Assembly: GCA_951406725.2 (NCBI GenBank)
Contig: OX597839.1
Location: forward strand, 27,156,001-27,220,000
Length of the DNA: 64,000 bases
Reading direction: 5' to 3'
Origin: Octopus vulgaris
Taxonomy: Eukaryota
The notes below the pieces were generated by a model. The model worked only from the letters and a program-made list of their open reading frames with translations, made no database searches and was not told where the DNA came from. Positions 1-64,000 of this stretch are shown piece by piece. The position numbers were made by a program, and so were the translations under genes. Numbering within the stretch: the first letter of the stretch is position 1; the number at the start of each line of letters is the position of its first letter.

Positions 1-306
1 TATACGACGGGCTTCTTTCAGTTTCCGTCTACCAAATCCACTCACGAGGTTTTGGTCGGCCCGAGGCTATAGTAGAAGACATTTGCCCAAAGTGCCACGC
101 AGTGGGACTGAACCCAGAACCATATGGCTGGTAAGCAAGCTACTTACCATACAGCCACTTCTGTTTATTTATATTTCTTAATATTTTTGTAGCTACTGAT
201 CCCATTTCAATTCTAGCTGGGTTTAAAAATCTTCAGGTGAGCTTATAGCTACCATTAAGGTTTGTGATCTTTGAAGAATGGGTCATTTTATTTTAGATGA
301 TATAAT

Positions 307-521
307 TTATTTCTTTACTACCCAGAAGGGGCCAAACACAGAGGGGACAAACAAGGACAGATATCGACCCCAGTGCGTAACTGGTACTTAATTTATCGAC
401 CCCGAAAGGATGAAAGGCAAAGTCGACCTCGGCGGAATTTGAACTCAGAACGTAACGGCAGACGAAATACGGCTACGCATTTCGCCCAGCGTGCTAACGT
501 TTCTGCCAGCTCCCTGCCGCC
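307..521 (-). mobile_element. tRNA-derived SINE family B (Nin/Deu-like central domain), full copy with 16-bp TSD
   Basis: A-box tggcagaaacgttag, B-box gagttcaaattc and core gcctttcatcctttcggggtcgataaattaagtaccag on the minus strand; TSD ttttagatgatataat at 291-306 and 522-537. Confidence 0.9.
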
Positions 522-959
522 TTTTAGATGATATAATGAAATGTAACGGAATTTGGCTGCTGTTTTAGCAGGTCGAGTGACCACTTTAGAGCCTTCTTTC
601 TTTTCTTGGCTCCGTCGGTCATATTTAGACTTCTAACAGAAGCAATTTCTATGTCTGTCTGTCTGTCTCTCTCATCGATGTCTCTATCTCTCCGCTCTCC
701 CTCCATCTTCCCTTGTCTTTCTCTCTCTCTCCCCTCCATTTCCTTTTCCTCTCTCTCTTCCTACCGCCACTCGCTACCTCCCCACCCTCTCTCTCTCTCT
801 CTCTCTCGCTTCCGTCTTTCACCTCTCTTGCTCACGTCTCTCTCTCTCCCCCTCTTGCTTTCTCATCCACCTATCTCTTCTCCCTTTCCCTCTCTTTTTT
901 CCTTCTCATTTCTCTATCTATCTTTCTTGAGCTAAAAGTAAAAATAGAAAGAGACAGAG

Positions 960-997
<38 letters not shown>

Positions 998-1392
998 AGA
1001 GAGGGGGAGTCTGAGAGACAAAGTGAAAGGGAGAGAGAAATATAAAAGACAGAAAGTAAAAGGGGGACTAAGAGAAAGAGGGATAGGGAGAGAGAAACAA
1101 ATAAGAGAGAGCGTGAGAGGGGGGAGAGAAGGAGGGGGAAAATGAAGAGATTGTGGCTTAGTAGGGTTTTTTTGATTGAGATACAAAACCAGCAATTCTG
1201 GTGTGGAGGGAGTGAGTCAATTAGATCGACCCCAGTGTATCACTAGTACTTATTTTATCAATCCCGAAAGGATGAAAAACGAAAGTCGACCTCGGCGGAA
1301 TTCGATCTCAGAACGTAAAGACAGACGAAATGCCGCGAAGCATTTTGCAAGCGCGCTAACGATTCTGCCAGCTTGCCAATAAAGACCCTTTC

Positions 1393-1859
1393 TGGATGCC
1401 TGTATCCCTGGAGATTACATCAGGGTAGGAGAGTGTGCGCCCTCTGGTATCGTGAGTAGATGGCTTCCGGAGGAGGAGAGTAGAAATTACCTCTTTTTCA
1501 GCTCTACAACAATGTCCAGCAAACTGGACTCTCCTACCTTTCACAAGAGATGACACAGGTGGTAGTTTCCCATATAATTGCATTTTGGTTGGATGACCAA
1601 ATTTACCATGCTACGCCAGACTTCACGGTCCATCATGGCATTACAGAGGTCCTGTTGCTGGATGCCTGTATCTCTGGAGATTACATCAGGGTAGGAGAGT
1701 GTGCGCCCTCTGGTATTGCGAGTAGATGGCTTCCAGAGGAGAAGAGTAGAAATTGCCTCGTTTTCAGCTCTACAACAATGTCCAGCAAACTGGACTCTCC
1801 TACCTTTCACAAGAGATGATACAGGTGGTAGTTTCCCATATATTTGTACTCTGGTTAGT
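1393..1859 (-). mobile_element. RTE-clade LINE 3' ORF fragment, tandemly duplicated
   Basis: Translates YGKLPPVSSLVKGRRVQFAGHCCRAE..LLWKP..SYPDVISRDTG twice; second copy continues AMMDREVWRSMV. Confidence 0.8.
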
Positions 1860-1984
1860 AGGTTACATCGGCCCCGTTTTTCAAGCACGCTAACGATTCC
1901 TCCAGCTTGCTAATAATGGCCCTAGATGCGGAGGGGTAAGTCGATTAAAGCGACCCCTATACTCTTGACTGGTACTTTATTTTA

Positions 1985-2573
1985 TCTGTTTCTTTATAAC
2001 CCACAAGGGGCTAAACATAGAGGGGACAAACAAGGACAGACAAACGGATTAAGTCGACTATATCGACCCAATATGTAACTGGTACTTAATTTATCGACCC
2101 CGAAAGGATGAAAAGCAATGTCGACCTCGGCGGAATTTGAACTCAGAACGTAAAGACGAAAGAAATACCTATTTCTTTACTACCCCCAAGGGGCTAAACG
2201 CAGAGAGGACAAACGGATTAAGTCGATTACATCGACCCCAGTGCGTAGCTGGTACTTAATTTATCGACCCCGAAAGGATGAAAGGCAAAGTCGACCTCGG
2301 CGGACATTTGAACTCAGAACGTTACGGCAGACGAAATACCTATTTCTTTACTAACCCCAAGGGGCTAAACACAGAGAGGATAAACAAGGACAGACAAACG
2401 GATTAAGTCGATTACATCGACCCCAGTGCGTAACTGGTACTTAATTTATGGACCCCGATAGGATGAAAAGCAAAGTCGACCTCGGCGGAATTTGAACTCA
2501 GAACGTAACGGCAGACGAAATACGGCTACGCATTTCGCCCGGCGTGCTAACGTTTCTGCCAGCTCGCCGCCTT
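1985..2573 (-). mobile_element. SINE family B head-to-tail trimer
   Basis: Three ~180-190 bp units joined at gaaatacc|tatttc. Confidence 0.85.
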
Positions 2574-2919
2574 CTGGTACTTTATTTTATCGACACTAAA
2601 AGGATGAAAGGCAAAGCTGACGTAGGTAGCTTTTGAACTCAGTGCTGGAGGATATAACACTAAGCATTTTGTTCGACGCGCTAACGACTCTGCCAGCTTG
2701 CCACGCTTTGGGATGTTTTTTTTTTGTTTTCTTTTAATCTAGGCCCAAGGCCAGAAATATTGAAGGGAAGAGATAAGACAATGTCATTGACACCCCCAGT
2801 GTCTAAAAGCAAAGTTGAAATCAGCGGGATTTGAACTCGGCAGGCGAAGGGCTGGGACAGATATTGCAGGGCAATATTTTTCACGACAATAACGATTTTA
2901 CCAGCTTGCCACCTTAATG

Positions 2920-3408
2920 TGAAGAAGAAGAAGAAGATAATGATGATGAAGAAGAAGGAGGAGGAGGAGAAGATGATGAAGGAGGGGGGAAGAGGGGAAG
3001 AAGGAGGAGGAAGAGGGAGGAGGAGAAGAAGAGCAGGAGAAGATGGAGGTGGAGGAGAATATGATAAAGATGATGAAGAAGGAGGAAGAAGAGGAGAAGA
3101 TGATGAAGGAGGAGCAGAAGGAGAAAGAGGGGGAGGAAGAGGGGAAGAAGGAGGAGAAGAAGAAGCAGAAGATGAAGAGCAGGAGAAGATGGAGGTGGAG
3201 GAGAGAAGTATGATAGTAAAAGAGAAAGAGAGAAAGAGAAAAGGAGAGAGAGAGAATCGGCAAAGTAGAAAGATAAAGAGAGATAGAGAAAGACGGAGAG
3301 AGAGAGGGGTGGAAAGGTAGGAAAAAGAGAGAGACAGGTGTAAAAAGGAGCAGTTAAAAATGGAGGGAAGTGTGTGTGAGATAGAGAGATAGAGAGATAA
3401 ATAGGGTT

Positions 3409-3441
<33 letters not shown>

Positions 3442-4822
3442 TGGGTGTGTAGTGGTAGGAGGGAGAGAAAGAGAGATAATTGAATTATAAGAAGTATGGC
3501 ACTAAGTGAACGAAAGAGTAAGCATTAAAGGAGAGAGGGAGTTGGGAAGGAAGGATGATAGAGAGAGAGAGACAGAGAAAGGAAGAGAGAAAGAGCGGGA
3601 GGAAGAAAGAGAGAGAAAGAGAGAAAGGGATAGGTTAAAGAGGAGTAGTTAAAAAACTAAAGCTAAAAATGTGTAAAAGAGAGAGAGAGGGGGAGACGAG
3701 GGAAAAGGGAGAAAGATAGAGAAGTAATAGAGAGAACTATGAAAGTAAAGTGACAGAGAGAGAGATAGATGGAGAAAGAGATAGAGAAAAACTGAGAGTT
3801 GAATAGCAAAATGTACGAAAGGGAGAGAGAGAGAGAGATAGAAAGAGTGAGAGAGAGAGAGTGAAAGAGTGAAAGAGTGAGAGAGTGAGAGAGAAGTGCA
3901 ATCGTCTGCTTTGAAATGAAAACGAAAAGGTAAAAAAGTAGAAGAGAAGTGTTAGGTAAACTATAAGAGAAGGGGAGGAGGAGGAGAATAGAGAAGGATA
4001 GAGTAAAAGAAGTGTGGAAAGAGGTTAAGGGACAAAGTGTGAAGGTAACAGTTATAAGGGAGTGAGGGGGAATGGGAGAGGGTTGAGTGTTATGAGAACG
4101 ATATACTATAACGTGAAAGAGAGGGGAGAAGAAGAGAGTGAAGGGAAAGAGAGAGGAGATAGTCAGAGAGAGAGAGGGAGAGAGAGGTAAGAAGGGAACG
4201 TTGAAAGACGAGATACAGTGTCAAAGGGGAGAGAGAAAAGACAGAGTGAGAGAGAGAGAAAAAGAGAAAGAGAGAGAGAAAGAGAGAGAAGAGAGGAAGA
4301 GAGAGAAGAGAGGAAGAGAGAGAGAAGACCGAGAAAGCAGACGATAGAAGGGTAGGGGTTGGAGTGAAAAAGGAAACGAAAGAGAGATTGAAAGACAGAG
4401 AGAGAGAGAGAGTGAAAGTATCAAAGGAGAGAAGAAAGAGAGAGGCAGAGAGGGACGAGTAAACAGACGATAAAAAGGGAATGAGGTGTGTGAAGACGAG
4501 AGAGATAGATAGACAGAAAGAGGAAGAGAGAGGGACGTGTAAACAACTGATAAAATGAGGATGAGGTGAGTGAAGATGAGGGAGAAAGACAAAGAGAGAG
4601 AGAGGGGTGATAGAAAGAGAGCGACAGATAGGGAGAGGTTGAGAGAAAGAATGTTTGAGACAGGAAGAGGGAAGAAAAGAGAAAGAAGTAGAAGATTGAG
4701 CGGAGTAGAGTTACAGGTGGTGGAGGTGGGAGTGTGTTCGGTAATAAAGGAATCAGTGGAGTTTATATTATGTTCAATATGAGAGACGGCGATAGAATTA
4801 GAGAATCGGAATAGAGATAGCG

Positions 4823-4853
<31 letters not shown>

Positions 4854-4923
4854 TTTGTATGCTTATGTGTGTGTGTCTGTGCGCGTGTGTGTGCTTGTGT
4901 GTGTGTGTGTGTGTGTGTGTGTT

Positions 4924-4960
<37 letters not shown>

Positions 4961-5734
4961 TAGTGACTTGATGTAATGGATGGCAATTGAGTGTGACGGA
5001 ATGAGAGAATAATGAAAACGAGCAGTGATAAGCGAATAAGAGATATTGAGTGAGTGAGTGAGTGAGTGAGAGCGATAGATTAAGAGATATTGAGAGAGTG
5101 AGAGAGAGAGAGTGTGTGATAGATTTATAGACATTGAGAGAGAGAGGGGGAGAGTGGGAGAGAGAGAAATAGAAAGATTAATAAATATTGAGTGAGGGAG
5201 ATAGATTACGAAAGTGATAGATTAAGAGGTATTAAGAGAGTGAATGAGAGCGAACGACTAAAATATATGGAAGGAGTTATGCAATAAGAAATGGTGACGG
5301 CATAAAAGAGCGATAGAATAGGAATGAAGAGAGGGTGAGATAGATAGGGAGATAAATGAAGGTTTAGAGAGAAAAGGGGACGAGGGAACAGTATAAGGGA
5401 GCGATGAAAATGAGGGAAAGAGAGAGGGAGAGAGAGGAAAGTGAGAGAGAGAAGGTGAGAGAAAAATCTAAGTTAATGAATGAATGGATAAGAATAATAA
5501 GGAAAGGAGACAAGATTAGAGAGGTGAGGAGCGGGAAGAGGAGAGAGAGAGAGGGAAAGAGATAAAGAGACAGAAAGGGAGAAGGGAAGAGAGATGGGTG
5601 AGACAGAGAGGGAGAGGAAGAGAGAAAAATTGAGTAAATGAATGAATAAGAAGGAAAGGAAAGAAAGAAGAAGACAGAGTGCAGACGAGAGGAGCGGGAA
5701 GAGAAAGGAAGGGAGAGAGAGAGAGGGGGAAGTG

Positions 5735-5775
<41 letters not shown>

Positions 5776-5830
5776 ACATAGACGGAGATGGAGAAAGGCA
5801 AAGTGGAATAGGCAGCAAGGTAGTAGTAGT
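2920..5830 (+). repeat. ~2.9-kb GA-rich low-complexity tract upstream of the gene
   Basis: Strong purine skew on the + strand, interrupted by a (TG)n block at ~4820-4955. Confidence 0.9.
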
Positions 5831-6745
5831 AGTAAGAGGTAAACGTTAAACAATAGTGTGAGATATAGATGGAGTGTGAGAGAGGGGTAAAGAAGGGGAG
5901 GTTAATTGATGCGATTCTCTCTCTCTCTCTCTCTCTCCATGTAGTAAACAGATAGAGTCGCAGTGCAGAGGCTGCTGTAAACAGACATTTAAATGGAGAG
6001 ACGAGAGATTCGTGAGAAATACTCCCCATAGTATTTCTTCTCTCATCTGTGCTGCTATCAACTGGCCATCGTCGCCACCTCTTGCGAAAATACAACCCCC
6101 AGTTGTGTTCTTGTTAAAGGACAGGAGATTCTACAGCCATACATGTATTGTATGTATTTGTAAACGTGTGTTTATGTAGGGGTACCGTATATATATATAT
6201 GTGTATATATATGTGTGTATATATATATAGATGTCTGTATATATAAGGGTACGCTTGTTGTTCACCGTCGCATGTTTATCTGTTGAACAGAGACAGTGAT
6301 TGACAGGTCTATGTACACACACATAGATGCACAGAGAAAGAAAACATTACCAAAACGAAATTCTTCGCCTCAAAGACTAGACATCAACAATAATAATAAT
6401 AATTGTTAACATTACTGTTGTTGTTATTATTATTGTTATTATTATTAGCTGTTGTCAATCGAATTTGGAATATTTGGCTTCTTTTAATTGACGTTTAATT
6501 TCTTTAATTGGCAAACGAAAGCGGATTATTAGAATCGCGAATGCAAATGTAAAAAAAAAAACAGAAGAAGAGAAAAATGTTTATCTGAAATAATAAGGAA
6601 GATGTGACGACGATGTGTAGAAGAATGACTCGGATTGGATAAATAACGAAGGTTTTTTTGTAAAATAATTGTAGATAACACGATCAGTGGAGATATTTTT
6701 CATTGAGATCTATCATTGTCTTGGAATAATAACCCCTAAAAATCT

Positions 6746-8170
6746 ATGGCTTCGGATGAGAAGAAACTGTTGTCCGGTGCAAGTTACAAACCGGTTGTGA
6801 ATGACTGCGACAAGTTGTTGGTGGCGAGCAATGGATGCGACGGTTGTATTTCAAATAATCGATGTAATAACATGACGAAAGCGGCCAGTCATTGGTCGTC
6901 GGAACAAAACGGTGCGAGGAGATGTGCTGGCAATTCATCTTATATGGTACCCACTTACCATTCGTTACCCATGGATATCATAAAACGCACCGAATACCCG
7001 CAGCCCTCCTCCACTCCGTGTCGGGGCAACGGTTTAGCTGGGCACCACCACCACCATCATTATCACCACCATCACCACCATCATCTCACCACCAACTCCA
7101 ACATCAACAGCCTCAATAATACTCGTAACCACTCCAATAATAAACAACACAGCGGTTGTCACCCCCAGAAGGTTCACACCGGACCCCAGTACGGGTCGCC
7201 GCCGCCGTCGCTCAAGGACCGTAAAAGCTTCAAAAATGTGTTTGTGATCGGTTTTGCTTTTATGTTCGTCTACACAGCTTTCATGTCCCTTCAGAGTCTT
7301 CAAAGTTCTTTAAACACCGACGGAGGGGTCGGTGTTGTGTCGCTTAGTTGTATGTACGCTTCTACCGTCCTCTCGTGTCTGCTTGCTCCTTGGATTATCA
7401 GTAAACTAAAATGCAAGTGGACCATGGTATCTGCTTTTATTCTCTTTTCTGCTTACTTCGCTGCTAATTTTTACCCTAAACATTTCATGTTAATTCCAGC
7501 GGGCATGATTCTCGGTCTGTTGACCGGACCGTTGTGGAGTGCCCAGGCTACCCTTGTCACGACGATGGGTATTATGCATGCACAAAGAATACACAATTAC
7601 GACACAGATGCCGTCGTTAATAAATTCATGGGCATTTTTTACGCTTTCTACCAGAGTAGCCAAATTTGGGGTAACATAATCACAGCGACAGTTCTCTTTA
7701 ACAACGACACCGTGCAAGCTTATAACCCGGTTGTAGAGGTGTGGCGCAAAGCTGCTACCGCCCTCAACGAATCAACGGCTATATCGGCCTACATTTATTC
7801 GCGCCCTTCCTCGCTATCGTATTCCTCACAGTTCACCTGGAAGAAATGCGGTGCCAAATTCTGCGACCTGCCGTTTGCCGATCCTGGTGCTGAGTACCAC
7901 GACTATAACCCCATCGTGGCCGGAATATCGGACGATTCTCGACACATGCTTCTTGGAGTTTACCTGATTTGCGGCATCATGGGCGCCATCATAATTGTGG
8001 CCCTCCTGGACAAAGAGGGCCACAAGGAAGAGTCCTACGGCAACCTTTCGTCTCGTGAACTCTGCTTGGCCACCGTGCGAATGCTGTGCGACCCCAAATG
8101 CCAGTTGCTAATGCCGCTCGTCCTTTTCCTCGGTTTGCAACAAGGATTTCTTTTCGGAGATTTTACTAAG
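6746..8170 (+). CDS. UNC-93-like MFS membrane protein, first coding exon (475 codons, 3'-partial)
   Basis: ORF carries UNC-93 family motifs: KNVFVIGFAFMFVYTAFMSLQSLQSSLN, ANFYP, GPLWSAQ, FMGIFYAFYQSSQIWGNII, CGAKFC, LLMPL...QQGFLFGDFTK. Family-like sequence stops exactly at AAG|GTAAAC (donor at 8171, phase 0); the ORF tail 8171-8344 is intronic read-through. Confidence 0.92.
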
Positions 8171-8598
8171 GTAAACTCACTTCGTTTCTTCTTTGTTCTT
8201 CCTCTCACTACTACTTCGCCTCTTTTTAACTGTCATTCATTCATTCATTCACCATCGTTCGTTCATTCATTCATACATCCAGCCAGTCTGTCCGTCCGTC
8301 CGACTGTCTGCCAGCCCGCCCGCCAGTCTTGCCAACCTGGCTGACATTCATTCACTTGTTTGTATTTAAAGCTCTTCTTTTCTCGTTTCTTCTTCTTCTT
8401 CTTCTTCTTCTTCTTCTTCTTCTTCTTCTGCTGAAACCGTCGCCAAAGTTAATCGCAGTGATTTCGTTTGTGTGGATATGTGTATGTATGCGTGTGTGTG
8501 TTAAATATGTAAACACAATACAAACATACGTCATGATTCTATATTTAAAGTTACAGCATTTCCAATTACATGTGTGTGTGTGTGTATACAGATATGAT

Positions 8599-8656
<58 letters not shown>

Positions 8657-9668
8657 CGTGTGTGTGTATGTGTGTGTGTATGTGTGTGTGTGTGTATGTA
8701 TATGTGTGTGTATACACATGATTGTGCATCTGCATGTGTATGTGTGTGTGTGTGTGTGTGTATGTGTGTGTGTGTGTGTCTATGTATATGTGTGTGTATA
8801 CAGATATGATGATTGTGCGTGTATGTGTGTGTGTGTGTATGTGTGTGTGTCTTCTGTTTCTTGATTTTGATGACTTCGTCAGATTTCAGACGAGGGTCTC
8901 TTCAAAGCATATTTATCTATGCATCCCCTGTTGTCAGGTGTAGTTGGTGTAAATTTCCCAGGTAACGGGGACTTGAGATAGATAAAGGGGTTCGAAAGCT
9001 GATTTTCCCTTTTAAAAAATGTTCCCTTTTTATATACCAGACCACATTCCATATGCAGGGTCTCGGTTTCATTACACACTGCTACCTACGGGTCTCCCCA
9101 GGTGACTGCGTACTGCACTATACGTTACCTGTGGGTTTCCAGGTAACTGGGTGCCTACTACATGTTAACTGAAGGTATTATAAGATGACTGGGCGTCTAC
9201 TACATGTTAGATGTACGTTTTCCCATTACAGGGTTCTACTGCATGTTTGCTGTGGGTCTCCAGATGGCAGGGTACATACGATATGTTTGCTGCGGATTTT
9301 CAGATGAAAATGGGTCTAGCTACGTGCATCAATTGAGGGTTTTCTAGAAATTGGGTCTTACAACTTGCTTTTAGCTGTGAATCCCTTGAATAGTGCTTCT
9401 CAATCATTTTTAAACCTTTGGACCCCCTTTGATTTCTGCTTTATTCTATTGGGCCCTCATAATTATTCGACATTTTAAAAATCTTATATTTTTATAATCA
9501 AATACTGTTAGGAATTATATTGAAAAAATTGCTAAAATATTTTGTCTTGTAAATTGAACAAACGACGAGAGGTCCCTTCATTACATTCCTTCAGCTGGGG
9601 TCCTTATTGCACATAAACTTTAGCAAAAAAATGGAACCCTAAGGGTCATATGAACCCTTAGTCTAGAA

Positions 9669-10363
9669 CAGCGCCTTTTAAGCTTTTTTCATTCATGACC
9701 CCATATTTCATCACGAGAATTTTCGCGACCCCAGGTATTAAATATGAAATAAAACATACATACAAATACATAAATCATTTTTTTTTTTACTAAACAATAG
9801 AGATATGAAAAAAGTAGTTATATTATTTGTCAGTAGTGGTTAGAGCAGCGGACTCGCGGTTTCGATTCCCAGACTGGGCGTTGTGTGTGTTTATTGAGCG
9901 AAAACACCTAAAGCTCCACGAAGCTCCGGCAGGGGATGGTAGCGAACCCTGCTGTACTCTTTCACCACAACTTTCTCTCACTCTTTCTTCCTGTTTCTGT
10001 TGCGCCTGTATTTCAAAGGGGCCAGCCGTGTCACTCTCTGTGTCACGCTGAATCTCCCCGAGAACTACGTTAAGGGTACACGTGTCTGTGGAATGCTCAG
10101 CCACTTGCACGTTAATTTCACGAGCAGGCCGTTCCGTTGATCGGATCAACTGGAACCCTCATCGTCGTAACCGACGGAATGCCGCGATAATTTGTCACCA
10201 TGAAAGTAGTTTTAGGATTTGTGCATTTATAAAATAACATATAAACTGAAATTCAAGTGTTTGAATTTAATTTTCGCGACCCTCCTATTTGGGGTCGCGA
10301 CCCCAGCATTTTACTTTGCGACCCTCCTATTTGGGGTCGCGACCCTTAGTTTCAGAAGCGCTG
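9669..10363. mobile_element. hAT (Charlie-like) non-autonomous element with nested SINE C
   Basis: TIR cagcgc.../...gcgctg; 8-bp TSD gtctagaa at 9661-9668 and 10364-10371. Confidence 0.85.
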
Positions 10364-10371
10364 GTCTAGAA

Positions 10372-10557
10372 CAATGCTCCGTAACCTTTTTTCGCTTGCC
10401 AGTACACTTAGATTGTTTTCAAAATTCGGCGGCACACCTGAGCTAAAATATAACTAACAATACAGGAAAAAAAATTATATTCAGGTTACACAGCGGCACA
10501 CCTAGTATCGTCTCGTGACCCACCAGTGTGCCGTGACATACCGGCTGCGGAGCTCTG
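10372..10557. mobile_element. Second hAT-like MITE
   Basis: caatgctccgtaacc.../...ggctgcggagctctg imperfect TIRs, cggcacac subterminal motifs. Confidence 0.6.
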
Positions 10558-10637
10558 CCCGTTGATAACTGTGGCTTTCTGGATGGTAATGTTTTCCTTT
10601 TTACAACCTGTTGATAGCTGTACTCTCTTTTTTTACT

Positions 10638-10847
10638 CTTTTACTTGTTTCAGTCATTTGACTGCGGCCATGCTGGAGCACCGCCTTTAGTCGAGCAACT
10701 CGACCCCGGGGCTTATTCTTTTTGTAAGCCCAGTACTTATTCTATCGGTCTCTTTTGCCGAACCGCTAAGTAACGGGGACATAAACACACCAACATCGGT
10801 TGTCAAGCAATGCTAGGGGGACAAACACAGACACACAAACACACACA

Positions 10848-10884
<37 letters not shown>

Positions 10885-11053
10885 ATATATACGACGGGCT
10901 TCTTTCAGTTTCCGTCTACCAAATCCACTCACAAGGCATTGGTCGACCCGAGGCTATAGTAGAAGACACTTGCCCAAGGTGCCACGCAGTGGGACTGAAC
11001 CCAGAACCATGTGGTTGGTAAACAAGCAACTTACCACACAGCCACTCCTGCAC
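10638..11053 (-). mobile_element. tRNA-derived SINE family A (CORE-like ccttgggcaag motif, internal TA/TG microsatellite)
   Basis: Head gtggctgtgtggtaag...gggttcagtcccac, tail atgactgaaacaagtaaaagag; about 20 copies in the window. Confidence 0.9.
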
Positions 11054-11252
11054 CTGTAGTGACAACAAGTTGTAAAAGTGGGTTTTACAATCGGTCGATA
11101 ACTGTGTGCGCCTTGGTGGGAATCGGTTTTTACAACCTGTTGATTGCTGTCGGTTTCCAGGTGAAAATCGCGTTTATAACCAGTTAAAACCTCTGGATTT
11201 CTGGATTAAAATGGGTTATGCAACCTGTTGATTTCTAGCCTGTTGATTTCTA

Positions 11253-11379
11253 CAGGGTGTCCACAATGTCTGGGTACATGGAGTAAATAAAATCATAACA
11301 TAAAGAATTAAATATAAGAAATAATAATCTCTTAAAGTATGTGTTAATCCCCATGTACCCAGACCTTGTGGACACCCTG
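11253..11379. mobile_element. Tc1/mariner-type MITE
   Basis: ~29-bp TIRs cagggtgtccacaa.gtctgggtacatgg, TA TSD on both sides. Confidence 0.88.
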
Positions 11380-11560
11380 TAGAATGCTGGTGGTGGTGGG
11401 GGACTCCTAGTTAATTGAGAATTTATCTGTCTGTCTGTCCGTCCGTTCGTCTGTCTGTCTGTCTATGCGTGTATGTATGTATAAATGTATGCACAATGTC
11501 TTAAGGCGATGCTCCAGCATGGCCGCAGTCAAATGACTGAAACAAGTAAAAAATAAAAGA

Positions 11561-11602
<42 letters not shown>

Positions 11603-11701
11603 GTGATGTTATGTTAAGTGTTGTTAGGTGCATATATATCTGTTTATACAATGTCACGTTGTATAATGTTAGTTGTTGTTTTATATTGTAGTATAATGTG
11701 T

Positions 11702-11733
<32 letters not shown>

Positions 11734-12011
11734 ATTTCGTTCTTGTATTTGGTTTGCAAGATTGTTGATGTGAATTCGTTGTTGAAATAAATCCTGCTGT
11801 GTCTTGGGAGGGTCATCACGCCCAAAATAACATACGCATCGATTCAATATCACTTCTTTGTTGTTAGTCGATTGGTTAATTATTCATATATATATATATA
11901 TATATACCGGAGTAAACACATAGATGTGAAACAAGGTGGAAAAAAGAGTACTCAAATACCAGTGGTAGAGTAATATGCTTTATTTAAAAGTAGCAGAAAA
12001 TTCAACAAAAC

Positions 12012-12049
12012 CTGTTACTCTGAGTTTCACGTTCCCGTTCGTCAGACAG
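12012..12049 (-). ncRNA. Minimal type I hammerhead ribozyme, intact core
   Basis: Minus strand reads ctgt CTGACGA acg ggaa cgt GAAA ctc a gag TA acag: stem I ctgt/acag, stem II with GNRA loop, short stem III, GUA site. Confidence 0.8.
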
Positions 12050-12064
12050 TTTTTGCTAGAAAAA

Positions 12065-12102
12065 CTGTCCGACGAACGGGAACGTGAAACTCAGAGTAAC
12101 AG
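12065..12102 (+). ncRNA. Inverted copy of the same hammerhead with core variant CCGACGA
   Basis: ctgt CCGACGA acg ggaa cgt GAAA ctc a gag TA acag; right arm of the 11973-12141 inverted repeat. Confidence 0.7.
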
Positions 12103-12135
12103 GTTTTGTTGAATTTTCTGCTGCTTTTAAATAAA

Positions 12136-12213
<78 letters not shown>

Positions 12214-12392
12214 GAAATTTTGAATTTAGTTCGCGGGCTCCCAGTAGTACCTTTTGCGGATCACCAGGGGTCTGCGGATCCCAGGTCGAGAACCACTGGT
12301 ATAGTAGAGGAAACTTGCCCAATGTGCACGCATTAGGACTGAACCCGGAACCGTATCGTTGGGAAGGAAGCTTCTTACCACACAGTTGTATA

Positions 12393-12424
<32 letters not shown>

Positions 12425-12427
<3 letters not shown>

Positions 12428-12585
12428 GAATGACAGGTACAACTCATTTTTGCCACCTGAGTGGACTGGAGCAATAAAGTGAAATAAAATGTCTTGCTCA
12501 AGGACTCAACGCATCGCCGGGAATTGAACTCACGACCTTACGAATGTGAGCCGAATGCCCTAACCACTAAGCCACGCGCCTTCAC
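12425..12585 (-). mobile_element. Older tRNA-derived SINE (family D; relatives ~14655-14755, ~20930-21140, ~52715-52780)
   Basis: Minus strand gtggcttagtggttaggg...gagttcaattccc...ccttgagcaagac. Confidence 0.7.
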
Positions 12586-13079
12586 CACACACACACAAGC
12601 ATACGCACACACACGGGCTTATATCATACATGTTTTTAGATGCATGTATGTATATGTTCCTCTCCCGCGCAGACGCAAGCATGGTGGAGCGGTCTAAGAC
12701 GTCCGATTCGTAATCACTAGGTCCTAGGGTCGATCCCAGCGCGTGTTGGTCCCTTGAGGAAGTGTTTATTTATTATTATTTTTTTTGCTATTTTTCTTGA
12801 ATTGTTGCAATTCCTGTGATTGAACTGGAGACGAAGGAAACTATAGTGAAGCCTGTCGGTTGGGTTGTGTCTGTAATACAAAGTGTACAGTTTTGTCACA
12901 CATTGTCTCTCAACGTTGATTCTGCCTCAGAGTTAGAGGAAGGTTACGCATGTCTTCGGAATACTCGACCACATATATTAGAATTTTTATCAACATGTAG
13001 TTGTCGATTCGTCGGATAACTGAATGCTCGTCGTGAAAACCGATGCAGCTCCGTCACCAACGACACGACACCGTCGTTG

Positions 13080-13102
13080 TCACCAACATCACCACCACCA
13101 CC

Positions 13103-13136
<34 letters not shown>

Positions 13137-13193
13137 ACATCATCATTGTTATTGCCATCATCATCATCATCGTCGTCATCATCATCATCATCG

Positions 13194-13237
<44 letters not shown>

Positions 13238-13310
13238 GTCATCATCATCATCATCATCATCGTCATCATCATCATCATCATCATCGTCATCATCATCATC
13301 ATCATCATCG

Positions 13311-13347
<37 letters not shown>

Positions 13348-14096
13348 TATCATCGTCGTCATCATCATCATCATCACCATCGTCGTCGCCGTCGTCGTCC
13401 TCACCATCGTCGTCCTCATCATCATCATCATCGTAACCATGGTCACCACCATCCTAATGTCATGTCTCCTATTAAGCATGTTACACATATACACTTGCTG
13501 CCATGTTATATAGCAATTCTAAACACACCTGTCAGGTGTGTTTACTGACAGGTGTGTTTGTCGTGTGTGTGTGTGTGTTACACCTGACTTCATGTTAAAC
13601 ATCGTTAAGTGCCTATGCGTTAGTTTATATACACCTCGTGTTGTATTACATGTTAGCTGTGAGTGTATTTGAACGATGAGCATAGACGTTCCTTACGTGA
13701 CCACCCCCATCTCTTTGGATAGCCACACTACATTGTCTAATGTGTCTATTTAGAGGGTACCTCGTCTCTCTATATATACACCTGTTGCTGTGTATTTGTT
13801 AGACCTGTGACTGTTTACGTGCTACATACTGTATGTATGTATATAAGTATGTATGTGTGTGTGTGTATGTATGTATGTATGTATATATGTATGTATGTAT
13901 GTATATATGTATGTATGCATGTATGTATGTGTGTATGTATGTATGTATGTATGTGTGTATGTGTGTGTATGTATGTATGTGTGTATGTATGTATGTATGT
14001 GTGTGTAATGTATGTATGTGTGTATGTATGTATGTATGTATATATGTATGTATGTATGTATGTATGTGTATGTATGTGTGTATGTATGTATGTGTG

Positions 14097-14127
<31 letters not shown>

Positions 14128-14440
14128 ATAAGTATGTATGTATGTATCTATGTATGTATATATGTATGTATGTATGTATGTATGTACGTGTGTATATACG
14201 TGTGTATGTATTTATGTATGTATATGCGTATGTGTGTACGTCTGTGTATGTATGCATGTCTGTGTATATGTATGTATGTATTTACGTGTATATGTGTGTA
14301 CGTGTGTATGTATGTATGTATGTGTATGTATGTAAGAACGTATGTACATGTGTATGTATAAGTATGTATGTATGAAGATGTGCATATAATTATGTGTGTA
14401 CACACATACACACACACACACACACACACAAATACACACA
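13080..14440 (+). repeat. (CAT)n and (TATG)n microsatellite blocks
   Basis: Direct reading; similar blocks at ~31990-32665, ~34720-35265, ~37480-38160, ~42420-42905, ~54500-55025, ~57150-57530. Confidence 0.95.
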
Positions 14441-15498
14441 CACGTTATCGCTTGTTTTCATGTTGAGCTGCAATAAAAACAATATTACATTATACTAAAC
14501 GACTACTCAATACAGGCTGTGGAGTACATACTTATTGCACTTTTGCAAGACAGTGGGGTGACAGTGACTTCGAAGTGTATTGCCAGTTTGCATTCTCCTG
14601 GCTGAATATGTGTGTGTGTGTGTGTGTGTGTGTGTATAGCTAATATAATTTAATAGTTAGGATGTTGTACTAATGATTGCTAGATCTCAGGTTCAATTCT
14701 CGGATCAGGCAGTGTGTTGTGTTCTTGAGCAAAACACTTCATTTTGCATTCTTCAGTGTTGTGGTTCTCAACCATTTTCTTCCTATGGACCCTTTTGACC
14801 CCTGTTTTACACAGATGGACCCTTCTACCCATTCAATCTTACTATAGTTTTATAATTAAATATTATTAGAAGGCTGCAGGCTGGCAGACTCGTTAGCTGA
14901 AATGCTTAGCGGTATTTCACCTGTCTTTACATTCTGAGTTCAAATTCTGCCGAGGTCAACTTTGCCTTTCATCCTTTTAAGGTTGATAAATTCAGTACCA
15001 GTTGCATATTGGGGTCAATCTAATCAACTGGCCCCACCCTCTCCAAAATTTTCAGGCCTTGTGCCTAGAGTAAAAAAGAATAATTAAATATTACTAGGAA
15101 ATGTATAAAAGAATTGTTAAAATATTTTGCCGTGGCTGTGTGGTAAGTTTGCTCCCCAGCCACATGGTTCTGGGTTCAGTCCCACTGCATGGCACTTTGG
15201 GCAAGTGTCTGAATGTATGTATGTATGCATGTATGTATGTATGTATGTATGTATGAATGTATGCACTATGTCTTAAGGTGGTGCTCCAGCATGGCCACAG
15301 TCAAATGACTGTGAGCCTTGTGAGTGGATTTGGTTGACAGAAACTGAAAGAAGCCCATCATATATATATATATATATATATATTTACATTAGAGGAAAAG
15401 AACATCTTAACCCTAGGTTAACCTTACCCGAATTAAATTATTCTAAATGATTTGAGATACTCATCCTTCCCTGGTTTTTGTTGTCCTTTTTCCTCTAA

Positions 15499-15890
15499 TC
15501 TCTCTATATAAAACTGAAGTTGTCTGTTTATGGCAGGTTTGGTAGCCTACAACAAACACTATCTCCTCCGAGACCCTGCGGCGCAAGTTGACAAAAATTG
15601 AGAGTATGATAGAAGAAGGCTTGCTCTTCATTATATAGAAGCAAAAAATTCAAATCGGACCATGTTAAAACCAAAAATCATTTACATCAAACAGGTGCTT
15701 TTTTTCTATGAAAATCCCTATTTTTTACAATGTTTATGACTGCTGTGTCGCCATTTTTCGGTGTATTTCAACCAGAAAAATGTTCACTTAAAGAGAATAA
15801 CAAGCTACATAATGCAAAATTTTTACTTTTCAAAAATTCCAATTCTAAAGGGTCGAAACAAACCCGAGGAAAGTCGGGCGATACTGCTAG
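15499..15890 (+). mobile_element. Non-autonomous Helitron, related termini but different interior
   Basis: tctctctatataaaactgaagttgt start; aaacccgaggaaagtcgggcgatactgctag|t end. Confidence 0.8.
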
Positions 15891-16204
15891 TATAATATAT
15901 ACCTGCTAACACGGAAGCTTAATACGGATCCCTAGTTCCTGCCTCAGCTGTGAACTTGGAACCTAACGAATGACCAATTATAGCACTTACTCAGTGTACA
16001 ACACCAGCACCATCACCACCACCACCACCACCACCACCACCACCACCACCACCAACCAAAAGGGGCATCATTACCACCACCACAAATATCAGCAACATCA
16101 TCAATTTTACCCATACCACTGCTACTAACACCACTACAACCAATCCATACCACCGTTGCCAACAGCATCAACCCCAACCCCGACACCAAAGTTACCACTG
16201 TTGC

Positions 16205-16570
16205 CAACACAATAACAGCATCACTAACGCCACCACCAATACCACCACCACCACCACCAACACCTCCACCACCTCCACCACCAACACCATAACAGCATCA
16301 CTAACGCCACCACCAATACCATCACCACCACCACCACCAACACCACAGACAACAATAACAGCATCACTAACGCCACCCATACCATCACCACCACCACCAC
16401 CACCATCACCACAGACAACAATAACAGCATCACTAACGCCACCACCAATACCACCACCACCACCACCACCAACACCACAGACAACAATAACAGCATCACT
16501 AACGCCACCACCAATACCACCACCACCACCACCACCACCATCACCATCACCACAGACAACAACAACAACA
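16205..16570 (+). repeat. ~60-69 bp CCA-rich minisatellite
   Basis: ataacagcatcactaacgccacc recurs five times. Confidence 0.85.
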
Positions 16571-16880
16571 ACTACTCAAACAAGATTCTATATCCAGTCA
16601 CACTCACTGTGGCTGTATCTGTTTAATGCTACCTTAAGTTAATATAACAGTGATTCATGCGACAAAGCCAAGAAAGAGAAAGAGAGAGATAGAGAGAAAG
16701 AGAGAGAGAGAGAGAGGGAGAGAGAGAGAGAGAGTGAGTGCTGTGGTGATGTATTGATGTCAGTGATCAATAATGTTGATACAGCAGGTAATGACAGTCA
16801 GAAATGTTCAATAATCACAGCAGGTGATGACAGCAAACTGTTTGGATTACGGTTACACAATATTCAGCCTTTATGCATTT

Positions 16881-16917
<37 letters not shown>

Positions 16918-17093
16918 TGGACTGAAACACATGGACTGAAACACACACACACACGTGCGTGGACAGAAATACATAGACACATACACACACAGAAGCACAA
17001 ACTAGTAGAGACACAGAGACACAAAAGCACAGTCACATGCGCAAACTCACTTACACACACACACACACACATATTATTTTGTGTGTGTATGTG

Positions 17094-17166
<73 letters not shown>

Positions 17167-17504
17167 GTATATTTATACACACACATTATATATATATGAG
17201 TCTATGCATGTAGGTATCTATGTATCTATGTGTCTACCTGCCTATTTATCAATCTGTTTCTCTGTCTGTCTGTTTGTCTATATATTTATCTGTATATATC
17301 ATTTCTGGGTGTATTCTTTTATTCCTTTATTTGTTTCAGCCATTTGACTGGCCATGCTGGAGCACTACCTTTAGTCGAACAAATCTTTGTAAGCCTAATA
17401 CTTATTCGATCAGTCTCTTTTTCTGAACTGCTAAGTTATGGGGATATAAACACACCAACACCGGTTGTCAAGCGATGATAGAGTGGGACAAACACAGATA
17501 CACA

Positions 17505-17572
<68 letters not shown>

Positions 17573-18010
17573 ACGGACTTCTTTCAGTTTCTGTCTATCA
17601 AATCCACTCGCAAGGCTTTGGTTGGCCCGTGGCTATAGTGGATGACACTTGCCCAAGGTGCCATGCGGTAGGACTGAACCTGGAACCATGTGGTTGGGAA
17701 GCAAGCATCTTACCACACAGCCACACACCCTCTTTCTCTCTATATGTATGTATATATGTTTGTATGCATGTATATGCACTCACACAAACACACACACACA
17801 CATTCATACATCCATACAAGCATAAATACATATACCATAGTTCACTCATCAAATTCCTGATGGCCAAACTGCACAGAGATGATGAAATGAAAACAAAACG
17901 AGAGAGAGAAAGAGACAGACAAATAGCTAGATAGAAATTGAGATAAAGAGAAAGAGAGAGAAAACGACTCTCAGGCAGACAGATATAAATATATATGTGT
18001 GTGTATATAT

Positions 18011-18306
18011 ATCACGTGATCACGTGACCGACCAGACCATCAGATGTTGTTACACATCGCTGGTCACAATGCGTTCGCATTGTTTTAGCCTTCGAATGAC
18101 GCCACCCCGCTGGCTAAGCGAGCAGGCCAACAGAAGAAAGAGTGGGAGAAACAGTGGTGAAAGAGTACAGCAGGGATCACCACCCCCTGCCGGAGCCTTA
18201 GGTGTTTTCGCTCAATAAACAAACACAACGCCCGGTCTGGGAATTGAAACAGCGATCCTACGACCGCGAGTCCACTACTCTAACCACTGGGCCATTGCGC
18301 CTCCAC
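18011..18306 (-). mobile_element. SINE family C2 copy
   Basis: Reverse complement of 21404-21692. Confidence 0.85.
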
Positions 18307-19834
18307 GTGTATATATATATAGGTACAGGTGTGGCCTGTGTGGTAAGAAGCTTGATCTCCAACTACATAGTTCTGGGTTCAGTCCCACTGCGTAGCACCT
18401 TGGGCAAGTGTCTTCTACTATAGCCTTGAGCCAACCAAAGCCTTGCGAGTGGACTTGGTAGACGGAAACTGAAAAAAGCACATTGTGTGTGTGTGGAGGT
18501 GCAATGGCCTAGTGGTTACGGCAGCAGACTCACGGTTTCAATTCCCAGACTGGGCGTTATGAGTGTTTATTGAGCAAAAACACCTGAAGTTCCATGAGGC
18601 CCTGGCAGGGGATGGTGGTGATCCCTGCTGTACTCTTTCACCACAACTTTCTCTCACTCTTTCTTCCTGCTTCTGTTGTACTTGTGATTCCAAAGGGGCC
18701 AGCCTTGTCACACTCTGTGTCACGCTGAATATCTCCCGAGAACTACGTTAAGGGTACATGTGTCTGTGGAGTGCTCAGCCACTTACACGTTAATTTCACG
18801 AGCAGGCTGTTCCGTTGATCCGATCAACTGGAGCTCTAGTCATTGTAACTGACAGAGTGTTGTAACAAAAAAGAATATGTGTGTGTGTGTATGTATTTGT
18901 GTGTGTGTGTGTGTCTCTGTGTTTGTCATCCCCACCATCACTTGACAACCAGTATTAGTGAGTTTATGTCCCCTCAACCTAGCCTTTCAGCAAAAGACAC
19001 TGATAGAATAAATATTAGGCTTATAAAGAATAAGTCCTGGGGTTGAATAGTTTGACTAAAGGCAGTGCTCCAGCATGGCTGCAGTCAAATGTCTGAAACA
19101 AGTAAAAGAATAAAAGAATATATATATATTCTTTTAGTCAAACTAGTCAACCCCAGGACCTATATATATATATAAATTTAAATAATAAAGGTAAAAAATT
19201 GATATTAATTTGATTAATACCAATTTAAACCAGTGGCCTAGCATATTGAAAAAATCGGAAGATTCAGAAAATTATATTACATACATATATAAAAGAAATG
19301 ACCACTAGGTGGACCCCTAATATGCTAAATGTAGAACCCATATGGTCTGACCACTAAGAAAAAAATTGGTTTGAACATAAAAAAATTGGGGTATTTAATA
19401 TATATATAAGAAGCTTGCTTCCCAACCACATGGTCCTGGGTTCAGTCCCACTGCATGGCACCTTGGGCAAGTGTCTTCTGTTCTAGCCTCAGGCTGTTGA
19501 CCAAAGCCTGAAATTTTGAGGGAGGGAATGAGTCGATTACACTGACCCCAGACAGGCCTTGTGCCTTTGGTAGAAAGCATTGTTTGTTTACATCTGGCTT
19601 CTCAGATATGAAACATCCTGGCAATAACCAGTGCTGGCTCTAAAGTTAGACAACCTTGACATCCTGGCTTGTTTATATTTTGCAGTGGTTTTCTGGTAAT
19701 TACTACATAAACATAGATTTCTAAGGTTCTTATTTGTTGATAACGAGACACAATCAACAGATTGTTTTAATTAGCAAAAGAGATCTTAATTAAACTATAT
19801 TTGATAGTATTACTCTTTTGCTCTCACTCTCTTC

Positions 19835-20228
19835 ACTCTTTTACTAGTTTCAGTCATTTGACTGTGGCCATGCTGGAGCACCGCCTTTAGTCGAGCTCAT
19901 CGACTCCAGGACTTATTCTTTGTAAGCCTAGTACTTATTCTATCGGTCTCTTTCGCCAAACTGCTAAGTTAAAGGGACGTAAACACACCACTATTGGTTG
20001 TCAAGCAATGTTGGGGGGAACAAACATACACACAAACATATACACACACACATACATATATACGACAGGCTTCTTTCAGTTTCCGACTTCCAACTCCACT
20101 CACAAGGCTTTGGTCTTGGTCGGCCTGAGGCTATAGCAGAAGACACTTGCCCAAGGTGCCATGCAGTGGGACTGAACCCGGGACCATGTGGTTGGTAAGC
20201 AAGCTACTTACCACACAACCACTCCTAT
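19835..20228 (-). mobile_element. SINE family A copy
   Basis: Same consensus; opposite-orientation copy follows at ~20298-20640. Confidence 0.85.
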
Positions 20229-21403
20229 GCATATTGTATAAACTCCTATATAAACATGTATGTATATGTATACATATAAATATATGTATATGTATATGTG
20301 GCATCTTGGGCAAGTGTCTTCTACTATAGCCCTGGGCCGACCAATGCCTTGTGAGTGGATTTGGTAGACGGAAACTGAAAGAAGCCTGTCGTATATATGT
20401 ATATATATATATATAGTATGTGTGTGTGTGTTTGTGTGTCTGTGTTTGTCCCCCTAGCATTGCTTGACAACCGATGCTGGTGTGTTTACGTCCCCGTCAC
20501 TTAGCGGTTCGGCAAAAGAGACCGATAGAATAAGTACTGGGCTTACAAAGAATAAGTCCCGGGGTCGATTTGCTCGACTAAAGGCGGTGCTCCAGCATGG
20601 CCGCAGTCAAATGACTGAAACAAGTAAAAGAGCAAAGAGTATGTCATCATCCTGATGATCATCATTATTTAACATCCACTTTCCATGCTGCCATGGGTCG
20701 GATGGCTCGACAGGGAACCAGCAAGCTGCAGGGCTGTGTCAAGCTCCGATGTGACCTTTGGCATGGTTTCTAAGGCTGGATGCCCTTCCTAATGCTAACC
20801 ACTTTACAGAGTGTACTGGGGGCTTTTTACGTGGCACCAGCTCTTGTGGGGTTGTTATGTAACTTGCAAGACAGAAGAAAGGACCGAGAGAAAGAAAACA
20901 GCTCCCACTACTAAGGGGTCGGGGTGTGGGACTCAGGATCATCAGATTGTGGTTTCAATTCCTGGACTAGGTGATGTGTAGTGTTCTTGAGCAAGACACT
21001 TCATTTCACGTTGCTCGGGTCCACTCAGCTGGTAGAAGTGAGTAACCCTGCAACGGAGCGGTGTCCTGTCCAGGTGGGGAATAAATATGCACCATGGCAA
21101 CCAAGAAAGTGGCTCTTATGAGCCTGCGTGACTCGTAAAGGTAACTTTACCTGTACCACCTTTAGTAGTAATCGTTTTACTTGTTTCCTTCATTTGACTG
21201 TGGCCATGCTGGAGCACTGCCTTCATTCGAACAAATCGACTTATTCTTTGTAAGCCTGGTACTTATTCATTCGGTCTTTTTTTGCCGAACCACTTAGTTA
21301 TAGGGACGTAAACACACCAGCATCGGTTGTCAAGCGATGGTGGTGGGACAAACACAGACACAAACATATACACACACACACACACACATATATATGTATG
21401 TAT

Positions 21404-21692
21404 GCAATGGCCCAGTGGTTAGGGCAGCGGACTCGCGGTCGGAGGATCGCGGTTTCGATTCCCAGACCGGGCGTTGTGTGTGTTTATTGAGCGAAAACAC
21501 CTAAAAGCTCCACGAGACTCCGGCAGGGGATGGTAGTGATCCCTGCTGTACTCTTTCACCACTCTTTCTTCTGTTGGCCTGCTCGCTTAGCCAACGGGGT
21601 GGCGTCATTTGAAGGCTAAAACAATGCAAACGCATTGTGACCAGCGATGTGTAACAACATCTGATGGTCTGGTCGGTCACGGGATCACGTGA
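21404..21692 (+). mobile_element. SINE family C2 (C head, different RTE-like tail)
   Basis: Identical to C up to ctgtactctttcaccac, then a distinct tail ending ...ggtcggtcacgggatcacgtgat; nested in a family A copy. Confidence 0.85.
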
Positions 21693-21718
21693 TGTATGTA
21701 TGTATGTATGTATGTATG

Positions 21719-21771
<53 letters not shown>

Positions 21772-22310
21772 GTATGTATATATATACGACAGGCTTCTTT
21801 CAGTTTCTGTCTACTAAATCCACTCACAAGGCTTTGGTCAGCCCGAGGCTATAGTAGAAGACACTAACCATTCAACCATCCTGCCCCTGAGACGGTAGCC
21901 TTTGACCTATTAAATCAGAATTTATATTATTTACTCTCCTGAAGAAGCAATCAGTTCTTCGACCCTTTTGATGTCAATCCATTTGAGACCACCCCTACTT
22001 CTGTATTACAGACTTCCTATTTTAAAGGAATCTAAATTTAAATCTTCCATTAAAATTTCATTTTAATTTATGTTTCAAAACCATTTTAATAAAGTTATTT
22101 CATTAAATTCTTCATTATTTACAAAATTATGATTAATTTATTTACAAATTGGCTCTAACTAATTGGACCTCATTGTACTGTTTAAATGTTTGGAGATACA
22201 TGACATGTCTTATAAAGCTGCCAATTTAAAGTATCATAAAAGCATGAAACTATATTTTTCTACTCTAAGCACAAGGCCCGAGAAGCATGAAACTATTAAA
22301 AACTGTATCA

Positions 22311-22582
22311 TAGTGGTTCCCAACCAGGGTCCAAATGATCCTTAGGGGTCCACATAAGATTTTGTTGCTAAAATTTATGTCCCATAAAGTGTTTATATTC
22401 CTAAAATACACAAAATATTAAAAACATTTTGTTATACAATTTCTTATAATATTTGATTATAAAAATATAATAGGGTCTTTTTTAAAAGTATCAAATGGCT
22501 ATGAGGGTCCAGGGTCCATCCTAGTAAAATAGGGATCAAAGGGATCCCTAAATAAAAAACAAAAAATTGTTGAGAACCACTA
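22311..22582. mobile_element. hAT-like MITE
   Basis: TIR tagtggttcccaac / gttgagaaccacta; TSD not recognisable. Confidence 0.65.
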
Positions 22583-23477
22583 CAAGTGTAGTCCAAGATA
22601 TTTCTGAAATCGGCTGGAGTGTCATGACTGGAAATCCTTTGCTCAAAAGCTGCACTCAATTTGGGCTGACATCTGATTAAATACAACAAAATGGTTAAAA
22701 AGAATCATAACCATTTTATAATTACTTGATATAATTAATATATTAATTAACTATTATTAAAACCATTTTTGAATGAATTCATATAACTGTTTCTTAGTCA
22801 ATTAGAATTATAACCTTTTTGGTTAACTAGTATTATAACTTATTTAACTAGTATTATAACTATTTTGGTTAACTAGTATTATAAATTGGTTAATTAGTAC
22901 CTTATTATAACCATTTTATGATTACTGGACATAATAGCCATTTGTTAATTAACTAGTATTATAACTAGTATTATAATATTATTTTCTACTCTAGGCACAA
23001 GGCCCAACATTTTTGGGGTGGGGGCCAGTACTGGCAGGATTGTTAGTACGCTGGGTGAAATGCTTAGCGGTACTTCATCCGTCTTTACGTTCTGAGTTCA
23101 AATTCCACCGAGGTCGACTTTGCCTTTCATCCATTCAGAGTCGACTAAATACATACCAGTTACGCACTGGGGTTAATGTAATTGACTTCATTCCTTTGTC
23201 TGTTCTTGTTTGTCCCCTCTATGTTTAGGCCCTCCCCCCGTGGGCAATAAAGAAATTTATATAATGTATACTCTCTCTCTCTCTCTATCTCTTTCTCTCT
23301 CTCTCTTTCTCTCTCATAATTTGCATGTCAAAGCTCTTATGCAGTTATTGGCTACCATGTACCATCATTCAGCAGGATTGCTCCTTTTACTGGATATACA
23401 TGCTGAAATCTGTTAGTGGGTATCTGGAATTTGTATAAAAATTTACGAAAAAAAGAAGATAGATATAAGATATCGAC

Positions 23478-23639
23478 ACAGGAGTGGCTGTGTGGTAGGT
23501 AGCTTGCTTACCAACCACATGGTTCCGGGTTCAGTCCCACTGCATGGCACCTTGGGCAAGTGTTTTGTACTATAGCCTCGGGCCAACCGCAGCCTTGTGA
23601 GTGGATTTGGTAGATGGAAACTGAAAGAAGCCTGTTGTA

Positions 23640-23689
<50 letters not shown>

Positions 23690-23905
23690 TGTGTGTGTTC
23701 GTGTAGGTGTCTGTGTTTGTCCCCCTAGCATTGCTTGACAACCGATGCTGGTGTGTTTACATTCCCGTCACTTAGCGGTTCGGCAAAAGAGAACGATAGA
23801 ATAAGTACCAGGCTTACAAAGCATAAGTCCTGGGGTCGATTTGCTCGACTAAAAGCGGTGCTCCTGCATGGCCACAGTCACATAACTGTAAAGAGTAAAA
23901 GAGTA
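23478..23905 (+). mobile_element. SINE family A full copy
   Basis: Same consensus head and tail. Confidence 0.85.
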
Positions 23906-24717
23906 ATCTATATCATATTCTATACCAGCTGTTAGCTGGTGGACTAAATTCTACCGAGCACTGGGTACGTAACCTTTAGATCAACATTTTCTCTAGGAAA
24001 CCATAATTAACTCACTAAATTATATTGATTATACATAAGAGAATTTGGGGTAAGCTGGGGTCGGGTCGGGTCGGGTGGGATAGGTCAGGGTGGGATGGGG
24101 GTAGGTTGGAAGTGGGGTGGGTAGTGGGGTAGAACCTTCTTCGAGCTTTTAACCCTACTCATTAGGTTTAATTAATTACTGGGTGAATATATTTGCGTAT
24201 GTCTGCATGTGTACATATGTGCATGCATGTATCTGTATACATGCGTTTGTGTGTTTGTGTGTGTGTATGTGTGTGTTGTGTATATATAGATATATCTCTG
24301 TATGTACGTATATATATATGTGTGTGTGTATGTATGCATTTCTTATTCCCTCTTTCTCATTACATATACATATACATACATGCATATACACACACTCACA
24401 CACACTACACACACACATACACACATATATATGTACATATATATACATGTGTGTGTGTTCCTGTGTGCATGCATAAAAGTTCAAGTGTATATATATATAT
24501 ATATGGAAGTGCATATGTGTTTATGCACAACATTCACATACACACTTACACAAGTACATGCGCATACACACACACACACACACATACACACAGAGTCACA
24601 CTCTGAACCTCCCCACCTCCACCCTGACACCCACAATCACTTCAATGAAAAAGAACATCCACCTGTGCAGCTGATGTAAGCAAGCGAGTTGCTGTCAGGT
24701 GAGAAAAAATACAAACC

Positions 24718-24769
<52 letters not shown>

Positions 24770-24949
24770 ATATATATATGCACTTCCAACGAAGTGAAGA
24801 TACCTGCTCATTCACTCTCTCTCTCTCTCTGTTTCTCTCTCTCTCCCTCTTTCTCTCTCTCTCTCTTTGTTATGTGATGAATACAGGAAAAAAAGGTTAT
24901 TTATCTAATTAATTAGCAGCCACGCTTCTGACATTATAGGCCCTGTGTG

Positions 24950-24993
24950 TGATAATGATGATGATGATGATGGTGATGGTGATGATGATGGTG

Positions 24994-25025
<32 letters not shown>

Positions 25026-25201
25026 GATGATGATGATAATAATGATGATGGTGAAGGTGATGATAATGATGATGATGATGATGATGGTGAAGGTGATGAT
25101 AATGATGATGATGATGATGATGGTGAAGGTGATGATAATGATGATGATGATGATGATGGTGAAGGTGATGATAATGATGATGATGATGATGATGGTGAAG
25201 G

Positions 25202-25235
<34 letters not shown>

Positions 25236-25643
25236 GACAGCCAATGATGACAATGTGAATGATGCTGCTGCTGCTGCTGATGGTGTTGGTGTTGGTGATG
25301 ATGATGAGGATTATGATGATGACGATGAGGTGGAGGAGGATGGTATTGTTGTTGTTGTTGTTAGTGGTGGTGGTGGTAGTGGTGGTGGTGGTGGTGATGA
25401 TGAGGATTATGATGATGTGGTGGTAGTAATGATGATGCTGATGATGATGATGATGATGAGGTGGAGGAGGATGGTATTGTTGTTGTTGTTGTTGTTAGTG
25501 GTAGTGGTGGTGGTGGTGGTGGTGGTGGTGGTGGTGGTGATGATAATGAAATTTAACAATTTCACTCTCTTCCATTAGCTTCAAACACTATAATGGAACA
25601 GAAGTAACAAAGTAAAATAAAATAAAAAATAAAATCCCATTGC

Positions 25644-25740
<97 letters not shown>

Positions 25741-25770
25741 GTTATTATTATCATTATCATCATTATTGTT
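24950..25770 (+). repeat. (GAT)n/(GGT)n/(ATT)n compound microsatellite with 36-bp higher-order unit
   Basis: ggtgaaggt recurs every 36 bp from 25050. Confidence 0.9.
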
Positions 25771-26102
25771 ATTATTAATCCAAGTTTATAGTTTTCCCCT
25801 TCCCCACCTTACCCCACCTTCCTTCTCTCTTTCTTTCTTTCTTCCTTTCTTCCTTCCTCACCATGGCCAGCCATTTTAACATCGTCACTGTTCAACCCTG
25901 GTGTGTTATAGGGAAGTGAGAACCTCTCTTTTGTCTTCTATTGTCTTGGAGCTGAATTGGTTCCAATCATTCTTCATGTTTGTGTCAGCATGGAGGCTTT
26001 GTGGTCAGGAGAAAGCTTGCTTTTTCACCCATGTGATATTGGGTTCTCAGTCCCACTGCGTGCCACCTTCGGCAGGTGTTGTCTATTATAGACCCAGGCT
26101 GA

Positions 26103-26720
26103 AGGCAGAGAGCTGGCAGAAACATTAGCATGTTGGGCGAAGTGCTTCACGGTATTTCACCTGCTGCTACGTTCTGAGTTCAAATTCCGCCGAGGTCGAC
26201 TTTGCCTTTCATCCTTTCGGGGTCGATAAATTAAGTACCAGTTACGCCCTGGGGTCGATATAATCGACTTAATCCCTTTGCCTGTCCTTCTTTGTCCCCT
26301 CTGTGTTTAGCCCCTTGTGGGTAGTAAAGAAACAGATATTTCATCTGCCGTTACATTCTGAGTTCAAATTCCGCCGAGGTCGACTTTGCCTTTCATCCTT
26401 TCGGGGTCGATAAATTAAGTACCAGTTACACACTGGGGTCGATGTAATCGACTTAATCCGTTTGTCTGTCCTTGTTTGTCCCCTCTATGTTTAGCCCCTT
26501 GTGGGCAATAAAGAAATAAGAAACGTTAGCATGCCAGGTAATAATGCTTAGCGGTATTTCGTTTGTCTTTACGTTCTGAGTTCAAATTCCACTGAGGTCG
26601 ACTTTGACTTTCATTCTTCCAGGGGGTCAATAAATTAAGTACCAGTTGTATACTGGGGTCGATCTAATCAACTGGCCCCCTCTCCAAAACTTTCGGGCCT
26701 TGTGCCTAGAGTAGAAAAGA
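26103..26720 (+). mobile_element. SINE family B multimer (long-tail x2 plus short-tail copy)
   Basis: Repeated gagttcaaattcc..gaggtcgacttt core three times. Confidence 0.85.
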
Positions 26721-27209
26721 TTATAGACCCAGGCTGGCTGACCATTGCCTTGTGAGTGAATTTGCTAGATGGAAACTGCATGGAAGCCTTTTGTATATAC
26801 CATGATTAGCAAGGTTGTGAAGTCGGAGTCAGAGTCGGAAACAATTAAGGGGTAGCTGGAGTCGGGGTCGGTAAAACTATACTGACTCCAACTCCGACTC
26901 TTTAATATAAACAAGTTATAAGATATAGGCGTACTCAAAGTACAAATGTATCCAGGCTTTTACCCAGGCAGCCTGGGTTCGATTCCCAGCATAGAAACGC
27001 CTTCTTTCCCGTAACTTAGCAGTTTGGCAAAAGACACCGATAGAATAAGTACTAAGCTTACAAAGAATAAGTCCTGAGGTCGATTTGTTCGACTAAAGGC
27101 AGTGCTCCAGCATGGCTGCCGTCAAATGACTGAAACAAGTAAAATAATAAAAGAATAACATATTCTCATGAGATATGTAGACCACAATTACTTGATTTCA
27201 TAAAGACGA

Positions 27210-29084
27210 GTCTGAGTCACAGGAGTTGGAAGTGCCAATAGTTGAGGAGTCGAAGTCGGAGGTACCAATAGTTGAAGAGTCGGAGTTGGAGGTGGCAATA
27301 GTTGAGGAGTCGGAGTCGGAGGTGGCAATAGTAGAGGAGTTGGAGTCACCAATAGTTGAGGAGTTGGTTTCAGAGGTGCCAATAGTTGAGGAGTCAGAGT
27401 CGGAGGTGGCAATAGTAGAGGAGTCGGAGTCGGAGGTGGCAATAGTAGAGGAGTTGGAGTCGGAGGTAGCAATAGTTGAGGACTCGGAGTCGGAGGTACC
27501 AATAGTTGAGGAGTCGGAGGTGCCAATAGTTGAGGAGTCGGAGTCGGAGGTACCAATAGTAGAGGAGTCGGAGTCGGAGGTAGCAATAGTAGAGGAGTCG
27601 GAGTCGGAGGTGGCAATAGTAGAGGAGTCGGAGTCGGAGGTGGCAATAGTTGAGGAGTCGGAGTCGGAGGTGGCAATAGTAGAGGAGTCGGAGGTACCAA
27701 TAGTAGAGGAGTTGGAGTCGGAGGTGGCAATAGTAGAGGAGTCGGAGTCGGAGGTGGCAATAGTAGAGGAGTCGGAGTCGGAGGTGGCAATAGTAGACAG
27801 TCGTAGTCGGAGGTGGCAATAGTTGAGGAGTCGGAGTCGGAGGTGGCAATAGTTGAGGAGTCGGAGTCGGAGGTGGCAATAGTAGAGGAGTCGGAGGTAC
27901 CAATAGTAGAGGAGTCGGAGTCGGAGGTGGCAATAGTAGAGGAGTCGGAGTCGGAGGTGGCAATAGTAGAGGAGTTGGAGTCGGAGGTAGCAATAGTTGA
28001 GGACTCGGAGTCGGAGGTACCAATAGTTGAGGAGTCGGAGGTGCCAATAGTTGAGGAGTCGGAGTCGGAGGTACCAATAGTAGAGGAGTCGGAGTCGGAG
28101 GTGGCAATAGTAGAGGAGTCGGAGTCGGAGGTGGCAATAGTAGAGGAGTCGGAGTCGGAGGTGGCAATAGTTGAGGAGTCGGAGTCGGAGGTGGCAATAG
28201 TAGAGGAGTCGGAGGTACCAATAGTAGAGGAGTCGGAGTCGGAGGTGGCAATAGTAGAGGAGTCGGAGTCGGAGGTGGCAATAGTAGAGGAGTCGGAGTC
28301 GGAGGTAGCAATAGTTGAGGACTCGGAGTCGGAGGTACCAATAGTTGAGGAGTCGGAGGTGCCAATAGTTGAGGAGTCGGAGTCGGAGGTACCAATAGTT
28401 GAGGAGTCGGAGTCGGAGGTACCAATAGTAGAGGAGTCGGAGTCGGAGGTGGCAATAGTAGAGGAGTCGGAGTCGGAGGTGGCAATAGTTGAGGAGTCGG
28501 AGTCGGAGGTGGCAATAGTAGAGGAGTCGGAGGTACCAATAGTAGAGGAGTCGGAGTCGGAGGTGGCAATAGTAGAGGAGTCGGAGTCGGAGGTGGCAAT
28601 AGTAGAGGAGTCGGAGTCGGAGGTGGCAATAGTAGAGGAGTCGGAGTCGGAGGTGGCAATAGTTGAGGAGTCGGAGTCGGAGGTGGCAATAGTTGAGGAG
28701 TCGGAGTCGGAGGTGGCAATAGTAGAGGAGTCGGAGGTGGCAATAGTAGAGGAGTCGGAGTCGGAGGTGGCAATAGTAGAGGAGTCGGAGGTACCAATAG
28801 TAGAGGAGTCGGAGTTGGAGGTGCCAATAGTTGAGGAGTCGCAGTCGGAAGTGCCAATAGTTGAGGAGCCGGAGTCGGAGGTACCAATAGTTGAGGAGTC
28901 GGAGTCGGAGGTGGCAGTAGTTGAGGAGTCGGAGTCGGAGGTGGCAATAGTAGAGGAGTCGGAGTCGGAGGTGGCAATAGTAGACAGTCGGAGTCGGAGG
29001 TGGCAATAGTTGAGGAGTCGGAGTCGGAGGTACCAATAGTTGAGGAGTCGGAGTCGGAGGTACCAATAGTTGAGGAGTCGGAGG
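27210..29084 (+). repeat. 30/24-bp minisatellite (gaggagtcggagtcggaggtggcaatagta)n
   Basis: About 65 units read directly; the 24-bp variant lacks one tcggag. Confidence 0.95.
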
Positions 29085-29350
29085 ATGAAAGGCAGAGTCG
29101 ACCTCGCCGGAATTTGAACTCAGAACGTAGCGGCCGACGAAATACCTATTTCTTTACTACCCACAAGTGACTAAACACAGAGGGGACAAACAAACGGATC
29201 AAGTCGATTACATCGACCCCAGTGCGTAACTGGTACTTAATTTATCGACCTCGAAAGGATGGAAGGCAAAGTCGACCCCGGCGGAATTTGAACTCAGAAT
29301 GTAACGGCATTTCGCCTTGCGTGCTAACGATTCTGCCAGCTCACCACCTT

Positions 29351-29383
<33 letters not shown>

Positions 29384-29590
29384 CCTTACTAATATAAGTA
29401 CAAGGCCTGAAATTTTATGGGAGGGGTCCAGTAGATTAGATCGACGCCAGTACATAACTGGTGCTTAATTTATCGACCCCGAAGGGATGAAAAGCAAAGT
29501 CAACCTCGGCGGAATTTGAACTCAGAACGTAGCGGCCGACGAAATACCGCTAAGCGTTTCGCCCGGCGTGCTAACGATTCTGCCAGCTAA
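29083..29590 (-). mobile_element. SINE family B cluster
   Basis: Three cores of the same family, one with the short tail variant. Confidence 0.8.
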
Positions 29591-30315
29591 TCGCATTTTG
29601 GAGGTTTGAAACAACGATACAGCATTAGGTGGGCAGGTTGTTAAATAGAACTTTTATTAAGCGATGGGGAAGAAGAAAAAAAATGGGGAAAGATTAAGAT
29701 ACTGTAAAATTGGATAATCATACGGCGTGTGAATTAATGTGATTGGGAAAAACTGGCGTTGATAAAAAAACTGTTTGTTTATTGTCGGCTGTTGATGTGA
29801 ATTCCTGCAGAATTACGGTGGAGGTAATAGACAGGTCTGGACTTAATTGGAATCATAATGGACACGGCTTTAATTACATTGTTTGCAAATGTGGCACAGA
29901 TTAACTTGGAAATTAACTCAATAAACACAAATTAATACGAGAATAACACGGGATGAGGTGGCGGGCAGCGGGTGGGATTTTGGTATTGTTTACGAACCTT
30001 TATTGAATAACACGGAATTGGAAGAGGAAGAGAAAGAAAAGCAAAGACCTTTCGATTGATTAGATATTGGCTTTTAGATTGCGTGTTGAATGATAATCGA
30101 TTAATCTATTTATCTTCGATAGATTAACATTTGTTATCGGGATTGATTCGCTCTTCATATTTCAATCATTTGGAAATTCGTTCAGATGTTATTATGGGCT
30201 TCTGTTCTGCTAAATCTGAGGCTGGTGGTGCGCGGGGGGTGGATTGGAATGATTGGGGTAATCGGTGGTAGTGGTGGGTGGTGGTGGTGTTGGGGAGCTT
30301 GGCACAAAGCATTAG

Positions 30316-31050
30316 GTAAAGAAAGGGACCATCTAGATTTGACAGCGACTTCGACGTTTCGGTTTCAACCGTCTGATGGAGGAGAGCAAGTCGGAACTTC
30401 GAAGTCACTATCAAGCTTCCCCTTGAAAATCTGGTGGGTGCCGTCACAAGAAAATTAGGTAAAGAAAGCGATTGCTTAGGTCAGCAGTGACTTCGAAGGT
30501 TCGGTTTGTTCGCCTTCATCAGTCGAAACTTCGAAGTCACTGTCAACTGTTACCATGAAGATCTGGTGTGGGGGTGGGGTACCATTTTCAAGAAAATTAG
30601 GTAAAGAAAGCGATTGCCTAGGTCAGCAGTGATCTCGAAGTTTCGAAGTCACTGTCAACCGTTTCTTTGAAAATCTGGGGTGGGATACCATTTTCAAGAA
30701 AATTTGGTAAAGAAAGCGATTGCTTAAGTCGGCAGTGACTTCGAAGGTTCGGTTTGTTCGCCTTCATCAGTCGAAACTTCGAAGTCACTATCGACCGTTT
30801 CCATGAAGATCTGGTGTGGGGGTGGGGTACCATTTTCAAGAAAATTAGGTAAAGAAAGCGATTGCCTAGGTCAGCAGTGATCTCGAAGTTTCGAAGTCAC
30901 TGTCAACCGTTTCTTTGAAAATCTGGGGTGGGATACCATTTTCAAGAAAATTTGGTAAAGAAAGCGATTGCTTAGGTCGACAGGGATCTCGAAGTTGCGG
31001 TTTGTTTGTCTTCAGTCCAATGAAGGCTAACAAATCGAAACTTCGAGATC
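30316..31050 (+). repeat. Tandem repeat with alternating 142/106-bp units
   Basis: gtaaagaaag anchors at 30316, 30459, 30601, 30707, 30849, 30955. Confidence 0.9.
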
Positions 31051-31072
31051 AGTCATCATTTACTTTGAAAAG

Positions 31073-31434
31073 CCGAGGTCGACTTTACCTTTCATCCTTT
31101 CAGGGTCGATAAATTAAGTACCAGTTGCACACTGGGGTCGATGTAATCGACTTAATCTGTTTGTCTGTCCTTGTTTGTCCTCTCTATGTTTAGCCCCTTG
31201 TGGGTAGTAAAGAAATAGGTATTTCGTCTGCCGTAACCTTCTGAGTTCAAATTCCGCCGAGGTCGACTTTACCTTTCATCCTTTCAGGGTCGATAAATTA
31301 AGTACCAGTTACACACTGGGGTCGATGTAATCGACTTAATCCGTTTGTCTGTCCTTGTTTGTCCTCTCTGTGTTTAGCCCCTTGTGGGTAGTAAAAGAAA
31401 TAGGTATTTCGTCTGCCGTTACGTTCTGAGTTCA
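31073..31434 (+). mobile_element. SINE family B tandem units
   Basis: Units rejoined at gaaata|ggtatttcgtctgccg twice. Confidence 0.85.
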
Positions 31435-32078
31435 TAACGAGAAAAATAAATCTATAACAAATATTCCAAATATTCTATTTCAAAACTTTGGCAACTGAAA
31501 ATGGAATCATTCCAACTAAACTGTTGGGTCTATGTTGTGTTCTATTGTAGCCAATTGTACTCTATTTTGTACTCCCGTACTCTGTCGGTACTCTTTTGCG
31601 CTATATTGTACTCGTTTTATTATAAGCTACTGCTCTCGGCTGTATTCAATAAACGGTCGTATCTGAGAGAAGGTGGCGTCCAATATAAGACATGGCACCG
31701 GCCCTCTCTGTGTACCAGGTTTATAATAACTGTGCAGCCACCCGCCTTACCCCACCCCCCACCCGATACTAGAGGCGTTGGCGCCGTTAATGGTTCTCTT
31801 GAAACATTCCTTCGAAGTTGATGGTTGCAAGAAAATCAATTTATTGAGAAGGAACTTGGAAAAAAACCCTGATGTTCTGGAGATGTGGGTGGCGGTGGTG
31901 GGTATTAAGAACTGGACGAAGTGCTTAATTCTTCAACTGCGAAATTAAATTTCAGGGTTATTCCAGTAATGATGTTAAGCATCTACCAACACACACACAC
32001 ACGAACACACACACACACACACACACACACTGTGTGTGTGTGTGTATATATATGTGTGTGTGTATATATATATGTATG

Positions 32079-32109
<31 letters not shown>

Positions 32110-32232
32110 GTATCTATGTATATATATATATATGTATATGTATATATGTATATGTATATATGTATATATATGTATATATGTATATGTATATATGTATATA
32201 TATATATGTGTATATATGTATATGTATATATG

Positions 32233-32267
<35 letters not shown>

Positions 32268-32284
32268 GTATATGTATATATATG

Positions 32285-32329
<45 letters not shown>

Positions 32330-32395
32330 GTATATATATATGTATATATGTATATGTATATATATATATTTATATATATTATATATATGTATATA

Positions 32396-32440
<45 letters not shown>

Positions 32441-32557
32441 GTATATATATATGTGTATATATATATGTATATATATGTATATATAAGTATGTATGTATAT
32501 ATATGTATATATATGTATGTATATATATATGTATGTATATGTATGTATATATATATG

Positions 32558-32645
<88 letters not shown>

Positions 32646-33317
32646 TTATGTATGTATGTATGTGTATAGAATTAGTATTCTCTGCAAGTCACGTTGTCTC
32701 AATAGAACTTGACGTATCTCAACAAAAAAAGTTGTTTCAAACCTGATATTCCTCAACAAAAGATAGACTGGTTATAGAAAACTGCTTTCTGCTGTAAAAG
32801 GGGTAATTAAATTTTGAGCGGATATATCTGGTTTCCACGCTGAAAAAGTTAATCTACCAATACATATTTATCGTTTTATCTTTTGTTCCCAACGCCATCT
32901 TAATATATAAATATATATGTTTGTCTTTTGTTATATTGTAAATACTAAACAGATATATTTTTTTCATTTTTGTTATGTTCCAAACACCATTATAACCCTT
33001 TAAACTGTGGAATTAAATTTCATCCTTATTCCAGTAATGACGTTAAAATATATCTACCAAAAATCATAGAATTCGTGTCTTTCTGCAAGTCACGTTGTCC
33101 TCATAAACTTGACATATCTCAGCAGATAACAGCTTCAAACATGATATTCCTCAACAAAAGATAGAATAGTATATAAAACTGGGATCTTTTCGGTTTGAAC
33201 GGCAGTTTTTTCTAATGGTGTCATATGAAATCGTTTTACGAAAAAAACAAAAGACGAAGACATGTGGTGTACAAAACAAGCAGATGTATTAGTATAACGC
33301 TCAGGAATAGAAAAAGT

Positions 33318-33353
33318 CTTTTACGTTTCGAGCCTACGCTCTTCTACAGAAAG
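33318..33353 (-). ncRNA. Minimal hammerhead-like motif (CUGUAGA variant), family copy 1, within element ~33245-33412
   Basis: Minus strand: cttt CTGTAGA a gagc gtag gctc GAAA cg TA aaag. Confidence 0.6.
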
Positions 33354-33410
33354 GGACACAGAAAAACAAGGAGAGAAAAAATGAGTGTAGTGGCTAACGA
33401 TCTATCATGG

Positions 33411-33458
<48 letters not shown>

Positions 33459-33609
33459 CATTTTACCTTTCCCCATATAATACAGTAAATGAATTGATTA
33501 CATCGCAATCATTAACATTTATGTATTAACTTTGTTGGGTACTTCACTAGCAGTATATTGGATATATGATATCCCATGGAGGGTTGCATTTACAACCCCT
33601 ATCTCAATT

Positions 33610-33650
<41 letters not shown>

Positions 33651-33971
33651 GTACACATATAATGTAAAGAAACCACAAAAACCCTTGTGAAAAATAGCAA
33701 CCCAGGGTTTTGTGGACGAAATACATATCAGATCAACTTCAACATAAAAATAAAAAACATTGTCTTATGTATATAGAAAAATCACGTCAGTGATGGATGT
33801 GTCTTAATTTCAACTAAGATGTATTTTTTAAATGCGGATAGTAAGAAAAAAATACTTATTCCTAGTAGTTAAACATTCATTCGAGGTTCTTAAGTACTTC
33901 AAAAAGTATGAGGAGGGGGTGATTTGGCTGGTATTTCTAACATGTTGAACGAACATATAGAGGTAATGCAT

Positions 33972-34400
<429 letters not shown>

Positions 34401-34734
34401 TACCACACAGCCACTCCTGCGTATAGTGTTAAAAATACAGAAATATACCAGGAACGGACAAAAATTGTCCCATACCATTGGTGGTATTGCTAAAAAGCAT
34501 TTCTGTGTCGTTGAGCTTCGTCAGCAGCAAAACTCCACGAGCGACTGCTTGTTAAGACAAAAGCAGCCGCTATTTATATGGTAAGGCAGTGATTGAAAAA
34601 TCCCTGGAGTCGCAGTTAGTCGGTTGGCTGAACGAATATTTTAAAAGTATATTTGGGATGTTTGTTTACCTGCGTGAGTCCTGCTGAGAGGGGAGTCCTG
34701 ATTTTAGAGGGGAGATAGAGGTAGACAGACAGAC

Positions 34735-34813
<79 letters not shown>

Positions 34814-34960
34814 AACAGGTAGAGAGGTAGATAGAAACAGATAATGATAGAGAGAAAGAGAGAGATATACATATAGAGAGATAAATTAGATAAATATATA
34901 TGTAGGTACGTTAGGTAGGTAGGTGGGTAGTTAGATAGATAGAGAGAGAGAGAGAGAAAG

Positions 34961-34992
<32 letters not shown>

Positions 34993-35082
34993 AAAGATAT
35001 AGATAGATAGATAGAGAGAGAGAGAGAAAGAGATAGATAGATAGAGAGAGAGAGAAAGAGATAGGTAGATAGATAGAGAAAG

Positions 35083-35145
<63 letters not shown>

Positions 35146-35153
35146 TGGATAGG

Positions 35154-35249
<96 letters not shown>

Positions 35250-35520
35250 GAAAGAGAGAGAGAGAAGATTTTCTTTCACTGGTAAATGTTTATTGAAAAC
35301 ATTAATCGTTTCCCCATCCCAACGACGAACGTAGCAGACGACCACTAGTTACACTGGATTCTAGTGGTTTTATTTACATTTTACGATGTTTATTTTGTAA
35401 GTAAATGATTGAGGTATGGAGTGAAGTGCAAATTCCGACCTTGTCGACTATACTTGCTTACAAAAATATTTATATCCGTTATATATACGAGCAGAAAGAC
35501 CGTTATATATACTAGCATAA

Positions 35521-35745
35521 GGCGGTGAGCTGGCAGAATCGTTAGCACGTCGGACGAAATGCTTAGCCGTATTTCGTCTGCCGTTACGTTCTGAGTTCAA
35601 ATTCCCCCGAGGTCGACTTTGCCTTTCATCCTTTCGGGGTCGATAAATTAAGTACCAGTTACGCACTGGGGTCGATGTAATCGACTTAATACCTATGTCT
35701 GTCCTTGTTTGTCCCCTCTGTGTTTAGCCCCTTGTGGACAATAAA
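35521..35745 (+). mobile_element. SINE family B copy (others at ~14875-15078, ~23025-23255, ~47355-47585, ~50320-50752, ~51858-52070)
   Basis: Near-identical to the reverse complement of 307-521. Confidence 0.85.
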
Positions 35746-35761
35746 GATATATATATATATA

Positions 35762-36320
35762 CTAGCAGAAAGACCGCCCTCCGGACGGTTTTCTGCTAGC
35801 CCCTTGATAATATTTTCACATTTGATTCCCAATTCTAGTAATTTTTATATTTTACGTCTAATTATTTCTTTGTATAATAGTGCTCACTTGCTTAGTAAGT
35901 ATTGCTTTCACTGTTGTGGCTTCAGGGTATATAGGGATTTTAGGGTAGGAGAAAGAATTTTTACCGAGGGGGTAGAGAGAGAAGTCTTGGAAAATTCCTC
36001 ATAACTTTCAGGAAGATGTGTATCTTTTAATGAAAATTTATACAAATCTCTTTCAAACGGCACAGATTACGATTATAAAGAAATTTGTGGGGAAAATTTT
36101 TTCAGGGATTTTACTAATTTTTTTTACAAACCACAGCCTTCGAAATGATTGGGTGGGGTGGACATCTTTGTATGAAAACAGTTTTGTAAACTCTTTTTTC
36201 TTTTTCGCTCCCTCCCTCTGGACCTATTTTGGCCAATTTTTTTTTAACTTCAAAACCATGGAAAGAGCAATTTCGATAAAATTTCTTTTTAAAATTGTTA
36301 ATATTTTCAGAGGGGAAAAG
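35762..36320 (-). mobile_element. Probable Helitron (3' end at 35762; far boundary uncertain)
   Basis: Minus strand accgtccggagggcggt hairpin followed by ctttctgCTAG|t. Confidence 0.5.
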
Positions 36321-37673
36321 TGAATAATTTAAGGTCGATTTGGCTGTTGTTTCTAGCATTTCCAAAGACAACCCTCCTAGTTTCTTTATAACGCTCGCAT
36401 GTATTGATGTTTTTAAATATATTTTCCCCCGTAAATACATTTATATGCTATGAAAAAAAAAGAAAATTTGAGAAATTATGAATTTTTTGCAACCCCACTC
36501 CGATTGTTTCTGTTTAGAAATTAAAATACTGGAGAGCCTGAGGCCATTGCTGGCATTTATCCACAGTGATTTTAAAAAAAAGTACGGAGATGTACTTGCA
36601 TAGCAAGTGACTTGATCTGAGATCGTGTGCTGAAACAAAACCAATTGCAGCGTGGAAGATGTTTGTAAGCCATTCAAGAACACACAGAAACCCTTAGTTT
36701 CACGACACTACTTAAATACAGAGGCCCCGATGCATCTACGTTGCAGTATGAAGGGTAGGGTTAGTTTTAGGGTTAGGGTTAGGGTCCACACAACGAACAT
36801 TAAAAATGTGTTGTACGTAACGGCTGTATTTAAGCAGAACCAGTTTCACTTCGACATTAAAATTTCATTTGTGTCAAAATATTTTCTTTGCTTCGAAACC
36901 GCCACCTGTTCTCCGACAAAACTTCGCGAAATTAATGCAGCACGAAGTTTTGTCAGTGAACAGCAATCACACACACACACACACAAGTACAACAAGGGAG
37001 CGCCTGGGTAACTGGGGCAGAGAAACAAGCACAAGGGTCTACCAAGATTTCCGTTTTCTTGCCGATGTCGAAGTTTTTTTTGTTTTTTGATATTTTAGAC
37101 AGATCGATCAGTGAGTCTCACACACACACACACACACACACATGCACACACACATACAGAGACAGACAGACACACACAGACACACACACACACACACACA
37201 CAGAGTAGTTAAAATTTGCTGCTTTACGCAACCTCCTCCCCGCCTCCTCCTCCACCTCCCTATATTTTCGGTCCAATGACATTTCGCGAGTTCCCTCCCC
37301 TCTTGTCGCAGACTTCCTTTTTCTCGCTTGGGGTTGCGTAATCTCTATTGATTAAATATTATTTTCAGATCTCCCCCCCCCCCGCTCTCTCTCTCTCTCT
37401 ACATTAATTATTCTGCACTTCATGGTAAGTAGCGTGCACTTAATTATGTGTTCTTCGTTAAGTAGCTCCCATGGGAAATTATATATATATATACACACAC
37501 ATATGTATATGTATATATGCGTGTGTATGTGTATGTGGGTTCGTTTTTATGTGTGTTTGAGGTGTACATCCATAAATCCATCCATACAGACATATACATC
37601 CATATATATAGATTCATACGCACACACACACACACACACATATATATATACGCATACATACATACATACATAC

Positions 37674-37723
<50 letters not shown>

Positions 37724-37770
37724 GCCTATATATATAGATATACATATGCATACACACACACATATATCTG

Positions 37771-37827
<57 letters not shown>

Positions 37828-37862
37828 ATATATATATATATGTGTGTGTATATATATATATA

Positions 37863-37907
<45 letters not shown>

Positions 37908-38017
37908 AGAGATAGACGGATAGACAGACAAATATATAGATAAATAGACAGACAGATAGGTAGACAGATATACAGACAGACAGATAGATAGATAGACAGA
38001 TAGATAGACAGACAGAC

Positions 38018-38078
<61 letters not shown>

Positions 38079-38104
38079 TACAGACAGACATATAGATAGA
38101 TAGG

Positions 38105-38161
<57 letters not shown>

Positions 38162-38786
38162 TAGAAGCGCTAAGCAATGATGTGTACAAGTATAAACTTT
38201 TTGTTTAAAATATACTCAGGTCCTATTCGAACCCTCAAGAAAGCGATTTACTACTTTGTCATAGAGAAAGCTTTTTGCTGTAGACGAAAAGGTTGTAAAC
38301 ACACCGAACCAGTGCGGACAGCTCTGTGCACAGAGCGATGAATGCATGCATTTCGAGGTAGTTATCTGCTCCTCAGTATCAGACACTAGTAAGAGACACT
38401 CTCCGAACTGGTTACAGGGTGTCAGGCCATGCTTATTATATTCCCTCAGAACTGAAGTGCAGTGAATGACTTTCTTACGAGTTCGAATATACACCAAGCA
38501 TATTTGAACTGGTAACAAGTTTATATTGATATGTTTGTTTATGTGTGTGTGTGTCTGTGTGTGTGATATGATTAACCAATTGGTTAACGATAAAGAAGTG
38601 ATATTGAACCAGTGCGTGTGTCATTGGCGTGATGTCCCACCCAGGACACAACAAGATTTGTATCAACCAATAAATTCACATCAAGAATCTTGCATAACAA
38701 ATACAAAAGTGACGTTTGTGTGTGTGTGTGTGTGTGTGTTTGTGCGTGTAATATATTATATACCAGATGATTATACATGGGTGTGT

Positions 38787-39190
38787 ATCACTGCATCACG
38801 GTTTCGGCCAGACTCTCAGATGTTGTTATATATCGCTGGTTACAGTGCACCTCCAGTTATTTCTTGATTGCACCATTCTTTTCCATATTGGCGGAAATCG
38901 TTTTAACCGAATCGTCTTCACGTCGCGGTGGAGACCTTTCAGGTGGCCTTATTCGATCTCCTGGATACCATTGGGAAACTTCACGGGTCCACCTGTTGTC
39001 TGTGAACCTCGCAACAGAATCATCCAACGGAATTTGTACTTTAGGATAAGATTGATTTCCATTGGTTTCGTGTCGAGAGAAATATCTCTCAACAATTGGA
39101 TGAAAACACGTCATCCAAGATGGAGACGAAAACCAACGGTCCATCGTACAGACTTGAATAATCGTTGAAACATGAAACCTATGGTAGTCT
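38787..39190 (-). mobile_element. RTE LINE 3' end including 3' tail
   Basis: VARFTDNRWTREVSQWYPGDRIRPPERSPPRREDD resembles the RTE ORF C-terminus. Confidence 0.8.
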
Positions 39191-39224
39191 GGTTACCCCA
39201 CGAATAAAGCATACTCTCTTTACT

Positions 39225-40196
39225 CTTTTACTCTTTTACTTGTTTCAGTCTGCGGCCATGCTGGAGCACCACCTTTAGTCTAGCAAATCGACCCCGGGAC
39301 TTATTCTTTGTAAGCCCAGTACTTATTCTATCGGTCTCATTTGCCGAACCACTAAGTGACGGGGACGTAAACACACCAGCATCGGTTGTCAAGCAATGCT
39401 AGGGAGACAAACACAGACACACAAACGCAGTGGGACTGAACCCGGAACCATGTGGTTGGTAAGCAAGCTACTTACCACACAGCCACTCCTGCGCCTATGT
39501 ATCATTTTAACTAACCTGAATTTTGTTTATACCTAAACAGTGCTTGGCGCTAACATTTCGTTATTTCCCTCGCTCGGTCGATCTACCAGCGCAAATCAGT
39601 CAATATTGTTGACTGAATTTTACATGAAGCTGTTGCTTTATAAGTTTGTTCAGAGTTGCCGCTCTTGAATACATCCCATTGACAAGAGTCAGAAAATCCG
39701 AAACGTCGATGTCTGGGATTCTTTCTCCACGATAAATGTAATGCATCACAAACATATTATAACTAACCTAAATTTTGCACATATATATATATATATGTAG
39801 GCGCAGGAGTTGCTGTGTGGTAAGTAGCTTGTTTACCAACCACATGGTTCCGGGTTCAGTCCCACTGTGTGGCACCTTGGGCAAGTGTCTTCTACTATAG
39901 CCTTGGGCGCCAACCAAAGCCTTGTGAGTGGATTTGGTAGACGGAAACTGAAAGAAGCCCGTCGTATATATGTATATATATATGCGTTTGTGTGTTTGTG
40001 TTTGTCCCCTAGCATTGCTTGACAACCGATGCTGGTGTGTTTACGTCCCCGTTACCTGGCGGTTCGGCAAAAGAGACCGATATAATAAGTACTTGGCTTA
40101 CAAAAGAAAAAGTCCCGGGATCGAGTTGCTCGATTAAAGGCGGTGCTCCAGCATGGCCACAGTCAAATGACTGAAACAAGTAAAAGAGTAAAAAGA

Positions 40197-40232
<36 letters not shown>

Positions 40233-40407
40233 TTCTTTTATTTGTTTCACTCATTTGACTGCGACCGTGATGGTGCACCGCCTTTAGTCGGGCAAATCGA
40301 CCCCAGAACTTATTCTTTGTAAGCCGATTACTTATTCTATCGGTTTCTCTTTTGCCGAACCGCTAAGTTACGGGGACGTAAACACACCACCATCAGATGT
40401 TGGGGAA

Positions 40408-40448
<41 letters not shown>

Positions 40449-40598
40449 GACGGGCTTTCCGCCTACCAAATCCACTGACAAGGCTTTAGTTGATCTGAGG
40501 CCATGTTGGAAGACACTTGCCCAAGGTGCCACGCAGTAGGACTGAACCAGGAACCATGTGGTTGGTAAGCAAGCTACTTACCACACAACCACTTCTGC
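39225..40598. mobile_element. Cluster of three SINE family A copies (-,+,-)
   Basis: Copies at ~39225-39495, ~39799-40197, ~40235-40598. Confidence 0.85.
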
Positions 40599-40710
40599 AC
40601 ACACACACACACACACATATATGGGGGAGAATTCACAAAAATAAAACAAAAAACGAAGACAGGTGGTGTAGACAACAAACAGATGTTTAACGCTCGGGAA
40701 GTGAAAAAGT

Positions 40711-40747
40711 CTTTAACGTTTCGAGCCTACGCTCTTCCACAGAAAAG
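40711..40747 (-). ncRNA. Minimal hammerhead-like motif (CUGUGGA variant), family copy 2, within element ~40625-40860
   Basis: Minus strand: ctttt CTGTGGA a gagc gtag gctc GAAA cg TT aaag. Confidence 0.55.
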
Positions 40748-41032
40748 AAAACACAGAAAGAAACAAAGAGAGAAAATAAAAAATGTTTAGTGGCTAGCGA
40801 TCTATCATGGCGAATGCCGGACAGAGGGCTCACACAGGGGAGCTAGGAAGAAGGGGAGATATACACGACATGCTTCTTTCAGTTTCCGTTTACGAAATCA
40901 ATTGAAAAGCCTGTGGTCGTGTCGGGGTTATAGTAGAAGATAATTGCCCAAGTTTCCACGCAGTGGGATTGCTCTTCAAAGCCTGTGATTGAGAAGCAAG
41001 CTTCTTACCACACGACCACGCATGCGCCTACA

Positions 41033-41119
<87 letters not shown>

Positions 41120-41909
41120 CCACACATATATATATATATACGCGCAAAACTCCCCCCCCCCCCGTCCAATGGACGGTTCTGAGTTGTCAAACATTTAAAC
41201 CAAATTTTCTCAAAACAACTTGTCTGACCGTCCCATAGGCCTCCCCTTTGAGAAGCACTGATTTAACCTAAATTTGAGACACCAGCAAAAGAAGAAATAA
41301 AGATAAGACTTTTTTTTCTATTCCAAAGAAAAGCGATTTTATTTATACAATTATGCAACCGAAGAGTTTAAAGTACCAGTAATGATTAGGCTGTTGACTG
41401 GGAGAACACAAACATGGTTTAAATAGTAAGCTTGGCAGGAAAGAAATGTGCCTTTAAGCAGTACAAAAACAACAAAAAATGGAAGGTGCAGTTATGCACA
41501 GGTTGACGGAAGAAAAGCAGGACAAAAACGGCTTTATCGATCGCATTCTCACCTGGAATCGATTTTTGTAATTTTTTCAAGACTTATACACGCCCTGGTA
41601 CCGTCAGTATCTACATATCAAATCTACATATCATATCTATCTATCTATGATCTTTTATTTGTTTCAGTCATTTGACTGCGGCCATGCTGGAGCACCGCCT
41701 TTAGTCGAACAAGTCGAACAAGTACTTATTCTATCGGTCTCTTTTGCCGAATCGCTAAGTTATGGGCGCGTAAACACACCAACATCAGTTGTCAAGTGAT
41801 GGTGGTGGTGGTGGTGGGATAAACAAAGACAAACATAGACCCATGCAGTGGGACTGAACCCGGGACCATGTGGTAATCAAGCTACTTGCCACACACAGCC
41901 ACTCCTGCA

Positions 41910-41959
<50 letters not shown>

Positions 41960-43228
41960 CGGATGGAGGGTGCCCGAGATCCTAGAAGACACACACACAG
42001 ACAGACAGAACGGATTTTATATAATATATATATATCTAAATCAATGTGGTTGCAATAAGTTGTTTATTATCGATGCTGGCGGTCGTCATCTTTGTATTGT
42101 TCCCATTTGCGCTGTCTCCATTTATTCGCGTATCTTCCCGCTCGATAATGGCTGCTCTGCGTTAATTATATTTTACAACTTATGATATACAGTCGCCCCT
42201 GAAATATTAATGCAGTTTAACAAAACTGCGAACAATGGGCGAAAGCCGGGAAGACTTTCCTCTCGGCCATTAAACATTAACAAGTCGCTGCGGTGTGGAG
42301 ACGTCTTCGCCGCTGCCGCCACCTCCACCACCGCCGCCGCCACCAGCGTTCTCGTCATCGTCGCCATGATCATCATCAGCGTAATCATTGGTTATCATCT
42401 CTGCAATCTCCATTAATACCATCATCTTCTCCATTGTTCATCATCGTCCTCATCACCATCACCATCATCATCATCATCGTCGTCATCATCATCAACATCA
42501 TCATCATCACCATCACCATCATCGTCATCATCATCATCATCATTATCGTCATCAACATCATCAACATCATCATCATCATCATCATCGTCATCATCACCAT
42601 CATCATCATCACCCATCATCATTATCACCATCACCATCATCGTCATCATCATCATCGTCGTCATCATCATCATCATCATCACCACCACCATCATCATCAT
42701 CGTCATCATCACCATCACCATCATCATCATCATCATCATCATCATCACCATCATCGTCATCATCATCATCATCATCGTCATCATCACCATCACCATCATT
42801 GTCATCATCATCATCGTCGCCATCATTATCATCATCATCATCATCATCATCGTCATCATCACCAACACCATCATTGTCATCAACATCATCATCGTCGTCG
42901 TCGTAATGATTATTGCGGGGTGTTGGAGATGCTGGTAGTTTGTGATGGTGCAGGATACGTTGAAATAGATGATGATGAGGAGGAGGAGGAGGGGGAGGGG
43001 AGGAAGATGAGGAGGAGGAGGGGAGGAAGATGAGGAGGAGCAGGAGGAGGAAAACAACGATGGTGATGATGATCTTGATGATGATGATGGTGCTGGTGGT
43101 AGTGGCGGCGGCGGATTCGCTGACTGTAGTGATGGCGAAGGTGGTGTAGTTGTGGGATGTATCGATGGATTGTGAAAGTGATGGACTCGATGGTGGTGGT
43201 CGTTATTCTTTAAACTTATACACACTCA

Positions 43229-44585
<1,357 letters not shown>

Positions 44586-45308
44586 TAAAAATAAACGATA
44601 AAAGATGAACGATAAGACCACGTATTCGGCAAGAACGAAACTGTAGAGTCAAATTTAATCAACCCCACCCCTCCTTCTCTCCTCTTTCCTCTTATGTAAC
44701 TGGACCTCTCCCCCTCCTCCCCCCGCCTTTCCCCCCGGAAGGATAAACCGACCTCGTCGAGATTTGAACTCAAAGCACGGAACAGCGTGACTCAAAACTG
44801 GTTCCGCGCCCACCCCCCACCTCTTCCCACTCTGCCGCACACCTTTGTGTCTCTGGTCGGGGCGGGCGGAGGGGGGTGGGGTTGTAGGTCGGGGAGAGAG
44901 AGAGAGAGAGAGAGAGCAGGGGGCAGGGAAGAGGGAAATATTTTAGACGAATGAGTTTAAGAAAAAAAAAATTATTCATGTCGACTCTAATTAAAATTAT
45001 CGTTAATGAAGGTAGTGGTGGTGGTGGTGGTGGTGGTGGTGGTGGTGGTGGTAGTGGTGGTGGTGGTAGCAGTGGTGGTTGTTGTTATAGTGGTAGTAGT
45101 AGTAGTGGTAGTGGTGGTGGTGGTAGTGGTGGTGGTGGTGGTGGTAGGGAAGAACACACCAATCACTGCTATGTATGTAATTCCATTAAACGATCCATTT
45201 TCAGGCTTTTAATTTTTTTCCCCCTTTTACTTTTAATGTTTCGCAACCCAGATGCTGCCTTGAAGTACTGTAATAGATAGGGACCCTGAATTGTGATGAT
45301 GATGATAA

Positions 45309-45705
45309 TCTTTATATATAAAAGTCAAGTTGTGTGTCTGTCTCCTTCGATTTAGATTCCTAACTACTCCCACATTTTGCGGTGCAGTTTAACCAAAACC
45401 GGGTATCTTATAGTCGTGATTCATATCGAGCCCTTCTGGCTATTAGCGCGCGTCTACGATGAGTCTACGATTTAAAAAAAAATTACCATCATTTTTTCCC
45501 ATTTTAATGCATTTTTTCGATATTATATAAGGGAAGTAACTCTCTAAAAATGTCTACGATGAATCAACGATTTAAAAAAAATTTACCATCATTTTTTTTT
45601 CCATTTTTAATGCATTTTTTTGCTATTTTTTGGCTATAACTCTCTAAAAATGCTTATATAGTTATTTCCCTTACAAACCCGAGCAACGCCGGGCGATACT
45701 GCTAG
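45309..45705 (+). mobile_element. Non-autonomous Helitron
   Basis: a|TC start, 3' hairpin cccgagcaacgccggg, CTAG|t end, no TSD. Confidence 0.88.
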
Positions 45706-45765
45706 TCGTTAATAAAGGTGGAATTTTATAATGCAGTGGTGGTGGTGGTGGTTGTGGTTGTGGTG

Positions 45766-46104
45766 GACAACGTTTCTCTTAAAGAAACGGGGAAACTTTC
45801 AAAATACAAAGACCTGGAAATAGAGGTAATTCAAATGTGGAGTCTGAAAACAAACAATTCCTATCATAGTAGGCACATTAGGTATGATAAAAAGAACATT
45901 CAGACAAACACATAACAAAAACACCAGGACTAACGAATATAAATAACACAGAAAATTGCACTACTGGGCACCGCTCACATCCTACGCAGAACACTTTCAA
46001 TACAGTGAAAGTAAGAGCACCACAACAAACCACAGCACATGCCCAAGGCACACAAAGCTGCGCTCGGTAGTGCAGTGAAAAAGCACATGATAACAATAAG
46101 ACTA

Positions 46105-46107
<3 letters not shown>
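45766..46107 (+). mobile_element. Dong/R4-like non-LTR element 3' end (restriction-like endonuclease tail), followed by (AAT)n
   Basis: KLSKYKDLEIEVIQMWSLK, TIPIIVGTLG and QKIALLGTAHILRRTL across frameshifts; ends in an AAT microsatellite as expected for Dong-type targeting. Confidence 0.8.
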
Positions 46108-46137
<30 letters not shown>

Positions 46138-46138
<1 letters not shown>

Positions 46139-46661
46139 GCTTCTGATCTTAACTGATTGGAAGTGTTATCATGTACATTGTTTTGTCTTGGTATAAAAGA
46201 TGGGCTACAGCAAATATTTTGCTCAATACCACAGATTTGCTTGTCAGTTGTTTGACCTTAAACCAGTTGAGCATGTCCCTTAGTGGTTGACGATATGTGC
46301 ATCTCTGATCACGAGCAGAAGTAGTGGGGGAGCATCATAGCCATGTGTTGAGAGGGATTCTTTGGGGGTTTGAATAATTCACCTCTGGAAACATGGGTGT
46401 TTCGTTCAACATCCTTAAACAACCCTTATTCAGGGACCTTTTGAGCGGGATGGGCTACTCGACCTGAAGAAAATTCTAACTGGGCCCCACCTGCAAGGTC
46501 ATGCGCTGTTTATCTTGATATGAGATCACCATGTCGCGCACATATGGTTGTGATGCATGTGCCTGGTGTACCCTTATCAGACGGGTAGTCATGATGGATA
46601 TACTGGACTTCGTATATTTTACCCCAGTGTCACTTTGATGGTATGAACTGCTCTCTCACTC
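46138..46661 (+). mobile_element. (AAT)n-embedded 5'-truncated retroelement 3' end
   Basis: Flanked by (AAT)n on both sides; shares the 3' end ctctctcactc with the copy at 51359-51699. Confidence 0.7.
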
Positions 46662-46689
46662 AATAATAATAATAATGATAATAATGATG

Positions 46690-46741
<52 letters not shown>

Positions 46742-46934
46742 TAATAATAATAATGATATTAATGATAATAATGATAATAATAGTACCCCCGCATCACTTT
46801 GATTGCATGCGCTGCTCTCTTACTCAATAATAATAATGAAGACGATCGTTCCTGTCGGTTTCGATGTACGAGTGTTTGAAGAAGAAGACTCAAAGTTTAA
46901 GAGAGTCGCAGAAAGAAAGACAGAAAGAAACTAA

Positions 46935-48400
46935 GAAGCTGCACCTGTTTGTGATGGATGCGTGAATGTGATTTGAGTCCAGGGATGGATTTTGCTATGG
47001 AGACACACCGGGGACATCGATGCTTTTGGTTTTGCCTGGGATTGGGCAGCTGTTTCTTCTCATGTTTTCGATGCAGCATCGTGACATATTTTACGCCATG
47101 CGGTTAGATCTAGGCAATGACTTTCTCAAGATGTCAAGTTAAGCTGTAAAGATTCTAGTGATTGCTTCCACTTATCCTTATACTTAAAGACGGGTCTTCC
47201 TTTCCTGCCAAATCCCTCCACTTGTTGGCCATACAGAAGAAATTTTGGAATGTGGTCATTTTTCATTCGGACATGTCCTACCCCTCCGCACTGAATTTGG
47301 ATATTGGAGATATCACATTTTCTTGCTTTGGATATTGGAGATATCACATTTCCAAGGCGGCGAGCTGGCAGAAACGTTAGCACACCGGACGAAATGCTTA
47401 GCGGTATTGTGTCTGTCGTTGCGTTCTGAGTTCAAATTCTGCCGAGTTCGACTTTGCCTTTCATCCTTTCGGGGTCGATAAATTAAGTACCAGTTACGCA
47501 CTGGGGTCGATGTAATCGACTTAATACCTATGTCTGTCTTTGTTTGTCCCCTCTATGTTTAGCCCCTTGTGGGCAATAAAGAAACAGATATCACATTTTT
47601 CTAAGATTTTGGCATTGAATATCTCATCTTGCCATTTTATGTTGCATATGTTACGCAAACAGCGGACGTGAAAGGTTTCAAGTTTCTTTTTATGTTTATA
47701 GTAGGAAGTCCTTGCTTTCGCCCCGCACAAAAGTCTGCTCAAAGCACAAGCCTTGGGCCGACCAAAGCCTTGTGAGTGGATTTGGTAGGCAGAAACTCAA
47801 AGAAACCCGTCGTATGTGTTTGTGTGTCTTTGCGTCGGTGTTGGTGTGTTTATGTCCCCATAACTAATCGTTTCGGCAAAATAGACAGAGTAAGTACCAG
47901 GCTTAAAACATAAATACCGGGACTGATCCATTCAACTAAAAATTCAAGGCGGTGCCCCAGCATGGCCACAGTCTAATGACTGAAACAAATAAAAAGAATA
48001 TAGAATAAAAAATAAATTCTTTTCTACTCTAGGCACAAGGTCCGAAATTTTTTCGGAGGAGGCCAGTCGATTAGATCGACCCCAGTACGCAACTGGTACT
48101 TAATTTATCTTCTTTTAGTTTTCCCACTGACATCGTGTTCATCCTACAAACGATGGGAAAATCTCCCAAAAGCGCCCGGAGCCTTGGATATTCTAACACT
48201 GATTTCGCCATCAAAAGCACTCCCAAAGTTTTCTGTACTTCCAAGATATTTAAATTCGCTGACCCATTCCAGTGGCTTGCCTGTCTACCATCACGTTTGA
48301 GTCTTGAGTATGTTCTGCCCCAAGCCTTGCTTGGAATAAAACTTCGGTCTTCCTGATGCTGGTGGTCAGTCCAAAGGCACAAGCTGCCGAAGCGAGCCTG
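46935..48400 (-). mobile_element. Degenerate RTE (BovB-like) LINE interrupted by SINE insertions
   Basis: Fragments LETFHVRCLRNICNIKWQD, GHVRMKNDHIPKFLLYGQ..GRPVFKYKD and C2H2-like CPRC..GLKSHSRIH. Confidence 0.8.
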
Positions 48401-49177
48401 TCGACCCTTTGCTGAATTCCCTAAAAATGGGTGAGAAATCAAAGCACAACCATCAGCAGAGAGTCACACAGGGTCTCTTCCTTAGTTTTTTTAATCTTTG
48501 ATCTGAAACTTTGCAGACGAAATACGGCTACGCATTTCGCTCGGCGTGCTCACGTTTCGGCCAGCTCGCCGCAAAGCAGGAATACTAAAACCGGTGTACT
48601 GCTGCGCAAGGTGACTGTTTCGAAGAAGATAATGTTAAAACTTAGGTAAATAAGTTATTTATTTTTTATTAACCATAACTAGTCCGGGAATCTTTTGATA
48701 CCGCGTCGTAACTATAATTCCTTCTCGTAAAAGAAGAAACTCAGCAAAGAAGAAAGTAAAAAAAAAAAAAACCCAACAAAGAAGCCATAAAAATGTAAAC
48801 TAAAATAACTGCAAAGAGAGATGCTGGAACGAATTGTAAATAAATAAGTAAATAGGTTAAAAAATACGTGAATGTGTTAGTAAATAGATAAATATATGGT
48901 AGGTAGGTAAAGAAATAGATGAAAGGCGGGGATGAATAAAAGAGAAAAGAAAATAGATGAGTGAACGAAAAATAAAATAAAAATAGTTAAATAAATATGT
49001 AGATAATAAAATAGATATAAAAAATATAAAATAGATAAATGAGTGCTTAAATAAATAAATAAAAAATAGATAAATGATGGACATATAAATAAATAAGATG
49101 AATAAATCAATGGCAGAAATAAATAAAAGAATTTTCTCTGGCATCATTAAGCAGGAAAAATGGATGGCGGAATAATT

Positions 49178-49893
49178 ACGCGGTTTATGGCGGTGGAGAG
49201 AAGGGACCATCGTAGGAAGTACCTTCATTCTAATCAGCACGTGTGTGTGGTTGTGGTTGTGTGTGTGTGTGTGTTTATGTTTTCGTCACTGTCCGCTCAC
49301 CTATCCCGGCAACTTTTTGCTCTTGACGCCACCAAAACAAACAACCTTATCGTTAATGGCGCGAAATTGTTATGACTTTTGGCTGGTGACTGATGAGGGG
49401 TAAACACGTCCACGTCTCTACGCGGTTTAAGGGGTGGAGAGAAGGACCATCGTAGGAAGTACCTTCATTCTAATCAGCACGCGTGTGGTTGTGTGTGTGT
49501 GTGTGTGTGTTTATGTTTTCGTCACTGTCCGCTCACCTATCCCGGCAACTTTTTGCTCTTGACGCCACCAAAACAAACAACCTTATCGTTAATGGCGCGA
49601 AATTGTTATGACTTTTGGCTGGTGACTGATGAGGGGTAAACACGTCCACGTCTCTACGCGGTTTAAGGGGGTGGGGAGAAGGACCATCGTAGGAAGTACC
49701 TTCATTCTAACCAGCACGTGTGTGGTTGTGTGTGTGTGTGTGTGTGTGTTTATGCTTTCGTCACTGTCCGCTCACCTATCCCGGCAACTTTTTGCTCTTG
49801 ACGCTACCAAAACAAACAACCTTATCGTTAATGGCGCGAAATTGTTATGACTTTTGGCTGGTGACTGATGAGGGGTTAACACGTCCACGTCTC
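49178..49893 (+). repeat. ~240-bp tandem triplication
   Basis: accatcgtaggaag at 49206, 49446, 49683. Confidence 0.92.
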
Positions 49894-51171
49894 GTCTGAT
49901 TTCTTCATGTGTTCCTTTGCCGTCCTTCTGCGTAGTTTTTTTTTACTCTTATTTACGTATATATGGCTGTGTGATAAGAAGCTGGCTTCCCAACCACATG
50001 GTTCCTGGTTCAGTCTTACTGCGTGTCACTTTGAAAAAGTGTCTTCTACTATAGCCTTGGGCCGACCAAGGCCTTGTGAGTGGATTTGGTAGGCGGAAAC
50101 TCAAAGAAACCCGTCGTACGTGTTTGTGTGTCTTTGCGTCGGTGTTGGTGTGTTTATGTCCCCATAACTAATCGTTTCGGCAAAATACACAGTAAGTACC
50201 AGGCTTAAAAAATAAGTACCGGGACTGATCCATTCAACTAAAGATTCAAGGCGGTGCCCCAGCATGGCCACAGTCTAATGACTGAAACAAATAAAAAGAA
50301 TATAGAATAAAAAAATAAATTCTTTTCTACTCTAGGCACAAGGTCCGAAATTTTTTCGGAGGAGGCCAGTCGATTAGATCGACCCCAGTACGCAACTGGT
50401 ACTTAATTTATCGATCCCGAAAGGATGACAAGCAAAGTCGACTTCGGGGGAATTTGAACTCAGAACGTGAAGCCAGACGAAATACCGCTAAACATTTCGC
50501 CCGGCTTCCACACAGTTTCTTATTTCCTTACTGCCCACAAGGGGCTACACACAGAGGGGACAAACAAGGACAGACAAAGAGAATAAGTCGATACATCGAC
50601 CCCAGTGTGTAACTGGTACTTAATTTATCAACCCCGAAAGGTTGAAAGGCAAAGTCGACCTCGGCGGAATTTGAACTCAGAACGTAAAGACAGACAGAAT
50701 AGCGCTAAGCATTTCGCCCGGCGCGCTAACGGCTCTGCCAGCTCGACGCCTTAGAATGAAAAGTAATTAGGCCTATGATATACCTGTGCTTTTTTGCAGG
50801 TAAGAATTGCTTTGAAAAATATATATATTTCAGTTTCCGTCTACCAAATCCACTCACAAGGCTTTTGGTTGGTCTGGGACTTTTGGTGGACGTGCCCAGC
50901 ATGCCATGCAGTGGGACCGAACCCGGAACCATGTGGTTGAGATGCAAGCTTCTTACCACACAGCCACACCAGCGGCTACACACACACACACCTCTTCTTT
51001 TGCACTTGAATTATATAATTAGAACAAACGGGCGGATTAACTCATTCCCATCCAGGTTTTGCTCCCACGGGTCTAATAGATTCATAACCATTATCTTTAA
51101 TTAGGCTCTCAGGTAATTAAATTAACTAACTAATCCTAAAAGAATCTCTCCCAACGGAATATTTTATATGC

Positions 51172-51210
<39 letters not shown>

Positions 51211-51324
51211 ACAGACAGACAGAATTCTGTTCAATTTCTCCCTTTCTTTGAGGGTCTGTAAAGTTAATAGGCACAGCTTCTATTTCCAGATCAAACTAAT
51301 TGATAAATAGTAGTAGTAGTAGTA

Positions 51325-51358
<34 letters not shown>

Positions 51359-51359
<1 letters not shown>

Positions 51360-51699
51360 GTAGTGGGGGAGCATCATAGCCATGTGTTGAGAGGGATTCT
51401 TTGGGATTTGGATAATTCACCTCTGGAAACATGGATGTTTCGTTCAACATCCTTAAACAACCCTTATTCAGGGACCGTTTGAGCGGGATGGGCTACTCAA
51501 CCTGAAGAAAATTCTAACTGGGCCCCACCTGCAAGGTCATGTGCTGTTTATCTTGATATGAGATCACCATATCGCGCACATATGGTTGTGATGCATGTGC
51601 CTAGTGTACCCTTATCAGACGGGTAGTCATGATGGGTATAGTGGGCTTCGTATATTTTACCCCAGTGTCACTTTGATGGCATGAACTGCTCTCTCACTC
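51359..51699 (+). mobile_element. Second, shorter copy of the (AAT)n-embedded element
   Basis: Near-identical to ~46319-46661, again flanked by (AAT)n. Confidence 0.75.
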
Positions 51700-51805
<106 letters not shown>

Positions 51806-52213
51806 TGATCATAATACAGATAGTAATAATAGTGAAAATAATAACGATATGATAATCCTTTCTGCTATAGGCGCAAGGCCTGGAATTTGTTGGGAGATGA
51901 GTAAGTCGATTTCATCGACCCCAGTGCTTGACTGGTACTTAATTTATCGACCCCGAAAGGATGAAAGGCAAAGTCGACCTCGGCGGAATTTGAACTCAAA
52001 ACGTAGCGGCAGACGAAATTCCGTTAAGCGTTTCGCCCGGCGCGCTAACGATTCTGCCGGCTCCCCGCCTTCTAATAACGATATAATACTAAAACTGATG
52101 TGTGTGTGTGTGTTTGTGTGTATATATGTATATATGAACCATATTATACGTGTATGTATATGTATGCATATATGTGTGTGTATATGTATGTTTATATATA
52201 TATATATATATAT

Positions 52214-52266
<53 letters not shown>

Positions 52267-52803
52267 GCGGTTGCAATCTTCAAAGCTTGGTTTTATAGTG
52301 TGAGCCATTAAGATTTCCTTTTAAAACCTTAATTAAATTCACTATTCTCAGCCGAACCAATTCCGCAGACAATATTTAATATATTTTCAGAAGTAACTAA
52401 CGCAAGACACAATGATTAGTCAAAAACACAAGAACCAAATAAATCTCACAAACTACAAGAATCTTGTTTAAATTTCTTTCAACCATTTAAAGTTTTTCAA
52501 ATTTTCCCCAGATTACAATTTTTAGTAAAAAGTGTAATTTTGATGTAGGTTTGCATGCTGATGACAAAAATAGCATTTTTTTCTAGAAATTGATTAGTGT
52601 TTCAGCTATAGGCACAGGGCCTGTATCTCTAGGGGAGATATTTGTATGGACCCGAGTATTCGGTTGGTACTTATCTTATCAACCTCGGTTGAACGAAAGG
52701 CAAAAATCGATGTCAGGAATCGAACTCACGGCTTTACGATCCTGAGCCGAATACTCTAACCATTAAGTTACGCGCCTCCGTTCTGATTCACATAGCGGTG
52801 TAA

Positions 52804-52896
<93 letters not shown>

Positions 52897-53058
52897 CTAT
52901 TTAATGTTGCGAAGTCTGCCCTCACACACGCTGAATACGTGTTCGTTATTTTACTTGCAGGTACCTTAGCTTTACGATCAAGAAAATCTCTCTCCAAAAT
53001 TCAAGAAATGTGAATTTAGGACCAAATTACGATACATTGGCGCTATAAATATGAATGA

Positions 53059-53444
53059 GTGGAGGCGCAATGGCCCAGTGGTTAGGGCAGCGGACTCGCA
53101 GTCATAGGATCGCGGTTTCGATTCCCAGACCGGGCGTTGTGAGTGTTTATTGAGCGAAAACACCTAAAAGCTCCATGAGGCTCCGGCAGGGGATGGTGGT
53201 GATCCCTGCTGTACTCTTTCACCACAACTTTCTCTCACTCTTACTTCTTGTTTCTGTTGTACCTGTATTTCAAAGGGCCGGCCTTGTCACTCTCTGTGTC
53301 ACGCTGAATATCCCCGAGAACTACGTTAAGGGTACACGTGTCTGTGGAGTGCTCAGCCACTTACACATTAATTTCACGAGCAGGCTGTTCCGTTGATTCG
53401 GATCAACCGGAACCCTCATCGTCGTAACCGACGGAGTGCTTCCA
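53059..53444 (+). mobile_element. tRNA(Arg-like)-derived SINE family C, full copy (others ~9830-10185, ~18494-18860)
   Basis: Head ggaggcgcaatggcccagtggttagggcagcggactcg...ggtttcgattccc; tail ...cgtaaccgacggagtgcttcca. Confidence 0.88.
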
Positions 53445-54877
53445 TCCAACCAAATATGAATGAAAAACAATTCTTGATCGAGTAGATCTGCGATCTACCC
53501 TATTCTGTCTTATTTACAAAAACAGTTTATCCCCTAATACGTTATATAATGTGTCGTCTGTTTTTGCTTTTTAAACGTTATGGCGTTGTGTAAGGAAAAT
53601 TTGTCTGCTATTTCTAGAAGATCGAAAGACCATATAAAAACTTCGTCTTCGTTGTGTGTACTGATCTCCAATGTCATGGAGATTAGCAGATACAAATGTA
53701 GGATTAAATCAGATACATACACAGGCCTTGTACAGTCGCACATATACAGGATTATCGTAATCTCAAATACAGAACTAAGATAGCGATAAACGCTGGGTTT
53801 ATATAAGCGTCAACACGTGATTAAAATAGCCCTAAACCCAGGATTAATATAGTCTTAAATAGGATTAATATAACCATAATCACAAGTTTAATATAACCAC
53901 AGATAGATGATTAATGGGATTATAAATACAAGATTATGATAGTGATGAACACCGGATTAATATAACCGCAAATACAAGATTAAGATAGCCATATACACAT
54001 GTTTAATATAGAGATAAACAGGATTTATATAGCCACAAACACAGCCTTATCTAGTCACATATACAAACCTAATATACTAACAAACACAAGATTAGCGTAG
54101 CTCTTAACACAGGTTATATATATATATATTCGTCCGTTTTTCTATCCTTGTTTCGTATACAGTCGATCCTTTTTCCAAGAAGTCTAATGCTCGTAGCTTA
54201 GTTTTTCCTTGGGGCTGGCCAGATTGGAGCAATCTCAAGATTAATCAGCCGAAATTGCGAGGCTGATCCGGTTCTTGACTGAAGATTAGAGGCTTTAAAT
54301 GACCCGTCCGTGTTTTTTGTATCGTCTATTAGATTGTTTTGCGTTCTTGTCCCATTTTGTAATTATATATATATATTTCAAGATGCAATTTTTAATTGAA
54401 TGAGTTGAGTATGGAAACGATTGTGGGTAACAGAGAATTTTGACAATATGTTAATAAATTAAATCTTATTAGTTAAAACTCTCCATTTCTCATCATAATA
54501 TTGTACATACACATACACACATACATACATACATACATACATACATGCCTAAACAGACATGCATACATACATACATACATACATACATACATACATACGT
54601 ACGTACATACATACATACATACATACATACATACATACATACATGCCTAAACAGACATGCATACATACATACATACATACATACATACATACATACATAC
54701 TTACATACATACATCCGTACGTACATACATACATACATACATACGTACGTACATACATACATACATACATACATACATACATACATGCCTAAACAGACAT
54801 GCATACATACACACACACACACACACACACACATACATACATACATACATACATACATACATGCCTAAACAGACATG

Positions 54878-54908
<31 letters not shown>

Positions 54909-54946
54909 ACATACATACATACATACATGCCTAAACAGACATGCAT

Positions 54947-54977
<31 letters not shown>

Positions 54978-54997
54978 TACATACATACATACATACA

Positions 54998-55028
<31 letters not shown>

Positions 55029-55315
55029 GAAAAAACAGAGGGAGAAATCCAGAAGTCCAGAAAAGCAGGATTATATAGCTACAAACACAAGTTTAGTATA
55101 GCCACAAATAGGATTAAGATAACAACAGACACAAGATTATGATAGCCACACTCGCGGGATTTAGTTACCAACAGATAGCAGCTGATCTCATATATACAAA
55201 GACCTAATATGGCGCCATGGACATAGGACAGACGTAACGGAAAGTACAAGAGTAATTTAATTCCAAACATTGGATTGATAAAGCTATGGATAAAGGATTA
55301 ACTGGAGTGATATGA

Positions 55316-55699
55316 TGGAAGCACTCCGTCGGTTACAACGACGAGGGTTCCGGTTGATCCGATCAACGGAACAGCCTGCTCGTGAAATTAACGTGTAAGT
55401 GGCTGAGCACTCCACAGACACGTGTACCCTTAACGTAGTTCTCGGGGATATTCAGCGTGACACAGAGAGTGACAAGGCCGGCCCTTTTGAAATACAGGTA
55501 CAACTGAAACGGGAAGTAAGAGTGAGAGAAAGTTGTGGTGAAAGAGTACAGCAGGGATCACCACCATCCCCTGCCGGAGCCTCGTGGAGCTTTAGGTGTT
55601 TTCGCTCAATAAACACTCACAACGCCCGGTCTGGGAATCGAAACCGCGATCCTACGACCGCGAGTCCGCTGCCCTAACCACTGGGCCATTGCGCCTCCA
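55316..55699 (-). mobile_element. SINE family C full copy
   Basis: Near-identical reverse complement of 53059-53444. Confidence 0.88.
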
Positions 55700-55956
55700 C
55701 GGAGTGATATAGCCTCAAACGCAAACGCAGGATTAACATAGCTACGAATACATGCTAATTTATACATCTGATATTGCCAAATAAACGAAAGTAAAATAAC
55801 CACAAATATTTAAGTAATTAACTATAACCCAAAAGAAAAGACCTACGAAGCTACAAATATGAAATATAGTCACACGTGGAAAACTAATATAGTCACAAAT
55901 GTAGAACAAACGTAGTTATAAACTAGATTAATAGATCCACTATCACTGGATTGATA

Positions 55957-56657
55957 TCTTTATATATAAAAGTGAAGTTGTGTGTCTGTCTCCTACGATT
56001 TAGATTCCTAACTACTCCCACATTTTGCGGTTTTAAAAATAATTTACCATCATTTTTTCCATTTTAATGCATTTTTTCGCTATTATATAAGGGAAGTAAC
56101 TCTCTAAAAATGTCTACGATGAGTCAAGGATTTTTAAAAAAAAATTACCATCATTTTTTTCCCTTTTTTAATGCATTTTTTTGCTATCTTTTGGCTATAA
56201 CTCTCTAAAAATGCTTTATAGTTATTTCCCTTACAAATCCGAGCAACGCCGGGCGATACTGCTAGTTTATATATAAAAGTGAAGTTGTGTGTCTGTCTCC
56301 TACGATTTAGATTCCTAACTACTCCCACATTTTGCGGTGCAGTGTAACCAAAAGCGGGTATCTTATAGTTGTGATTCATATCGAGCCCTTCTGGGTATTA
56401 GCGAGCGTCTACGATGAGTCTACGAATTTAAAAATAATTTACCATCAATTTTTCCCATTTTTAATGCATTTTTGGCATATATAAGGTAAGTAACACTCTA
56501 AAAATTTATTATTAAATCTCAGAACGTAAAAAGCTACAGTAACACCGCCCCCTTTGTGGTTAGCCATATTGAGATGGCTTTTTGGCTATAACTCTCTAAA
56601 AATGCTTATATAGTTATTTCCCTTACAAACCCGAGCAACGCCGGGTGATACTGCTAG
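55957..56657 (+). mobile_element. Head-to-tail Helitron dimer (55957-56265, 56266-56657)
   Basis: Two copies of the same family joined ctag|tttatatataaaagtg. Confidence 0.88.
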
Positions 56658-57322
56658 TGTTTATATAAAACACGAATGAACTACGAAGTAAATTTCCGCT
56701 CATAAATCTTGATAATGAATTGATATGTTCAGTGAAGCGAAAGACTGGTGATTTCAAACGAGTGAATGGCCGATCGGTCGGTCGTTCGTTCGTTGCTGCC
56801 TTATGTAACACTTTGTACAAGAAGAGATAACTCGCTCTTATCTCTATAGGTAGGCCGGCCGTAAATGGCTGATTTATAAGGCTCTTATCGCCGTGGCTTT
56901 GTTTATAACCCTTTATGTTGGCTCACTTTATGTTAACTCCTGTTATATTAAAGTTCTTTTATGTGCGGAAGTCGACAAGAAGGAGGCGAATTGCTGTTGT
57001 TGTTTGTAGAAGGTTGCAGCGGGGAAGGGAATTTCCGTAGAGATTCTTCGATTTTCCTATCGAAGTGAACGTTGCATTTTATGCTTTCGGGATCGATAAA
57101 AGAGAAAAAAAAGACTATTAAATCCAGGAGGGTGAATTAGAGGAACGAACACACACACACACACACGCACACACACACGTACGCACGCACGCACACACAC
57201 CCACGCACGCACGCATGCACGCATGCTGGCACACGCACACACACACACACGCACACGCACACGCGCGCGCACACACACACACCCACACACACACGCACGC
57301 ACGCACACACGCACACACACAC

Positions 57323-57366
<44 letters not shown>

Positions 57367-57493
57367 ACGCACACACGCACGCACACACACGCACGCACAC
57401 ACACACACACGCACGCACACGTACACACACACATACACACACACGCACGCACGCACACGCACACACACACACACACACACGCATGCACGCACG

Positions 57494-57525
<32 letters not shown>

Positions 57526-58189
57526 CATAGAGGCAAAGCCGTAGTTACATGAGTAAGAATTTCGCTTCTCGACCACATGGTTCGAGGTTCAGTCCCACTG
57601 CAGCCTCATAGCCTCGCGTAGACCAATGCCTTGTGAGTGGATTTGGTAGACGGAAACTGAAAGAAGCCCCTCGTATATATGTATACGTCTATCTATGTGT
57701 GTGTCTTTGTGTATGTGTTCGTCCCCCACCACCGCTTGACGACTGGTGTCCATGTATTTACCTGCTCGTAACTTAACGGTTCGACAAAAAGAGACCAATA
57801 GAACATGTACCACGTTCAAAAGAGAAATAATGCACAGCAGTCTATTCGTTCGACTAAAATTCTTCAAGACATTGCTCCAGCATGGCCGCAGATTAATGAT
57901 TGAAACTGATTATATATATATATATATAGCTATACTTTTATTCTTTTACTTGATTTAGTCATTTGGCTGTGACCATGCTGGAACAGCACCTTTTTTAGTC
58001 GAAGAAATCGCACCCCCCGAACTTATTTTTTGTAAGCCTAGCAGCTATTCTATCGGTCCTTGTTGCCAAACCGCTAAGTTACGGGGACGCTACCACACCA
58101 ACATTAGGGGACAGACATTATGTCCACCAACTCGAGAATGTGGTACAAGCAAAGTATTAATAAAACACTCAGGGAAGGAAAGAAAGGGT

Positions 58190-58224
58190 GTTTTACGTTT
58201 CGAGCAAAGCTCTTCTTCACAAAC
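58190..58224 (-). ncRNA. Minimal hammerhead-like motif (GUGAAGA, C3 changed)
   Basis: Minus strand: gttt GTGAAGA a gagc ttt gctc GAAA cg TA aaac; directly abuts (TA)n. Confidence 0.55.
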
Positions 58225-58238
58225 TATATATATATATA

Positions 58239-58605
58239 GGCGCAGGAGTGGCTGTGTGGTAAGTAGCTTGCCTACCAACCACATGGTTCTGGGTTCAGTC
58301 CCACTGCGTGGCATCTTGGGCAAGTGTCTTCTGCTATAGCCCCGGGCCGACCAATGCCTTGTGAGTGGATTTGGTAGACGGAAACTGAAAGAAGCCTGTC
58401 GTATATATGTATATATGCGTGTGTGTGTTTGTGTGTCTGTGTTTGTCCCCCTAGCATTGCTTGGCAACCGATGCTGGTGTGTTTATGTCCCCGTTACTTA
58501 GCGGTTCGGCAAAAGAGACCAATAGAATAAGTACGGGGTCGAGTTGCTCGATTAAAGGCGGTGCTCCAGCATGGCCGCAGTCAAATGACCGAAACAAGTA
58601 AAAGA
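58239..58605 (+). mobile_element. SINE family A copy
   Basis: Same consensus. Confidence 0.85.
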
Positions 58606-58629
58606 GTATATATATATATATAGTAGGCA

Positions 58630-59405
58630 TCTGTTGATCTCGAGATCTGCACACAAAGAAATCGTGTCAGCTGATGGTGATGCAGCGTCTGTTGTAACCG
58701 TACAGACCCACACAGGAGTGGCAGTCACACATATAGCGACTGCATCTAAACGAGCTCTCTGCCGACGCTGCCGATTTTTCCTTCGGTCGAGTGCGCTTTT
58801 CTTCGATGGCGAGTTCCTGTTTTTTTCCACTTTCTTCATTGCTTTTTGTTGTACCGTATTTTAACATGTATAAGGAACCCTCCAATTTTTTGGGGTGGGG
58901 GGCTTAAAATTTGGAAAAAATGGTTTTGTAAGGGATTATAATACTATCCATGTATAAGAAACTCCCATATTTTTTTAACCTAATTTTTGTCAAAGAAAGG
59001 TTCCTTATACACGTTAAAATACAGTATTTGGCTCCAGTGTGGGCAATCATTTGCAACTTTCTCCAATCTCAGGAAGTCCAGATCAAGCGACTTCATATCT
59101 CTCTTACAGACGTCTTTGAAACGAAGATGAGGTGGTACTCGTGCCCTTGTGCCAGTAGCCAATTTCCCCATACAGGAAGTCTTTTGGGATCCTTCCATCT
59201 GGCATGCGATGAACACGACCGAGTCAGCGCAAACGGCGCTGTTGGAGCAAGATGTGTATGCTGGATATCTAGGCTCGATTGAGGACTTTGGTGATGTGGT
59301 CGGTCCACTTGATGTCCAAGATGCGTCTTAAATTGCGAATGTGTAAGACGTTAAGACACCGCTCCTGTCCAGAGCAGAGGCTCCACGTCTCAATATCATA
59401 AACTA

Positions 59406-59408
<3 letters not shown>
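58630..59408 (-). mobile_element. Degenerate RTE LINE 3' fragment
   Basis: LVYDIETWSL..LRRILDIKWTDHIT and GTRARVPPHLRFKDVCKRDMKSL. Confidence 0.8.
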
Positions 59409-59444
<36 letters not shown>

Positions 59445-59485
59445 GACAGTCATCTAAAAGTTTTTGCTCTTCATGGTGCTGACAT

Positions 59486-59590
59486 AAGTTCCTTGTCTTT
59501 CCTGATGAGATGGCGGCATAATGCACCCTCTATTCCTTCGGAATTAGGAATATGCAGCCTTCGAAACATGTGTCGAGAGTAAAGGAATTT
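59486..59590 (+). ncRNA. Type I hammerhead ribozyme, intact core
   Basis: aagttcctt-gt-ctttc CTGATGA(59502-08) gatggcggcata..tatgcagccttc GAAA c atgt g TC gagag-ta-aaggaattt: stem I in two helices, stem II 10/12 pairs, minimal stem III, GUC cleavage triplet ending at 59574. Confidence 0.85.
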
Positions 59591-59775
59591 TGTTAAAATC
59601 GTCGTTCAACTCCATTCTTTCATTTATTCATAGTTAAAAAAAACACACAAATTTACACACGAGAACACGGGATCTCTGCCCTTGGCATATAGCTTCAACC
59701 ATGTTTTCTGACGTGAATTTGCTACCCAGGTATCGGTTAACCGAATTATCCATAGTAGGATAATTCATTCACCTT

Positions 59776-59808
<33 letters not shown>

Positions 59809-59855
59809 CAATAATAAATCTCTAAACGAGATGTAAACAGTTACTGCATGACAAC

Positions 59856-59970
59856 GTAAAGTATACTAGCCATCTCAATATGGCTAACCACTAAGTGTGG
59901 GTGTTACTAAAGCTTGTAACCCCACCCACCCTTAGTGGTTAGCCATATTGAGATGGCTAGTATACTTTAC
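59856..59970. repeat. Perfect ~40-bp inverted repeat (hairpin/MITE)
   Basis: gtaaagtatactagccatctcaatatggctaaccactaag and its reverse complement. Confidence 0.85.
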
Positions 59971-59984
59971 TTATATATATATAT

Positions 59985-60162
59985 AGGAGTGGCTGTGTGG
60001 TAAGTAGCTTGCTAACCAACCACATGGTTCCGGGTTCAGTCCCACTGCGTGGCATCTTGGGCAAGTGTCTTCTGCTATAGCCCCGGGCCGACCAATGCCT
60101 TGTGAGTGGATTTGGTAGATGGAAACTGAAAGAAGCCTGTCGTATATATGTGTATATATATT

Positions 60163-60195
<33 letters not shown>

Positions 60196-60415
60196 ATGTG
60201 TTTGTGTGTCTGTGTTTGTCCCCGCTAGCATTGCTTGACAACCGATGCTGATGTGTTTACGTCCCCGTCACTTAGCGGTTCGGCAAAAGAGACCGATAGA
60301 ATAAGTACTGGGCTTACAAAGAATAAGTCCTGGGGTCGATTTGTTCGACTACAGGCGGTGCTCCAGCATGGCCGCAGTCAAATGACTGAAACAAGTAAAA
60401 GAGAGTAAAAGAGTA
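59985..60415 (+). mobile_element. SINE family A full copy
   Basis: Same consensus. Confidence 0.85.
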
Positions 60416-60912
60416 AATATATACACACACACATACATTCGTATATGCATATTGATCATAAGTGTGTATGTGTGTATGTATATATATATATACGTAAGTG
60501 TGTATGTATATATATATATAAGTGTGTATGAACACACATTCTAATAGACGAACGGCTATATCTATGTGCATATGTACAGGTGTATATGTTATGTGTTATG
60601 TGGTTTGGAGTTCTTTTGATACGTTCCATTTAAAAATCGTCCGCCACCTTCTCTCCTTCCTCTCCTCACAAAAAGAGAGCAATTTACTTAAGAGCGATAA
60701 CATTAAAAAAATGAAAGAACAAACTAAATTACCAATACTGTGTTTTGTAGCGATAGTTTCCTGACTATACACACACACACATATACGCATATATATATGT
60801 ATATATATATATATGTATGCACATATGTATGTGTATATATATAAATATATATAAAGTCATTTACACGCCTCTCTCTCTCAGTCTCTCTCTCACTCTCTCT
60901 CTCTCTCTCTCT

Positions 60913-60951
<39 letters not shown>

Positions 60952-61008
60952 TATGAACGTGTGCATATATATATATATATATATACGCACACATATATGC
61001 ATATCTAT

Positions 61009-61054
<46 letters not shown>

Positions 61055-61882
61055 ATTTATATACCATATTCACATATATATATATAGACACATATAAATG
61101 TGTGCATATATATGTATATTTATATACATACATACAGATAGATGGATAAACAAACAGTAAAGTATATATATATATATATATATACATATATATACACACA
61201 CACACACACACATACGCATACAGAGATAGATAGATATTCATACAAACACACACACGTGTGAATATATGCATGATGGTGGTGGTGGTGGTGGTGGTGGTGG
61301 TAGAGTAGAGGAAGAGAGAGAGAGAGAGAGAGAGAAAGGCGGTGGTTGTACTTTTAAATAGGTCAATCGGTTTCACATTTGATGTCTGATATTACATCAG
61401 GTTGTAGGAGGGAGACGAGGAAGAGAAGGGAGAGGAGACAGGAGACAAGGGGGGGAATCTGGAGAAAGACACAGGAGAAGAGGAGGAGGAGAGGGAGAGG
61501 TGGGAAAAAAAAAAGTAAAATTGGTGGCAGGAGGAGACTAAAGGCAGAATAGGGAATAAATGACAGAGGCGGGGGGGGGGGGGCTGTATAAGAAGGCAGG
61601 TGGCGGTAGAGGAAAGGGGAGCCAGAAGGTATAGAGAAGGATGAGGACAAAATGTGAAGAATAGAGAAAGGATGGTGGTGGTGGTGGTGGTGAGAGTTAT
61701 AAGAACAGGTATTGTCGGGGTGGGGGTAGAATAGAGGGCAGAGCGTGGGGAAGGAAGGCAGAAGGATAGAAAGAGGTGAGAGAAGCGAATGGTATATATA
61801 CATATATATATATATATACCGGAGTAAACACATAAATGTGAAACAAGGTGGAAAAAAAGAGTACTCAAATACCAGTGGTAGA

Positions 61883-61921
<39 letters not shown>

Positions 61922-61951
61922 TATATCTATGCATATGTATATATGTGCGTT

Positions 61952-61996
<45 letters not shown>

Positions 61997-62187
61997 ATAT
62001 ATATATATATATATATGAGTAAAAATTTCTAAAATCTTTATTACCCTGATATTATTAATTATATATAGAGATATAGTTGGAATTTACCAAAAAACAAAAA
62101 AACAAAAACAAAAATAAACAAAACAAAAGACTGGAGACGTGTGTAGACAACAGATGTATTAGTTTAGCGCTCGGGAAGTGAGAAAGT

Positions 62188-62223
62188 CTTTTACGTTTCG
62201 AGCCTACGCTCTTCCACAGAAAG
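62188..62223 (-). ncRNA. Minimal hammerhead-like motif (CUGUGGA variant), family copy 3, within element ~62075-62270
   Basis: Minus strand: cttt CTGTGGA a gagc gtag gctc GAAA cg TA aaag. Confidence 0.6.
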
Positions 62224-62731
62224 GGACACAGAAATAAACAGAGAGAGAAAATAAAAAAAAAGGTTTAGTGATGCCCCAACATGGCCACAGTCTAATGACT
62301 GGAACAAGTAAAAGATACACACACACACACACACGCACACACACACACACACATGCACACACACACACATACATACAGGTGAGTACATAAGTGCAAAACA
62401 AGGTGGCAAAAATAGTACTCAAATACCAAAGGTAGGGTAATTTGCCTTTATTAAACCTGCAAAATTCTTTTCTACTCTAGGCACAAGACCCGACATTTTG
62501 GGTCAAAAGGGGTCAATTAAGCCTGCAAAGTTACTACAAAAACTGTTGCTCAGATTGCATGTGTCCGTCCGTTCGTCCAGACAGTTTTGATGAAAACTCT
62601 CAGTTACAGCTTTGAGATAATTTTGCTGCTTTAGTAAAAGTATTTATATATTTTTTTCTACAGAATTAGGATAAAATCATTATTTAATGATTTATCAGTG
62701 GCCAGCATAGTAAAAATGCCATAATGGTTAA

Positions 62732-63131
62732 TCTTTATATATAAAAGTGAAGTTGTGTGTCTGTCTCCTACGATTTAGATTCCTAACTACTCCCACATTT
62801 TGCGGTGCAGTTTAACCAAAACCGGGTATCTTATAGTCGTGATTCATATCGAGCCCTTCTGGGTATTAGCGCGCGTCTACGATGAGTCGAGTCTACGATT
62901 TAAAAAAAAATTTACCATCATTTTTTTCCATTTTAATGAATTTTTTTCGCTATTATATAAGGGAAGTAACTCTCTAAAAAATGTCTACGATGAGTCAACG
63001 ATTTAAAAAAATTTACCATCATTTTTTTCCATTTTTAATGCATTTTTTGCTATTTTTTGGCTATAACTCTCTAAAAATGCTTTATAGTTATTTCCCTTAC
63101 AAACCCAAGCAACGCCGGGCGATACTGCTAG
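62732..63131 (+). mobile_element. Non-autonomous Helitron, same family
   Basis: a|TC...hairpin...CTAG|t. Confidence 0.88.
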
Positions 63132-63139
63132 TGTTCATT

Positions 63140-63332
63140 AAAATTATAATAAGGGTGCTGAATGACTACAAAACCAGTCTGCTAGAAATAGACCCCAAAT
63201 GGTCTATGAACCACTTAGATTATTACTCCACTACATAGGGTTGTAAGCAAGGAAAATAGACAGTGAGGATTTATTTGGGGTCTATTTCTAGCAGACTGGT
63301 GCTGTAATCATTCAGTACCCTTTTATAGTTTT
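63140..63332. mobile_element. Foldback MITE with ~50-60 bp TIRs
   Basis: aagggtgctgaatgactaca..ccagtctgctagaaatagaccccaaat is inverted at 63273-63322. Confidence 0.75.
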
Positions 63333-63585
63333 ACATATATAAATATATATCATCATCATCGTTTAACGTCTGCTTTCCATGCTAGATGGTTACACCAGAC
63401 TCCAATTTGATCTGGCAGAGTTTCTACAGCTGGATGCCCTATATATATACTCTTTTACTCTTTTAGCTGTTTCAGTCATTTGACTGCGGCCATGCTGGAG
63501 CACCGCCTTTAATCGAGCAACTCGACCCCGGAACTTATTCTTTTGTAAGCCCAGTACTTATTCTATCGGCCTCTTTTGCCGAACC

Positions 63586-63716
<131 letters not shown>

Positions 63717-64000
63717 TTAGATTTACTGAATGCGCTTCCAAATAGTTCCAGCCAAATTGTCTTCAGCTTGGTATTTATCTCCACTCCCTCCTGTTCCTCC
63801 TCCTCCTCCTCTTCCCCTTCTTCTTCTTCTTCTTCTTCCTCTTCTCCTTCCACTCTTTCCTCCTCTTCTTCATTTGTTGCGCATGGCATAACATCCAATC
63901 CTTGTAAATAGTGAAGTCTTGGGGAAACAAAACAAACAAATAAATAAAAAGGAAAAAAATAACATATACATATGCATATATATATATTCATGTATATATA

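Follow-up and report, generated by a model that had tools for sequence, protein, structure and literature searches.

The palindrome at positions 11907 to 12141 of the window, by which we mean the whole 64,000-nt stretch of Octopus vulgaris DNA analysed here (contig OX597839.1, positions 27,156,001 to 27,220,000), belongs to a population of about 1,650 short insertions, arranged head to head, of a Penelope-like element (PLE). We consider it likely that the locus is a short head-to-head insertion of the leader of a Hydra-type PLE, generated in a single event by two RT reactions on both cut ends of a (TA)n target. The palindrome is a PLE insertion by-product of a known type rather than a new ribozyme switch, and as a single locus it is ordinary; head-to-head pLTRs with a one-sided tail and opposite-strand hammerhead pairs in Schistosoma have already been published. 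What is added here is the population, namely thousands of minimal, datable insertion products together with intact ORFs. This population makes the choice between two cDNAs and self-priming testable, and it provides a natural series in which the U4C and U4 forms of one ribozyme can be compared. Both how PLE inverted insertions form and what PLE hammerheads do are named as open questions in the relevant passages of recent reports (PMC8557442; PMC11167929).

The palindrome consists of two inverted arms of 82 nt each (11973-12054 and 12060-12141), which are 96% complementary and separated by a 5-nt gap. This gap, placed by inverted-repeat alignment at 12055-12059, forms the apex, or arm junction. 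As the first-pass annotation had stated, the palindrome is embedded in (TA)n: both arms lie in such sequence, with target tracts at 11886-11906 on the left and 12137-12181 on the right (the tracts, like the apex, carry no strand assignment). The arms differ at three positions, 11977/12137, 11991 and the hammerhead core base 12044/12070 (the U4 position). The first of these marks the end of the short arm and the onset of (TA)n, so that the true arm homology is 77 nt with 2 mismatches. The tailed arm, on the minus strand, occupies 11978-12061 and extends 8 nt upstream of stem I; it is followed by a PLE tail of about 70 nt (11907-11977, minus strand) that runs from the short end to the long end, with 11907 as the putative second RT start site. 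The tail-less arm (12060-12136, plus strand) stops at the short end, the 12136 side being the putative first RT start site. At the junction (locus L001), the tailed arm runs 8 nt and the tail-less arm 1 nt beyond stem I, with an overlap of 2 nt. Target-site duplication at this locus is masked by (TA)n, whereas a copy inserted into non-TA sequence (L053) has a 13-bp duplication. The left flank of the palindrome had been reported to recur elsewhere in the window. Recurrence was indeed found, at 61819-61890 (95.8% over 72 nt) and at 62385-62455 (83%), but the supposed flank, 11907-11977, is the element's own tail. Given that the long arm continues as leader, tail and ATG in full copies, we regard the long arm as the 5′ leader, or pLTR end, of a PLE; in full elements, the tail continues 70 nt further to the ORF start.

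Each arm carries a candidate minimal type I hammerhead, at 12007-12053 on the minus strand and at 12061-12107 on the plus strand. The motif comprises stem I, a C(U/C)GACGA core, a short stem II with a GNRA loop, GAAA, a palindromic ACUC-N-GAGU stem III and a GUA cut site, and cuts are predicted after GUA at 12016 and 12098, respectively. The minus-arm core (CTGACGA, beginning at 12045) matches C3 U4 G5 A6 N7 G8 A9 ... G12 A13 A14, whereas the plus-arm core (CCGACGA, beginning at 12069) and those of subfamilies B to D carry U4C. The assignment to the hammerhead class rests on motif and anatomy; Rfam scans of the window palindrome returned no hammerhead and only microsatellite-driven miRNA matches. 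The hammerhead fold of a lone arm was predicted at -2.3 kcal/mol and was not the MFE (the MFEs were -8.3 and -7.0), and pairing of stem III with a second copy was predicted at -7.4. The earlier proposal that each arm encodes a hammerhead thus fits the motif, stems I and II, the palindromic stem III and the UH cut site, but it gains nothing from Rfam or from the lone-arm MFE. Hammerhead variants described by Lunse et al. may include the architecture of this family. For minimal PLE hammerheads, monomers have been described as inactive and dimers as weak (PMC4209133), and for this reason no cleavage by a lone minimal hammerhead would be expected. Accordingly, the suggestion that the hairpin silences cleavage is not sustained: there would be little to silence, and arms on opposite strands cannot dimerise in cis.

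A genome search with the 235-bp element gave 1,678 candidates, of which 40 were scored; each of the 40 spanned nearly the whole element at 92-100%, although this set was picked by likeness to the query. A back-to-back stem I pattern (within 25 nt) occurred at no fewer than 1,667 places genome-wide, compared with 17 for the reversed control, and an exact 29-mer of the arm occurred at 8,278 places or more. The first-pass annotation had proposed asking how often the family is inverted, and these counts show that the window copy is not a one-off. Thirty loci were located by means of the ORF start, and in about half of them the order was promoter-like region, pLTR hammerhead, short end, tail, 70 nt and ATG. 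Of 14 fetched loci, 7 contained open frames of 726-727 codons, eight in all, that encode RT motifs and, towards the C-terminus, GIY-YIG motifs. The parent ORF, of 711 aa, carries YRDD and GVVY..Y.G motifs, which are present in parent copies and absent from the stub. Searches of Pfam and PDB with this ORF returned no hit. The parent protein contains RWK, DKT, a CxCX5C linker (the second C of which is F in many copies) and CxxC and CxH motifs, and CCHH is absent. Partial tandems with the pLTR upstream of the ORF were seen at L299, L303 and L306-L309, the tandem unit being 3.4 kb, and most family copies viewed were inserted in (TA)n. The marks of an EN+ PLE seen were therefore one ORF with RT and GIY-YIG, a partial-tandem pLTR, a tail at one end and an inverted 5′-truncated copy. 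Its motifs, together with a visual comparison with published Hydra proteins, identify the parent as a GIY-YIG PLE with Hydra-clade marks. The Neptune clade, our first guess, was dropped; the protein motifs fit Hydra. The notion of a Penelope-like inverted end is well borne out, in that the family has a PLE tail, a pLTR and the head-to-head layout, and its parents have an RT and GIY-YIG ORF. Loci L299, L303 and L305-L309 contain intact PLE ORFs of 710-711 aa, belong to the youngest subfamily, and include direct and inverted partial tandems; the intact ORFs suggest that the youngest-subfamily PLE was active very recently. At L050/L051 (C1:215346138-215346484), the upstream sequence of head-to-head arms was unlike the PLE promoter region, and this locus is possibly a non-autonomous derivative or a captured flank.

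The two core variants had been taken for one intact and one mutated ribozyme, and the family reverses this reading. Cores that end in UGAAAC were found at 2,789 places, and the first 100 listed comprised 74 CCGA, 13 CTGA, 11 CCAA and 2 other; likewise, the 60 cores of 30 window-like loci included 40 CCGA, 8 CCAA and 7 CTGA. CCGA is thus the core of the subfamily. Because CTGA and CCAA are the two symmetric outcomes of CpG decay of CCGA, the CUGACGA of the window's minus arm is most likely a decayed CCGACGA. Of the first 100 cores listed for subfamily A (3,725 places), by contrast, 99 were CTGA (U4). Arm-to-arm divergence was 1.0% in subfamily A (25 loci), 1.8% in B (5), 2.2% in C (2) and 7.5% in the older group (9), and the 28 window-like copies of C type had a mean arm divergence of 4.1%. 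CCGA predominates among the cores of B, C and the older group, whereas A, the youngest by arm divergence, has CUGA fixed; from these sequences, the U4C core appears to have been long maintained and later reverted. Lower in vitro activity has been reported for U4C, yet this variant persists in a viroid (PMC3088659). Hammerhead stem pairs were retained in 75-82 of 82 arms, with the exception of 10.1-11.1, which was paired in 19 of 82. Changes between subfamilies fell mostly at unpaired sites (N7, loop II, the centre of loop III and the stem I bulge; post hoc p 0.003), and there were almost no compensatory stem changes. In the youngest subfamily, A (e.g. L099 and L164), CUGA has been regained and the 10.1-11.1 pair lost (A.A), leaving a 2-bp stem II.

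The layout of the palindromes was then characterised in 49 position-ordered examples on contig C1 (50 were fetched, and one tandem duplicate was dropped). One tailed and one tail-less arm were found in 42 of the 49, none had two tails, and 7 were broken or rearranged. There were 32 distinct junction types, most joins having either an overlap of 1-4 nt or filler, and the apex belonged to the tailed arm in 14, to the tail-less arm in 14 and equally to both in 16 (5 were unclear). The one-tail rule is not absolute, as 2 of 8 long inverted pairs (3-5 kb) had two short ends (L296 and L302). Among the first 100 of the 8,278 arms by position, 58 lay in 29 head-to-head pairs, 23 of which were at most 160 nt apart and the others 0.3-4.2 kb; the single tail-to-tail neighbour in this set sits between two separate palindromes. 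Arm divergence was 3.2% within loci compared with 9.3% between loci, a difference reached in 0 of 10,000 permutations (41 loci of four subfamilies, with 8 excluded as rearranged). The two arms of window-like loci were concordant at the T-run in 27 of 30 loci, and at the subfamily-diagnostic loop base in 20 of 22. Hammerhead-cleaved RNA was not supported as the template. Matches compatible with a start at the hammerhead cut numbered 43, compared with 8,278 arms; about half of 30 inspected were small deletions, and arms did not pile up at the cut site. From the near-absence of cut-site starts, it follows that uncleaved RNA is the usual template, in agreement with the finding that cleavage is dispensable for insertion in vitro (PMC11167929).

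In short palindromes, 79 of 88 arms stopped no more than 9 nt upstream of stem I, a limit that also applied to 22 of 23 close pairs. A CCAAT motif lies 71 nt upstream, and the 9-nt limit coincides with an Inr-like ATT; we take the CCAAT box and the Inr-like site to be promoter motifs. From the pile-up of arm ends, we infer that the apex corresponds to the RNA 5′ end, the promoter start probably lying immediately 5′ of stem I. When arm stops were inspected for a cap G, a G preceded 7 of 20, several of which were ambiguous. Of the first 100 listed arms that reach the putative start, 89 run on upstream, as expected of 3′ pLTR copies. PLE pLTRs have been described as containing a promoter (PMC2377424; PMC3846280).

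Taken together, the one-sided tail in 42 of 49 palindromes, the 32 junctions and the 14:14 division of apex ownership favour two joined cDNAs over either fold-back or copying as a unit. Under the preferred reading, the target (TA)n would be cut on both strands, and each cut end would prime a separate cDNA, one starting at the short end and the other about 70 nt further, at the tail end. Both cDNAs would run to, or near, the RNA 5′ end and would be joined head to head by 1-4 nt of microhomology or by filler. The hammerhead would then be a passenger, read only through host read-through and predicted to be buried in the hairpin. The evidence consists of finished insertions, from which we infer the coupling of two primings within one insertion. 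A PLE protein has been reported to nick and extend both strands and to start RT at two internal, tail-bounding sites with no requirement for hammerhead cleavage, and it is predicted to be dimeric (PMC11167929). In the literature covered, in which subscription papers are thinly represented, we found no prior twin-priming account of PLE palindromes and no U4C PLE hammerhead.

The mirror arm could instead derive from self-priming, or fold-back, of one cDNA, or from an antisense template, a route put forward for the Penelope elements of rotifers, and palindromic junctions were interpreted as self-priming by Arkhipova 2013 (PMC3846280). The window's own junction, a perfect 5-nt-loop hairpin, is equally compatible with such a snap-back; moreover, apex palindromes are common (a symmetric 8-mer was present in 8 of 49) and arms are nearly always concordant. 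However, the tail-less arm was the longer in 14 of 28 asymmetric junctions, which is impossible for a copy of a tail-primed cDNA, and the tail could not have been templated from a tail-less first strand. Fold-back also does not account for L037, L112 and L195, in which two complete arms are separated by filler, or for the 2 of 22 loci discordant at the subfamily-diagnostic loop base, as a fold-back copy could not have been so at insertion. Even though later arm recombination that flips the spacer could mimic the 14:14 split, we regard this origin as unlikely. We judge it quite improbable that the palindrome is a non-autonomous element that multiplied as a whole from a single master palindrome or a small number of them. 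The near-complete span of all 40 scored matches and the presence of the window's junction type in 24 of 30 window-like loci would agree with unit copying, but these loci were selected for likeness to the query, and the position-ordered copies vary in their junctions as described above. Furthermore, both arms change together across four subfamilies, no arm-specific differences are fixed, and the stub has neither a promoter-like region nor an ORF. An assembly artefact has a negligible probability. PLE inverted repeats have been described as problematic in short-read assemblies (PMC8557442), and no public contig crosses the whole stretch; nevertheless, the two arms are not identical (2 mismatches, and a tail on one side), the flanks are unique, junctions vary by locus, and another copy, L053, has the 13-bp duplication.

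A further rival, that the host retains the window copy as a regulatory hairpin (a ribozyme off-switch, or an ADAR or Dicer substrate), has to be considered in light of the host gene. The plus strand carries an UNC-93-like coding exon at 6740-8170, upstream of the palindrome. Contigs from 2 of 4 runs, representing two studies, depart from the genome at 8170 and resume at an exon 69,178 bp downstream, defining a GT-AG intron. This next exon (L256:4349-4617) was found through the spliced contig end; paralogue and motif searches had not found it. Hence the palindrome is within a 69,178-bp intron of a spliced, plus-strand UNC-93-like gene. The gene (PF05978) has a long first coding exon with a His-rich N-terminus, and this exon has two paralogues, on C1 and C6, with the same end point. 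Host transcription passes through the CCGA arm in sense, not the CUGA arm, and the antisense arm comes first in the pre-mRNA. Given this intronic position, the pre-mRNA is expected to form a hairpin. The predicted fold of the whole element is -134 kcal/mol (z -23.9; shuffle mean -41; 0 of 200 shuffles equally stable or better). As the first-pass annotation had anticipated, the hairpin is predicted to bury the hammerhead in read-through of either strand, the mean probabilities of core pairing with the upstream arm being 0.97 and 1.0; the value of 0.97 applies to the CCGA arm in host pre-mRNA. It is plausible from such modelling that dsRNA arises from host pre-mRNA. No run recorded as RNA was listed as containing the stretch; contigs over the palindrome pool the whole PLE family and span no full copy, and their differences also occur in DNA-type runs. 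The intronic location in a spliced gene and the predicted duplex of about 80 bp speak for a retained hairpin. On the other hand, an arm divergence of 2/77 is ordinary for the subfamily when set against the mean of its 28 like copies, and the window copy is one among about 1,650 such apexes, so that host retention is highly improbable.

The family resembles several described systems. In common with the C-terminal-EN PLEs of the Hydra clade (Craig et al. 2021, PMC8557442), it has RWK, DKT, the CxCX5C linker, no CCHH in the GIY-YIG core, CxxC/CxH around the last E and N, (TA)n targeting and a pLTR hammerhead. Two published Hydra sequences have the same ACUC-N-GAGUA-ACAG hammerhead end (PMC8557442 supplement). 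In contrast, the Hydra hammerheads in that supplement have a CUGA core whereas three older subfamilies here have U4C, and the tail is about 70 nt rather than 30-40, with a tandem unit of 3.4 kb. Short motifs of the window family were not found when that supplement was inspected by eye. Hydra-1_Obim, also compared by eye, resembles the window family but is a distinct element, with a different hammerhead and N-terminus. The inverted 5′-truncated copy at the 5′ end and the tail on one pLTR are shared with the elements of Arkhipova et al. 2013 (PMC3846280; Craig 2021 Fig. 2), as are the palindromic junction and TATA/Inr-like pLTR motifs. Unlike those, most pairs here consist of leader only and occur in thousands, and their junction statistics favour two cDNAs over self-priming. 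Poseidon PAc (Frangieh et al. 2024, PMC11167929) shares the two tail-bounding RT starts, the nicking and extension of both strands and the dispensable cleavage; it belongs to a different clade, and the proposal that its two sites correspond to the opposing arms of a single inverted insertion is ours. Minimal type I PLE hammerheads (Cervera and De la Pena 2014, PMC4209133) share a short palindromic helix III that needs a dimer and an extra base before helix II, but the window family has a stem II of 2 firm pairs plus a GNRA loop, no G10.1-C11.1 pair, and a U4C core. In Schistosoma, opposite-strand hammerhead motif pairs occur 100-700 bp apart (PMC4209133). Animal non-LTR retrozymes (bioRxiv 10.64898/2026.07.22.740005) are likewise non-coding, PLE-derived and hammerhead-bearing. 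They are tandem same-strand repeats, however, whereas the window holds a head-to-head pair with arms on opposite strands, no tandem same-strand hammerheads and no sign of unit copying.

A wider proposal, possible but doubtful, is that dual priming is the normal PLE route: a dimeric RNP would carry two leader RNAs paired via the palindromic stem III and would prime a cDNA at each of the two start sites, and the hammerhead would be kept mainly as a pairing module. If this were true, the pairing-module role would explain how a weakened U4C core survived three successful subfamilies, and thousands of intronic hairpins would serve as Alu-like dsRNA for ADAR in this genome.

Other repeats were also present in the window. 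A 5′-truncated, tail-only fragment of the same PLE family lies in (TA)n at 61819-61885 on the minus strand, as identified by sequence match. Tail-only insertions of this kind were rejected as a hotspot: there were 5,367 tail matches, and among the first 100 listed none ended there into a TA tract. The copy at about 62.4 kb, previously described as a diverged flank match with a decayed ribozyme, is diverged and decayed, but it is more than a flank match: it is itself an older-subfamily head-to-head PLE insertion (62369-62660, no strand assigned). There, 62369-62588 is a tailed antisense arm with an internal insert, and 62594-62660 is a tail-less sense arm starting at GAAA. An unrelated inverted repeat of 34 nt, 97% complementary with its copies 69 nt apart, was seen at 11248-11384 and has the look of a small MITE-type element. 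Finally, two facing copies of a common SINE-like repeat lie across a TA tract at 40102-40318 and form a hairpin of about 200 nt.
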